Shown here piece after piece: positions 1-64,000 of a DNA stretch of 64,000 bases (positions within the stretch are counted from its first letter, which is position 1; each line of letters begins with the position of its first letter). The position numbers were made by a program, and so were the translations under genes. The stretch is taken from assembly GCA_963514005.1 (NCBI GenBank), contig OY740807.1:11222001-11286000 (forward strand). The letters run 5' to 3'. Under the pieces are notes generated by a model that worked only from the letters and a program-made list of their open reading frames with translations, had not been told where the DNA came from and made no database searches. This stretch comes from Raja brachyura (Eukaryota).

Positions 1-749
1 GGTGGGGAGAGAGGGCAGTGTTGCGGGGTATGGAGGAGACCCTGGTGCGAGACTCATCTATGGTGGGGGAGGGGAATCCCCGTTCCCTGAAGGATGAGGA
101 CATTTGTGATGCCCTGGTGTGGAACACCTCATCCTGGGAGCAGATGGGGCGTAGACGGAGGAATTGGGAATAGGGGATGGGGTCCTTACAGCAAGCACGG
201 TGGGCAGAAGAGTAGTCCAGGTAGCCGTGGGAGTCAGTGGGTTTATAGTGGATGTCGGTCAGGAGTCTATCACCTGCGATGGAGATAGTGAGGTCAAGGA
301 ATTGAAGGGAAGTGTCGGAAATGGTCCACGTGTATTTGAGTGCCGGATGGAAGTTGGTGGTGAAACGGATGAAGTCGGTCAGTTGTGTGTGGGTGCAGGA
401 GGTGACACCAAAGCAGTCGTCGATGTAGCGGAGGTAGAGGTCAGGGATGGGACCCTGGTACGCCTCGAACAAGGATTGTTCGACGTACCCAACAAAGAGG
501 CAGGCTTAGCTGGGGCCCATGCGTGTGCCCATAACTACGCCTTGTATTTGGAGGAAATGGGAGGAGTCAAATGAGAAGTTATTGAGGGTAAGGACCAACT
601 CCGCTAGGCGGAGGAGAGTGTCAGTGGATTGGTATCGGTTGCTCCTCCGGTCGAGGAAGAACCGGAGGGCTTTGAGACCATCCTGGTGGGGGATCGCTAG
701 ACGGAGGAGAGTGTCAGTGGACGGGTATAGGTTGCTCCTCCGGTCGAGG
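1..749 (-). mobile_element. Penelope-like retroelement reverse transcriptase fragment, truncated, with an in-frame stop
   Basis: Minus-strand translation reads LRLAELVLTLNNFSFDSSHFLQIQGVVMGTRMGPS*ACLFVGYVEQSLF...YLRYIDDCFG...FLDLTI...HYKPTDSHGYLDY, which are typical PLE RT motifs. It runs off the window start. Confidence 0.85.
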
Positions 750-1687
750 GGTTATATTTAAGTAATGGAGAAAATGGGGAATCGTCTCCAATTATCACCC
801 ATCCATAAATATATGCAATATCAAAATACATTTTCTGAGAGCAGCCATCTATTGGATGCAGAGGATAGTGACAAAGTGCTGGAGTAAAGTGGGTCTGGCA
901 GCATCTTTGGAGAAAAAGGATGGGTGACGTTTCAGGCCGGAACCTTTATTGAAAACAGAGGAATGATTTAATCTCCGAATAATCGTATCAATCGTGAAAT
1001 TCCCAGGTGTTGCTGAGTAGAGTCCAGAATTGTTCAATCCCAGCTCTATGAAAGACAGGGCAGATTGCAGCAGACAAATTGAGTTGTTAAGTACGGAGAA
1101 AATGATTAACCGCACTAGACTAGACATTGATTTTGTCGTTGTTAATTTACTGTATTTTGCCTGGTAATTCAGGAATCTTTATTTGGGCTTTTTCTAATTT
1201 TTTGTAAACCCACTGCGGGGTTACGTGCCAATCATTAATACGATGGCTGCTCCATACCATGCCATATTTGACAATGTGAACAACTTGCCTGGGTTTTGAC
1301 TCTATTCCTGTTCTCATATTTGCTGTCCACTGCATAAATCTTTCTTTTGCAGCGTTGTAATTATCCAAAATACAAATGCAAGTTAAATAAATTTTCATCG
1401 TAGAATTAGAGGATTTTGCAGTGTTAAGCAGCACTTGGCCCTCGAGTGGTGGGGCGAGAAGCTTTTCCTATGAATAGCAGTACTCTAGATGAGCATCATT
1501 GTGTCCTGGCCAATACTGATATATAACAAATTAACTGGACAATGTTTATTTAATTGGTGATAATTCATGGGTCTATGCTGTGTATGGAAAGGCCAAGATG
1601 TTTGGCCAAAAGTCATAAGGTGATGAAAATCGTGATATAAATTGGTGGAGTAGCCTCGATGAGCCATATGGCCTTATTCTGCTTTTA

Positions 1688-3174
1688 CAGTGCCCTCCAT
1701 AACGTTTGGGACCAGGCCCCATCATTTATTTATTTGCCTCTGTACTCCACAATTTGAGATTTGTAATAGAAAAATATCACATGCGGTTAAAGTGCACATT
1801 GTCAGATTTTATTAAAGGGTATTTTTATACATTTTGGTTTTACCATGTAAAAATTACAGCTGTGTTTATACATAGTCCCCCCATTTCAGGGCACCATAAT
1901 GTTTGGGACACATGGCTTCACAGGTGTTTGTATTGCTCAGGCGTGTTTAATTGCTTCCTTAAACCAGGTATAAGAGAGTTCTCAGCACCTAGTCTTTCCT
2001 CCAGTCTTTTCATCACTGTTGGAAACATTTATTGCTGTTTATCAACATGAGGACCAAAGTTGTGCCAATGAAAGTCAAAGAAGCCATTATGAGTCTGAGA
2101 AACAAGAATAAAACTGCTAGACATACGCCAAACTTTAGGCTTACCAAAATCAACTGTTTGGAACATCTTTAAGAAGAGAGTTTACTAATCGCCAAGGGAC
2201 TGGCAGGCCAAGGAAGTACTCCACAGCTGATGACAGAAGAATTATCTCTATAATAAAGAAAATGCCACAAACAACTGTCCGACAGATCAGAAATACTCTT
2301 CAGGGGTCAGATGTGGATTCGTCAATAGCCACTGCCAGCAGAAGACTTCATGAACAGAAATACAGAGGCTACATTGCAAGATACAAACCACTGGTTAGCT
2401 GCAAAAATAGGATGGCCATGTTCCAGTTTGCCAAGAAGCACTTAAAGGAGCAACCACAGTTCTGGAAAAAGGTCTTGTGGACAGATGAGACGAAGATTAA
2501 CTTATATCAGAGTGCTGACAAGAGCAAAGTATGGAGGAGAAAAGGAACTGCCCAAGATCTGCTCAAGTTCAGACAAATGCCTCAAAACTCATTGGCCGGT
2601 CGTTCATTCTACAACAAGATAATGATCCCAAACATACTGCTAAAGCAACAAAGAGCTTTGCAAAGCTAAAAAAATGGTCAATTATTGAGTGGCCAAATCA
2701 ATCACACGATCTGAACCCAATTGAGCATGCCTTTTATATGCTGAAGAGAGAACTGAAGGGGACTAGCCCCCCAAATAAGCATAAGCTAAAGATGGCTGCA
2801 ATACAGGCCTGGCAGAGCATCACCAGAGAAGTCGCCCAGCAACTGGTGATGTCCATGAATCGCAGACTTCAAGCAGTCATTGCATGCAAAGAATATGCAA
2901 CAAAATACTAAACATGACTAGTTTTATTTACATGACATTGCTGTGTCCCAAACATTATGCTGCCCTGAAATGGGGGGGGGGGACTATGTATAAACACTGC
3001 TGTAATTTCTACATGGTGAAACCAAAATGTATAAAAATGGCCTTTATTAAAATTTGACAATGTACACTTTAACAACATGTGTTTTTTTGTTTATTACAAA
3101 TCTCAAATTGAGGAGTACATAGGCAAAAATAAATAAATGATGGCTCTTTGTGCCAAACATTATGGAGGGCACTG
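1688..3174 (+). mobile_element. Tc1 (DD34E, IR/DR-type) transposon copy 1, internally deleted
   Basis: TA-flanked ends CAGTGCCCTCCATAA...TTATGGAGGGCACTG and long inverted repeats with inner and outer direct repeats. ORFs 2262-2669 and 2531-2911 carry WTDETK, QQDNDPKH and DLNPIE. Confidence 0.95.
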
Positions 3175-3235
3175 TAGGTCGAATTATATATTTCTTTTTT
3201 CATTTTCCCCCCTGAATGTTTTCCCTTTTTGAATG

Positions 3236-3512
3236 AGAGATACAGCATGAAAATGGGCCCATTGACGCCACGTCGACCATCGATCACCCGTTCACATGAG
3301 TCCTATGTTATCCCACTTTTTCGTCCACTCCCTTGCACACTTGGAACAATTTACAGAGGCTGATTAATCTGACAACCCAAACATCTTTGAAATGTGGGAG
3401 GAAACCAGAGCACCCAGAGGAAAACCGCGCGGTCACGAAGAGAATGCGCAAACTCCATATAGACAGCACCTGACGTCTGGATTGAATTTGGGTCTCTGGC
3501 ACTGAGGCAGCA
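3236..3512 (-). mobile_element. V-SINE / HE1-like tRNA-derived SINE
   Basis: Reverse complement carries the V-domain-like core (GGTTTCCTCCCACA...AAAGA) and a CR1-like tail; it is similar to the other SINE copies in the window. Confidence 0.7.
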
Positions 3513-4224
3513 GAAATAATTTTTTTACCGTGAAGTTTTTCTCTCATTCCTGCCCTAATTTGCCAGTTTTGTAGCTGTGGTTGTGAACTTTGTCAAGTAA
3601 AAACTCCTTTGCCTATATATACAACAGGAAGTGTTGTGTAATTACACACTTGTATTCTCAAATAAAAATAATCATAATCTTCAAGCTCAATATAAACAAG
3701 TTAACACTGCATGGCTTGCCATGCGTGGCTAATTTGTTCAGAAAGTGAGATGGTCTAAAGGGCCGATTTCTGTGCTTGTGGGCAACATTCATCTAGCAAG
3801 AGTTAAATGGCATAGCTGTGCAAAAATTGGAAGGAGGAACTTGGGGAAAGTATTATCATTGCACTTAATGTTGGCAGTCCTACAGGCATGTAATGTTGCT
3901 AATGGTATGGCACTCATTTGATTTCTGAAATGACCTCCCTCTAGTACGTTCCTATTCGATTAGGTCGCTATAATTATTTTCTGTAAGAAATGTAATGTCT
4001 TAATATCAGGTTTAATTTTTGAAACTCCATCTTCTGCTGAAGTAGTTGTAATTTGGAGGAGGCTCATCTCAACGAATTTCGGTCTTTTGCTGTTGATGAG
4101 ATTCGGGGCTTGCTGGGATTTAGCAAAATGAAATCAAGTGTGACGGTCCATATAATTAAAATATCAGCAATGTAACCGTTTGACAACAAGTTTTTTTTAT
4201 TTGCTTGATTTTTTCCCGTTCTAG

Positions 4225-4313
4225 ACGTGCAGTGGTGATTGTTGAATTGAAAGTTGTTAGAACAGCCGACCAAGTGAATGGAAAAATCGGTAATCCAACG
4301 CCAATCAATGAAG
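4225..4313 (+). CDS. RPA1: RPA1 coding exon (human exon 5 equivalent), 89 nt, with a GC splice donor
   Basis: Acceptor ttttttcccgttctag. Peptide RAVVIVELKVVRTADQVNGKIGNPTPINEG resembles human [30 protein letters not shown]. Donor AG|GCAAGT; phase 1 fits the next exon. Confidence 0.9.
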
Positions 4314-4524
4314 GCAAGTGACATCTAACAGAATTTGTCCCTACAGTTCGGTTAATTTGTCTGGTGGGAATGTTTGAAAATACTGTTCTTTTTTTCCCCC
4401 CCTTCCTCCAGCGTACCTACCCTGGCACGTTTTTGCATGCATTTGGTTTTTTTGATGCATGCAGCCAGCCCAGATGCTTGTGTCAGCATGTCATTGGAAA
4501 ATTAACTGAAATACATTTATTTCT

Positions 4525-4739
4525 CTGTAGGAAGGAACTGCAGATGCTGGTTTAAACCAAAGATAGACACAAAATGCTGGAGTAACTCAACGGGCCTGGC
4601 AGCATCTCTGGAGGGAGGGAAAGGATGACGTTTTGGGTCGAGATCTTTCTTCAGGGGGTCTCGATTCAAAGCGGTCACCCATTCCTATTCAGAGATGCTG
4701 CCTATCCCACTGAGTTACTCCAGCATTTTTTGTCTATCT
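4525..4739. mobile_element. Short palindromic PLE-derived insertion with degenerate hammerhead cores
   Basis: Inverted arms, flanked by the 13-bp duplication TACATTTATTTCT at 4512-4524 and 4740-4752. Confidence 0.75.
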
Positions 4740-4905
4740 TACATTTATTTCTTGTGCCTGAGTATGTGGTTTGTGCAGCGATTGCTGAATTGTGATCAGG
4801 AATGGAGCTCTGCCCCGATTTCTTTTCTATGCTAAGGATCTATTTGTAACATTCTGCTGTAGTATCAGCATTGATTGGGTTTATTATGTAGCGTGTACCA
4901 AAATA

Positions 4906-5814
4906 TAGTAGACCCCCGTTTTAACGGGTCCCTTTATGAAGGATTTTGGTTATAGCGGAAGGACATGCCAAACCCACCCCCGGCTCGCACTACCTCCTCG
5001 GCCGCTTACACCTGTTACTCCCGCCTCCCAACATGTACTAACAAGCTCTCCTTCATTCACCGCACTGTCTGGTTGACACCGCTGTTTTGGCATCTCGCGT
5101 TGTACCCCCTGGGTCAACGCTTTCTTCGGGCTGCTGCCACCAACAGGACATGCTCAGTCACATTCACTACCTGTAAGCCCATTGTTTTGTCCACTTCCCA
5201 CTCCACTGCTGCTGCCACCACCACCACCTCCCGTCATTCTATCCACTCGCTCCCCCCTCCCCTCCCTCTACTCGTAGCCAAATTCTGCTCCTTCCATCAC
5301 TCTGTCCACTCTGCCTCTTATCTCCCCCACCCCCCCCCTCCTCCCTCCCTGCACTGCCATCGCCAACATACTCCAGCTTTTAAGCAGCAGCAGTTGAGAG
5401 GGGAGGGAGCCCCACGGTGAGCGAGCGTGCCTTGTCGGTGGCAGCGGCCTGAAGAAAGCGCAGCTGCCAGGGGCTGCACCATGAGCCGCAACAACAGGCC
5501 TCTCGCCCGACCCTGCTGTAGCTCATCAAGAACTGCTTGCTGCTGCAGCTCAGTACTGTAAGGTCAAACGACACAAAGTGTGGAGTAACTCATAGACTGA
5601 ATCAGTGTAAACAAGGATCCCAATGTCACGTATCCATGTTCTCCAATGATGCTGCTTGACTCGCTGAGTTACTCCAGCACTTTGTGTTCTTTTGTGTAAC
5701 CATCATGTTTCAACTACATACAATGTTAATACCGTACTCGGTTATAGCAGGCTATCGGTATTAACGGACACCCATCCCGCCCCCACTGTGGTCCGTTATA
5801 AAAAGGGTTTACTG
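4906..5814. mobile_element. Non-autonomous Tigger/pogo-like element with GC-rich interior
   Basis: Imperfect terminal inverted repeats TAGTAGACCCCCGTTTTAACGG and CCGTTATAAAAAGGGTTTACTG. It appears to interrupt a LINE 3' tail. Confidence 0.6.
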
Positions 5815-6408
5815 ACCCTTGTTATAACAGGTTTAGTGAAAAGCTTTATTCGTGTGCTATCCAGTCAAATTATACTATACAGAGTACAATCAAGCCATAT
5901 GCACGTACAAAGATAAAAATACTATCGTGCAGATAATAGTGTTATATAACGTTAGTTACAGAGAAGGAGCAGATTTTTACGAAGTACAAAGTCTGTAATG
6001 AGGTAGGTTGGGAATTTTGGACTACAGCCGAACTTATGGCAAGACCATAAGTGGTCTGATAAGTGGGAAGAAGCTCATTCCTGAATTTGGTGATATGTGC
6101 TCTCAAGCTTTTGTACCATCAGCCATGGGGAGAAGAGAAAATGGCCAGGGTGACAGACTGTGGATTAGACCTGAAACTTAATCTTTTGTTTTTCTATGCA
6201 CTTAAAGCAGTCGGCATTTAAAGTAAGTTATCTGATTAAATTATATTATAAGCCTGCATGTTCCACTTTGTGCTAATTTCCAATTAAAATGACATCTCTA
6301 CAACTTGGACTTGTTTTAACCCAAACTGATTGGAATCTAAGCTTGTGAAAATGTTCTTTGCAATTGATTCCTAATTGGTTTCATTCGAAAACATTTATTT
6401 ACATACAG

Positions 6409-6492
6409 GTCAAACACAACCGTCAGCTGCTGTTGCCAACCAATCAACAACCAAATCAGTGCAGAATGACTCTACATTGGGTACTGCTTCAG
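6409..6492 (+). CDS. RPA1: RPA1 coding exon (exon 6 equivalent, linker), 84 nt
   Basis: tacag acceptor and G|gtaag donor, phase 1 to phase 1. Low-complexity linker peptide GQTQPSAAVANQSTTKSVQNDSTLGTAS at the expected position between exons 5 and 7. Confidence 0.75.
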
Positions 6493-6862
6493 GTAAGACT
6501 TTGAGGATACATCTTAGGTGCAACAGTCTATCTTTTTAAGAGTGCTCCTTTTTGATTTTAGTGTTACAAATGCTGGAGCTCCTTTCAAAACGTACCAATG
6601 AGCATTTTGCAGCTTCATCCTAAATAGTACAAACTTCATTATTTTCCTCAAAATATTAGAAAATTAAGGAATAGGAGCCATGATTGGATACACGGCTGCG
6701 TCCAACAGTGTCGTGGGATGCATTGGTTTTAATTCAATATCCCGATGCTTTGTTATTGTTTTCAATTGTCCACTTGAGGGCGAAAACAATCTATTCTGCA
6801 GAATTGAATAAATATAATGTTTCTGTTTTATGGTGTTAATATACAAAATATCATGCTTGTAG

Positions 6863-7001
6863 TTCGCAGTATTCCTGCCAACGTTGAGAACAAGCTGCCT
6901 AGTAAACCTGGAAGTTTCAGAAGTCAACCAAATAGCATTGCAGGATCACAGTCACAGGCAAAAGTGGTTCCTATCGCCAGCCTGAACCCCTACCAATCTA
7001 A
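6863..7001 (+). CDS. RPA1: RPA1 coding exon (exon 7 equivalent)
   Basis: Ends ...SQAKVVPIASLNPYQSK (human KVVPIASLTPYQSK) with donor AA|gtaagt. The acceptor tgtag at 6862 keeps the frame. Confidence 0.9.
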
Positions 7002-7977
7002 GTAAGTACACTCAACTTGTTCAAGGTGCATCCTTGAATGATCACGGTTAATACCTTGTATCTTCTTCTGGGCGGGTTTGGTAAACCGCTTGGTTTGAGG
7101 TTCATTTGGCCTTGTGCTTGATTGTGTAAATGTGTCTCTGAGGAAATGGATGAATATTGATGTCTGCCTCTCTCAAATGCAAATTAATTAATACAGGTGC
7201 ACAATTGAATCCACTTTGTTACTTCTCTGCATTAGACGTCTAATCTGTTTATATCATTCTCCACTCTGTTCCGCTCTGAAACATTTCAGCTTTTAATTAA
7301 CAGTTGTGGATGACGTATTATCAAACATTTGTCGCGATAGTTGCAAAATCTATATCCATAAGTAAAAACATAAGACACAAAGAGAGGTGGTTTGGCTCAT
7401 CAAGCTTAATCTTTCACAGAAGCGGATATAATTTGCTCTTTCATGTTTTGTGTGAAGCTTATTCTCACAAGGGATATGAGGAACGGGTTTAAGAAAAAAA
7501 ACTAGAAAAATCCAATATGTCTGGCTAATCGCTAACTCCCCAAGAATATTACTGCAGAATTGTAGGAAATAAATATGGCATTACATTATTCAAGTTGCAA
7601 CTCACAGCTGACATTTCCATGATTGCAGCAATACAGGAATACAGTATTTGATCACCTTTGTCTGCACTTGGACCTGAAACCTTAACTGTCTTAAGCAAAT
7701 ATTTATCCATTTAATCAAATTTATCATGAGCTGCTTTTTGCTGGAGGGCGATTTCATGTAATTTGTTATCTTTCAGTGTCCTCCAATAATGTTAAATCCA
7801 TCCCTACATTCTATAATACTGCTCTTGATATTTGGCTGCACCTGAATTATGCAGATGGGTCACGCTGCTTTCTGCTGACCTGAGAAGGCCGACTTCACCC
7901 CAAGGAGCAATGATGTGAATTTACAAGCAAACACTGATCCCATGCGTTAAGGAACCAATGGCAGCAATCTCCTACTA

Positions 7978-8193
7978 AGAGTGCAGTCCCACTTTCACGA
8001 CCTCTGCCGAGTTTGCCCATGACTCATACTCGCAGCATGGTCGTCACAAGGTCATAGGTAGGTCGTCGCAGGCCGTGATGCTAATCATACGTGCTCGTGG
8101 CATCAAGTAGGTTGGGGAGTTTTTCTAGCATGATGAAAAATGTCCACGAGTAAAAAGGGTCGTGAATTAGGTTGTGAAAATGGGACAGACCCT
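7978..8193. mobile_element. MITE, possibly PIF/Harbinger-like
   Basis: Imperfect TIRs GTCCCACTTTCACGACCT and AGGTTGTGAAAATGGGAC in a TAA/TTA context; about 215 bp. Confidence 0.55.
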
Positions 8194-10023
8194 TAACTTA
8201 AACTTGATGCTGTGACTAATCTTAAACAAAAACACACAAGGTCCTCCACAGTTAAACTTATGCGCATTATTTGAAATTATTCCATCTAGTTTATTATTGT
8301 CATGTGTACCAAGATAGAGAGGAAAAACTTTATTTTGCATGCTACCCAGGCAAATTATACCCTACATGAATACATTAGCTAGGGCAAAAGTGAAAATATT
8401 GTGCAAAATTTAGTGTTACATCGATAGTGGAAGTGCAGAGATTTAAAAATGGTCCAAGGGCCATATTGAGGTAGATTGGAAAGTGATGAATTCATCGCAA
8501 AGGAGGTTATGGGATAAAGCTAGATTGCTGTGTTCCACTGTTATTTGTATTCTAAAGGGCATAGACCAAGTCCAGCATCTTGGTAGCGGACAGTTTTGCT
8601 CAATACTCGCCTTTTTGTACCTAAAGGTGATCAAGACAAATGTCCTTTGTTATATAATGTGTCATCTGAAACATGATGCAACACAACTGTCATTTGTAAA
8701 AAGGAGTAGACAGCACCAAGGGAAAGCTGCTAATTTAAATTTAACGTCTGTGTCACCAGATAATGTAATTATAACTACATCGCTTTGCCTGTATCATGCC
8801 TTCCCCACCAACAATATCAGCAATTCCCAAATGATGAAATGTGTGTCATTCTCCATTTCCCGATTCATGAATTCTTATCAGTTTTGTGTGCTGCCTCGAG
8901 TACAATGGTGTCGTTTTTGAAGATGACTACTCTTGCAATGGAACTATTCCTGTGGATTTGCTAATTATATCGTGATGCACCCCCGTTTTGAGCCTTGCAT
9001 TCAATCTTTTGGGATGCGAATTCCAGGTTTCCATAGTACTTTGATCAAAGTGTTTCTTCTTATTGCTAAATTCCTGAGCTCTCAATTTAAGTTTGGATCC
9101 CTTTAGAGTCATAGCGCTATAAATGAAGACCCGTTATCTTCTGAATCATATCATTAAGCCAGTTTTCAATTCACCGAACTGATTTGCAACTAATTTAACT
9201 TGAGTCTTGCATGGAGAGATTATTAAATGTCCTTTGCAAATCTGCCTCAATGTTATCTGTTGATTTTGTTGCCATCAAAAGAATTTGAGTAATTTTCAAC
9301 CCTGATGTATTGATTTTGAATCTAATATTATTCCAGAGTAGGCAAATTACTGCAGCACTGCAACGATAGGCTTTTGTTATTTTGTTACCTTAATTGTCTT
9401 GATGGCTCCAGATATTTGACCATAGGAAGATATGTGGTCACCTTTTAATGGCTATCAGCTGCCAGGCTGTCCTCCCTCGCCCTTGCCAGCTTTCTCCCCT
9501 ATCTTGCCCTCCTCTAGTCTGAAGAAGGGTCCCGACTCAAAACATTGCCAATCCATTCTCACCACATGTGCTGCCTGAACTGCTAATTCTGCATTTACAT
9601 CTCCTGAGGCATGACTTTATGGTCATGTTTACAGTCCATTATTTCTGCCAGTTTAACCAACTAAATGATCTACAAAACCTTATTCCATATTATTTAAATC
9701 TTGTCCTTTTTTCTTGAAACTTTTTTCGCATTTATATCTTTTGGCAACAAAACGTAACTTTCCTCCTGTCATCTGGGTAGCCAAAAAAAAGGAAGCTGTA
9801 CTTGTCTATCTTTCACAGACTAGCTCAATGTTTAACACCTGGCTATATATTACTTTATTATGTGTCTAACGTTCAAAGCTAATATGGGAAATGTAAGATC
9901 TAATTTGCATGCAGAAACACAATGTTATTTTTTAAGAGATTAATAATGCCTAGAGCACTAGGGAGATTCCTACAATGCCCAAAACAATATTCTAGGAATT
10001 AGTACATCCTTTGTAACAATAAG

Positions 10024-13000
10024 TGTAAGATATTACGACTTCAGCATGTAGATAGAAACAAGCACAGGTTTTCAGTACACGCTGTGTAGGTCGTCTTTAT
10101 GTTGCAAAAGCACACTGCGCATGCTCACACATATTCACGAGACTGGTAAGATATAGAATATATCACATGACACATCATATCATTCCAGTACTGAGTTCTT
10201 AAAGTTACAATTACCATTATATACACTACACTGCTCTCTCCTTAGAAAGCAAAATAACTTGTAAATTAGACAAACAAGAATAATTTTATAAATTTAATCG
10301 GACGACTGGTTTACGCACTCTTTCTGATCTGAGTGGTTTAGGGGTAGTATCAGGTTGTGGTTCCAAACGAGAGTCAAGTCCAGGATCATTTACCTTTGTC
10401 TCTACTTTCTTTGGAGATTCTGCTCTTACATCTGAACTTGGAATAACACCAAAGTCTGACAGATCTGCTTCTTTGTCTATGCTTTGCTCTTGTCCCGGTT
10501 CATCCCTGGATGGGATCATATGGTTTATGTGCACACTTCCAACACGTCCTCCAATTTCTACCAAATTCCTCCTGGGACGACACACTTCAACTACTGTTCC
10601 CGCCTCCCATTTGTTTGCTTTGTAAGGGGGGGCTAGGTACACTGACCTGATCATGTGTATTAAACCGACGTTCTTTTTGACTTCCACCATAATGACATTT
10701 CTGATCAGATTGTTTGGGTTCAACCTTTGGAAATAGGTTCGGTAGAACCAAACTCAGTCTAGTTCTGGGCCTTCTTTTCATGAGAAGTACAGCTGGCGTA
10801 TATTGTGGCGTGGCAGATTGTGGCGTGGTACGATATTTCAGTAAGAAACTAGCTGCTGTGACATACTGAATTTAGAATTCCCTTCAAGAACATGTTTATT
10901 GAGAGCTCCTTTGATTATCCTGACTGACCTATCGGCTGTGCCGTTAGATGCCGGATGGTAAGTTAGCACTAAGGTATGCTTCATATAATTTAGCTTCATG
11001 AACGTTTGGAACAATGCAGCATGAAATTGGGGGCCGTTGTCAGAGACAAGCTCTTCAGGTAATACATGACACGCAAATATAGACCGCAATACGTCTATTG
11101 TTCTTTCTGTTGTTGTGTCTGTATCCATATGTAACCACCTCAATCCACTTTGAGTGGCTATCTACCAAAATGAGAAAATTATTATTCCCGTGTTCACAAA
11201 AGTGAACTCTCTGAAAAGGTCTGGTAGGCCAAGACCCTGTTTGCAAAGGGGTTTGGGCAGGCCTACTTCTACAACTCTGACAGATACTACATTTACTTGC
11301 CATTGCTTCTATGTCATTGTCCAATCCTGGCCAATACATGCAACCTCTGGTTGTAGACTTCATTCCAACAATACCTGTGTGTTCACTATGGAGCTCTTTA
11401 AATAATATTTGTCTTCTCTGTGACCCCATTTAATACACCCTTGCACACATGACAGTTCATATTGTCTAGTGTGATAAGGTTTTAGTTCATTAGTACATGG
11501 TTTTATTTCTGGCCAGCCACACAAAATGTGTTCATATGCTTGTTTTAGCACTGTGTCCTTGAGTTTCAGCAAAAAATTTCAGCTGCTGTGACTGGAAAGT
11601 CATTGTCCACTGCTTCTGTGACGTAGACAGCACCTTCACAGCCCGCATCTGATTCTTCATGAGGCAAACGTGACAATGCATCAGCGATAGCATTTTCATT
11701 TTGAGCTGCGGTACTCAATACTGTAGTAATTACAGTGACAGGAGAACTGCGCAGCGCTGCATCCTCGAGGCTGCAATCGTAGGTATTGGTGACCGACGAC
11801 CAAGAATAGCGAGAAGTGGCTTCTGATCAGTAACCGGGGGGAATACCCTACCCAACAGATACTGATGGAATTACTTGATCACAAAGATGATACCAAGGTC
11901 TTCTTTCTCGATTTGTGCACAATTACGCTCACTCTTCGTAAGTGTGTGCGATGCAAATGCTGTAGGTTTTTCTTGCCCCTGTTCCATTACATGTGAAATC
12001 ACATCTCCTACCCCACAACTAGACGCCTCACAAGCTAACTTCAACTCGCGATTTGTATCGTAGTGAACAAGTAATGCATCACTGGTCAAGCTCTTCTTGC
12101 ATGCATCTTACAAATTTTGTTGTTCTTTGGACCATTCCCAATGTTTATCCTGTTCAACAACTTGTGAAGAGGAGCTAGCTTTGTTGCTCATGCGGGTAAG
12201 AAGCGTGAGTAATAGTGTACCATACCCAGGAAGGAGCGGAGTTGAGACACATTCTGTGGTGTTGGTGCGTTTGCAATAGCTTCACTTTCAAACCAAGATA
12301 CACTACTTCAGTCTGTAAGAATGCAAATTTGTTTCTTTTCAACTTTATATTGTGATCATCAAGCCGTTTCAACACTTCACTGAATGCCTCTAGATTCTCC
12401 TCCTCAGTAACAGTCGCAATCAGCAAGCTCAAACAATGTGATGTTTCTTGCAGAATCTTGTCCATTGTAGCTTGGATGATTTTTGGTGCTGACATCACAC
12501 CATAGGGTAGTTTTGTGTTGGAATAGAGCCTCGTGTGTGTTTGTTGTGAGGTACTCCTGTCTCTTAAGATCAACATTTAGCTGAGCATATGCACGTGACA
12601 GATCTAGCTTGGAGAATACCTCGGAACCAGCAAGTTCAGCATATAAATCTTGTGAGGTTGGTCATGGATACTGTTCATCATCCACTGCCTAGTTGACGGT
12701 CACTCTGTAGTCTCCACACAATCTCACTATGTTCGCTTTTTAACCATCACTATTGGAGTAGCCCAATCACTGCGATCTGTTTTAACCATTACACTGATTT
12801 GTTCCAACTTTTTGATTTCAGCTTCCACTTAACTTTTCAACGCTTATGGCTCTGGTTGCGGTGTACAGTAGACAGGTTCCACATCGGGTCGAGTCCTGAT
12901 GTGTGTTTGCTCACCCTTTATGCCATCATAGCTGCCGTTGAACGCAGCATGCTGTTTCTGCAACAACTGATCCAGTTGTGTTTGCACTTCGACTTGGAAC

Positions 13001-14149
13001 ACAGATTTCCAGTCCACTTTCAGTAAACTGAGCCAATTTTTGCCCATCAACCTTGGCCTATTGACATAACTGCAGCAGCTATTGGTAACTTCAAAATCTT
13101 GCTTTGTGTTGTACATCACAAACTATCTGTCCACGTCTCTCCAATACTTCTCCAGAGCATGTTTTCAGCTGAACGTTTGTTTCTGTGATGGGCATGGTGC
13201 TAAACCTGGATTTATAGGTGTCTTTGCATATAATTGTGCAATCAGCAGCGGTGTCAGTACACATAATAACGTATTGTTTGACCTTTGTCTGAAAGTCTTC
13301 CTTTCCATACTCGCTGTTCGTAGTTTAGTACAGTCCAAGTTCATTACTCACTGACTGTTCTTCGAGGTTGTGAATCCCACGCATTTGGTTTAATCAAGCC
13401 TTTTATTTAGCTTTGTCCTGTGATGGTGCTCCACAATATGACCTTTCTTTTGACAGTTGTAGCACTTAGAGTCCTTGAACTGGCACTTATTTGCTTTGTG
13501 TTGACCATTGCATCGATAGCACATATCTGCGCTTTTCCCTGAACTTTGCTGTGAAGGCCTTTTCCCTGTCTTGTCATGCTTGTGTTTTGGAACTGCCTTT
13601 TGACTGTTGACCGTGCCAGCATGTGTTGGTCGAAACTCATGTGCACTTTGACATGCCATCTCCATGCCCAAAGCAGGTTTGCATGCCAAATCAAAGGTAA
13701 GGGCTGGTGTGTTCAGTAATTTTGATTGGATTCGCACATCCAGCGTTCCACTTATAAATCTATCACGCAAAGCTCGATGCAGAAATGTTGCAAAATTGCA
13801 GTGTAGAGCCAACTTCTTCAATGAGATAATGTACTCACCCACAGTCTCACCAGACTTCTGTTTTTTTGTGTGACATTTGTAACTTTCTGCAATCTCTATG
13901 GCCTTAGGGTTGAAGTGAGCATCAAGTTTTGAGAGAACAGCCCCAAATAAAACATTCCTTGCGTTCTCTTGGGCCAGGTGAGAGTTTTATAAACTTAAGG
14001 ACCAATTTCAGTTCATGGAATGGCAGTCTTTCGTTCCTGGATGCCCTTGTTTTGTGCTCTTATCTGCACTTGATCAGCATCCTCAAATATAAGATATTAC
14101 GGCTTCAGCATGTAGATAGAAACAAACACAGGTTTACAGTACATGCTGT
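10024..14149 (-). mobile_element. Decayed Gypsy/Ty3 LTR retrotransposon
   Basis: Domain order gag (CYRCNGQHKANKC knuckle, 13390-13842), RT, RNase H (LKLACEASSCGVG), integrase (LVSDNGPQF, YHPASNG). The 3' LTR at 10024-10230 has TG...CA ends and an adjacent polypurine tract at 10231-10243; a partial 5' LTR lies at 14088-14149. Many stops and frameshifts. Confidence 0.92.
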
Positions 14150-15389
14150 TCAGCACACGCTGTTCATGGGTAATTCAAAGGACAGCGCCACTAATTAAGC
14201 ACAATGTTGAAATATTATGCTGAAATTCTGTGGAGAAACATGAATTTGCAACCTATTACTGATGCAGAAGAACCACTACTGAACCAAAAGGTTTCATAAA
14301 ACTGCCTGCTTCATACCTGGGTCTCAATTTTTAAAGGTGCTGATTCATGGTTGAGGTTGTTATTCTGCGGCTTAGCCTGCATGATAATAGGACTAAACAG
14401 TTGGTCAAAGAGGCACGTTTTAACGACCAGCCTGGGAGGAGGGAGGTGTACCTTCCCAATGGGAGCAGCGAGGTGAGGGTGTGGCCAAGGTGGTGTTGTA
14501 CCCTGCTATTATTTGCTGCCTTGAGGTAGCACTTCCTGTGGATCCCTTCAATGGTGGGGAGGTCAATAATTGTGTTGGGCAATAATTGGGCAATATTCAC
14601 CACCTTCGATAGTCGAAGAAATTATAAATTATCTCAGCGGGCCAGGCAGCATGTCTGGAGAATGTGGATGGACAAAATTTCTGGTTGGGTCCCATCTTCT
14701 GACCCGGAATGTCACCTTCATATACTCCAGCATTTTGTGTCTGTCTTTGAATAAGCCAACATCTGAATTTCCTTGATATTAAAAAGCCACCTTCTTCCTT
14801 CATAAGTAATAGCAGAAATAGGCAATTTGGGCCACCAATCATGGTTGCTCTATCTTGCCCTCTTAACCCCATCCTCCTGCCTTCTCCCCATAACCCCTGA
14901 CACCCGTACTAACCGGGAATCTATCTCTGCCTCGAAAAGTATCCATTAACGGCCTCCACATCCTTCTGTGGCAATGAATTCCACAGATTCACTACCCTCT
15001 AACTAAAGAAATTCCTCCTCTTCTCCTTCCTAAAGGAACATCCATGAATTCTATGACAAAGATAGACACAAAAAGCTGGAGTAACACAGCGGGACAGGCA
15101 GCATCTCTGGAGAGAAGGAATGGATGACGTTTCAGGTCGAGAGCTTTCTTCGGACTTTTATGACCTTGGTACTAGACTCTTGCACAAGTGGAAACATCCA
15201 CTCTGCATACCTATGCATGAATGCGTTTGAGTATCTGAACCATGCCATGATGTAACCCATCAGTATGCTCTCTACTTGTAGAAGTTGCAAAGGGTCTAAG
15301 TTGATGGCTGGGCAACTGATACTGGAGCAAAATTAATTTATCTGACTCTGGTCTTTCATGTGCTGGGATTGGGACTTTGGCTGAACATG

Positions 15390-16035
15390 GAAAGTAGGTG
15401 CAGGAGTAGGCCATTCAGCCCTTCGTGCCACCCATGATCAATATGATCATGGCAGATTATCCAGATATGCTGGTTCCTGCTTTTTACCCATATTCCTTGA
15501 TTCCGTTAGCCCGAAGAGCTACATCTATATCTCTCGAATACATCCAGTGAATTGCCTTCCACTGCCTTCTGTGGCAGAGAATTCCACAGATTCACAACTC
15601 TCTGGGTGAAGTCTTTCCTCATCTCAGTCCTAAGTGGCCTACCGCTTCTTAAAATGTGACTCCCTGGTTCTGGACTCCCCCAACATGGGGAGCATTTTTC
15701 ATGCATCTAGCTTGTCCAATCCCTTAAGAATTTTATATGTTTCTATGAGATATCCTCTCATCCTTCTAAAAGATTAATTCCTTCATCAAAATCGTTAATG
15801 TATATTGTAAATAGCTGGTGTCCCAGCACTGAGCCTTGCGGCACCCATTCTGAAAATAACCTGTTAATTCCTCTTTGCTTCCTGTCTGCCAACCAGTTTT
15901 CTATCCATGTCAATACCTTACCCCCAATACCTTGTGCTTTAATTTTTCACACTAATCTCTTGTGTGGGACCTTGTCAAAAGCTTTTAAAAAGTCCAGATA
16001 CACCACATCCACTGGCTCTCCCTTATCCATTCTAC
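15390..16035 (-). mobile_element. CR1 LINE fragments, internally deleted
   Basis: Matches the 3' end and RT region of the CR1 copy at 49804-51925 (FTQRVVNLWNSLPQKAVE). Confidence 0.8.
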
Positions 16036-16231
16036 TTTCCAGAAGATTCGGTCTCTAGGTTCGGTCAGGAGCGCTCACTAGTTGGTGATAGGATGGTTCA
16101 GTTGCCTGGTAACAGTTGGGAAGAAACTGTTCCAGATTGTGGAGGTGTGCTTTTTCAAACATTTTTACCCCTTGCCTGATGTTAGGAGGAGAAGAGGGAG
16201 TGTTCGGGATGAGACTGGTCATTGATTATGC

Positions 16232-16322
16232 CTGAGGAAGGGTCTCGACCCGAAACGTCGCCTATCTCCTTCGCTCCTTAGATGCTGCTGCACCTGCTGA
16301 GTTTCTCCAGCCTTTTGTGTAC
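16232..16322 (+). mobile_element. 91-bp PLE-derived insertion starting at a hammerhead core
   Basis: Begins CTGAGGA-A-GGGTC-TC-GACCC-GAAA-CG-TC and is flanked by the 12-bp duplication CATTGATTATGC. Confidence 0.8.
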
Positions 16323-16882
16323 CATTGATTATGCTGGTGGCCTTACCGAGGCAGCATGAAGTATAGAGTGTGGAGTCAAACTAAACTAGAAATATGCTGT
16401 CACAATGTGTGCTTTACATTGTTTCTGTGATTTATAGATGGGATGGGGTTTGATTAACATTGAATGTTGGTGATTTTTAGCTTTTATTGTTGAGATAACA
16501 TTGAACAGTAGTAATGTGGTTACTGTATAAAGAGAATATTCATATTAGGAAAGGTTTTGAAGGACTTGGGCCAGTTGCAGGCAAGTGGGACTATCTTGGT
16601 AGGAAACTTGCACATATTTCAGAACGTTTTCAATGAGCAGCAGAAAGATTATCTCTTTGACTTTGTGGGGGTAAAGTCAAGTATCCCTTGAATTTGTTGC
16701 ATCAATTCCTTCCAATGTTTCGTAAGTATCTAAACAGATTAGAATGTTTTACAAATTGATTTTTTTTTAAACATGCCAAGGTATTAACAAGATTGCTAGG
16801 ATAATCTCTACAGAGTCTATTTTGTTGAATTGGCTTAAGTTGCAAAATAACAAGGCTCTATTAAATCTTGCTTTTCCCCCAG

Positions 16883-16985
16883 GTGGACAATCCGGGCTCG
16901 TGTTACCAATAAAAGTCAGATTAGAACGTGGAGCAACTCCCGTGGAGAAGGGAAACTATTTTCTATGGAGCTGCTGGATGAAAGT
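16883..16985 (+). CDS. RPA1: RPA1 coding exon (exon 8 equivalent, DBD-A), 103 nt
   Basis: [34 protein letters not shown] with canonical AG/GT sites. Confidence 0.97.
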
Positions 16986-18123
16986 GTAAGAATCCTACTC
17001 TGCATGAATGCTTCTGTTCAATCAGTTTTCTGCTCTGTTTGTTCACCAATAGGGGGTGTTTGTGCCAAACTGCTCCAATTTAAGCAGCCAACCTTGCGAT
17101 GGTCAACAGGGGGCAATCTTCCATTGCTACTCAAGTGGTCCTGTAGGGAGATCTTTTGCAAATGGTTACCAAACCGATCCATTTTTGTTTGGTCTGCTTA
17201 TACTTGGCACAATTAGTCAACTTATTGATTGAATTGATGGACTTATTTTATTAAACTTTTAAAATTGCGCATTGATTTGTTTTAATTTTTTTTTAATGGG
17301 CTGTATTAGGATTATCGTTGGAGCTTTGTGGAAAGGGTGGAATTAAATTCTATTTCAAATTATTGTAATAGATTTTGAAATATTTGTTTGTACGTTCGGG
17401 ACCTGCACAGGCCAAAAATTTCACGGCCTGGCACCAGACTGTCCCACACTTTTTGAAGACATGCCATCATCTGGATTTTCTGCGGTTGCCACAGCCAGCA
17501 CTGATCCAACATTTGGTTTTGTGCCATCTTGGTTATAGCACTTAACGGAGGGGTTTAGAGCTACTCTCTAATTGATTTGACAAACCGCCTTTCAAGTATC
17601 ATTTTCATACTGCCGTGCTAAAAATACCTGCAAAAAAAAATCGAGCTCTTGTTAGCTGATCCAATGCTGTTGCCTGCCTGTTAAGTTTCTGAAGGTTGGT
17701 GCATATGTTGCATTAGTACATCCCTGCTGATTTAGAATAGACTTTTAACAGCTACAAAAAATTATCACTTTCGTTTACAGGATCTATTTTATGTAAGAAG
17801 TCTTTAACCCTTTTGCTAATCCCAGAATGGTTTTGAATAATCCAATTTCCAATTTCAAAACCATTTTGTTTTGCTAAGTTATTTGTGAATTGGTTTCAGC
17901 TGCTGACAGTTTGTGGATTGAGTGAAAGCGTTTTAACTGACAGGTGGCATCTGTTCGGAACGCAATGGAAGAGCAGTGATGTAAATCTTTGCAAACTTCA
18001 TGCTCCTCTCACCTGGAACTCTCAATGTGGAAGTAACTTATGATACTCCACTTATTAGCTATCTAATAATTTGCTGCTTTTTATATTTTAGAATTCTTTC
18101 TTGCATGTAGAAGGTTAAAAGGA

Positions 18124-18607
18124 AAACATAGAAACATAGAAAATAGGTGCAGGAGTAGGCCATTCGGCCCTTCGAGCCTGCACCGCAATTCAATATGATC
18201 ATGGCTGATCATCCAACTCAGTATCCTGTTCCTGCCTTCTTTCCATACCCCCTGATCCCTTTAGCCACAAGGGCTACATCTAACTCCCTCTTAAATATAG
18301 CCAATGAAGCCAGTGTTAACCATTAAAACGTGCATTTTATGAGGCTGGTGGCGAACTTCCATGTGTAGGAAGGAATAAAGGGGAGGCCATTTAAGACTGA
18401 GAAAAAACTTTTTCACCCAGAGACTTTTGAATTTGTGGAATTCCTTGCCACAGAGGGCAGTGGAGGCCAAATCACTGGATGGATGTAAGAGAGAGTTAGA
18501 TAGAGCTCTAGGGGCTAGTGGAATCAAGGGATATGGGGAGAAGGCAGGCACGGGTTATTGATTGGCGACGAATGGCCTCCTCCTGCACCTGTTTTCTATG
18601 TTTCTAT
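18124..18607. mobile_element. Two short CR1 3' ends in opposite orientation (minus about 18124-18310, plus about 18370-18607)
   Basis: Both carry the TTTCTATG tail repeat and the CR1 3' UTR seen in the longer copies. Confidence 0.8.
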
Positions 18608-18696
18608 GAACTGCAGATGCTGGTTTAAACTGAAGATTAATGCAAAAAACTGGAGTGACTCAGCGGGACAGGCAGCATCTCTGGAGGAAAGAAATA

Positions 18697-20349
18697 CAGT
18701 GCCCTCCATAATGTTTGGGACAAAGACCCATCATTTATTTAGTTGTCTCTGTTCTCCACAATTTGAGAATTGTTACAGAAAAAAATCACATGGTTAAAGT
18801 GCCCATTGTCAGATTTTATTTAAGGGTATTTTTAAACATTTTGGTTTCACCATGTAGAAATTACAGCAGTATTTATACATAGTCCCCCCATTTCAGGTCA
18901 CTATAATGTAAATTAAGGTAGCCATTTTGTTTAGTATTCTGTTGCATATCCTTTGCATGCAATGACTGCTTGAAGTCTGCGATTCATGGACATCACCAGT
19001 GGCTGGGTGTCTGCTCTGGTGATGCTCTGCCAGGCCTGTATTGCAGCCATCTTTAGCTTATGCTTGTTTTGGGGGCTAGTCCCCTTCAGTTTTCTCTCCA
19101 GCATATAATAGCAATGCTCAATTGGGTTCAGATCGGGCGATTGACTTGGCCACTCAAGAATTGACCATTTTTTTTTAAGCTTTGAAAAACTCCTTTGTTG
19201 CTTTAGCAGGGTGTTTGGGATCATTGTCTTGCTGTAGGATGAACCGCTGGCCAATGAGTTTTGAGGCATTTGTTTGAACTTGAGCAGATAGGATGTGTCT
19301 ATACACTTCAGAATTCATTTTGCTACTACCATCAGCAGTTGTTTCATCAATGAAGATAAGTGAGCCAGTACCTTCAGCAGCCATACATGCCCAGGCCATA
19401 ACACCCCCACCACTGTGTTTCACAGATGAGGTGGTATGCTTTGGTCCTTGGGCAGTTCCTTCTCTCCTCCATACTTTCCTCTTGCCATCACTCTGATATA
19501 AATTAATCTTTGTCTCATCTGTCCACAAGATCTTTTTCGAGAACTGTGTTTGCTCAAACTGAAACCCGGTCATCCTATTTTTACGGCTAACCAGTGGTTT
19601 GCATCTTGCAGTGTGACCTCTATATTTTTGTTCATGCAGTCTTCTGCGGACAATGGTCATTGACAAATCCATACCTGACTCCTGAAGAGTGTTTCCGATC
19701 TGTTGGACAGGTGTTTGGGGCTTTTTCTTTATTATGGAGAGAATTCTTCTGTCATCAGCTGTGGAGGTCTTTCTTGGCCTGCCAGTCCCTTTTGTGATTA
19801 GTAAGCTCACCAGTACTCTCTTTCTTCTTAATGATGTTCCAAACAGTTGATTTTGGTAAGCCTAAGGTTTGGCTGATGTCTCTAACAGTTTTATTCCTGT
19901 GTCTCAGTCTCATAATGCCTTCTTTGACTTTCATTGGCACAACTTTGGTCCTCGTGTTGATAAACAGCAATAGAAGTTTCCAACGGCGATGGAAAGACTG
20001 GAGGAAAGACTAGGTGCTGTGAGCTCTCTTGTACCTGCATTAAGGAGGCAATTAAACACACCTGAGCAATTGCAAATATCTGTGAAGCCATGTGTCCCAA
20101 ACATTATGGTACCCTGAGATTGGGGGGGGGGGGGGGGGGGGGGGGGAGGGAGAGTGATACTATGTATAAACACAGCTGTAATTTCTACATGGTGAAACCA
20201 AGATGTATAAAAATGGCGTTAAGTAAAAATCTGACAATGTGCACTTTAACCACATGTGATTTTGTTTCTATTACAAAGCTCAAATTGTGGAGTACAGAAG
20301 CAAATAAATAAATGATGGGTCTTTGTCCCAAACATTATGGAGGGCACTG
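18697..20349 (-). mobile_element. Tc1 (DD34E) transposon copy 2, near full length with frameshifts
   Basis: TA-flanked, with the same TIRs as copy 1. ORFs 19755-19970, 19175-19810 and 18931-19269 cover the HTH region, GRPRK hook and DDE domain. Inserted into a PLE-derived palindromic repeat. Confidence 0.95.
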
Positions 20350-21952
20350 TAGGTAAATGTGAGGGTAAGCATCTTAACCTGTAACATCATCTATTCCTTT
20401 TCTCCAGAGATGCTGCCTGACCCGCTGAGTTACTCCAGCATTTTATGTTTAAGAAGGAACTGCAGATGCTGGAGCACAGCTTGAGTTTGATTTTTCTCCT
20501 TGCCTTCCAATTCGTTCTCGCCATCCAGAGTAGTTGGAACACATTTGTGGCTAAAGATAACAAATGATTGGACTGAATCGCACCACTTTCTTGCCTTCTC
20601 TTATTCCAAGTCTGCTGCCTTCCTCGGGAGCCCCAACTCCAGACACTGAAAGGTTATTACTCGCTCTGAGTTCCAGGGTTACTTCCGTCTGGGAATGGGA
20701 AAGGCAGAAACGTAAGACCAAATTCAGGTGGTTATTAAACTATAAGGCATCGATAGGTTAAACATAAATAAGATGCCTACATTTGAGGGAAATAGATAGG
20801 GTGAGTGTGTAGTATTTCACCCTCAGTCAGTGTATCATGACCAGAGAACATAGGTTTAAGATGCGAGGGGAAATAGGAACCCAAAGTGCAACTTTTTCGC
20901 TGAGGGTGGTGGATATATGGAACAAACTGTCAGAGGAGGTAGTTGAGGAAGGTACTATATAATTTAAAATACATTTGGACAGGTACATGATTAGGAAAGG
21001 TTTTGAGGGATATTGGGCCAAATGAGGGCAAGTGGGACATGTAGATGGGGCATCTTAGTTAGCATTGGCAAGTTGGGCTGAAGGGCCTGCTTCAATGCTC
21101 TATGACTCTAGAGCAAGAATCCTGTGCAAATCTACTTCACAAGTGCGGAGAATATGGCCATTCACTCACTAATGTAAGGAATGACTAAGGCAAATAGAAC
21201 AGACATATTTAAGAGGAAGTTTTATACACACTCAGATGCACAGAATGAATAGCTTGGTATTCATGATTCAATGGTACGGTCGGGACACTTCATAAAGATG
21301 ATTCAAAACTTTCATCTCATTCAGGACCATCAAGTGTTTAAGACTAAAAATGTTGCCAGACAGGATAAGATTCCTTTTGTTCTGGAGTCCCAGTGGAACA
21401 TCGTTAAAGTTTCATCTGCCACAATTTTGAACACATTTTTAGGAGCAATGTACACAGCAGAAAGATACTCAGTTATGAGAGCAGATCATAGTCTCCATTA
21501 AACAGTTGACCTTGGACCCTGAAACAACTCAAGATGAGATTTGTCCCTGACTCTTCCAGTAATTTTTATTAATTATTCAGTCTGTGGTCACCAGCGAGAC
21601 CAGCATTTACTGCCCGTTCCAAATTGCTCTCTGGCAAACGGTCTTACATTGAAGCTGTCCATGTTGGGGAGATACCACCAGGATTTGATCCAGTGACCAA
21701 GAAGATAGGACATAAGGGCAATGTACCAGCAGCTCAATGAGAGAGGACTGTAGAAGCAATGCTCTTCCTATGTGTCTTCTGGAGTGGTGGCGTTCAGTTG
21801 GGATACTGTGAAAGGAGTTGAGGCAGATTTTTGAAGTCCACTGCTGGTTGAAGTAGTGGCTGTTTAGCATTGAGTGTTATCTGGGTGATGTCAAGCTTGT
21901 TCATTTGCTGATGGTTCTGTGCACTTACAGGCAAGTGGAAACCATTCTGTTA

Positions 21953-22040
21953 GAGATCTCGACCCGAAACATCGCCTATCTCCTTCACTCCTTAGATGCT
22001 GCTGCACCCGCTGAGTTTCTCCAGCTTTTTGTGTAACCCC
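21953..22040 (+). mobile_element. Short PLE-derived insertion, 5' truncated within the hammerhead
   Basis: Flanked by the 11-bp duplication CCATTCTGTTA at 21942-21952 and 22041-22051. Confidence 0.75.
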
Positions 22041-23432
22041 CCATTCTGTTACTCTCCTGGCATACCTTGTGGGAAGGTTTTGGAGAGTCGGAAGGCAAGC
22101 TGTTTTCTACCATCTGGCTCGATCAAATAAGTCAGTGGTGAGATCTCCAGAAAGTGAGATTCGGGAATGGCAAAGACATTGAATTTATTTGGACAAGTAT
22201 ATGGATAGGAAGGGTTTAGATGCATGTGGGCCAAATGCAGGTAAATGCGACTAGCCTGGAATGGCAACTTGGTGAGCATGGATAAGTTGGGCCAAAGGGC
22301 CTGTTTCTATCTGCGGATGAATCTGACGTATTGAATGTCAAGGGACCTCTTTAAATTCAGAAGGTCTTCTGAGTGACATTAAATGCTCAGTATTTTGGTT
22401 TATTGTCATTTGTATACTGTGTGCGTATAAATAATATGGGTGGTTATAATATATATAATATGTGTCGAGAGAGAAAGATCAGATTTTAAAAAGCGCAAGG
22501 GCTGTAAAAAGGTAGATTGGAAGATCAAAAAATGTATCCGAAGTGTGATGTCCATTCAAGAGTCCAATAACAGCGGGAAGTGGCTGTTCTTGAATTTGGT
22601 GGTACATGCTTTCAAGCTTTTCTTTCTTTGCCTGACGGGAGAGGTGTACAGAAGGAACGACAAGGCATATGTGTGGTTCTTGATTGATGGCTGCTTTCCT
22701 CAGGCAGTATGATCTCTATGGTGCATCTGTAGAAATTGGTAAGAGTCATTTTGAGATGTGCTGAATTTTTGTGGGTCCAGGAGTGAGGAGATAAGTTTGG
22801 TTGGAATAATGATTTGAAGGCAAAGGAGTCTGGCGTAGATGTCCATGTTGTCATATGTTCCAGGAATTAATGTTAAGGCCATGAAGATGCGTCTTCTGTG
22901 GTCTTGCTGCAGCAAATTGCAGTGCATCAATGTTATCTGTGACCATAATTAATCAGTTGAAGCACTTCATGAGGGTGTCAAAGCCACTAGGCAGTAGTCG
23001 TTTTGGCACCCTACCCTCCCCCCCCCCCCCCCCCCCCCCCCCTCTCTTGTTACTGGACGAGGGTTACTTTGTCTCTTGGAATTGGAGTTTTAAAATAATA
23101 CTATTCATCAACAAATATTTTTGCAAGTGACCCTCTGATGAAGTGAATGTCAATGATAAAGCACCTAAGGTAATCATTATAGGACATTGTCCCGAATAAC
23201 CCCTGGAACAATATCCTAATTTAGAACAATATAACACAGGAACAGGCTCTTTGGCCCATGATGTCTGCCAGATACGGCAAATCAAACTAATCTCTTCTGG
23301 GTGCATGTGATCCACAACCCTCCATTCCCTGTATATTCACGTGCCTATCTAAAAGCTTTTTAAATGCCACTATCGTATTTGTTAACCCTCACCCTACCCC
23401 TGGTAGCGTATTCCAGGCACTTACCATTCTGT

Positions 23433-23683
23433 GGTTACACAAAAAGCTGGAGAAACTCAGCGGGTGCAGCAGCATCTAAGGAGCGAAGGAGATAGGCGAC
23501 GTTTCGGGTCGAGACCCTTCTTCAGACTGAAGTTCGGGTCGAGACCCTTCTTCAGTCTGAAGAAGGGTCTCGACCCGAAACGTCGCCTATCTCCTTCGCT
23601 CCTTAGATGCTGCTGCACCCGCTGAGTTTCTCCAGCTTTTTGTGTAACCCTCGATTCTCCAGCATCTGCAGTTTCTTCTTTAA
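23433..23683. mobile_element. Palindromic PLE-derived element with hammerhead cores on both strands
   Basis: 100-bp perfect inverted arms at 23433-23532 and 23550-23649. About 15-bp target duplication CACTTACCAYTCTGT within a CR1 fragment. Confidence 0.85.
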
Positions 23684-24954
23684 CACTTACCACTCTGTGT
23701 CGTTTAACAAAAGTTGCACCACTCATCGACTAAACTTTTCCCCCTTTCACCTTGATCCCTCTCGAACTTGACATTTCCCCTGTGGGAAAAAGATTCTGAC
23801 TTGCCTATTCTATCTATGCCCCTCAATTTTATATCCTAGCCTTGGGTCTCTCCTCAACTTCCGACTGTTCTCGAGAAAGAAATCCGGCCTGTCCTTGTAG
23901 CTAATAGCCTCTAATCCAGACAGCATTCTCCTAAACCTCTCCTGCACCCTCACCAAAACTTAAACATTCTTTCTGTAATGAGGCTTCCAGAAAAGATATC
24001 AAGATAATAGCCACCAAATGTTGCTACCATTTTCCTTTGTACTGCATTTACATGCACCTCATCCACATTCCTGTTGATTACAATTTTGCTGGGATTTTTT
24101 TATGCTACATCTGGTGACATGGTAACAGCAGGATTCTTGGCAGACATTCAAAATTTGCATTTATATCTTTTTATTATAATAAGAGATGCAAATAATAAAT
24201 TGTGTATAATCTTGGATTTTCTGATTTGCAAATTTTAGGGTCAGTAATAAATTGTAGACATGGCTTAATTTCCTGGAGTAGTTTTGACAATCCAGTTAGA
24301 GGATTGAGTGTGTAGCCTTGTTAGGGGTGCACCTGAATCTTCGCTGCAGTTTGTAGATTCGGAAATATATCAGCAGGGATCTGATTAATGCAGCAAGGAA
24401 GAGTTTGGGGTTGAAGTTACACGCATGGAATTTACATCCCAAAACTGGTACATGCAGGTGTTTATCCTCAACATGACTTCACTTTAATGACTAATTCCTA
24501 ATCTAATGACTCTAATTAGACTCATCTCTGTCTATTCTTTCCTGTGCATAAATCAGGCCGCCCCTCAGATCTCTGAAATGTATTTGTTTCTTCCATTCCA
24601 TATAGTAGAACAGAACAGGACAGGAACAGGCCCTTCGGCCCACGATGTCTCAGCCAAATTTGATGCTACGACCAACTCTTTATCTGCCCGCACATTTCCC
24701 TCCAATTCGCTGCAAATCCATGTGCCTCCTCCAAAAGTCTCTTAAATACCATTGTTGTATCTGGGAAGCAGCTAACGAGTTGCTGCCCATTCGAACTTGA
24801 ACTGTACAAGTTGGGTTTATTTTGTGTATGTTGTACATATACATCCAGGTGTCTGCTGTAAGTTGGGTTGTACCCTGCCTGTGGGTGCCTTTTTAATTTG
24901 GGTGTGGATACCAGGTCTGATTTGCTCTTTGGGATGCTATTCTAGATATACTTT

Positions 24955-25168
24955 AGAAACATAGAAATATAGAAAATAGGTGCAGGAGTAGGCCATTCGG
25001 CCCTTCGAGCCTGCACCGCCATTCAATGTGATCATGGCTGATCATCCAACTCAGTATCCCGTACCTGCCTTCTCTCCATACCCCCTGATCCCTTTAGCCA
25101 CAAGTGCCACATCCAACGCCCTCTTAAATATAGCCAATGAACTGGCCTCAACTACCTTCTGTGGCAGA
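24955..25168 (-). mobile_element. CR1 3' end fragment
   Basis: Near-identical to 49804-50010. Confidence 0.85.
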
Positions 25169-27805
25169 GATGTATATAATTTGATGTATATAATTTTGAT
25201 GTATATAATTTGTGAGTGGTTGCTTTGAGATTAGGTATGGTCCATTTTTGACCTGTTTGACCTGGCTAATTTATATTTATGCTCCCTTGTTTGGCAATTT
25301 CCAGCTTTTCTAACCCCCAAAAAAGTAACCCGGCCAGGGCACAGTCTAACTCTCAGCAATCACACAGGTGTATGTGTTGAACCCAAGTTTTTACAAAAAC
25401 GGACTCCTACAGGTCAAGTCCGAGCAGCGTCTTTATCTGGTACACAATCTTTTTTTGTTTCTTCCTGAACAGTTGATGCAAGTCATACAGAAACTAAATA
25501 ATGTGGTATATTAACAGTGTGCTCTCCCCATTCTAAGTAAGCCTGAAGCATTCTTAGCGTTAATGTTCTAAATGTGTTCACAATCAGTTTAGCACCTCTC
25601 CCTTTGACAGGTCTTGATGTATTGCATCGGATTCATACTGTTTTGAGTTCAGCATTTCTGCATTTGGGTATGGATTTTCACCTCTATCAACTGGGCTATA
25701 ATTTTAAAGTGGATTGTACGCTCTTCATAGAACCCACCTAATTTCCGAAAGCTTTATCAGCTTGAAATATTAGTCCTGTTTCTCTGCACAGATGCTGCAG
25801 TCTTACTGAATGTTCCAGCATTCAGTTTTTACTATGCTTTGGAACTTGTTCTCAACTGGGATTTTCACTTGTAGCTTTTTTTTCACATTTGCTGTTTTAA
25901 CTGCTACTTTAACTTTCTATCCTTACAAGTTCACGATAGAATCTGCAGATTCATTTATTCTGCGATTGCAGCATTAGCAACGCTATAATCTCAGTTTTAT
26001 TTTCTAACTTAAACAAAATGTTCTTGCCTTCTGTTAATGCTGCGTTTCAATTTTGTAGATCATGGTAGCACAGCTGTGGGGGGTGGGTGCTGGCAGATTA
26101 TTTTTGCTCAAGATTCCAGCATCTGCAGTCTCTCGTGTCTCCAATGTTGATTTTAGATTGAATCATCAGGGGTATTCCATTACTACTCTGAACATTCTCC
26201 ATCCTAATTAGAAGCTTTCAACAGAAGGATTTACAGTGATCAGATCTGGATATTGTCTTTTTATGTACGAGGGATGGCAAATATTGGTACTTTCAGCTGT
26301 CGGGAGCCTTTTCATACTTGTATGTGCTGCATTAAACTCTTTTTACTCTTTTAATTGCTTCCAACATTTGTAATAGATGTATGTTATTAAATAGGAAACT
26401 TTGAGGGGAGAAAAAAAGCTTGCATTTATTTTCAGTAGCTTAAATTATTTTTCAATGATCAATAGAAAGATATTGTTTTAGATGCTGCTGTGATTTTCAA
26501 AGTTCACTATTTAATGGAATAGAGTGGAACTGTGATAGTCTGGCACCTTTTTACAGTCTCAGCAGATTTTCTGGACTGTCAAATGATACTTATTAATCTC
26601 CCCCCCACTTTTTTTTAAACAAACTACACATTGTAAAATAAATTTTCCAGGAACTCTGCGTTTAAAGGTCGTGGGATATATGCAAGCACTCTGCATCCCA
26701 GCTACAGCTGCAAACTGTATTACTCAATTTCCATCCTGGGATAAATGAAGTTCTAGAAGGAACTGCAGATGCTGGAAAATCGAAGGTAGACAAAAATGCT
26801 GGAGAAACTCAGCGGGTGAGGCAGCATCTATGGAGCGAAGGCAATAGGCAACGTTTCGGGCAGAAACCATTCTTCAGACTGATGTGGGGGGGTGGGGGGG
26901 GGGGGGGGGGGCTTGAGCGGCTTGAACATTGACTTCTCCAATTTCCGGTAGCCCTTGCTGTCTCCTCCCCTTCTCAGCTCTCCCTCAGCCCTCTGGCTCC
27001 TCCTCTTACTTTCTTCTTCCGCCCACCCTGCATCAGTCTGAAGAAGGGTTTCGGCCCAAAAAGTTGCCTATAAATAAAGTTCTATCGTATCATAAACTAC
27101 CTACGTTCCTGACCCTTGGTGTTCCAAACCCAAATCTTGTCTCTGAGCACACAGTCCGGAGCCTCACCTGTATTCCTCGCCACCGTCTCTGGCAGGGCAC
27201 CCTATTCATTTCTCAGTTCACATATAGCCAATATGTGAACCAGATGTCAAACCGTCACCGTTTCGAACGTATACACAAAATGCTGGAGTAACTCGAGCAT
27301 CATCTCTGGATAGAAGGAATGGATGACGTTTCGGGTCGAGCCATTTTTCAGACTGGGAGTCAGGGGAGAGGGAGCTGAGATATTCCAGATGAATTACTCC
27401 AGCATATTGTGTCCATCTTCGGTGCAAACCAGCATCTGCAGTTCTTTCCTACACACTATGGTTTTGAACAATCAGATGTCATATTATTAAAGTTTTACTG
27501 TACTTTAACCATTGTTTTTTTAATGAACAGCACTAAAAAAAAGTTATACTTGAAAGTTATCACACAAATGAAGTGTCATTTCTCGCCAACTTACTGGCAC
27601 ATAATTTCTTGTTCTGAGCCTCTGAGACAGTTCCTGACTGAGGAATTGTGTTTTGTACACTGTTGGAGGGGTGTAGTGAAATGCTGTTTTGCCTGCTGGT
27701 GGTTATTAATGGGTTCAATACACGCTGATTAATTTTGTGCTTAATTTAAGTTCTTCTTAAATGGATGCAGAATTCCTATTGATTTGGATTGTTTTTTTTT
27801 TACAG

Positions 27806-27874
27806 GGTGAAATTAGAGCCACGGTTTTCACTGATCAAGTGGACAGGTTTTTCCCGCTCATTGAAGTAAATAAG
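27806..27874 (+). CDS. RPA1: RPA1 coding exon (exon 9 equivalent), 69 nt
   Basis: [23 protein letters not shown] with a poly-T tacag acceptor and AAG|gtaaag donor. Confidence 0.96.
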
Positions 27875-30159
27875 GTAAAGATATCTTTAGTTTGAAATTC
27901 ATAATCCATGATAGCACTTAATACATGTAAACAAAAGACAGAGTTTTGTATTTTTAAAATATCTTTCAGCTGGTGCTGGAAAAACTGCAGAGAAGGTAAA
28001 ATACTATAATGACATTGGAGTCAGTACAAAGGAGACTCACCAGGCTAATTCCTGGGATGAAAGGGTTATCCCTGCCACAGAGACCAAATAGTTTGAGCTA
28101 CTTTCCATTCCTCGGAGTTTGGAAGAATGAGTGATGATCCCATTCAAATATGAGAATCCAAGGGTGATGCTGAGAGAGTGCCTGACATCGTAAATGTTGG
28201 CTGGACTCAAAAAGCTGGAATAACTCAGCGGGACAGGCAGTATCACTGGAGAGAAGGAATGATCTCGACCCAAAATGTCACCCATTCCTTCTCTCCGGAG
28301 ATGCTGCCTGTCTGGCTGAGTTACTCCAGCTATTTGTGTCTATCTTTGGTTTAAACCAGTATCTGCAGTTCCTTCCTTCACATGGTAAATGGTGGAATGT
28401 CTACACGAGTGGGAGAGTCCTGAACTTGTGACCCAGGACTGTACAGGAGCAGGACCTTTGGCCCATAATGTTAAGAGAGTCAAGAGTCACAATGTGTGTG
28501 CTGAAAATGATACCAAGATAAACTGTTTGCGTCTGCCTGCACATGATCCATTCTGTTTCCGTGAGCCAATCTAAAAGTACCTTAAATGCCACTCTAGTAT
28601 CTGCCTCCACCAGCCCTGCCACTGTATTCCAGGCACCCACCAACTGCCCTGTACAAATAATAAATATTTTAAACTTTGCCACACTCGCTATAAAGCTTTG
28701 CCCTCTTGTCTTTGACATATCAGCCCTGAAAAAAGGTTCTGATTGTCTTCCCTATCTATGCCTCATAACTTTTTATTCTTCTATCCCTTCAACCTCCAGT
28801 ACACACAGCACTGACACTCACATGTAGTCTCTCAATTCTGATTTGGTGCACCAGAAATGCGCATCAGCAGAGGGGGAGGTTGTCCGTCACATTTCTAGCA
28901 CAACAGCACAAAGCTTGACCACATGTCTTGTTTAAAGTACAGGTTGGGGTACGTATATGTGAGTATTGAGACTGCAGGAATAATAGCATGAGAACAGACA
29001 TCCCCCAGTGCTCCTCTCAATCTTCCAACAACCTGGAGAAAGCAATCCAGGTCTGATCTAATTGAAGACTGGTGCGAATGTGGGTGTGCTTTATATACTG
29101 CTGAAATGTGCATTTGCTAAGGATACCTGGCAAGAGAAAGAGGAATGTTTCCAGGATGAAGTATGAAGAGAAAGTGGATCTCCTGCATCCAACATTTGTG
29201 TTGGCAGACTCCCTTGGAAAGTTATGAGCCCAAGGTCAAATGTCTCTTGAGGGGAAGAAATACTTAGTACATCATGGATGCTTTTGTCTTGCCCAAAAGT
29301 GCCTCAACATTGGAAAACAAAAATGGCAGTGGAGGGGGGAAATTGATCATCAATCACACAATCGAAGATGAAGTTGAGAGTTGAATGCTTAAGCCTATTG
29401 TAACTCCTATTCAAATCTGAATATAAATGTGTTTGAAAGGGTTTTGCGACTATTTATTCCTCCTGTCAACTTTACCTATAAACCCAGACAAGAGAGTTTA
29501 TAATAGAAATTTAAATAATATGACAGTGTGACTTCAGAATATTAAATGAATTTCACCTGCACATATCAGTTTAGTTATTCACTCTCTTAGCTCATCCAAC
29601 CAGATGTATAGTTGTGATTTTGTCGTGCATTGGAAGAGGAGGATGATTACTTTCATGAATTGAACTCCTTTAATTGGGGGTTATAATTGTGAAGAAAGTC
29701 TCGGGCTATTGAAGTTTTTTTTTATGGTAGAGTCTCCAACATTCTCAGAAATATGAAAGGTTTGAAAAGGACAAAATAGTGATAGATTGGATCTCTCAAT
29801 TGGCGAATTGTAACAGGACAAGGATTGACATCTGTTATCACCAGAATCATTAAAGCGCAGTTGCTGTTTAGGCACTGACTATTTAAGCATCATTTCGAAG
29901 GAATTTCATCCTTTGTGAAAATGGAAAATAAAAGCTGTAAGGATAGATATTTCCAGTCAATCCCATGGCGCAACATTTATTTTTAGCTTCTTTCACATTG
30001 TAAAGTATGAAATTTCTTCATTTGAATAAAAATTCCCTTGTGTTTTTGAGTGATGTTTGGCCAATTGCTACAACAAGGTTTGGCAAAAGAGCTTATTTAA
30101 TTATTTCCAGTCGATCTCCTTATCTCATGACATAACTATGTCATGACGAGAGCCCACAA

Positions 30160-31575
30160 GATCAAATGTCAAGAGTCGCGAGAATTTATTGCCATGTGTC
30201 CCAGATAGGACAATGAAATTCTTGCTTACTGCAGCACGAGCATAAATACAGAACAGTTCAGTGTGTCTATATAGCATAGTGTAGAGGCACCAAACGTGGT
30301 GGACAAATGGGTTATTTTATTCAGGCATAATAGGTTCGTTATACATGCACGTTGGTCCTCTAACACAAAGTTGTTGTTGTTGCTGCTGCGAGGCTGTTGC
30401 CTCGTGGGCTGGAGCTGAGCCCCTACTGAGGTGGAAGGACGCTCACCCCTAGAGAGAAGAGAGCTGGTCAGCTCGGAGTAAGAGAGAGAGACAGAGAAGA
30501 AAGGAGAGAGGGGGGGGGGTTCGTTATATGTACCAGGACACACCCCTATAACCCGTGACAACTCCTCCTTCCCATTGCCCAGTCACACGACCATACCCCC
30601 AACTGCTGAGGGTTTGTGTAGCTAGTGGCCCAACCACCGGGTGCTGCCACAATAGGCCATATTTTTCCACATAAATAAACAGATAAAGTGCAATAGGCTG
30701 TTATAGTTCAGAGTTTGTTTGATGGCGAGTTTAATGGCTGTGTGGAAGAAGCTGTTCCTGAACCTAGATGTACCAGATTTCAGGCTCCTGTACCTTTTAC
30801 CTGATGGTAGCAGAGAGATGAATGTGGCCAGGATGGTGTGGGTCCTTGATGTTGGCAGCCTTTTTGAGACAGCGACTGCAATAGATCCCTTCGATGGTGG
30901 GGAGGTCAGAGCCGATGATGGACTGGGCAGTGGTCACAACTTTCTGCATTCTTTTCCGCTCCTGGATGCTCAAGTTGCCAAACCAAGCCACGGTGCAACC
31001 AGTCAGCCTGCTCTCTACTGTGCACCTGTAGAAGTTCGAGAGAGTCCGCTTTGACATACCGACTCCGTAATCTTCTCGGGAAGTAGAGATGCTGATGTGC
31101 TTTCTTTATAATTGCATCAGTGTGCTAGGACCAGGAAAGATCTTCGGGAATATGCACGCCCAGGAATTTGAAGTTCTTGACCCTTTCCACCATCGTCTGT
31201 TGATATAAACGGAATTGTTGGTCACTGTCCTACCCCTTCCAAAGTCCACAATCAGTTCCTTGGTTTTGCTGGTGTTGAGAGCCACGTTATTGTGCTGGCA
31301 CCATTTGGTCAATTGGTCGATCTCACTTCTATACTCTGACTCATCACCATCAGTGATTCGGCCAACAACGGTGGTGTCGTCGGCGAACGTGATGATGGAG
31401 TTCGCACTATGTCCGGCTACGCAGTCATGAGTATAGAGTGAGTAAAGCAGGGGAGTATAGAGTGAGCACGCAGCTCCCATGCTGATTGTTATCGAGGATG
31501 GCACATTTCCACCAATACGGACAGACTGTGGTCTGTGGATGAGGAAGTCGAGGATCCAATTGCAGAGGGATGGCA
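30160..31575 (-). mobile_element. Rex1/Babar-like LINE, 3' portion
   Basis: [13 protein letters not shown]...[26 protein letters not shown]...KTKELIVDF and LSNFYRCTVES...VAWFGN motifs. Interrupted by a solo LTR. Confidence 0.8.
30280..30651 (-). mobile_element. Solo LTR, 372 bp
   Basis: TG...CA ends with short inverted termini (TGTAGAGGCACC / GGTGCTGCCACA), a 4-bp TSD ATAG and AATAAA on the minus strand. Confidence 0.7.
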
Positions 31576-32590
31576 GATCATGAATAGCAGGTTGGCTGGA
31601 TGGCATAGACAAAGAATGGCAATAAAGGGGGCTGCCAGTGACTAGTGGAGTTCCTCAAGGGTCGGTGCTGGGCCCGCTACTCTTCATGTTGCACATTAAT
31701 GATTTGGACGAGGGGATTGAAGGCTTTGTGGCCAAGTTTGTGGATGATACGAAAATAGGTGGAGGGGCAGGTAGTGAAGAGAAAGCAGGGGCTCGGCAGA
31801 ACGACCTGGACAGGTTGGGAGTGTGGGCAGAGAAGTGACAGATGTAGCATAGTGTGAAGTCATGTATTTTGGTAGTAGGAATAAAGGCATAGACTATTTT
31901 CTAAATGGAGAGAATCCAGAAATCTGAGGTGCAAAGGTCTTTGGAGTACTGGTGCAGGATTCCCAAAAAGGTAATCTGCAAGACTAATCAGTAGTAAAGA
32001 AAGCTAACTCAAGGCTAGCATTTATTCAAGGGGGCTTGTATACAAAACAGGGATGTAATGCTGAGGCTCTGAGGTGTAGAGGTGTAGATAAGGCCGCATT
32101 TGGAATATTGTGAGATGTGCTGGTTCTGGAGAGGGTCCAGAGGAGGTTTACAAGAATGATCCCAGGAATGAGTAGGTTAACCTATGATGAGTGTTTGTTG
32201 GCACTGGGCCTGCACTCGCTAGAGTTTATAAGAATGAGGGGGGACCCTCATTGAAACATACAGAATAATGAAAGGCTTGGATGGAGTGGATGGCTCTAGG
32301 ACTAGAGGTCACAGTCTCAGAATTAATGGACACTCTTTTAGGAAGGAGATGAGCAGAACTTTCTTCAGTCAGTGGGTTGTGAATCTGTGGTATTCTTTGC
32401 CATAGACGGCTGCAGTCAGTGGATATTGTTAAGGCAGAGATAGATAGATTCTTGATTAGTACAGGTGTCAGAGGTTATCGCGAGAAGGCAGGAGAATGCG
32501 GTTAGGAGGGAGAGTTAGATCAGCCATGATTGAATGGCGTGGTCGACGATGGGCCGAATGGCCTAATTCTACTCCGATCATTTATGATGT
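31576..32590 (+). mobile_element. Degraded CR1 LINE 3' portion
   Basis: [15 protein letters not shown]...[12 protein letters not shown] motifs followed by the CR1 3' UTR. Confidence 0.85.
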
Positions 32591-33341
32591 TAATTACCAA
32601 GAACATTTTCACTATTCTTGAAATTGTTCACTTTTTTCTCCTTGCATGAACGGGTGGTAAAAATGTAAATATAATAAAGTGACAATGAGGACGTTAACCG
32701 GTTGTGGACTTGCTGCTTGCACATTTGTTTCTATTATCAATTTTGATTCATGGCCAGTGATCTACTCGATGTGTAGGAAGGAACTGCAGATGCTGGTTTA
32801 CACTGAAGATAGACACAAAATGCTGGAGTAAGCCAGCGAGTCAGACAGCATCTCTGGAGAAAAGGAATAGCTGATTTTGGGTCGGATCTGAAGAAAGGTC
32901 TTGACCCAAAACGTCACCTATTCCTTTTCTCCAGAGATGCCGCATGACCTGCTAAGTTATTCCAGCTTTTTGTGTCTATCTTAAGTAATCTACTGAGTGT
33001 GGGTCATTTGTTGGGCATTAGTGTCAAATCGAGTAGGAGCACTTCATTCACTCGATGCAGCGTGCCTCTTGAGTAAAGACCTTTTGGGAGTGTGAACGGC
33101 ATTGCTTTCCCTTTGCTACTGGTTTCTCACGTTTGAAATGAAAATCTTGCAAGCATTACAGATGTGGGCAATCATGATCAATTTTTTTGACTGAAGCTCC
33201 GCTCATGCCATGGCACTATTTTATGTCCAACCTGTCTGCAGGATTTTTTGTTTCCAGCTATAAGAATCAAAGGTGTGTGGTCAAACTTGAGACAGGATAG
33301 CAAGCTGAGTCTAAAAATGTGCACTTGTTATGTTATTCCAG

Positions 33342-33534
33342 GTATATTTGTTATCAAAAGGAACACTGAAGACTGCTAACAAACAGTACACATCCGTGAA
33401 GAACGATTATGAGATGACATTTAACAATGAAACTTCCGTGGTCCCGTGCGATGATGCAGATGACTTGCCCACAGTACAATTTGAGTTTGTACCAATTAAT
33501 CAGCTTGAAAACATGAACAAAGATATAATGCTTG
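33342..33534 (+). CDS. RPA1: RPA1 coding exon (exon 10 equivalent), 193 nt
   Basis: [64 protein letters not shown] with canonical splice sites. Confidence 0.97.
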
Positions 33535-33940
33535 GTGAGGCATTATCGTGGGAAGTTTTGATGTGGGGTAATATAACAAATTGTTACAGTACTGCTTCTG
33601 GTCACTGGATGGTGCTGCCTGAAAATAAGTAAATGGAAAATATGCTTTGGACGTTCCTTGCTAGTCTCCACTGAAATAGTTTTTGTTTTAAACCTATAAA
33701 TATGGAAATGGGTTAAATTGATGGAAAATAATTTGGCCGCTGGTTCCTGTAAAACAAATAAAATTGAAATGCTAAGAGTGCCAATGTGAATTGAAAATGG
33801 AGAAAAGGAGGTTTCAATACATGTTGATTCTGAAACACAAAATCTCTGGCCACTTGAATTTAAGAAAACATTGTTGACTTTTTCTTTCATGCTGTGCTGT
33901 TTATTTTAAATTTTCACTTTTCAAAAATATCTAATTCCAG

Positions 33941-34080
33941 ATGTAATTGGAATCTGCAAGTCATTTGAAGACGTCAGTAAGATAACAGTGAGGTCAAATA
34001 ATCGCGAGGTATCCAAGAGAAATGTCTACCTAATGGACGCGTCTGGGAAAGTTGTCAGTGCTACACTGTGGGGAGAATAT
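33941..34080 (+). CDS. RPA1: RPA1 coding exon (exon 11 equivalent, DBD-B), 140 nt
   Basis: [47 protein letters not shown] with canonical splice sites. Confidence 0.97.
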
Positions 34081-34359
34081 GTAAGATCCTTTTTCCAGAA
34101 TTGACTAGCGGTTTTGCAGACTTTAAGATAATGTGAATATTCTTACAATTAAATTTATGCTAATCAGTTATACCCTATCAATTCTGTTAGCATAAAGGTT
34201 TGTGCTCAAGGTTTGAATGAAGCAGTGCGCACACATCTTCTGATTGCAGCTCAAGCCAATTTTTCGAAGCTAGGGTGTGACAAAGTGCGTTCTGTGGAAT
34301 TTGTTTTTTTAACTCTTCCTGGGGACCTTCATAGCTCAGCAAAATATGTCACTTGAGAT

Positions 34360-34655
34360 TAAGTTTAGTTTAGAGATACAGCGTGGAAACAGGCCCACCG
34401 AGTCTGCCGACCAGCGATCCCCGCCCACTAACGCTATCCTACACGCACACGGGACAATTTTGCAATTATACCGAGCCAATTAACCTACAAACCTGTACAT
34501 CTTTGGTGTGTGGGAAGAAATCGGAGGTCCCGGAGAAAACCCTCGCGGGTCACGGGGAGAATGCACAAATTCCCTGCAGACAGCGCCCATAGTCAGGATT
34601 GATCCCGGGTCTTTGGCGCTGTAAGGCAGCAACTTTGCCACTGTGCTGCCGCCCA
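34360..34655 (-). mobile_element. V-SINE / HE1-like SINE
   Basis: Tail repeat TTTAG on the plus strand, plus V-domain core and tRNA-like head in reverse complement. Confidence 0.75.
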
Positions 34656-35585
34656 CTTTTAATCAGAGAAAGGGCCTTGACCTGAACGACAAGGAGGATG
34701 CAACAAATCACCAGCCTGTTGATTCTAAATTATCGCTGGAGTATAGTTTTCTTATTATTTGTGGGTTCTGTGTGAAATTTCATACATTTCTGTAACATCA
34801 CCCATATCAACAACATCAGCACCGATTGTTGTTTAAGGAATGGGTGGGAAACATGTTTATTATTAGCATAGACAGTATACCTCCAAGGACATAATTATAC
34901 CTTGTATGCTGTGATTTCCCTGCATAGCACGCAAAACATAGTTTTTCACTATCTGTAGATGTGACAATAATAAACCAATACCAAGATTTTCTGGCAGGGT
35001 TATCGTGAATATAAGATTCACAAACGAGATTGGAGACAAAGAGAGAATAGCGGGAAAAAAAGTTTTGAATTAAAAATGAAGATATTACATGGTTTTAAAT
35101 GGAGCAGATTTGAATAGGAAAATGTGAGATTGAACTCAGACTCAACCAGAATGTAGACTGATTTAGTGAGTGGGCAGAAATTGGTAGATAGCTACAGTGC
35201 TTTCCATAATGATTGGGACAAAGACCCATCGTTTGTTTATTTGCCTCTGTACTCCACAATTTGAGATTTGTAAAAGGAAAAAAAAACACATGTGGTTGAA
35301 GTGCACATTGTCAGATTTTATTAACGGGTGTTTTTAAATATTTTAGTAGAAATTACAGCTGTGTTTATACATACAGATGCTCCTCGACTTGCGATGCTTC
35401 GACTTGCGATATTTTGACTTTGCGATGGTGCAAAAGCGAAACACATTCAGTAGAAACCGTACTTTGAATTCTGAATATTGATCTTTTCACGGGCGAGGGA
35501 TATGCGGTACGATACTCTCGTTATGCTGGACAACGGCAGCAAGCCGCAGCTCCCAGTCAGCCACGCGATCACGAGTGTAAACAGC

Positions 35586-35881
35586 AGTGGCGCAGCGGTA
35601 GAGTTGCTGCCTTTCAGCGAATGCAGCGCCGGACACCAGGGTTCGATCCCGACTACGGGTGTTGTCTGTACGGAGTTTGTATGTTCTCCCCATGACCAGT
35701 GTAGGTTTTCTCCGAGATCTACATTTTCCTCCCACACTCCAAAGACGTACATGTATGTAGGATAATTGTCTTGGTAAATGTTAAAAAATGTCCCTAGTGT
35801 GTGTAGGATAGTGTTAATATCCGGGGATTGCTGGTTGGCTGAAGGGCCTGTTTCCGCGCTGTATCTCTAAATTAAACTAAA
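35586..35881 (+). mobile_element. V-SINE / HE1-like SINE nested in the Tigger-like element
   Basis: A-box-like TGGCGCAGCGG, B-box-like GGTTCGATCC, V core and CTAAA tail. Confidence 0.8.
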
Positions 35882-36312
35882 CCGATAGCGCGGCCAGCGA
35901 GATGCCGCGCCTCTGCTTGTTTGCTGGACGCCGCCAGTAACAAGATGCGCTCGGTGACGATGGGCTGACCGGCGCCTTCTTGGGCAGCTGCACTGGCTGG
36001 GGCTGTGGCTGAGCCGGTTGTTGCTGCCGCCGCCTTTTCTACACCGTTGCTCCCTTATCCGGCAGAGGGCCAGCCTGAGGCGGGGTGGTGCCGTTTCCAC
36101 CGCCGCCTCCTCCCTCTGCGCCCTCCTGCCTCCCCATTAGCCGTGAAATTCCGGCTTCCTCAACTATGCGGAGTAGCTTGGAACCTGTTCTTTCCTTCTC
36201 TTTCTCTCGGTTCCAATCTCTCACTAGGAGCGGTCGAAATTAGTGGAGCGATGAGCGCCAGCAGCCGTTTTTGTGATGTTCTCCCCACACAACACAACAT
36301 TCGTGCCACTTT

Positions 36313-37256
36313 ATAGACAATAGGTGCAGGAGTAGGTCATTTGGCCCATTGAGCCAGCACCGCCATTCAATGTGATCATGGCTGATCATCCCCAATCAGT
36401 ACCCCATTCCTGCCTTCTCCCCATATCCCCTGACTCTGCTATTTTTAGGAGCCCTATCTAGCACTCTCTTGAAAGCATCCAGAGAACCTGCCTCCACCGC
36501 CCTCTGAGGCAGAGAATTCCACAGACTCACCACTCTCTGTGAGGAAAAGTGTTTCCTCGTCTCCGTTCTAAATGGCTTACTCCTTATTTTTAAACTGTGG
36601 CCCCTGGTTCTGGACTTCACCAACATCGGGAGCATGTTTCCTGCCTCTAGTGTGTCCAAGCCCTTAACAATCTTGTATGTTTCAATGAGATCCCCTCTCA
36701 TCCTTCTAAACTCCAGAGTGTACATGCCCAGTTGCTCCATTCTCTCAGCATATGACTGTCCCGCCATCCTGGGAATTAACCTTGTAACCCTACGCTGCAC
36801 TCCCTCAATAGCAAGAATGTCCTTCCTCAAATTAGGGGACCAAAACTGCACAAAATACTCTAGGTGTGGTCTCACTAGGGCTCTGTACAACTGCAGAAAG
36901 ACCTCTTTGCTCCTATATTCGATTCCTCTTGTTATAAAGGCCAACATGTCATTCGCTTTCTTCACTGCCTGCTGTACCTGCAGGCTTACTTTCATAGACT
37001 GGTGTACAAGGTCCCATTGTACTTCCCCTTTTCCCAACTTGACACCATTTAGATAGTAATCTGCCTTCCTGTTTTTGCTACCAAAGTGGATAACCTCACA
37101 TTTATCCACATTAAACTTCATCTGCCATGCATCTGCCCACTCCCCCAACCTGTCCGACAAGTCACCCTGCATTCTCATAGCATCCTCCTCACAGTTCACA
37201 CTGCCACCCAGCTTTGTGTCATCTGCAAATTTGCTAATGTTACTTTGAATCCCTTC
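36313..37256 (-). mobile_element. CR1 LINE 3' fragment nested in the Tigger-like element
   Basis: ORF 36396-37199 is the CR1 ORF2 C-terminus ([28 protein letters not shown]). Confidence 0.92.
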
Positions 37257-39813
37257 GATCTTTGACAGCGCTAGTCCAGCAACCGTTGGAAAAAATTAAT
37301 GTTTTTGCAATGACGATCTTTGAGATTAAATTATCCCGAAAATGAATGTTTCTCTAAAAATGAGAAGTAAACTTCTCTCGCTGCTGCTAGAGTAGTGCTC
37401 TCAAAGTGACAAGAAAGCTGTGCTCACTTGATCACTACGATGTGCTGATGAAAAGGAATACTGTGTGCGTAGAAACGCACCTCGAATACATATTGCTAAC
37501 CAAAATGTTAGCAGAAGTGCTCAACATCAAGATCGTGCTGCTTCCCAAGAAAAGAAACGGACATGGCATAGCAGAAGAGAGAGAATGTTTGGTAGGTTAG
37601 GTGTATTAAATGCATTTTCGACTGACAATATTTTCGATTTACGATGGGTTTATTGGAACGTAACCCCATCGTAAATTGAGGAGCACCTGTAGTCCCCCCC
37701 ATTTCAGGACACCATAATCTTTGGGACACATGGCTTCACAGATGTTTGTAATTGCTTAGGTGTGTTTAATTCCCTCCTTAATGCAGGTATAAGAGAGCTC
37801 TCGGCACTTAGTCTTTCCTCCAGTCTTTCCATCGCCTCTGGAAACTTTTATTACTATTTATCAACATGAGGACCAAAGTTGTGCCAATGAAAGTCAAAGA
37901 AGGCATTATGAGTCTTAGAAACAAGAATAAAACTGCTAGACACAGCTAATTTAGGCTTACCAAAATCAACTGTTTGGAACATCATTAAGAAGAAAGAGAG
38001 CACTGGTGAGCTTACTAATCGAAAAGGGACTGGCAGACCAAGGAAGACCTCCACAGCTGATGATAGAAGAATTATCTCTGTAATAATAAAGAAAAATCCC
38101 CAAACACCTGTCCGACAGATCAGAAACACTCTTCAGGAGTCGGGTGTGGATTTGTCAATGACCATTGTCCGTAGAAGACTTCATGAATGAAAATACAGAG
38201 CAAGATGCAAACCACCGGTTAGCCGCAAAAATAGGATGGCCATGTTACAGTTTGCCAAGAAGTACTTAAAAGAGCAACCACAGTTCTGGAAAAAGATCTT
38301 GTGGACAGATGAGACAAAGATTAACTTATGTCAGAGTGATGGCAAGAGCAAAGTATGGAGGAGAGAAGGAACTGCCCAAGATCCAAAGTATACCACCTCA
38401 TCTGTGAAACACGGTGGTGGGGGTGTTATAGCCTGGGCATGTATAGCTGCTGAAGGTACTGGCTCACTTATCTTCATTGATGAAACAACTGCTGATGGTA
38501 GCAGCAAAATGAATTCTGAAGTGTAAAGACACATCCTTTCCGCTCAAGTGCAAACAAATGCCTCAAAACTAATTGGCCGGTGGTTCATTCTACAACAGGG
38601 CAATGATCCCAAACATACTGCTAAAGCAACAAAGGAGTTTTTCAAAGCAAAAAAATGGTCAATTCTTGAATGGCCAAGAATCACCCAATCTGAACCCAAT
38701 TGAGCATGTCTTTTATATGCTGAAGAGAAAACTGAAGGGGACTAGCCCCCAAAACAAGCATAAGCTAAATATGGCTGCAATACAGGCCTGGCAGAGCAAC
38801 ACCAGAGAAGACACCCAGCAACTGGTGATGTCCGTGAATCACAGACTTCAAGCGGTCATTGCATGCAAAGGATATGCAACAATATACCAATCATGACTCC
38901 TTTCATTTACATGACATTGTTGTGTCCCAAATCTTATGGTGCCCTGAAATGGGGGGGACATATGTATAAACACTGCTGTAATTTCTACATGGTGAAACCA
39001 AAATGTACAAAAATGGCCTTTATTAAAATCTGACAATATGCACTGTAACCACATGTGATTTTTTTTTTTTAATTACAAATCTCATTGTGGAGTACAGAGG
39101 CAAATAAATAAATGATAGGTCTTTGTCCCAAACATTATGGAGGGCACTGTAAATGTTTTTAAATGTTAGGAGTTTGGGAATTTTCTGCATTCATGGGAAC
39201 GTGGATTGTGGAGCTGTGGTGTTGGTCGAGTGAGCATTTCGGAAAGCAGGAAACATGTTTACGAGGAAAAAAGATTGAAAAATGAGTAAAGATTGTCATG
39301 TTGGGCTTGCTACACCAGAAATGTGTGCAGAATTCAGCATTCACTTATAGCAAGGATAAAATGCAGCTGTGGGTTCACCAATGTGTTAACATGAATTGGG
39401 ATTGCAGTTGAAAGAATTTTTCCATTGAGCTGTGGAGTGCCTATAAAGTGGTGTACATCGATAGATCGTTTCATTAATCAATGAATCCCCACTTTAAGGT
39501 TACTGGTGACCTCTGTTTGGAAGGAGTTAGGGAAATGTTTTCTGAAAAAGTTCTCCGCATAGATGCGTGCATGAAACTTTCTCCACAAATTCTGCGAGTC
39601 AATTTTATCCCATATCTCAAATTTTCAACTCATGGTTTGTGAATTGTCTAAGGGCAAATGTCTGTTACCCAAAGCCCATAACGTACTGGTTGCTTGAACT
39701 GAAGGTTTAGGGAAAAGGGGCAGTAATTAGTACTTTGAATTTTTTTCCGCAAATTAAAGTACCAACATTTTCTTCCCCGAGTGTATTGCATAATTACTCA
39801 AGAAATAAGAGTA

Positions 39814-40010
39814 CAGCTGCTCCTCGACCAAATGGTTTACTTTCCGACAAACCCATCGTAAATCGAAAAAGTCGTAAGTCGAAAACGCAATTAACACAAT
39901 TAGATCACGTGTCAGGAAGTGGTGTGCGCCTCGCTGTCGTCGCCGAGCGTTTGCACCATCCAACGGTCAAAATATCGTAAGTCTAAGCATCGTAAATCTG
40001 GGAGCATCTG
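39814..40010. mobile_element. 197-bp MITE of the same Tigger/MER47-like family
   Basis: TA-flanked CAGCTGCTCCTCGAC...GGAGCATCTG, with subterminal ATCGTAA repeats shared with 35374-37689. Confidence 0.8.
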
Positions 40011-40743
40011 TAATTAAAGGTTTCTGTGCAAAGAAACATGGAGAAATTGTAACAATGTGCTGTTACATTGATTCTGCTTTTTAGTTTGTTGTCACATTTA
40101 CCAAGGGACAGTGAAAAGCCTTTTTGTTGCGTGCTCTCGAGTCAGCGGAAAGACTGTATGATTACAATTAAGCCGCTCACACTGCATATATACAGGATAA
40201 TGGAAATAATCTTTAGTGCAAGATAAAGTCCAGTCTGTTTAAACTTAGTCCGAGGATCTCCAAAGAGGTAGATGGTAACTCAGGACCACTCTAGTTGGCG
40301 ATAGGATGGTTCAGTTGCCTGATAACAACTGGGAAGAAACTGTCCCGGAATCTGGGGATGTGCGTTTTCACACTTCTGTACCTCTTGCCTCGTCGGAGAG
40401 GGGCGAAGAGGGAATGTCCGGGGTGAGACTTGTCCTTGATTATTCTAGTGGCCTTACTAAGGCTGTGTTAAATGTGGATGGAGTCAAACTAAACTTTTAA
40501 AAAATTGTCACATTGTGTGCTATTACATTGTTTCTGTGATTTGCAGATAGGATGATATTTGATTGAGGTGGGATGTTGATGATTTCCAGCGTTTAATGTT
40601 GAGAACGCTTAGGATAGTAGTAATCAAGAAGATAAATTTTACAGAACTAAAGTGTTGGCCTTTTGATAATTTCTAGTGCCTGCCTCGGGATTACAGATGA
40701 CAGTCTCTGGTCTTCAATTAAAGATTCTTGCTTTATTTTCCAG

Positions 40744-40892
40744 GCGGAGAAGTTTGATGGATCGGAACAACCAGTGATGGCTGTTAAAGGAGCCCGCCTG
40801 TCAGATTTTGGAGGCAGATCTCTGTCTGTCTTGAGCTCTAGCACCATCTTGATTAACCCTGACATTCCAGAGGCATTCAAACTGAGAGCATG
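40744..40892 (+). CDS. RPA1: RPA1 coding exon (exon 12 equivalent), 149 nt
   Basis: [50 protein letters not shown] with donor TG|gtgtgt. Confidence 0.97.
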
Positions 40893-41872
40893 GTGTGTTT
40901 TTGTTCCCTCCTTGATAGTAGTATTTGATTCTTAAAATGTTTTGTGTATACATTATATGAACACTACCAGGTCTGAAGAAGGGTCCTGACCTGAAATGGT
41001 CATCTATCCATGTCCTCCAGAGATATTACCTGACCCACTGAGTTGCTCCCACACTGTCATTTTTAGTTCTATGTAGAACATTTTTAGTTCCTAGTTTAAA
41101 TTAATCTGGTGCTGGACTGTTGTGCACTTTGTGTTCAGTACGTTTGGATATGACACCTAACATACAGGTTCACTGCTGAACCCTGTTCATTTAGATTCAA
41201 TTATCAAAATGATAAAAGGGAGAAAAATAAATTGCTCGTTCGTCTCTAATTTGTTGCTAAGAGGCACTAGAAAATGTGAGCATATTTAATACCTTTCAAA
41301 AGTGCATACTTTTAATACTTTTAATCTGTTGGAAATGGTTGAAGCAAGTAACCGTGTAGTGCCACTGTTGCTGCATTGACTTTACTGACTTCGACATTCA
41401 GTGCTAACGCAGATCTTTCTCAATTGTGATGATTGTATGTGATGTTTTTCTGAAGGAGATTAATTTAGGACTTTGGACCTAGAGTAGGCCTGCTTGCCAT
41501 CCAGTAAGTCTGTTGCTGATTAGACTGTAACCAGTTCTATTTTCTCACCTAAACTCTGTTCCCTTTCACATCATCGCTCATTGAGAATCTAAGCAATATT
41601 CTATCTCTTTAGCAACATTCAAAGACACTGCTTGCAATTCAAAGACTGCACTTGCATCGCTGGTCTCTTATCTTTGTCCTTTGGAGTTAATTTTATGAGC
41701 AGCACAAGGCCAAAGTAATCAGTAATGTAGTTACTACATCAAAATGATCAGTAATGTAGAAAAGCATACATTTCTGAAAATGACCTCCCAAATTTCAGAG
41801 GGAAAATTTTGCAGCTGTAAACAATGAGTAATGGGAATTGATTTGATAATCTGCAACTGTTTTAGATTAGAT

Positions 41873-41967
41873 GTCTGAAGAAGGGTCTCGACCCGAAACC
41901 TCGTCTATCTCCTCCGCTCCTTAGATGCTGCTGCACCCGCTGAGTTTCTCCAGCCTTTTGTGTACCC
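41873..41967 (+). mobile_element. 95-bp PLE-derived hammerhead-core insertion
   Basis: Contains CTGAAGAAGGGTCTCGACCCGAAACCTC and is flanked by the perfect 16-bp duplication CTGTTTTAGATTAGAT. Confidence 0.85.
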
Positions 41968-42650
41968 CTGTTTTAGATTAGATCTGTGTTAATCTACAGT
42001 AGGATCATTTGTCTTGCCAGTAAGTCTGTAAAAATGCATCCAACTGGCAGTTGGTGTCAATAGTGAAAATCTTTCTTGTAGTTTCCTATCAATAATTCAT
42101 CTTGCAGGCACACAACGCCAGCTTGATATTTTTTCCATTGCCTGCGTGCAACAGTGGGGGTAGGAAAACTGTTTTCAATTTGTGTAATGCATTATATTGA
42201 TAGATGTAGACACAGAAATCAAACCTAGAAGGATCTTAAAATGATGCTGTCATATTTGGGAACTTGCACTTAAAGGGCATTTTGGAGCCAGACGGTTTGA
42301 AATTTAGATCACCCTAATGTAAACCCAGCTTTAAGAACACTAACGTGTGATTGTGGAAGCTTGAGCAGTGCTATTTAATCCTGTTGACACCAAGTTGTGA
42401 GATTTCCTTGTAGCCTTTTTCAAGGCTTTACTTTGGACTGAAACATAAAGGTTATGCAAGTGTAGATCAAATGTTAATGAAACTGATTAAGGTAGTTTAA
42501 AATTGTTTGAATTTAAATCTCTTTACAAAAAAAAATGGTATTTGAAAGCCATTGGAGGTAGATTTTCGCTTTTGACTTATTAACTCGATGCTTGATCTGC
42601 ACCCGGATCAGGTAACACTCAGTCTAAATCTGGAAGACTGCTCTATAAAT

Positions 42651-42760
42651 CTGAAATCTATAAGTCTGAAGAAGGGACTCGACCCGAAACATCACCCATT
42701 CCATCTCTCCAGAGATGCTGCCTGTGCTGCTGAGTTACTCCAGCTTTTTGTGTCTATCTT
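42651..42760 (+). mobile_element. PLE-derived hammerhead-core insertion
   Basis: Contains CTGAAGAAGGGACTCGACCCGAAACATC and is flanked by the 10-bp duplication CTCTATAAAT. Confidence 0.75.
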
Positions 42761-43824
42761 CTCTATAAATGCTTGACTGACTACTTCTAGTAAGTATTGA
42801 TTAAGAAAGAACTGCAGAAGCTGGAAAAATTAAAGGTAGACAAAAATGCTGGAGAAACTCACCCGCTAAGTTTCTCCAGCATTTTTGTCTACCCTAGTTA
42901 GTATTGAGAGCTGTTCTATTGTTTTCCACAACACTCAAACCCAACTAACTCCAGGGACATTGGTGCTGACTTGTGGGCAGTTGTAGACTCCTGGGAACTT
43001 GTTTTGTGCATGCATCCATCCCAATGATAAAATAATATATTTGGCCTACCATTATCTGATACATTGAATCAAGACTCCACTGAGGATGTGGTGTGTGCTG
43101 AGGAATGTGTCTATATCTGTCGAAGGAGTATCGAATTCACCTGAATCTTTGTATTTTTCTGCCGTTCCTCTCTCTCTGACCTTTTCTTTCTCTCTGGCTT
43201 TTTTCTGTCTTTTGACTTTTTTTCTCTTTACTGTCATTTTCTCTCTCTGTCTCTTTTCTCTCTTCCCCCCCCCCCCCCCCCCCCCCCAACACCAGCATAC
43301 ACACAATGGCACCATGGCATGTCTATTCTGGTGTTGGATTGATAAAAACTCCCAAGATTCCAATTCTTCTTTCCACTTTAAACATGTTGATGAAGGTGTC
43401 AGTGTAAACTGAGGACTGAATTTAGGATATGCAGGACACTAGTGCCCATGGAGATATGTTTCATTAAAGACTCAATATTGTAGAAAATGGGCATGGAAAG
43501 ATTGTTATTTTTCCCTGAGTTCTGTGTCACTTGGTCATGTCAATTGCTGTTGGCCCCACATGTGGTGGATTAAACTTGCCATGCAGTCAGTCCAGCATGG
43601 ACTCAGAAGATTGATTCCTGTAAAAGGTTTTTGCTTTACACGCTGAAACTTAAAAGATTGTAGGATGATCTCTTAAGGTTATAAATATTTCAAATTTTCC
43701 ACTCCATGGCCATGATAATGTTTGAATGCTTAGTGTACTTCAGAGTTTATTGTCTGCATCTAACATTTGTTCGAATTGTAAAATATCTCAATGTGAGTGT
43801 TCCTATGTTAACTTTATCTTGCAG

Positions 43825-43954
43825 GTTTGATACTGAGGGCCGGGTGATGGAAGGGACATCTATTTCTGATGTAAAGGGTGGTTCTATGGGAGGAAACGCA
43901 AACTGGAAAGTGATGCTTGAAGTTAAAAATGAAAATTTGGGTCATGGAGATAAG
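43825..43954 (+). CDS. RPA1: RPA1 coding exon (exon 13 equivalent), 130 nt
   Basis: [43 protein letters not shown] with canonical sites; ends in phase 0. Confidence 0.96.
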
Positions 43955-44489
43955 GTGAGTTCTAAGATGGGCTGATTGTTTTGAGCCCCAACTCGTCACG
44001 ATGGTAATTCCAAATATCACCAAGTTGCTTTATATAACTGTTTCATGCTGAGAATTTCGAGTGAATTGTATGACTTTGAGGCCTGTGCTGCACCAGAACA
44101 CTCTTATCCAACCAATTTTGTGTTTCCCTCACTTCAGCCTGTTTTGTCCCCTTCCCTCCTGAATGCTAAACTCTTTTTAAAATTAATTTCTGTGCATGCC
44201 CCAGTATATTATTGTACTGCCCAGGTAACAGTTTGGGAGATTGGTCTGTGCATTGCATGCTATTTGCCTCAAGAATATTGCAGTCATACTGAGCCATCTT
44301 TACCCAATCTATGATTTTTCCACCCATCCACCCAAAAAAAACTGATGATTTTTGTACAGGCTGGCAAGCAAACTTGATTTTTTTTTCCAGATCTGTGCCT
44401 ATTAACACACTGCTTGGGCTATCCTGTAACAAAATACTACAAAGTTGTGATGCTTAAGGTTGCTGTGTCTGACCATGTTTGCAGCTGCA

Positions 44490-45560
44490 ATGAATGAGGG
44501 CAGGACATTGATATTGTCTACATGGACCTTAACAAGGTAATACATGGTGGACTGGTCTGAAAGGTTATCAAATGGGATCCTGAGATAACTAACAAAGTGG
44601 ATACAAAATTGGCTTCGAGGCAGGATACAGAGGCTGGTGGTTCAGACTTGCTTTTCAGATTGGAGGCCTATAACAAGTGGTGTGCTTCAGGAATCGGTGC
44701 TGTCCACCGTAGTAAATTATTTATATTAATTATTTGGGTGTGAATGTTGGTGTCACAGGTTAATAAGTTTGCTGATGTCACTAAAATTGGTAGAATGGAT
44801 GGTGAAGAAGGTTATCCATGGTTCCAACATGATCTTGGTCAACTGGGCCAGTGAGCCAAAGAATAGCCAATTGAGTTTAATTTGGATAAATGCAAGCGTG
44901 TTGCATTTTGGCAAGGCAAACCAGGGCAGGACTTTTACAATAAATGGTAGGGTCCTGGGGAGTGTTGTAAAACGGGGACCTGAGGGTGCAAGTACATAGT
45001 TCCTTGAAAGTGGCAACACAGTGGACGATGGTGAAGATGACATTTGGGATTCTTGCCTTCATTGGTTAGAGAGAAGACTACAGGGTTGTGCTACAGTTGT
45101 ACAAGATGTTGATACGGCTGCATTTGGAGAGCTGTGTACAGTTTGGTCACTTTGCTACAAAAGAGGATTTCATTAAGCTGGAAAGGGTGCAAAAATAGTT
45201 TGACATGTTACCGGGTCTGCAGTATTTGCATTATAAGTGGAGGCTGGTTAGGCTGGATCTTCTTTCCCTGGAGTGCAGGATGCTTAGAAATGACAATAGA
45301 GGTATCAAGAAGTACACACATGGGGTGAATAGCTGTAGTTGTTTCCCCAGAGTAGGAAAGTTTAAAACTAGAGAGTAGTCTAAGGTGAGAGAGGAAAGAT
45401 TTACCTGAAGGAGTACTACTTACTCAAGGAAGAAGGGGGTTAGGCAGGTATATTTAAAAGAGGCTTGATCAGCTACACAAATAGAAACGTTTGGTGGGAG
45501 AGCCCCAGGTGCAGGCTAGTGGGACCAGTTTAGACAATTTGGTCGGCAGTGAAGAAAGGG
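44490..45560 (+). mobile_element. Old degraded CR1 LINE
   Basis: Remnants of VYMD, SGVLQESVL and VLHFGKANQGRTFTINGRVLGSV motifs with many lesions. Confidence 0.7.
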
Positions 45561-45824
45561 AGTTTTTTTTTTGTCGTTGGTTCGTGTTTATCAGTATCTC
45601 ATGATCTAAGTGCAATTTGAAAATCTAAACCATTTGATTTTATCAACCGAACAAGGTAATTGTAGCCTTCAACATCCAGCTTTTGTTTTGGAAGGGGAAA
45701 GAGTGAACTCATAGACAATGAAGCTTGTTCTGCGTGTCTGCTTTTGATACCTGGATTCTCAATCATACAGAACAGTGATTTAACATTGCTTTAAAATTCA
45801 TCTACTTTGTAATAAATTTTAATT

Positions 45825-46063
45825 TAGTTTAAAAACAGGCCCTTCGGTTCACCAAGTCCACACGAACCAGCAATCTCCACACACTGACACTATCCTCCCC
45901 ACTCTAGGGTCAATTTACAATTATATCAAGCCAATTAACCTACAAGCCTGTATGTCTTTGGAATGTGGGAGGAAACCGGAGATCCTGGAGAGGATCTATG
46001 CGGGTCACGGGGAGAACGTACAGACAGTCAGGAATTGTAAGGCAGCAACTCTACCACTGTGCT
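45825..46063 (-). mobile_element. V-SINE / HE1-like SINE
   Basis: Similar to 34360-34655. Confidence 0.7.
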
Positions 46064-47193
46064 AAAATGGGAGGACTGTTTGTTAATGTAGCATGTTATA
46101 CTTTGCATCTGGCTCTCATCAACATTTGGCACTCACTCTCCCAGCTAATGCACTTTGAGGTTTATAGAATGCAAAATGAAGGTTATATACGTTTATTTGG
46201 TAGTCTTTACTGCCCTTCCCACCCATTTCCATTAAACTTTATACAACACACCTTTTTCTTCAAACAATTTAAAAAAATGTTATCCAGCTCTCCTACAGAT
46301 AATATTCTAAAATAATTAGGCATAGACGAGAGTCTGTCACCCGAATGGTTACATGGTTAGGCTGCATTGTACACCATAGACAACTTGGCTCTGCACAAAA
46401 GTACGAAGCAATTGCCTTTTGAGAGGCTTATTCAAATATATTTATAGAGGCAGTAAAAGGCTGAAACAATTCATTTGTTTAGGTACTGTTTTTCTTCCAG
46501 TTAAACTCTTATTTAGAGCATTAAAGTTTCAGTTTCCAAGGGATAAGTGGCAAATGTAGATATCTCCAGTGAATCAGTGGGAAAAGGTAATATAGTGTTT
46601 TTTATTGAAGCCTACTAAATTGCAGACTGACAACTTTATTTGTTTCTCTGCTATAATTGTAGACATTGGCATTAATAATGAATGAAGTTGATACAAATGC
46701 AGGCTAAGTGATGGGGCTGCTAGAAGTAGTTTTATTAACAAGAAATCCATGTAGGTGTAATGTTATTGCTTTTTTTTTATGCTGTGCACCCCTACCTCGG
46801 AAATGTTCATTTAGATTGGTTTACTTCAAGGAAGACATTAATTATAGTTGTGCTTTTCGTGGAGGATAACACATTTTATTTCAAATCATGCACAGGGCTG
46901 CCAACTCTCACGCCTGGAGTGTGAGAATCATGCATTTCGCCAAATTCTCACGCTCTCACACTGATCACAAATTTCTCATGCTCTGTCGTGAGAAATTCTT
47001 TGATCAACGTAAATTTCAGAACTTATATCATCTGCATGGACCGCGGGTGTTGGAGAGCCGGGGCTGAGGGAGGGATGGATGGAAGCAGAAGCAGCAGCGG
47101 GGATGGATGCAGACAGGGAGCCGGGGCTGGCCAGTGTTTGCTGGGCTGGCGAGTGTTTGCCAGGCTGGTGAGTCGCTCACGGCAGCTCTGGCC

Positions 47194-47349
47194 ATGGAGC
47201 AGCCTCAGTGCAAGAGTCCTCGGCCGTCTGAGGCATCGGAAGCGTTGCGCTGCTGCCATGAGAGTCTCTGTGCCGAATTTGCCCAAGTGACTGGTATGGA
47301 CCAGGCTGCAGCTCGGTGCATCCTGGAGGACAACCAGTGGCTGCTGGAA
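47194..47349 (+). pseudogene. TDP2: Captured TDP2-like exon 1 (UBA-like N-terminus) with start codon and splice donor
   Basis: GCCATGG start. Peptide ...ESLCAEFAQVTGMDQAAARCILEDNQWLLE resembles the recalled TDP2 segment LLCVEFASVASCDAAVAQCFLAENDWEME and is followed directly by GTAAGT. No other TDP2 exon is seen in the window. Confidence 0.7.
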
Positions 47350-47463
47350 GTAAGTACCAATCACTAGATAGAAACGGTGGAAGATAATGGCCTTCCAATG
47401 GGGGTCGTTGGAGAAAGAATCCTGCTTGCCTGCTAGATTTTCACTTACTGTAACTGCATGAAA

Positions 47464-47770
47464 AATGATCCCGATGTTCAGAACCAGGGGGTCACAGTTT
47501 AACAATAAAGGGTAGGCAGTTAGGACTGAGATGAGGACAAATTTTCTTCACGCAGAGTTGTGGAATTCTCTGCCTCAGAAGGCAGTGAAGGCCAATTCAC
47601 TGGATGTTTTCAAGAGAGTTATATTTAGCTCTTGGGGCTCGTGAAATCAAGAAATATGGGGGAAAATCAGGAAAGGTACTGATTTTAGATGAACAGCCAT
47701 GATCATATTGAATGGCAGTGCAGGCTCGGGCCGAATGGCCTATTCCTGCACCTATTTTCTATGTTTCTAT
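47464..47770 (+). mobile_element. CR1 3' end fragment
   Basis: CR1 3' UTR and TTTCTATG tail. Confidence 0.8.
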
Positions 47771-49803
47771 GCTTGAGTATATGGCAATAAAACTCGACCA
47801 CTTGATTTTGAAGCATTCATGCATGATGGAGGTATAATGTAGTCATAGAGTGATACAGTGTGACAACAGGCCCTTGCAGCGCAACTTGCTCACACCCGCC
47901 AACTGCCCACCCTGTCCTATCCATGTATCAGTCTAACTATTGCTTAAATGTTGGGATAGTCCCTGCCTCAACTACCTCATCTGGCAGCTTGTTCCATACA
48001 CCCACCACCCTTTGTGTGGAAAAAGTTACCTCTTAAAAATACTTCAAACAAAAACCATTGAAATTATACTTCTACAATGCATTAAAACATGATTTTAATA
48101 CTTCAAATTTCAAAACGTTCATACCATTGGAGGGGTAACACCCCCCTCCCACAACCTCCCCCCACACGGTTGCTGCACTCTCTCGCAGGGTACCCCCAAA
48201 ACCAGTGATCAGTGATCGCTTAGCCACCCCACTGAAAACGCTCAGTGGCCCCAGGTGCAGACAGAGACCACTGCCAGATGTAAGCGGGGAACTGAGGCCA
48301 GTCGTCCATGATGTCTGGATCCCAATGCTCAGCGCTTTGTGTTTCGGAGTTTGCTAATGTTATTGATTTGTAATTAGTTGACAAAACCTTAATTTATTAT
48401 TCCGGAATATCCAGGGGGATGGGATAAGTGGAATATTGAAATGACATGCAAGGTGTTAGGCTGTCTGTCACAACATACAGCCTCGATAACCCATTATTTC
48501 CTACAGTTAAATGTTGGGAAGGTAGCACTTGTCATTTGCCACTCAACTATTATGTTTGTTTACCTTACTGACTGTTTCTAACCCCCACCTCCCCAAATTC
48601 CTTTGACAGGTTGTATAGAAATGTCCACAATCTCATTGTTTTATTAATTGAACATGTAGATGAACATCCTTAAGGAGTGTAATCAGATGGAAACTGATTC
48701 AGATGCGATGTTTAAGAGCTTGTTCAAAGAAGGGGCATATTTTAATGGAGTGACAAAGATACTTGCAGTGGAATGTGTGAGGAGGTTATTATTTGTCTTT
48801 AGTTTTGGCTTGAACCAGGACATCTGAAGATTCAAAGTTTAATAAAGTAATTGTGCTGATACTGACTCCAACCAACCATGTAATGAATATCATCCATTCC
48901 GGAGGATTTATTTTTCTGATGTCATTCAAACTTCACTTGGATTTCAATCACTTCAATGTAAAAGTAGTTGGGAATGGGGAGCATTGGAACAAAAATTTGC
49001 CCTTGGTACATATTAACTGTAATATAATAATGTATGCATGTTGGTAGGTGCAATCAAAACACAGACCTTTTTTATCATTGTTGTGTTATGAATACCACAG
49101 AAAATATTATGTTCTCTGAAGATCACATTTAAGTGAATAACATTGTGTAAATATATAGTTATTGGACTGCATTTTGGAAAAGTCCCAGCTGAGAGGAAGA
49201 CAGCAAATTGCTGAAAATATTGGGGGTGAAAATGACTTCAGGACAGTTTGTTAGGAAAATGAAGTAAATGGTGACAGAATACTTATACAGCTGAGTGAGT
49301 ATAATTTTATGGATGAGAAATTGTGTTCAACCAATTGATGACTTCTTTGATAAAGTAACTAGCATGTTAGATAACAAGGGAGCCAATGGATGTAGCAAAT
49401 TTTGTTATACAAAATGTGGTCTGTGAAGAGCCCCATAAAAGATTACCGCATTAGATAAGCACCTGTGGACTTGAACGTAATAGGTTTATGTATGAGCCAG
49501 ATATATTTTGAGTGCAGAGAGGCTAGGAGCAAGGCCAAGTGTGCATCCAGAGTCAAGGTCTGGAATAGTACTAGGTGTGCAGTCAAAGCTGGGACCAGGG
49601 GTGTGTTCAGCACTGGGAACCTAAGCATGTAAGCAGCTATGATCAGGGTAGAATAGGGGGCCAGGTGTAAGGCTGTACTCATTGTCAAGAATGAGAGAAG
49701 GTATGCGACTGGAGTCGGGGTCAGGAGTAGTACCAGGTGTGCAGTGAGACCCAGGGTGGGCCAAGTGTGTGATTATAATTTGATTTCCATACATGAATAT
49801 ACT

Positions 49804-51925
49804 AACATAGAAACGTAGAAATTAGGTGCAGGAGTAGGCCATTCAGCCCTTCGAGCCTGCACCGCCATTCAATATGATCATGGCTGATCATCCAACTCAG
49901 TATCCCGTACCTGCCTTCTCTCCATACCCTCTGATCCCCTTAGCCACAAGGGCCACATCTAACTCCCTCTTAAATATAGCCAATGAACTGGCCTCAACTA
50001 CCCTCTGTGGCAGAGAGTTCCAGAGACCCACCACTCTCTGTGTGAAAAAAGTCCTTCTCATCTCAGTCCTAAAGGATTTCCCCCTTATCCTTAAGCTGTG
50101 ACCCCTTGTCCTGGACCTCCCCAACATCGGGAACAATCTACCTACATCTAGCCTGTCCAACCCCTTAAGAATCTTGTAAGTTTCTATAAGATCCCCTCTC
50201 AATCTCCTAAATTCTAGAGAGTATAAACCGAGTCTATGCAGTCTTTGTTCATAAGACAGTCCTGACATCCCAGGAATCAGTCTGGTGAACCTTCGCTGCA
50301 CTCCCTCTATGGCAATAATGTCCTTCCTCAGATTTGGAGACCAGAACTGTACGCAATACTCCAGGTGTGGCCTCACCAAGACCCTATACAACTGAAGTAG
50401 AACCTCCCTGCTCCTATACTCAAATCCTTTTGCTATGAAAGCTAACAGACCATTCGCTTTCTTCACTGCCTGCTGTACCTGCATGCCTACTTTCAATGAC
50501 TGGTGTACCATGACACCCAGGTCGCGCTGCATCTCCCCTTTTCCTAATCAGCCTCCATTTAGATAACAGTCTGTTTTCCTATTTTTGCCACCAAAGTGGA
50601 TAACCTCACATTTATCCACATTATACTGCATCTGCCAAACATTTGCCCACTCACCCAGCCTATCCAAGTCACCTTGAAGTCTCCTAGCATCCTCCTCACA
50701 GCTAACACTGCCCCCCAGCTTAGTGTCATCCGCAAACTTGGAGATATTGTCTTCAATTCCCTCATCCAGATCATTAATGTATATTGTAAATAGCTGGGGT
50801 CCCAGCACTGAGCCTTGCGGTACCCCACTAGTCACTGCCTGCCATTGTGAAATCGACCCGTTTACTCCTACTCTTTGCTTCCTGTTTGCCAGCCAGTTCT
50901 CTATCCACATCAATACTGAACCCCCAATGCCGTATGCTTTACGTTTATATACTAATCTCTTATGTGGGACTTTGTCGAAAGCCTTCTGGAAGTCCAGATA
51001 CACCACATCCACTGGTTCTCCCCCATCCACGCTACTAGTTACATTCTCGAAAAATTCCACAAGATTCGTCAGACATGATTTACCTTTCGTAAATCCATGC
51101 TGACTTTGTCCAATGATTTCACCACTTTCCAAATGTGCTGCTATCCCATCTTTAATAACTGACTCTAGCAGTTTCCCCACTACCGATGTTAGACTAACTG
51201 GTCTGTAATTCCCCGTTTTCTCTCTTCCCCCCCCCTTCTTAAAAGGAGGGGTTACGTTTGCTACCCGCCAATCCTCGGGAACTACTCCAGAATCTAAAGA
51301 TTTTGAAAGATTATCACTAATGCATCCACTATTTCCGGAGCTACTTCCTTAAGTACTCTGGGATGCAGCCTATCTGGCCCTGGGGATTTATCGGCCTTTA
51401 ATCCATTCAATTTACCCAACACCACTTCCCGACTAACCTGGATTTCACTCAAGTACTCCTTTGACCCTGCTATTTCCGGCAGATTATTTATGTCTTCCTT
51501 AGTGAAGACTGAACCAAAGTAGTTATTCAATTGGTCCGCCATATCCTTGTTCCCCATGATCAACTCCCCTGTTTCTGACTGCAAGGGACCTACATTTGTT
51601 TTAACTAATCTATTTCTCTTCACATATCTATAAAAACGTTTGCAGTCAGTTTTTATGTTCCCTGCCAGTTTTCTTTCATAATCTATTTTTCCCTTCCTAA
51701 TCAAGCCCTTTGTCCTTCTCTGCTGGTCTCTGAATTTCTCCCAGTCCTCTGGTATGCTGCTTTTTCTGGCTACTTTGTACGCATCATCCTTTGCTTTGAT
51801 ACTATCCCTGATTTCCCTTGTTATCCACGGACGCACTACCTTCCCTGATCTATCCTTTTGCCAAATTGGGATGAACAATTTTTGTAGTTCATCCGTGCAG
51901 TCTTTAAATGTCTTCCATTGCGTAT
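49804..51925 (-). mobile_element. Young 5'-truncated CR1 LINE, about 2.1 kb
   Basis: ORFs 51294-51878, 50548-51180 and 49897-50532 give [35 protein letters not shown] and FADDTK, with few lesions. Confidence 0.95.
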
Positions 51926-52562
51926 TCTAAGATCATTCATGTGCTGCACCCGTTGATCAGAGCCTGGCTCTACTGTGGAATGTAATTAGGAATGTAATTT
52001 AGCCTAATCTTATTCATAGCTAAACCAATTTAAAGCATGCATATTGCATTCAAGTGTAAGTTAAAAGACTCGCTACAGTATGCACCAAATTGCACAATTT
52101 CAAGCTGAAAAATGCGAAAGTTCCGTACCAATGGGAGGGGACACACCCCCCCCTCCCCCTCCGGTCACTATGCTCCCTCGGGCTTGGTCTCTTACAATTT
52201 CTCACTCCCAACTCTCACCCAACGTTGGCAGCCCTGCCATGCAGCACACCTTGAAACTGATTCACGGACAATAACTGCACGAGGCAATTGCCTTTATTCA
52301 CCTCAGTTGCCCTTGAGAAAGTGGAAATGAGGTGGAAGGAAAGGCCCTGGGAATCAGTCCACCGAGCACATATATTGCTGCTCAAAAGGCCAGAGTTAGA
52401 ATCCAGTGCAGATGATTCAGTGTGTCCTGTTGAGCACAACTTGTATTAGCTTCTAATTTAACCATTTGCACTCTGATAGTCAGTCCTTTGGAAGTTTAAT
52501 AATTCAATCCGATGTTATGACGTGAGAATTGGCACCCAAGCATTTTGTAATGTGACTATTTC

Positions 52563-52845
52563 TCGGTAGCACTGTGGCACAGCTGGCAGAGTTGCTGTCT
52601 CGGCGCCAGAGACCTGGGTTCGATCCTGATCTCAGGTTCTTGATGTTTGTAGTTCGCTCACTTTCCCTTTGACCGCGTGGCTTTCCTCTGTGTGCTCTGG
52701 TTTCCTCCCACATACCAAAGACACGCGGGTTTATAGGTTAATTGGCCTCCGTAAATTTTTCCTAGTGTTTGGGGAGTGGAGGCAAAAATGGGATAACATA
52801 GAACTGGCGTGGACTCGATGGGCAAAAAGATATTTTCCATGTTTT
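52563..52845 (+). mobile_element. V-SINE / HE1-like SINE
   Basis: GGTTCGATCC B-box and the V core GGTTTCCTCCCACA. Confidence 0.7.
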
Positions 52846-52909
52846 ATTATTCAATCATCAATTGGTCATTTATTCTCTCATAATCACTCAAATGGTATAT
52901 CTTCTACAG

Positions 52910-53086
52910 CCTGATTATTACACAACTGTAGGTACCATTGTGTACCTAAGGAAGGAAAACTGCATGTACCAGGCTTGCCCGACTGCAGATTGCAATAAAA
53001 AGGTTGTGGATCAACAGAATGGCCTTTACAGGTGTGAGAAGTGTGATCGTGAGTTCCCCAACTTCAAATATCGAATGATCTTGTCG
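52910..53086 (+). CDS. RPA1: RPA1 coding exon (exon 14 equivalent, DBD-C zinc ribbon), 177 nt
   Basis: [59 protein letters not shown], with all four zinc-binding cysteines; phase 0 at both ends. Confidence 0.98.
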
Positions 53087-53834
53087 GTAAGTATACTTTA
53101 AGAACATACTTTTTACCCTAGGTAAATAACTTAATTCTTGCACAGGTAGACAACAAATGCTGGTGAAACTCAGCGGGTGAGGCAGCATCTATGGATAGAA
53201 GGAAATAGCATTGTTTCGGGTCGAGACCCTTCTTGCACGGCATCATTTTCTAAGCGAAACACAGTGTTGGAGGAACTCAGCGAATCAGAGAGAAGACAGG
53301 CTTTCTTCTCCCATTACAACCAGTGTGAAGAAGGGTCATGAATGAAAACAATGTCTGTCCATTCCCTCCACACATGCTGCCTGACCTGCTAAGTGCTTCC
53401 AGCACTTTGTTTTGCCAAGAATTTCAGCATCTGCAGTTCCAAGTGCGAGCATTTTCTAAGGTTCTGAATGCTTATAATTTGTACCAAGGTGATGAGTATA
53501 CAAAATTCAGACTAGCTGTACAAGAACCTCGCCGATTTAACTGTCAGCCTATTGCTACAGGATGGATGTGTCCTTTACACACAACTGTTAAACATTCTTG
53601 TAATTGCTGTATAATGTTTTGGACTGGAGAACCAGAGCTGAAAATTGGTGCAAGACTTTACAGTAACTGATGGGATCTTTGGCTTTTCTTTTAATGTCAT
53701 CCAGATTAATTAGAGATGTGGTAAAATTTTGAAATGGTATATAAAGCTTTCGTTTAACAATTTTTCCCAAGGAAATATTTAAAAATATAAAATAGCTTTT
53801 TAGATGTAAATCAGTCTCCAATTGTGTCCTGAAG

Positions 53835-53942
53835 GTAAATCTCGCAGATTTTGGAGAAAATCAATGGGTAACATGTTTCCAGGAAACAGGAGAGGCAATT
53901 CTTGGTCAGAATGCCAATTATCTCGGAGAATTGAAGGACAAG
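53835..53942 (+). CDS. RPA1: RPA1 coding exon (exon 15 equivalent), 108 nt
   Basis: [36 protein letters not shown] with acceptor cctgaag and donor AAG|gtgagt. Confidence 0.96.
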
Positions 53943-54899
53943 GTGAGTGTTTATTAGGTTTCTTAAATATATTTTAATTTTACTTTTTGTACAGGAGCAG
54001 CTGAATTTCTATTTTTCCTTTTTTTGGATTCTTTAACACTTCTTGCTTTTGAAGAAACGATCAACGCTGTTTTACACTAACTTTCCATTCCCAAGGCACT
54101 GAGTACCAGTGCTTAAAACTGAGCTCTTAGCTGAGAATATTTGCTTTTTAAAAACCACTATCGTTGAATGAGTGTTTTTGGCATTTCAAAGCTTTGTCCA
54201 CATTTGTTCCTGCAGGATTTAAAGGCTTCAAATGTGCTAATTTATTGAAACAATTGGTCCTGCACATGAAAATTCTGCAAATAATAGTAAGCTGGTGTGA
54301 TAATGCAGCATTTTAAGACAATGCGGAAATTCTCTTGTACGAAAGGTGGTCTACTTCACAAAGTTAAGGCAGTAATTCTTCCTGGGTCTTCTGGTTATTA
54401 CTTGAACATCCCTTGTTGTTGAACATTCCTCAACTAATTAACTCAACACCATTTTGCGCTCTCTCAGCGTATATTGGTTTTTTTGCTTCCTATCATTTGG
54501 TGCATTATTGGTTAAATTCTTTGACTCGTCAGATGCCATAGACATAGAGGGAAAATGCTGGTATTACTCAACGGCATACAGCATCAAAGAGAAAGGAGTT
54601 AATGATTTGAGTCGATGACAAATTGAGTCAATTTCATCCAAATGTGATAAATTGAACATATTTTATGATGCTAATGATAAATGATTTTATATCATTTCTG
54701 ATTTTTTTTCTGTCGGTAAGGAGTAGCCAGGGGCACAGATAAATATCTTGCTCGTGATCCCTGTGGCATGAACACCTGACAAATGGACGTCCTACATACA
54801 AATGAACTCCCATAATATTGTTCAATTCAAAAGTCCAATATATGTGCATGCCATTCTTATTGATAGCCCAAGTTTACTCTCCATTTTTAGTCATTCAAT

Positions 54900-55177
54900 T
54901 TAGCATTAAAGCGTGGAAACAGGCCCTTCAGCCTACTAGTCCACGCCGACCACCAATCACCCTGTACTCCTACACTCCTGGGACAATTTACAGAAGCCAA
55001 TGAACCTACATACCTGCAATGACTTTGGAATGTGAGAGGAAACCAGAGCACCTGGAGAAAACCACACTGTCACAGGAAGATCGTACAAACTCCGTACAGG
55101 CACCATCTGTGGTCGAGATCAATCCCAGGTCTCTAGTGCTATGAGGCAGCAACTATCGCTGCACCACAGTACCACCC
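54900..55177 (-). mobile_element. V-SINE / HE1-like SINE
   Basis: Similar to the other SINE copies in the window. Confidence 0.7.
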
Positions 55178-56056
55178 TAGTAGTTGTCCTTTCTCATCAA
55201 TCTTATGTACTTTTGGTTCATTACAATACTGTCAAGGTGTGGTTACCATATTGAGTGATTTATGGGTGAAAAATCAATTCATGGATATCTGTAAAAGCGG
55301 AATCCATTCGTTACCCAGGGAAGGAGTGTGCAGTCGGATCGTAAAGTGTCAGCCACTTTCTTTCTGGCTTACTTTCATCTCCTGGAAGCAGCCATCTCTA
55401 ATCTTCTAAGTCCATGAAACCGAACCATGGCACACCAGTGCAAGTAAAACAATATTTCCAGCCTAGTCTTTTAAGGCTCACTGTGTATACAAATGTGGAA
55501 GTGATGCCACAGTGGATATTGTCCCCTCTGTGAAATGGTGTTCATTCTTTGTACCTCCTTTTTCAACTAACACCATAAATGTCTGGAGCCCATTTCTCTT
55601 CCCGCTGAATTCTTAAAAGCGAATAGTAAATGAAAATGGAGCACTGATAAAAGGGCAGCCTTTAAAGAGTATATTCAAGGCAGTTCCATCAAAAGGTTCC
55701 CTGTCAACTTCTCTTTCCCTTTGACTAATCGGTATTGAACTTCTGGCACTTAGTTTCAGCTCTTATTTTTCTGGATTCTTACATTTTAACTTAGCATAGC
55801 TTGGGATTGAAATGAAGAGTAAATATTGTTCAAACTGTTGCAAAATCCCTGCACATATGTCCACTTCTGTTAAACATAAAAATGCTGGAGTAACTCAGTG
55901 GGTCAATCGGCATCTGTGAAGGGAATGGTTCGGTGGAGTATCAGATCTGAAGAAGGGTGATGATCCAAAACTGCCTCCATAGATGCAGCTTGACTTGCTC
56001 AACATTTTGTGTTTTGTTCGAGATTCCAGCATTGACACTTCCTTGTATCTTCACTT

Positions 56057-56350
56057 GTTTTAGTTTAGTTTGGAGATACATTGTGGAGATAGTTTAGTTT
56101 GGAGATACACTTCAACCTACCGATTCTGTGCCAACCAGCGATCCCTGCACGCTAACACTATCCTACGCATACTAGGGACAATTAACAATTTTTACCAAGC
56201 CAATTAACCTAAACCTGTACCTCCAAAGTGTGGGAGAAAACCCATGCAGGTCACGGGGCGAATGTACAAACTCTGTACAGACAGCACCCGTAGTCGGCAA
56301 TTAACCCGGGACTCTGACGCTGTAAGGTAGCAATTCTACCGCTGTGCCGC
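56057..56350 (-). mobile_element. V-SINE / HE1-like SINE with duplicated tail
   Basis: TAGTTTAGTTTGGAGATACA occurs twice, followed by the SINE body in reverse complement. Confidence 0.7.
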
Positions 56351-57215
56351 CCAACTTGTATTGTTATTTTTATGTGTACTGTCTATTTGTGATATTCCAC
56401 CCCCCACCTTGTGCCTTTTCATTTGGGTATAGAAAGAGACGTAAGAGGTCAGAAAAGATTCAAGAGGGGAAAACAGTTATTGATCTAAAGTTGGCAGTAG
56501 TCGACAGAGCTAAACTGGAAGTACATTTTATGTGGGCAAAGTTTTCCAGTTATATAACGCATTTCCTTCATTTATTTGAACAATTTGGAAAAAATATTCA
56601 GTAGTGTTTTCTGGCATTCATGCAAATAGTTGAATATTTTTTTAGCATGGTGGCATTACTGTGGAATAACGGGTGTCAGTGTGATCTTGAGTTATGGTTT
56701 CTGCATTCAGCGCTCATGCTCGTATAAATACAAAACCAACGAGGCAGAAATGACAAGGTAATAAATAAAACATAATTAAAGTGAAATATGATTGTAGTGG
56801 GTGCTGGAGAAGTATATCCAGCTGCTTGGTGATATTTTTCTGGTTTGGGGCTGGGGTTAGAGTCTTTATCACAATGCATTAAAAAATAACGAGGATAGCT
56901 GGCCCTTGTAGATTCCCACTGGTTTTTGAATCGATCGAGAGAGGATTTGCAAGATGTACCTGCTCTGTCATTTCCTGTCCCCTCTTTCCCAGTACTCGGG
57001 AGTCTGTGGAAGCATCCTCAACATATTCAAAGCTCATGGTGATGAAACTTAATCAACCTGCTCAAAATCTTGTAAAATATGGCTAATTTGGTTACCTTTC
57101 TGTCCAACATCCAGGATGCTATTTGTTATGTGAAGTTGCTTTTTTTTTTTGGGATCGTCAGCCTTTTGAACATTTCATGATTTAATTGTGCTATACTTTA
57201 AAAATGTCTCCACAG

Positions 57216-57302
57216 AATGAACAAGCCTTTGAAGAAATTTTCCAGAGTGCAAACTTCCGGTCCTACATCTGCAGAATCCGTGTCAAACTTGAAACCTACA
57301 AT
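57216..57302 (+). CDS. RPA1: RPA1 coding exon (exon 16 equivalent), 87 nt
   Basis: [29 protein letters not shown] with canonical sites; phase 0 at both ends. Confidence 0.97.
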
Positions 57303-58304
57303 GTAAGTGTCTTAATCTAGAGTAGGTTTTAAATAATATTGATTTTATTTTCGATAAGATGCACTATTGGCAGGGTAGTCTGTAATGAAAAATTAGCAGT
57401 AAAGGAGTCCTGTAATGCTAACGTCTGATGATTTAACTTCCCAGTTGAGTTTATAAACATTGTAAGACAAGACATGCAGAGATGATTGTGACACTGTATC
57501 GATTGGAATCAACTTAACAATAATTCATTAATTTTGTGCATCTGTTTCCAGGATGGAAATGTGGAAGACTAGAGGGTATAGCTTTCGGGGGGGGGGGGGG
57601 TGGTTTAAAGGTGTACGGGGTAAGTTTTGTCTTATAGAGAGTGGTGAGTGCCTGGAATATGCTGCCATGGGTGTTGGTGGACTTGGATATGTTAGTGGCA
57701 TTTGGGTAGGTGCTTGGATATGGAAGGATTAGAATTATGCGCAGGCAGATGAGATTAGCTTAGCTTGGCATCATGTTCGGTACAGAGATTGTGGGTCAAA
57801 GAGCCTGTTCTAGGTTACATTTCTGCTTAATACCCCTAGTTCCACCGTTGGATATCATGGAGAGAGTGCATGCTCAACTCGACTCCATTGATTGTTCCTT
57901 TAAAGTCTAACACATAACAATTTCCCAAATTATTTGATCATCCCATTGCTAAGATCTTCTACAAGCCCTCTAAACCAAACTAGGTCTGTTCAATATTGTA
58001 ATTTTTACATTAATTCCCACTCACCAACAGCCAGTCTTTTTATCCCAGTTCTTATGTACTTCTGATTTTGTTGAAGATTACTCTGCAGGGTCACTCCATC
58101 ACTCATGTCTGATATCCTTTCACTTTTAACAAATAACTATTGGGGAAGTAAATGGAGACTGTGTTATTACTCAAGCCTGTTCCTCTATTCAAGTGTGAGT
58201 AGATTGATTGTCCATCTCACGTCCATTCTTCTGCCTTGTTGCGTTTAGAAATGCAGCATGACCCTTCCATGAGTCCACGACAAACCATCGATCACCCGTT
58301 CACA

Positions 58305-59866
58305 CTGGAGTAGTTCTGGAGTAGTTCCTGAGGATTGGCGGGTAGCAAACGTAACCCCTCTTTTTAAGAAGGGAGGGAGAGAGAAAACGGGGAATTACAG
58401 ACCAGTTAGTCTAACATCGGTAGTGGGGATACTGCTGGAATTCGTTTTTAAAGATGGGATAGCAGCACATTTGGAAAGTGGTGAAATCATTGGACAAAGT
58501 CAGCATGGATTTACGAAAGGCAAATCATGTCTGACGAATCTTGTGGAATTTTTCGAGGATGTAACTAGTAGCGTGGATAAGGGAGAACCTGTGGATGTGG
58601 TGTATCTGGACTTCCAGAAGGCTTTCGACGAGGTCCCACATAAGAGATTAGTATACAAACTTAAAGCATACGGCATTGGGGGTTCAGTATTGATGTGAAT
58701 AGAGAACTGGCTGGCAAACAGGAAGCAAAGAGTAGGAGTAAACGGGTCCTTTTCACAATGGCAGGCAGTGACTAGTGGGGTACCGCAAGGCTCAGTGCTG
58801 GGACCCCAGCTATTTACAATATACATTAATGATCTGGATGAGGGAATTGAAGGCAATATCTCCAAGTTTGTGGATGACACTAAGCTGGGGGGCAGTGTTA
58901 GCTGTGAGGGGGATGCTAGGAGACTGCAAGGTGACTTGGATAGGCTGGGTGAGTGGGCAAATGTTTGGCAGATGCAGTATAATGTGGATAAATGTGAGGT
59001 TATTCACTTTGGTGGCAAAAACAGGAAAGCAGACTATTATCTAAATGGTGGCCGATTAGGAAACGGGGAGATGCAGCGCGACCTGGGTGTCATGGTACAC
59101 CAGTCATTGAAAGTAGGCATGCAGGTGCAGCAGGCAGTGAAGAAAGCGAATGGTATGTTAGCTTTCATAGCAAAAGGATTTGAGTATAGGAGCTGGGAGG
59201 TTCTACTTCAGTTGTATTGGGTCTTGGTGAGACTACACCTGGAGTATTGCGTACAGTTCTGGTCTCCAAATCTGAGGAAGGACATTCTTGCCATAGAGGG
59301 AGTGCAGAGAAGGTTCACCAGACTGATTCCTGGGATGTCAGGACTGTCTTATGAAGAAAGACTGGATAGACTCGGTTTATACTCTCTAGAATTTAGGAGA
59401 TTGAGAGGGGATCTTATAGAAACTTACAAAATTCTTAAGGGGTTGGACAGGCTAGATGCAGGAAGATTGTTCCCGATGTTGGGGAGTTCCAGGACAAGGG
59501 GTCACAGCTTAAGGATAAGGGGGAAATCCTTTAGGACCGAGATGAGAAGGACTTTTTTCACACAGAGAGTGGTGGGTCTCAGGAACTCTCTGCCACAGAG
59601 GGTAGTTGAGGCCAGTTCATTGGCTATATTTAAGAGGGAGTTAGATGTGGCCCTTGTGGCTAAGGGGATTAGAGGGTATGGAGAGAAGGCAGGTACAGGA
59701 TACTGAGTTGGATGATCAGCCATGATCATATTGAATGGCGGTGCAGGCTCGAAGGGCCGAATGGCCTACTCCTGCACCTATTTTCTATGTTTCTATGTTT
59801 TCCCTTTAACCTTCTACATGCAAGAAAGAATTCTAAAATATAAAAAGCAGCAAATGTTTCTATGTT
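58305..59866 (+). mobile_element. Young 5'-truncated CR1 LINE, about 1.5 kb, inserted into a SINE
   Basis: ORFs 58423-58698 and 58768-59706 are near-identical to the minus copy at 49804-51925. The host SINE halves lie at about 58243-58304 and 59866-60112. Confidence 0.95.
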
Positions 59867-60944
59867 TCACACCAGTTCTACATTATCCCGCTTTCTCATC
59901 CGTTCCCTGCGCACTAGGGACAAGTTACAGAGGCCTACAATTAACCTACAAACCCACGCGTTTTTGAGAAGGGGGAAACCAGAGCACCCAGCGAAAACCC
60001 ACGCATTCGTGGAGAATGTACAAACTCCACACAGACAGCACCTGAGGTTAGGATTGACCCAGAGTCTATCGCTGTGAGACAGCAGCTCTACCAGCGGCAT
60101 CACTGTGCCGCCCTTATGAGAATTCCCATATCAGTAATTCCCTTGGTTTGCATGTACCCCATGCAGCATTCATAAATCTCCAGACAAAGGTTCATAATCC
60201 TCTGTGGTTTGAAAGCTGATCAAAATCCTAAATAGTTGAAACCTAGCTCTGAGTTTGCGCCCTCCTCCAGCAAGCGGATATGGCAGTGAGCATCAACTCT
60301 GTCAAGATGCTCAGAATCTCGAGACGATCATTCTTTGAAATTCCTCCCATTCCTCTCCCTTTCATAGTTTGTCGTGTTCGAAAAGGTAACTTCTGATATG
60401 ATGCGATTTGAAAAGACCGTTTTCAGCACAAGACATTAACTGTGGAAGTAGCTCTGAAAAGAAATCTTCACCATTGTGCAAATATTATTTTGCCAACTGC
60501 AGTTTCCACCACCTGCTGGGAAATCTATGCATCTGCTGGATTGCATTAACTTTGCTGGAGAGTCCTGCTGAATGTTTAGTGTCAGCAACTGTCCTTGAAA
60601 TTGCTGCTAGCATAAGTTAACCAAAAGACTGAGATGAATCTCAGTGAATCTTGAATGTTTAAAGGGAAGATGCGGTGAGCCCAGTAAGATCCGAGACTCT
60701 GAGCACAAGATCAGCTGTTTAGTGCTGAGAAATGTCTTCTGTCCCTTTAGCATTCAGGGCAGTAGTTACTCGATCATGAATATGTATAACTGCAATCAAA
60801 AGTATTGCCTAATATCAAGGGAATGGATTTTGGAAATGGAGCAGGAAAGAAGTGTTGAGATACAAGATCAACCATGTATAGTATAGGAGGCTCAAAATGC
60901 CTCCCTCTCCACTACCTTGGTCAAAAAGAAATGTAGGAAAATAG

Positions 60945-61038
60945 TCTAAAGAACGGTCTCGACCCGAAACGTCGCCTATTTCCTTTGCTCCATAGATGCT
61001 GTCTCACCCGCTGAGTTTCTCCAGCATTTTTGTCTACC
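60945..61038 (+). mobile_element. 94-bp PLE-derived insertion with a mutated hammerhead core
   Basis: Flanked by the 11-bp duplication TAGGAAAATAG. Confidence 0.8.
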
Positions 61039-61680
61039 TAGGAAAATAGACTTGTCATATTTGATCTCAAATATTGAGCAGTTGATTTAAAGGTTGAGAT
61101 TCTACAATCTGTTTTCCACTCTACCCTCAAACTTTTGTTTATGGCTTTTCCTCCTCATCTTTTATCTCCTCGCTATGTTTAATTGTATTGATTTTTCAAT
61201 CTTTGTGCGGTGTCTTTTTGCAGTCCATCTAGATGTTGCTGCCTCTTCCAGGTTTTGTTCTTGCTTGTTCTACTAACGATTTGTTTCATCTTGTGCTGCT
61301 CTCTGCATCCATGCCTACATTATCGCCACCAGTGTATCACCTCCAGGTTCCCGCCATTGGTCACAGGATAATATTTGGGCTTTTATCCTTGATTTATTCT
61401 TGTTTTGGATTTCGTTTTTTTCATCCTGTGTCCGTAATGTTAATCCATACCCAGGTTAAGGGACAGCTGGTAGCATAGTGAGCAGTCGAGCTAAGTCTCC
61501 ACTGTAATTGTGCTTTTCTCGTTTTATTGTGCCCCCAAGTGATCATCGTGGCATTAAAAGGCGCCACCATGGTGGACTATGAATTCCGCTCTAACTCCCA
61601 AAAGTTTATTGAATAGTTGCAAGCCAACAACATGCCTTTAATAACTACTGTGAAATATCACTTTCTCCAAGTGCACCAAA

Positions 61681-62052
61681 ACGGCACGGCGGTAGAGTTG
61701 CTGCCTTACAGCGGCAGAGGCCTAGAGTCGTTCCTGACTAGGGAGGCTCTGTGTGTAGTTTGCACGTTCTCCATGTTGCCACATGGGTTTTCTCCAGATG
61801 CTTCTGTTTCCTCCCATACTCCAAAGACGTGCAGATTTGTAGATAGACCCAAAAAGCTGGAGTAACTCAGCGGGAGCATCTCTGGAGAGAAGGAATGGGT
61901 GACGTTTTGGGTCGAGACCCTTCTTCAGAGCAGTAGGTTCCGTGGCTTCTGTAAATTGTCCCCAGTGTATAGGATGGAAATAGTGTACGGTGTGATTGCT
62001 GGTCGGCGCGGACTTGGTGCATCGAAGGGCCTGTGTCCGCGTGGTATCTCTA
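61681..62052 (+). mobile_element. V-SINE / HE1-like SINE interrupted by a minus-strand PLE-derived insertion (about 61841-61928)
   Basis: SINE head, core and tail are present. The insert carries GACGTTTTGGGTCGAGACCCTTCTTCAG. Confidence 0.72.
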
Positions 62053-62669
62053 CAGTAATGTGTAAAACGCATCAAATGGCAGTTCATCTTCATGGAAACT
62101 ACCTGGTGAACTTGCACTAACTCAACTTTGATAAGAATGAATTTGCAGGGTGCTCACTACAAAACACCTTGAACAAACCGAAAGGTTTGGGCCCTCCGGT
62201 AGGCAACTAATTTAAATAAAATTATTAAAATATATAATATCCCATCAAAATTAATTAGGATGCAGTATGAATTTTTAATCCCACGTGGAATGTTGCCAAT
62301 GCTATGATGTATGAAGAAAAATGTTTTTTACTGTCTTCAAACAATGCTGTCAATTTTAGTATGTACTCTGATTGTAATGTGCAAAAGCAGGGTTTCCAGG
62401 TTATGTTGGTATCCACTTTACTTTCCATCCTTTAAATCAAAGGCTGCTCCTCGGCTCTCCAAATGCACTTGATGAATCAAAACATTTTTTTCACAATTCT
62501 GTCAGATCCTATAATGTGCCAATTCTTAAGTGCATCCATATCCCAAATGACTCTCTTGGGCTAAGCCCATTAATTTGGGGCCTTGTTGTTTAATTCAGAG
62601 CTTGGCTTTCTATACCAGATCTGTTAAATCAATGTCCTTTACGGTGTTTGAAATGTTGCCTGCTTTGTG

Positions 62670-63630
62670 TTCTGTCCTACATGGTAAGCTGCTCTGGAAG
62701 GTTAGATTGCTTGGCATCCAGGGAGAGCTCGTGAATTGGATACATAATTTGCTTGATAGGAAGAATAAAGGGTGATGGTGAAAGGTTGTTCTTCAGACCA
62801 GAGGTCTGTGAAAGTGTGTCTCGTGAGCTTATCATTTGTCATCTATATCATTCGACTTGGATGATAACATAAAAGGCATGGTTAATAAGACACTAAAATA
62901 GATAGCTTTCATCGCTGTCTATGATGCCATCAAGTATTACAGCAGCTTCTTGAGCTGAGTAACTGGGCCTTGGAATGGCAAATGGAGTTTAATTCAAAGT
63001 GAGAAGTATTGCATTTTGAGAAGTCAAACTAGGGTAGGACTGATCAGTAGGGCCCTGGGTGGTGCTGTAGAATGGAGTGACCTAGAAACATGTGTACATA
63101 GATCCCTGAAAGTGGCATCACAGATAGACTGGGTGGTGAAGAAGGCATTTGGCACGCTGACCTTCATCAATCGAGGCACTGAGTGTAGTTGTTGGGATGT
63201 TATGTTGCAGTTTGAGTGAAATGGTGGTAAGGTCGCATTAGGAGTATTGTGTTTTGTTTTGGTGACCCTGTTATAGGAGCAATGCCGTTACAAGGCTGTA
63301 AAGCAGGCAGAAAGCATTTGATGTTGTACCGACCTGAGGGCTAAATTATTGGGAGAGGTTGGGCAGCCAAATATTTTATTCCTTGGAGCATATGAGACCA
63401 ATGGGTGACTATGGAGAGGTGTATAATATCATGAAGAGTATAATTATAGTAAATGCACATGGTCTTTTTTGTGGGGTTGGGTAATTAAGAACAAAAAGCA
63501 TGGGTTGAAGTGATGGAGGAAACGTTTAATAGGAACCTGAGGGACAATGCTTTCACACAGAAGGTGTTGCGTATATGGAATGGGCTGCCAGAGCAAGTGT
63601 TGAGGCAGGTATAATAACATTTAAGAAATT
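62670..63630 (+). mobile_element. Old degraded CR1 LINE
   Basis: Remnants HGKLLWKVRLLGIQGELVNWIHN and VHRSLKVASQIDWVVKKAFGTLTFINRG. Confidence 0.75.
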
Positions 63631-63640
63631 TGGGCAGAAA

Positions 63641-64000
63641 CAGTGCATTCAGAAAGTATTCAGACCCCTTCACCTTTTCCACATTTTGTCACGTTACAGC
63701 CTTATTCTAAAATTGATTAAATTCATTTTTTTAATCATCAATCTACACACAATACCCATATTAAAAAAGTGAAAGCAGGTGGTTAGACATTTTTGCAAAT
63801 TAATTTAAAAGAAATAACTGAAATATCACATTCACATAAGTATTCAGACTCTTACTCAGTACTTTGTTGAGGCAACTTTGGCAGCGATTTCATCCACAAG
63901 TCTTCTTGGGTATGACGCTACAAGCTTGGCACACATGTATTTGGGTAAGAATCTCCCATTCTTCTCTGCAGATTCTCTCAAACTGTGTCAGGTTGGGTGG
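63641..64000 (-). mobile_element. 3' end of a second Tc1 family (Passport-like), running off the window
   Basis: TIR CAGTGCATTCAGAAAGTATTCAGAC with inner repeat AAGTATTCAGAC. The minus strand encodes CAKLVASYPRRL...IAAKVASTKY*. Confidence 0.8.

Follow-up and report, generated by a model that had tools for sequence, protein, structure and literature searches.

Intron 13 of RPA1 raises the question of how a DNA segment resembling the first exon of another gene, TDP2, came to lie there between terminal inverted repeats (TIRs), and whether that segment contributes to RPA1 transcripts. We investigated the window, a 64,000-nucleotide stretch of Raja brachyura DNA (Table 1), in which RPA1 exons 13–17 are numbered as in human RPA1, consistent with the exon count. 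In our judgment, the segment very probably belongs to a high-copy non-autonomous TIR element with the 5′ part of TDP2 as cargo; inside RPA1, this element is probably silent and removed by splicing.

Table 1. Positions of the element, its cargo and the adjoining RPA1 exons in the window.
Feature	Position	Strand	Remark
RPA1 exon 13, phase-0 donor	43825..43954	+	
Left target-site duplication, 7 bp	46886..46892	.	1 mismatch to right copy, 52237-52243
Left TIR, 13 bp	46893..46905	+	Begins family copies; exact 21-mer of left end occurs 1,171 times genome-wide
Element's own left end, repeated TCTCACGC subterminal motifs	46893..47038	+	Absent from TDP2 locus
Captured TDP2 upstream sequence	47039..47193	+	Parent start G000:C2:140267789, 116 bp before ATG
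Captured TDP2 coding exon 1	47194..47349	+	52 codons; N-terminal two thirds of UBA-like domain
Phase-0 donor GTAAGT	47350..47355	+	GTAGGT in parent and older subfamily
Captured 5′ part of TDP2 intron 1	47350..48032	+	LINE 3′ and SINE-like fragments in parental order
LINE 3′ fragment in captured intron	about 47455-47770		Aligned in parent
SINE-like fragment in captured intron	about 47840-48030		Aligned in parent
Internal piece like right end of another TIR element	48033..48254	+	
Second cargo, non-coding, degenerate LINE remnants	48255..49808	+	Fixed in family
Later antisense LINE insertion	49809..51922	-	Missing from family copies
Element's right end	51923..52236	+	Includes right TIR, 52224-52236
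RPA1 exon 14, phase-0 acceptor, start of DBD-C domain	52910..53086	+	

The anatomy proposed in the original prediction was largely recovered. The TIRs placed near the element ends match perfectly over 13 bp in the window sequence and are flanked by TCATGCA and CCATGCA, a 7-bp target-site duplication (TSD) with one mismatch. The GC-rich block described inside the left TIR has a GC content of 0.55–0.60 across 47000–47399, and the ATG at 47194 (GCCATGG), the 52 open codons and the donor GAA/GTAAGT at 47349/47350 are all present. We take the LINE fragment in the captured intron and the later antisense LINE to be CR1-like, and its neighbor in the intron to be SINE-like. The piece at 48033–48254, which we assume from its resemblance to be a TIR end, has a subterminal motif that recurs in the right end of the element itself. 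The core element measures about 3.3 kb, to which the antisense LINE adds in the window copy; the LINE-free joint 49801–51927 was found in assembled contigs from four of four sequencing runs. A single composite element including 48250–49800 had been proposed, and this stretch is indeed present in family copies; since 48033–49808 is part of the family, the unit is one composite element. No source for 48255–49808 was found within the 244 kb around TDP2 (G000:C2:140146001–140390000), and a genome search gave family copies alone among the 40 scored of 1,343 candidates.

The exon is that of TDP2, as had been suspected from its peptide pattern. The 52-codon peptide matched Pfam UBA_4 above the cut-off (E = 5e-6, model positions 2–30 of 43), its sole PDB match was the TDP2 UBA (6q00), and it was 81% identical to the TDP2 of the skate Leucoraja across all 52 amino acids. 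The UBA_4 domain is incomplete in the cargo, the remainder being encoded by TDP2 exon 2. We located the host TDP2 gene at G000:C2:140267905–140287554, and window positions 47042–48032 were identical to this locus at 729 of 821 positions, over a span that opens 116 bp ahead of the ATG and closes about 630 bp inside intron 1. The aligned intron keeps the same two nested repeats in the same order, and the element's ends are missing from the parental locus. This collinearity confirms the proposed capture of the exon together with its donor and intron sequence. Compared with its parent, the exon 1 cargo carries a 24-bp in-frame deletion, found in 16 of the 16 copies displayed. Spliced contigs from runs X1 and X4 join the exon end to TDP2 exon 2, indicating that the donor, boundary and phase are those used by the parent gene.

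We then examined how far the element extends through the genome. The first 548 bp yielded 3,558 candidates, and 39 of the 39 other scored candidates matched at 83–88%. Further searches returned 1,697 candidates for the exon peptide, 2,306 for the right end and 1,343 for the middle. A 22-mer spanning the exon end had 717 exact occurrences, parent included (control: 0); of the copies aligned, 20 of 54 preserved it, as did 10 of 33 when copies were picked by their ends. Scaled from this retention, the family would comprise about 1,900–2,400 copies by estimate, and the element in the window is one copy of a large non-autonomous DNA transposon family.

Target duplications were surveyed at 63 loci, of which 39 had both ends and 24 lacked a pair. 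TSDs of at least 6 bp with at most one mismatch were present in 25 of the 39 paired copies (shuffled pairs: 0.9%), with lengths of 6 bp (n = 9), 7 bp (n = 11), 8 bp (n = 4) and 9 bp (n = 1). A clear TSD was missing in the other 14, four of which had a TIR lying further in or ends that were wrongly paired, and nested composites with inner left ends occur among the family copies. The family was also found in sequencing runs from four organisms. The RPA1-intron insertion itself was present in X6 (0 differences over 841 bases) and in X8 (7 differences, 3 gaps); no empty site was seen, the site being filled in both of these runs and the junction lying outside the coverage of X1 and X4. Literature searches returned no paper on this family, although a repeat-library name may already exist.

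Conceivably the cargo aids spread, for example through CpG-rich open chromatin or transcription, and is selected at the level of the element. In keeping with this idea, 30 of 30 left-end loci run beyond the capture junction, mostly well into the cargo, and the parental donor GTAGGT, retained in 13 of 55 copies, has become GTAAGT in the larger subfamily (32 copies); in a tree of weak support, most GTAGGT copies cluster with the parent. Thomas et al. 2014, in the sections of PMC4224331 cited here, describe higher copy numbers for bat Helitrons that contain 5′ parts of genes. However, two sister families with the same TIR around different interiors reach high numbers as well (1,657 and 2,555 candidates), their likeness to the present family being limited to the first 60–90 bp and the right end. 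In addition, the internally deleted copies L055 and L036 bear their own TSDs and hence moved or persisted without the exon. We regard a role of the cargo in spread as rather improbable. L055 (376 bp) was also considered as a pre-capture ancestor and was rejected: it retains the first cargo bases, which makes it a deletion derivative.

How the TDP2 piece entered the element is a separate matter. A founder element likely acquired it by copying genomic DNA, but the template could instead have been unspliced TDP2 pre-mRNA, captured by RNA-templated repair or reverse transcription. We keep a small probability on an RNA template because the 5′ junction, 116 bp upstream of the ATG, may adjoin the transcription start, and the cargo lies in sense and begins at the gene's 5′ end. 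Conversely, the cargo retains the intron with both nested repeats, neither an exon 1–2 joint nor poly(A) was found in the cargo, and the 3′ junction is a switch to the TIR-end-like piece with a short local duplication; these features make a pre-mRNA template quite improbable. The cargo does not have the form of a processed retrocopy, whose introns would have been removed: the donor is still in place, followed by about 630 bp of the intron.

Copying from genomic DNA suggests the following course of events. Template switching or gap repair, along the lines of models set out in the cited part of PMC8277862, would have brought the TDP2 5′ region into the founder, and a second switch would have added 48033–49808. 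The element was then likely mobilized by a transposase supplied in trans, possibly by a hAT-like partner enzyme. One copy would have entered intron 13 of RPA1 in the sense direction, where it was presumably methylated and is likely excised with the intron; a LINE later inserted into this copy.

The search for the transposase did not yield a partner. None of 60 transposase loci screened contained an autonomous element with this TIR, no hAT transposase lay between these TIRs in 20 of 150 PF05699 loci and 20 of 115 PF14291 loci, and sister families B and C contained no transposase-like frame in the 1.6–1.8 kb from their left ends, as inspected by eye without a family scan. The P superfamily was rejected: among the 20 of 29 PF21787 loci covered, the P elements that could be resolved had other termini and an 8-bp TSD. 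In P copies L143, L149, L156 and L158 the TIR is a short fragment nested within the copy, and at L150 and L158 it belongs to separate sister-family insertions, so the apparent link reflects mere nesting inside or beside P copies.

The family's short TIR begins with CAGGG, which is hAT-like. True hAT copies in this genome had an 8-bp TSD in five of five resolved cases. In the groups covered by the cited text of Kojima 2025 (PMC12730594), hAT elements usually have an 8-bp TSD, and the hAT5, hAT6 and hAT7 groups have 5, 6 and 7 bp. The present family resembles non-autonomous hAT elements so described in its short TIR and in a TSD length within the hAT range, but it combines 6, 7 and 8 bp within one family, and its overall span of 6–9 bp departs from the fixed length of 8 bp, or of 5, 6 or 7 bp in subgroups. 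Because hAT groups are described with one TSD length each, hAT membership is not established, and the variable length points to an unclassified transposase.

We assessed decay in 55 copies, which were best-scoring matches and hence biased towards intact ones. Divergence from the column majority was 4.6% at non-CpG sites and 16.4% at CpG sites, with a family pN/pS of 0.68–0.77, and decay of the family appears to be near-neutral. The ATG, frame and GT were all retained in 27 of the 55 copies. A pN/pS below 1, in this best-scoring sample, counts against pure neutrality.

The window copy keeps 13 of 29 CpGs, fewer than the parent (23) and the average family copy (18.7). This above-average loss agrees with the methylation-type decay suspected earlier, and the window copy was presumably methylated in the germline. 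In the codons that had been taken as CpG-decayed, TGC and CAT do represent decayed CGC and CGT, whereas ATG is not a decayed ACG, since the start and the internal ATG are both present in the parent gene. The window copy has three amino-acid changes in all (10 of 55 copies have three or fewer) and none outside CpG sites, a state shared by only 3 of 55 copies; this leans weakly towards constraint, given the bias in how copies were picked.

Finally, we considered whether RPA1 transcripts can begin in the window copy, its exon replacing the usual first exon and joining exons 14–17, giving a product of 52 + 158 aa, that is, a partial UBA plus DBD-C. The original prediction had reasoned from a phase-0 donor on the RPA1 sense strand and a phase-0 acceptor at 52910, and these are as it described; 52910–53086 also shows 100% identity to Leucoraja and Mobula RPA1, which, together with the Leucoraja TDP2 match, points to a likely skate or close batoid. 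Sense orientation, a Kozak ATG, an open frame, a perfect donor and matching phase all speak for such splicing, as does the lack of non-CpG amino-acid change, and about 30% or more of profiled Pack-TIRs are transcribed as chimeras according to the cited passages of PMC8277862. However, the exact donor context is common to at least 468 copies and phase 0 is found at 6 of 12 mapped RPA1 acceptors. Neither the donor nor the agreement in frame is particular to this copy: such features are inherited by the family or expected about half the time.

Transcript comparison gave the fusion no support. It drew on assembled contigs from runs with unstated tissues, whose RNA status was guessed (X4 and X5 are probably DNA by label). 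The predicted 47349–52910 joint was absent among the 15 of 315 joints listed, and the spliced loose ends at 47349 among the 24 of 342 listed led to TDP2 exon 2 only (X1 and X4). The normal RPA1 13–14 joint was seen in four of four runs at a depth of 92–412, which we do not use as an expression measure. Assembled contigs drop rare forms, so that a missing fusion joint does not prove absence. The internal acceptor-like sites that were tried, among them an in-frame site at 48610, gave short frames only. In the protein collection, two of seven longer candidates matched (TDP2 and a read-through frame), as did one near-length fragment; an annotated fusion was not among them, which is weak evidence against one. 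Three features of the copy also weigh against a functional fusion: its strong CpG loss; the likely lack of the TDP2 upstream promoter, given that the capture reaches just 116 bp upstream of the ATG; and an exon 1 confined to UBA_4 positions 2–30 of 43, so that the third helix, encoded by exon 2, is missing. We consider an alternative first exon of RPA1 highly improbable; the copy in intron 13 is likely a silent, decaying passenger that is spliced out with the intron.

Among known systems, the element shares the tested core features of Pack-TIRs, namely TIRs, TSDs for individual copies and a parent locus without element ends. Helitrons replicate by rolling circle and have neither TIRs nor target duplications, and plant Pack-MULEs, like the present element, capture 5′ pieces of genes serially inside TIR elements and carry composite cargo. 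Animal Pack-TIRs, as characterized in the cited text of Tan et al. 2021 (PMC8277862), likewise hold a host gene piece between TIR ends in dispersed copies with distinct TSDs and a parent distant from most of them. That text counts 370 Pack-TIRs across 100 genomes, multicopy in four cases only, with a frog example of three copies and a median cargo of 224 bp. By contrast, the copies of the present family number at least 716, with about 2,000 likely, and its TDP2 cargo of about 1 kb includes a coding first exon with its donor. With four multicopy cases in 370, the copy number here lies far outside the range given there, a comparison on which the supplementary tables of that study may bear. That study takes known consensus elements as its starting point, and we suspect that it could overlook cargo contained in a consensus. 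The closest parallel in effect is HelibatN3, which, according to the cited part of PMC4224331, amplified the NUBPL 5′ region, promoter included, to about a thousand copies; HelibatN3 is a Helitron, however, whereas the present element has 13-bp TIRs and 6–8 bp TSDs. Its 13-bp TIRs also differ from the long TIRs of MULEs, for which the cited text of PMC8277862 gives TSDs of 9–10 bp. The element is a high-copy vertebrate Pack-TIR, parallel to the bat Helitrons that amplify first exons.

Animal Pack-TIRs are described as mostly single-copy in the cited literature, and here a cut-and-paste element has amplified a coding first exon about 2,000-fold in a vertebrate; comparable scale appears, in the Pack-TIR and Helitron papers as cited, for bat Helitrons only. 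The RPA1 fusion itself is unlikely. In these fish, the family could mislead gene annotation at TDP2 as well as read mapping and small-RNA work. Start, frame and donor persist in about half of the copies sampled, which allows a direct test of how often a shuffled first exon is used or purged. A bolder reading, which we think doubtful, is that the family is a mobile first-exon cassette in which the ATG, UBA-like N-terminus and strengthened phase-0 donor stay intact in about half of roughly 2,000 copies, spread by an undescribed transposase whose cutting stagger varies from 6 to 8 bp, with some intronic copies, possibly that in RPA1, starting chimeric mRNAs. If that were true, this lineage would be a natural genome-wide experiment in exon shuffling.

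Besides the TDP2-carrying element, the window holds other repeats, among them several LINE pieces, which look young and which we take to be CR1-like. RPA1 itself shows an apparent GC donor (AG|GCAAGT, window 4313/4314) at the end of exon 4225-4313, its phase compatible with the next RPA1 exon. A naked mole-rat RPA1 record (P0032) has a UBA_4 N-terminus that is dissimilar to that of TDP2; this record looks like a gene-prediction fusion, with no relation to the element.

Repeats in the window and the composite copy near the host TDP2 gene
Feature	Position	Strand	Basis or remark
Presumed Tc1/mariner-like transposase remnants	window 2139-2908, 18934-19861, 38191-38523		motifs; RPA1 introns
Presumed LTR-retrotransposon-like gag/pol remnants, broken	window 10289-13986	-	motifs
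LINE pieces	window 36399-37295, 49809-51922, 58273-59703		long reverse-transcriptase frames
Composite copy L048	G000:C2:140220364-140225277		43 kb upstream of TDP2

Three of the loci extracted from the host genome (L048, L110, and L136) make up a composite subfamily: ahead of an inner left TIR stands a GA-rich tract and, in L048, also a truncated right end. One end of family C lies 36 kb upstream of TDP2. A short fragment of the TDP2-carrying element's TIR, together with a GA tract, was also found inside a THAP-bearing P-element family with 8-bp duplications (L143:3463-8173, L149, L156, and L158). Additionally, hAT elements of approximately 3.0-4.5 kb with exact 8-bp duplications (L083, L084, L088, L089, and L093) are possibly recent; in several of these, open frames of around 700-790 codons are present.

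The high-copy families B (1,657 candidates; L169-L198) and C (2,555 candidates; L239-L268, L150, and L226) have their TIR in common with the TDP2-carrying family and, in the resolved cases, the same right end and duplications of 6-7 bp. An abundant LTR-like repeat, whose copies are 94-98% identical, sits inside a family B end (L158:5140-5400). The inner left ends and GC-rich interiors of both families differ from those of the TDP2-carrying family, and the two families may contain further host pieces that were captured.
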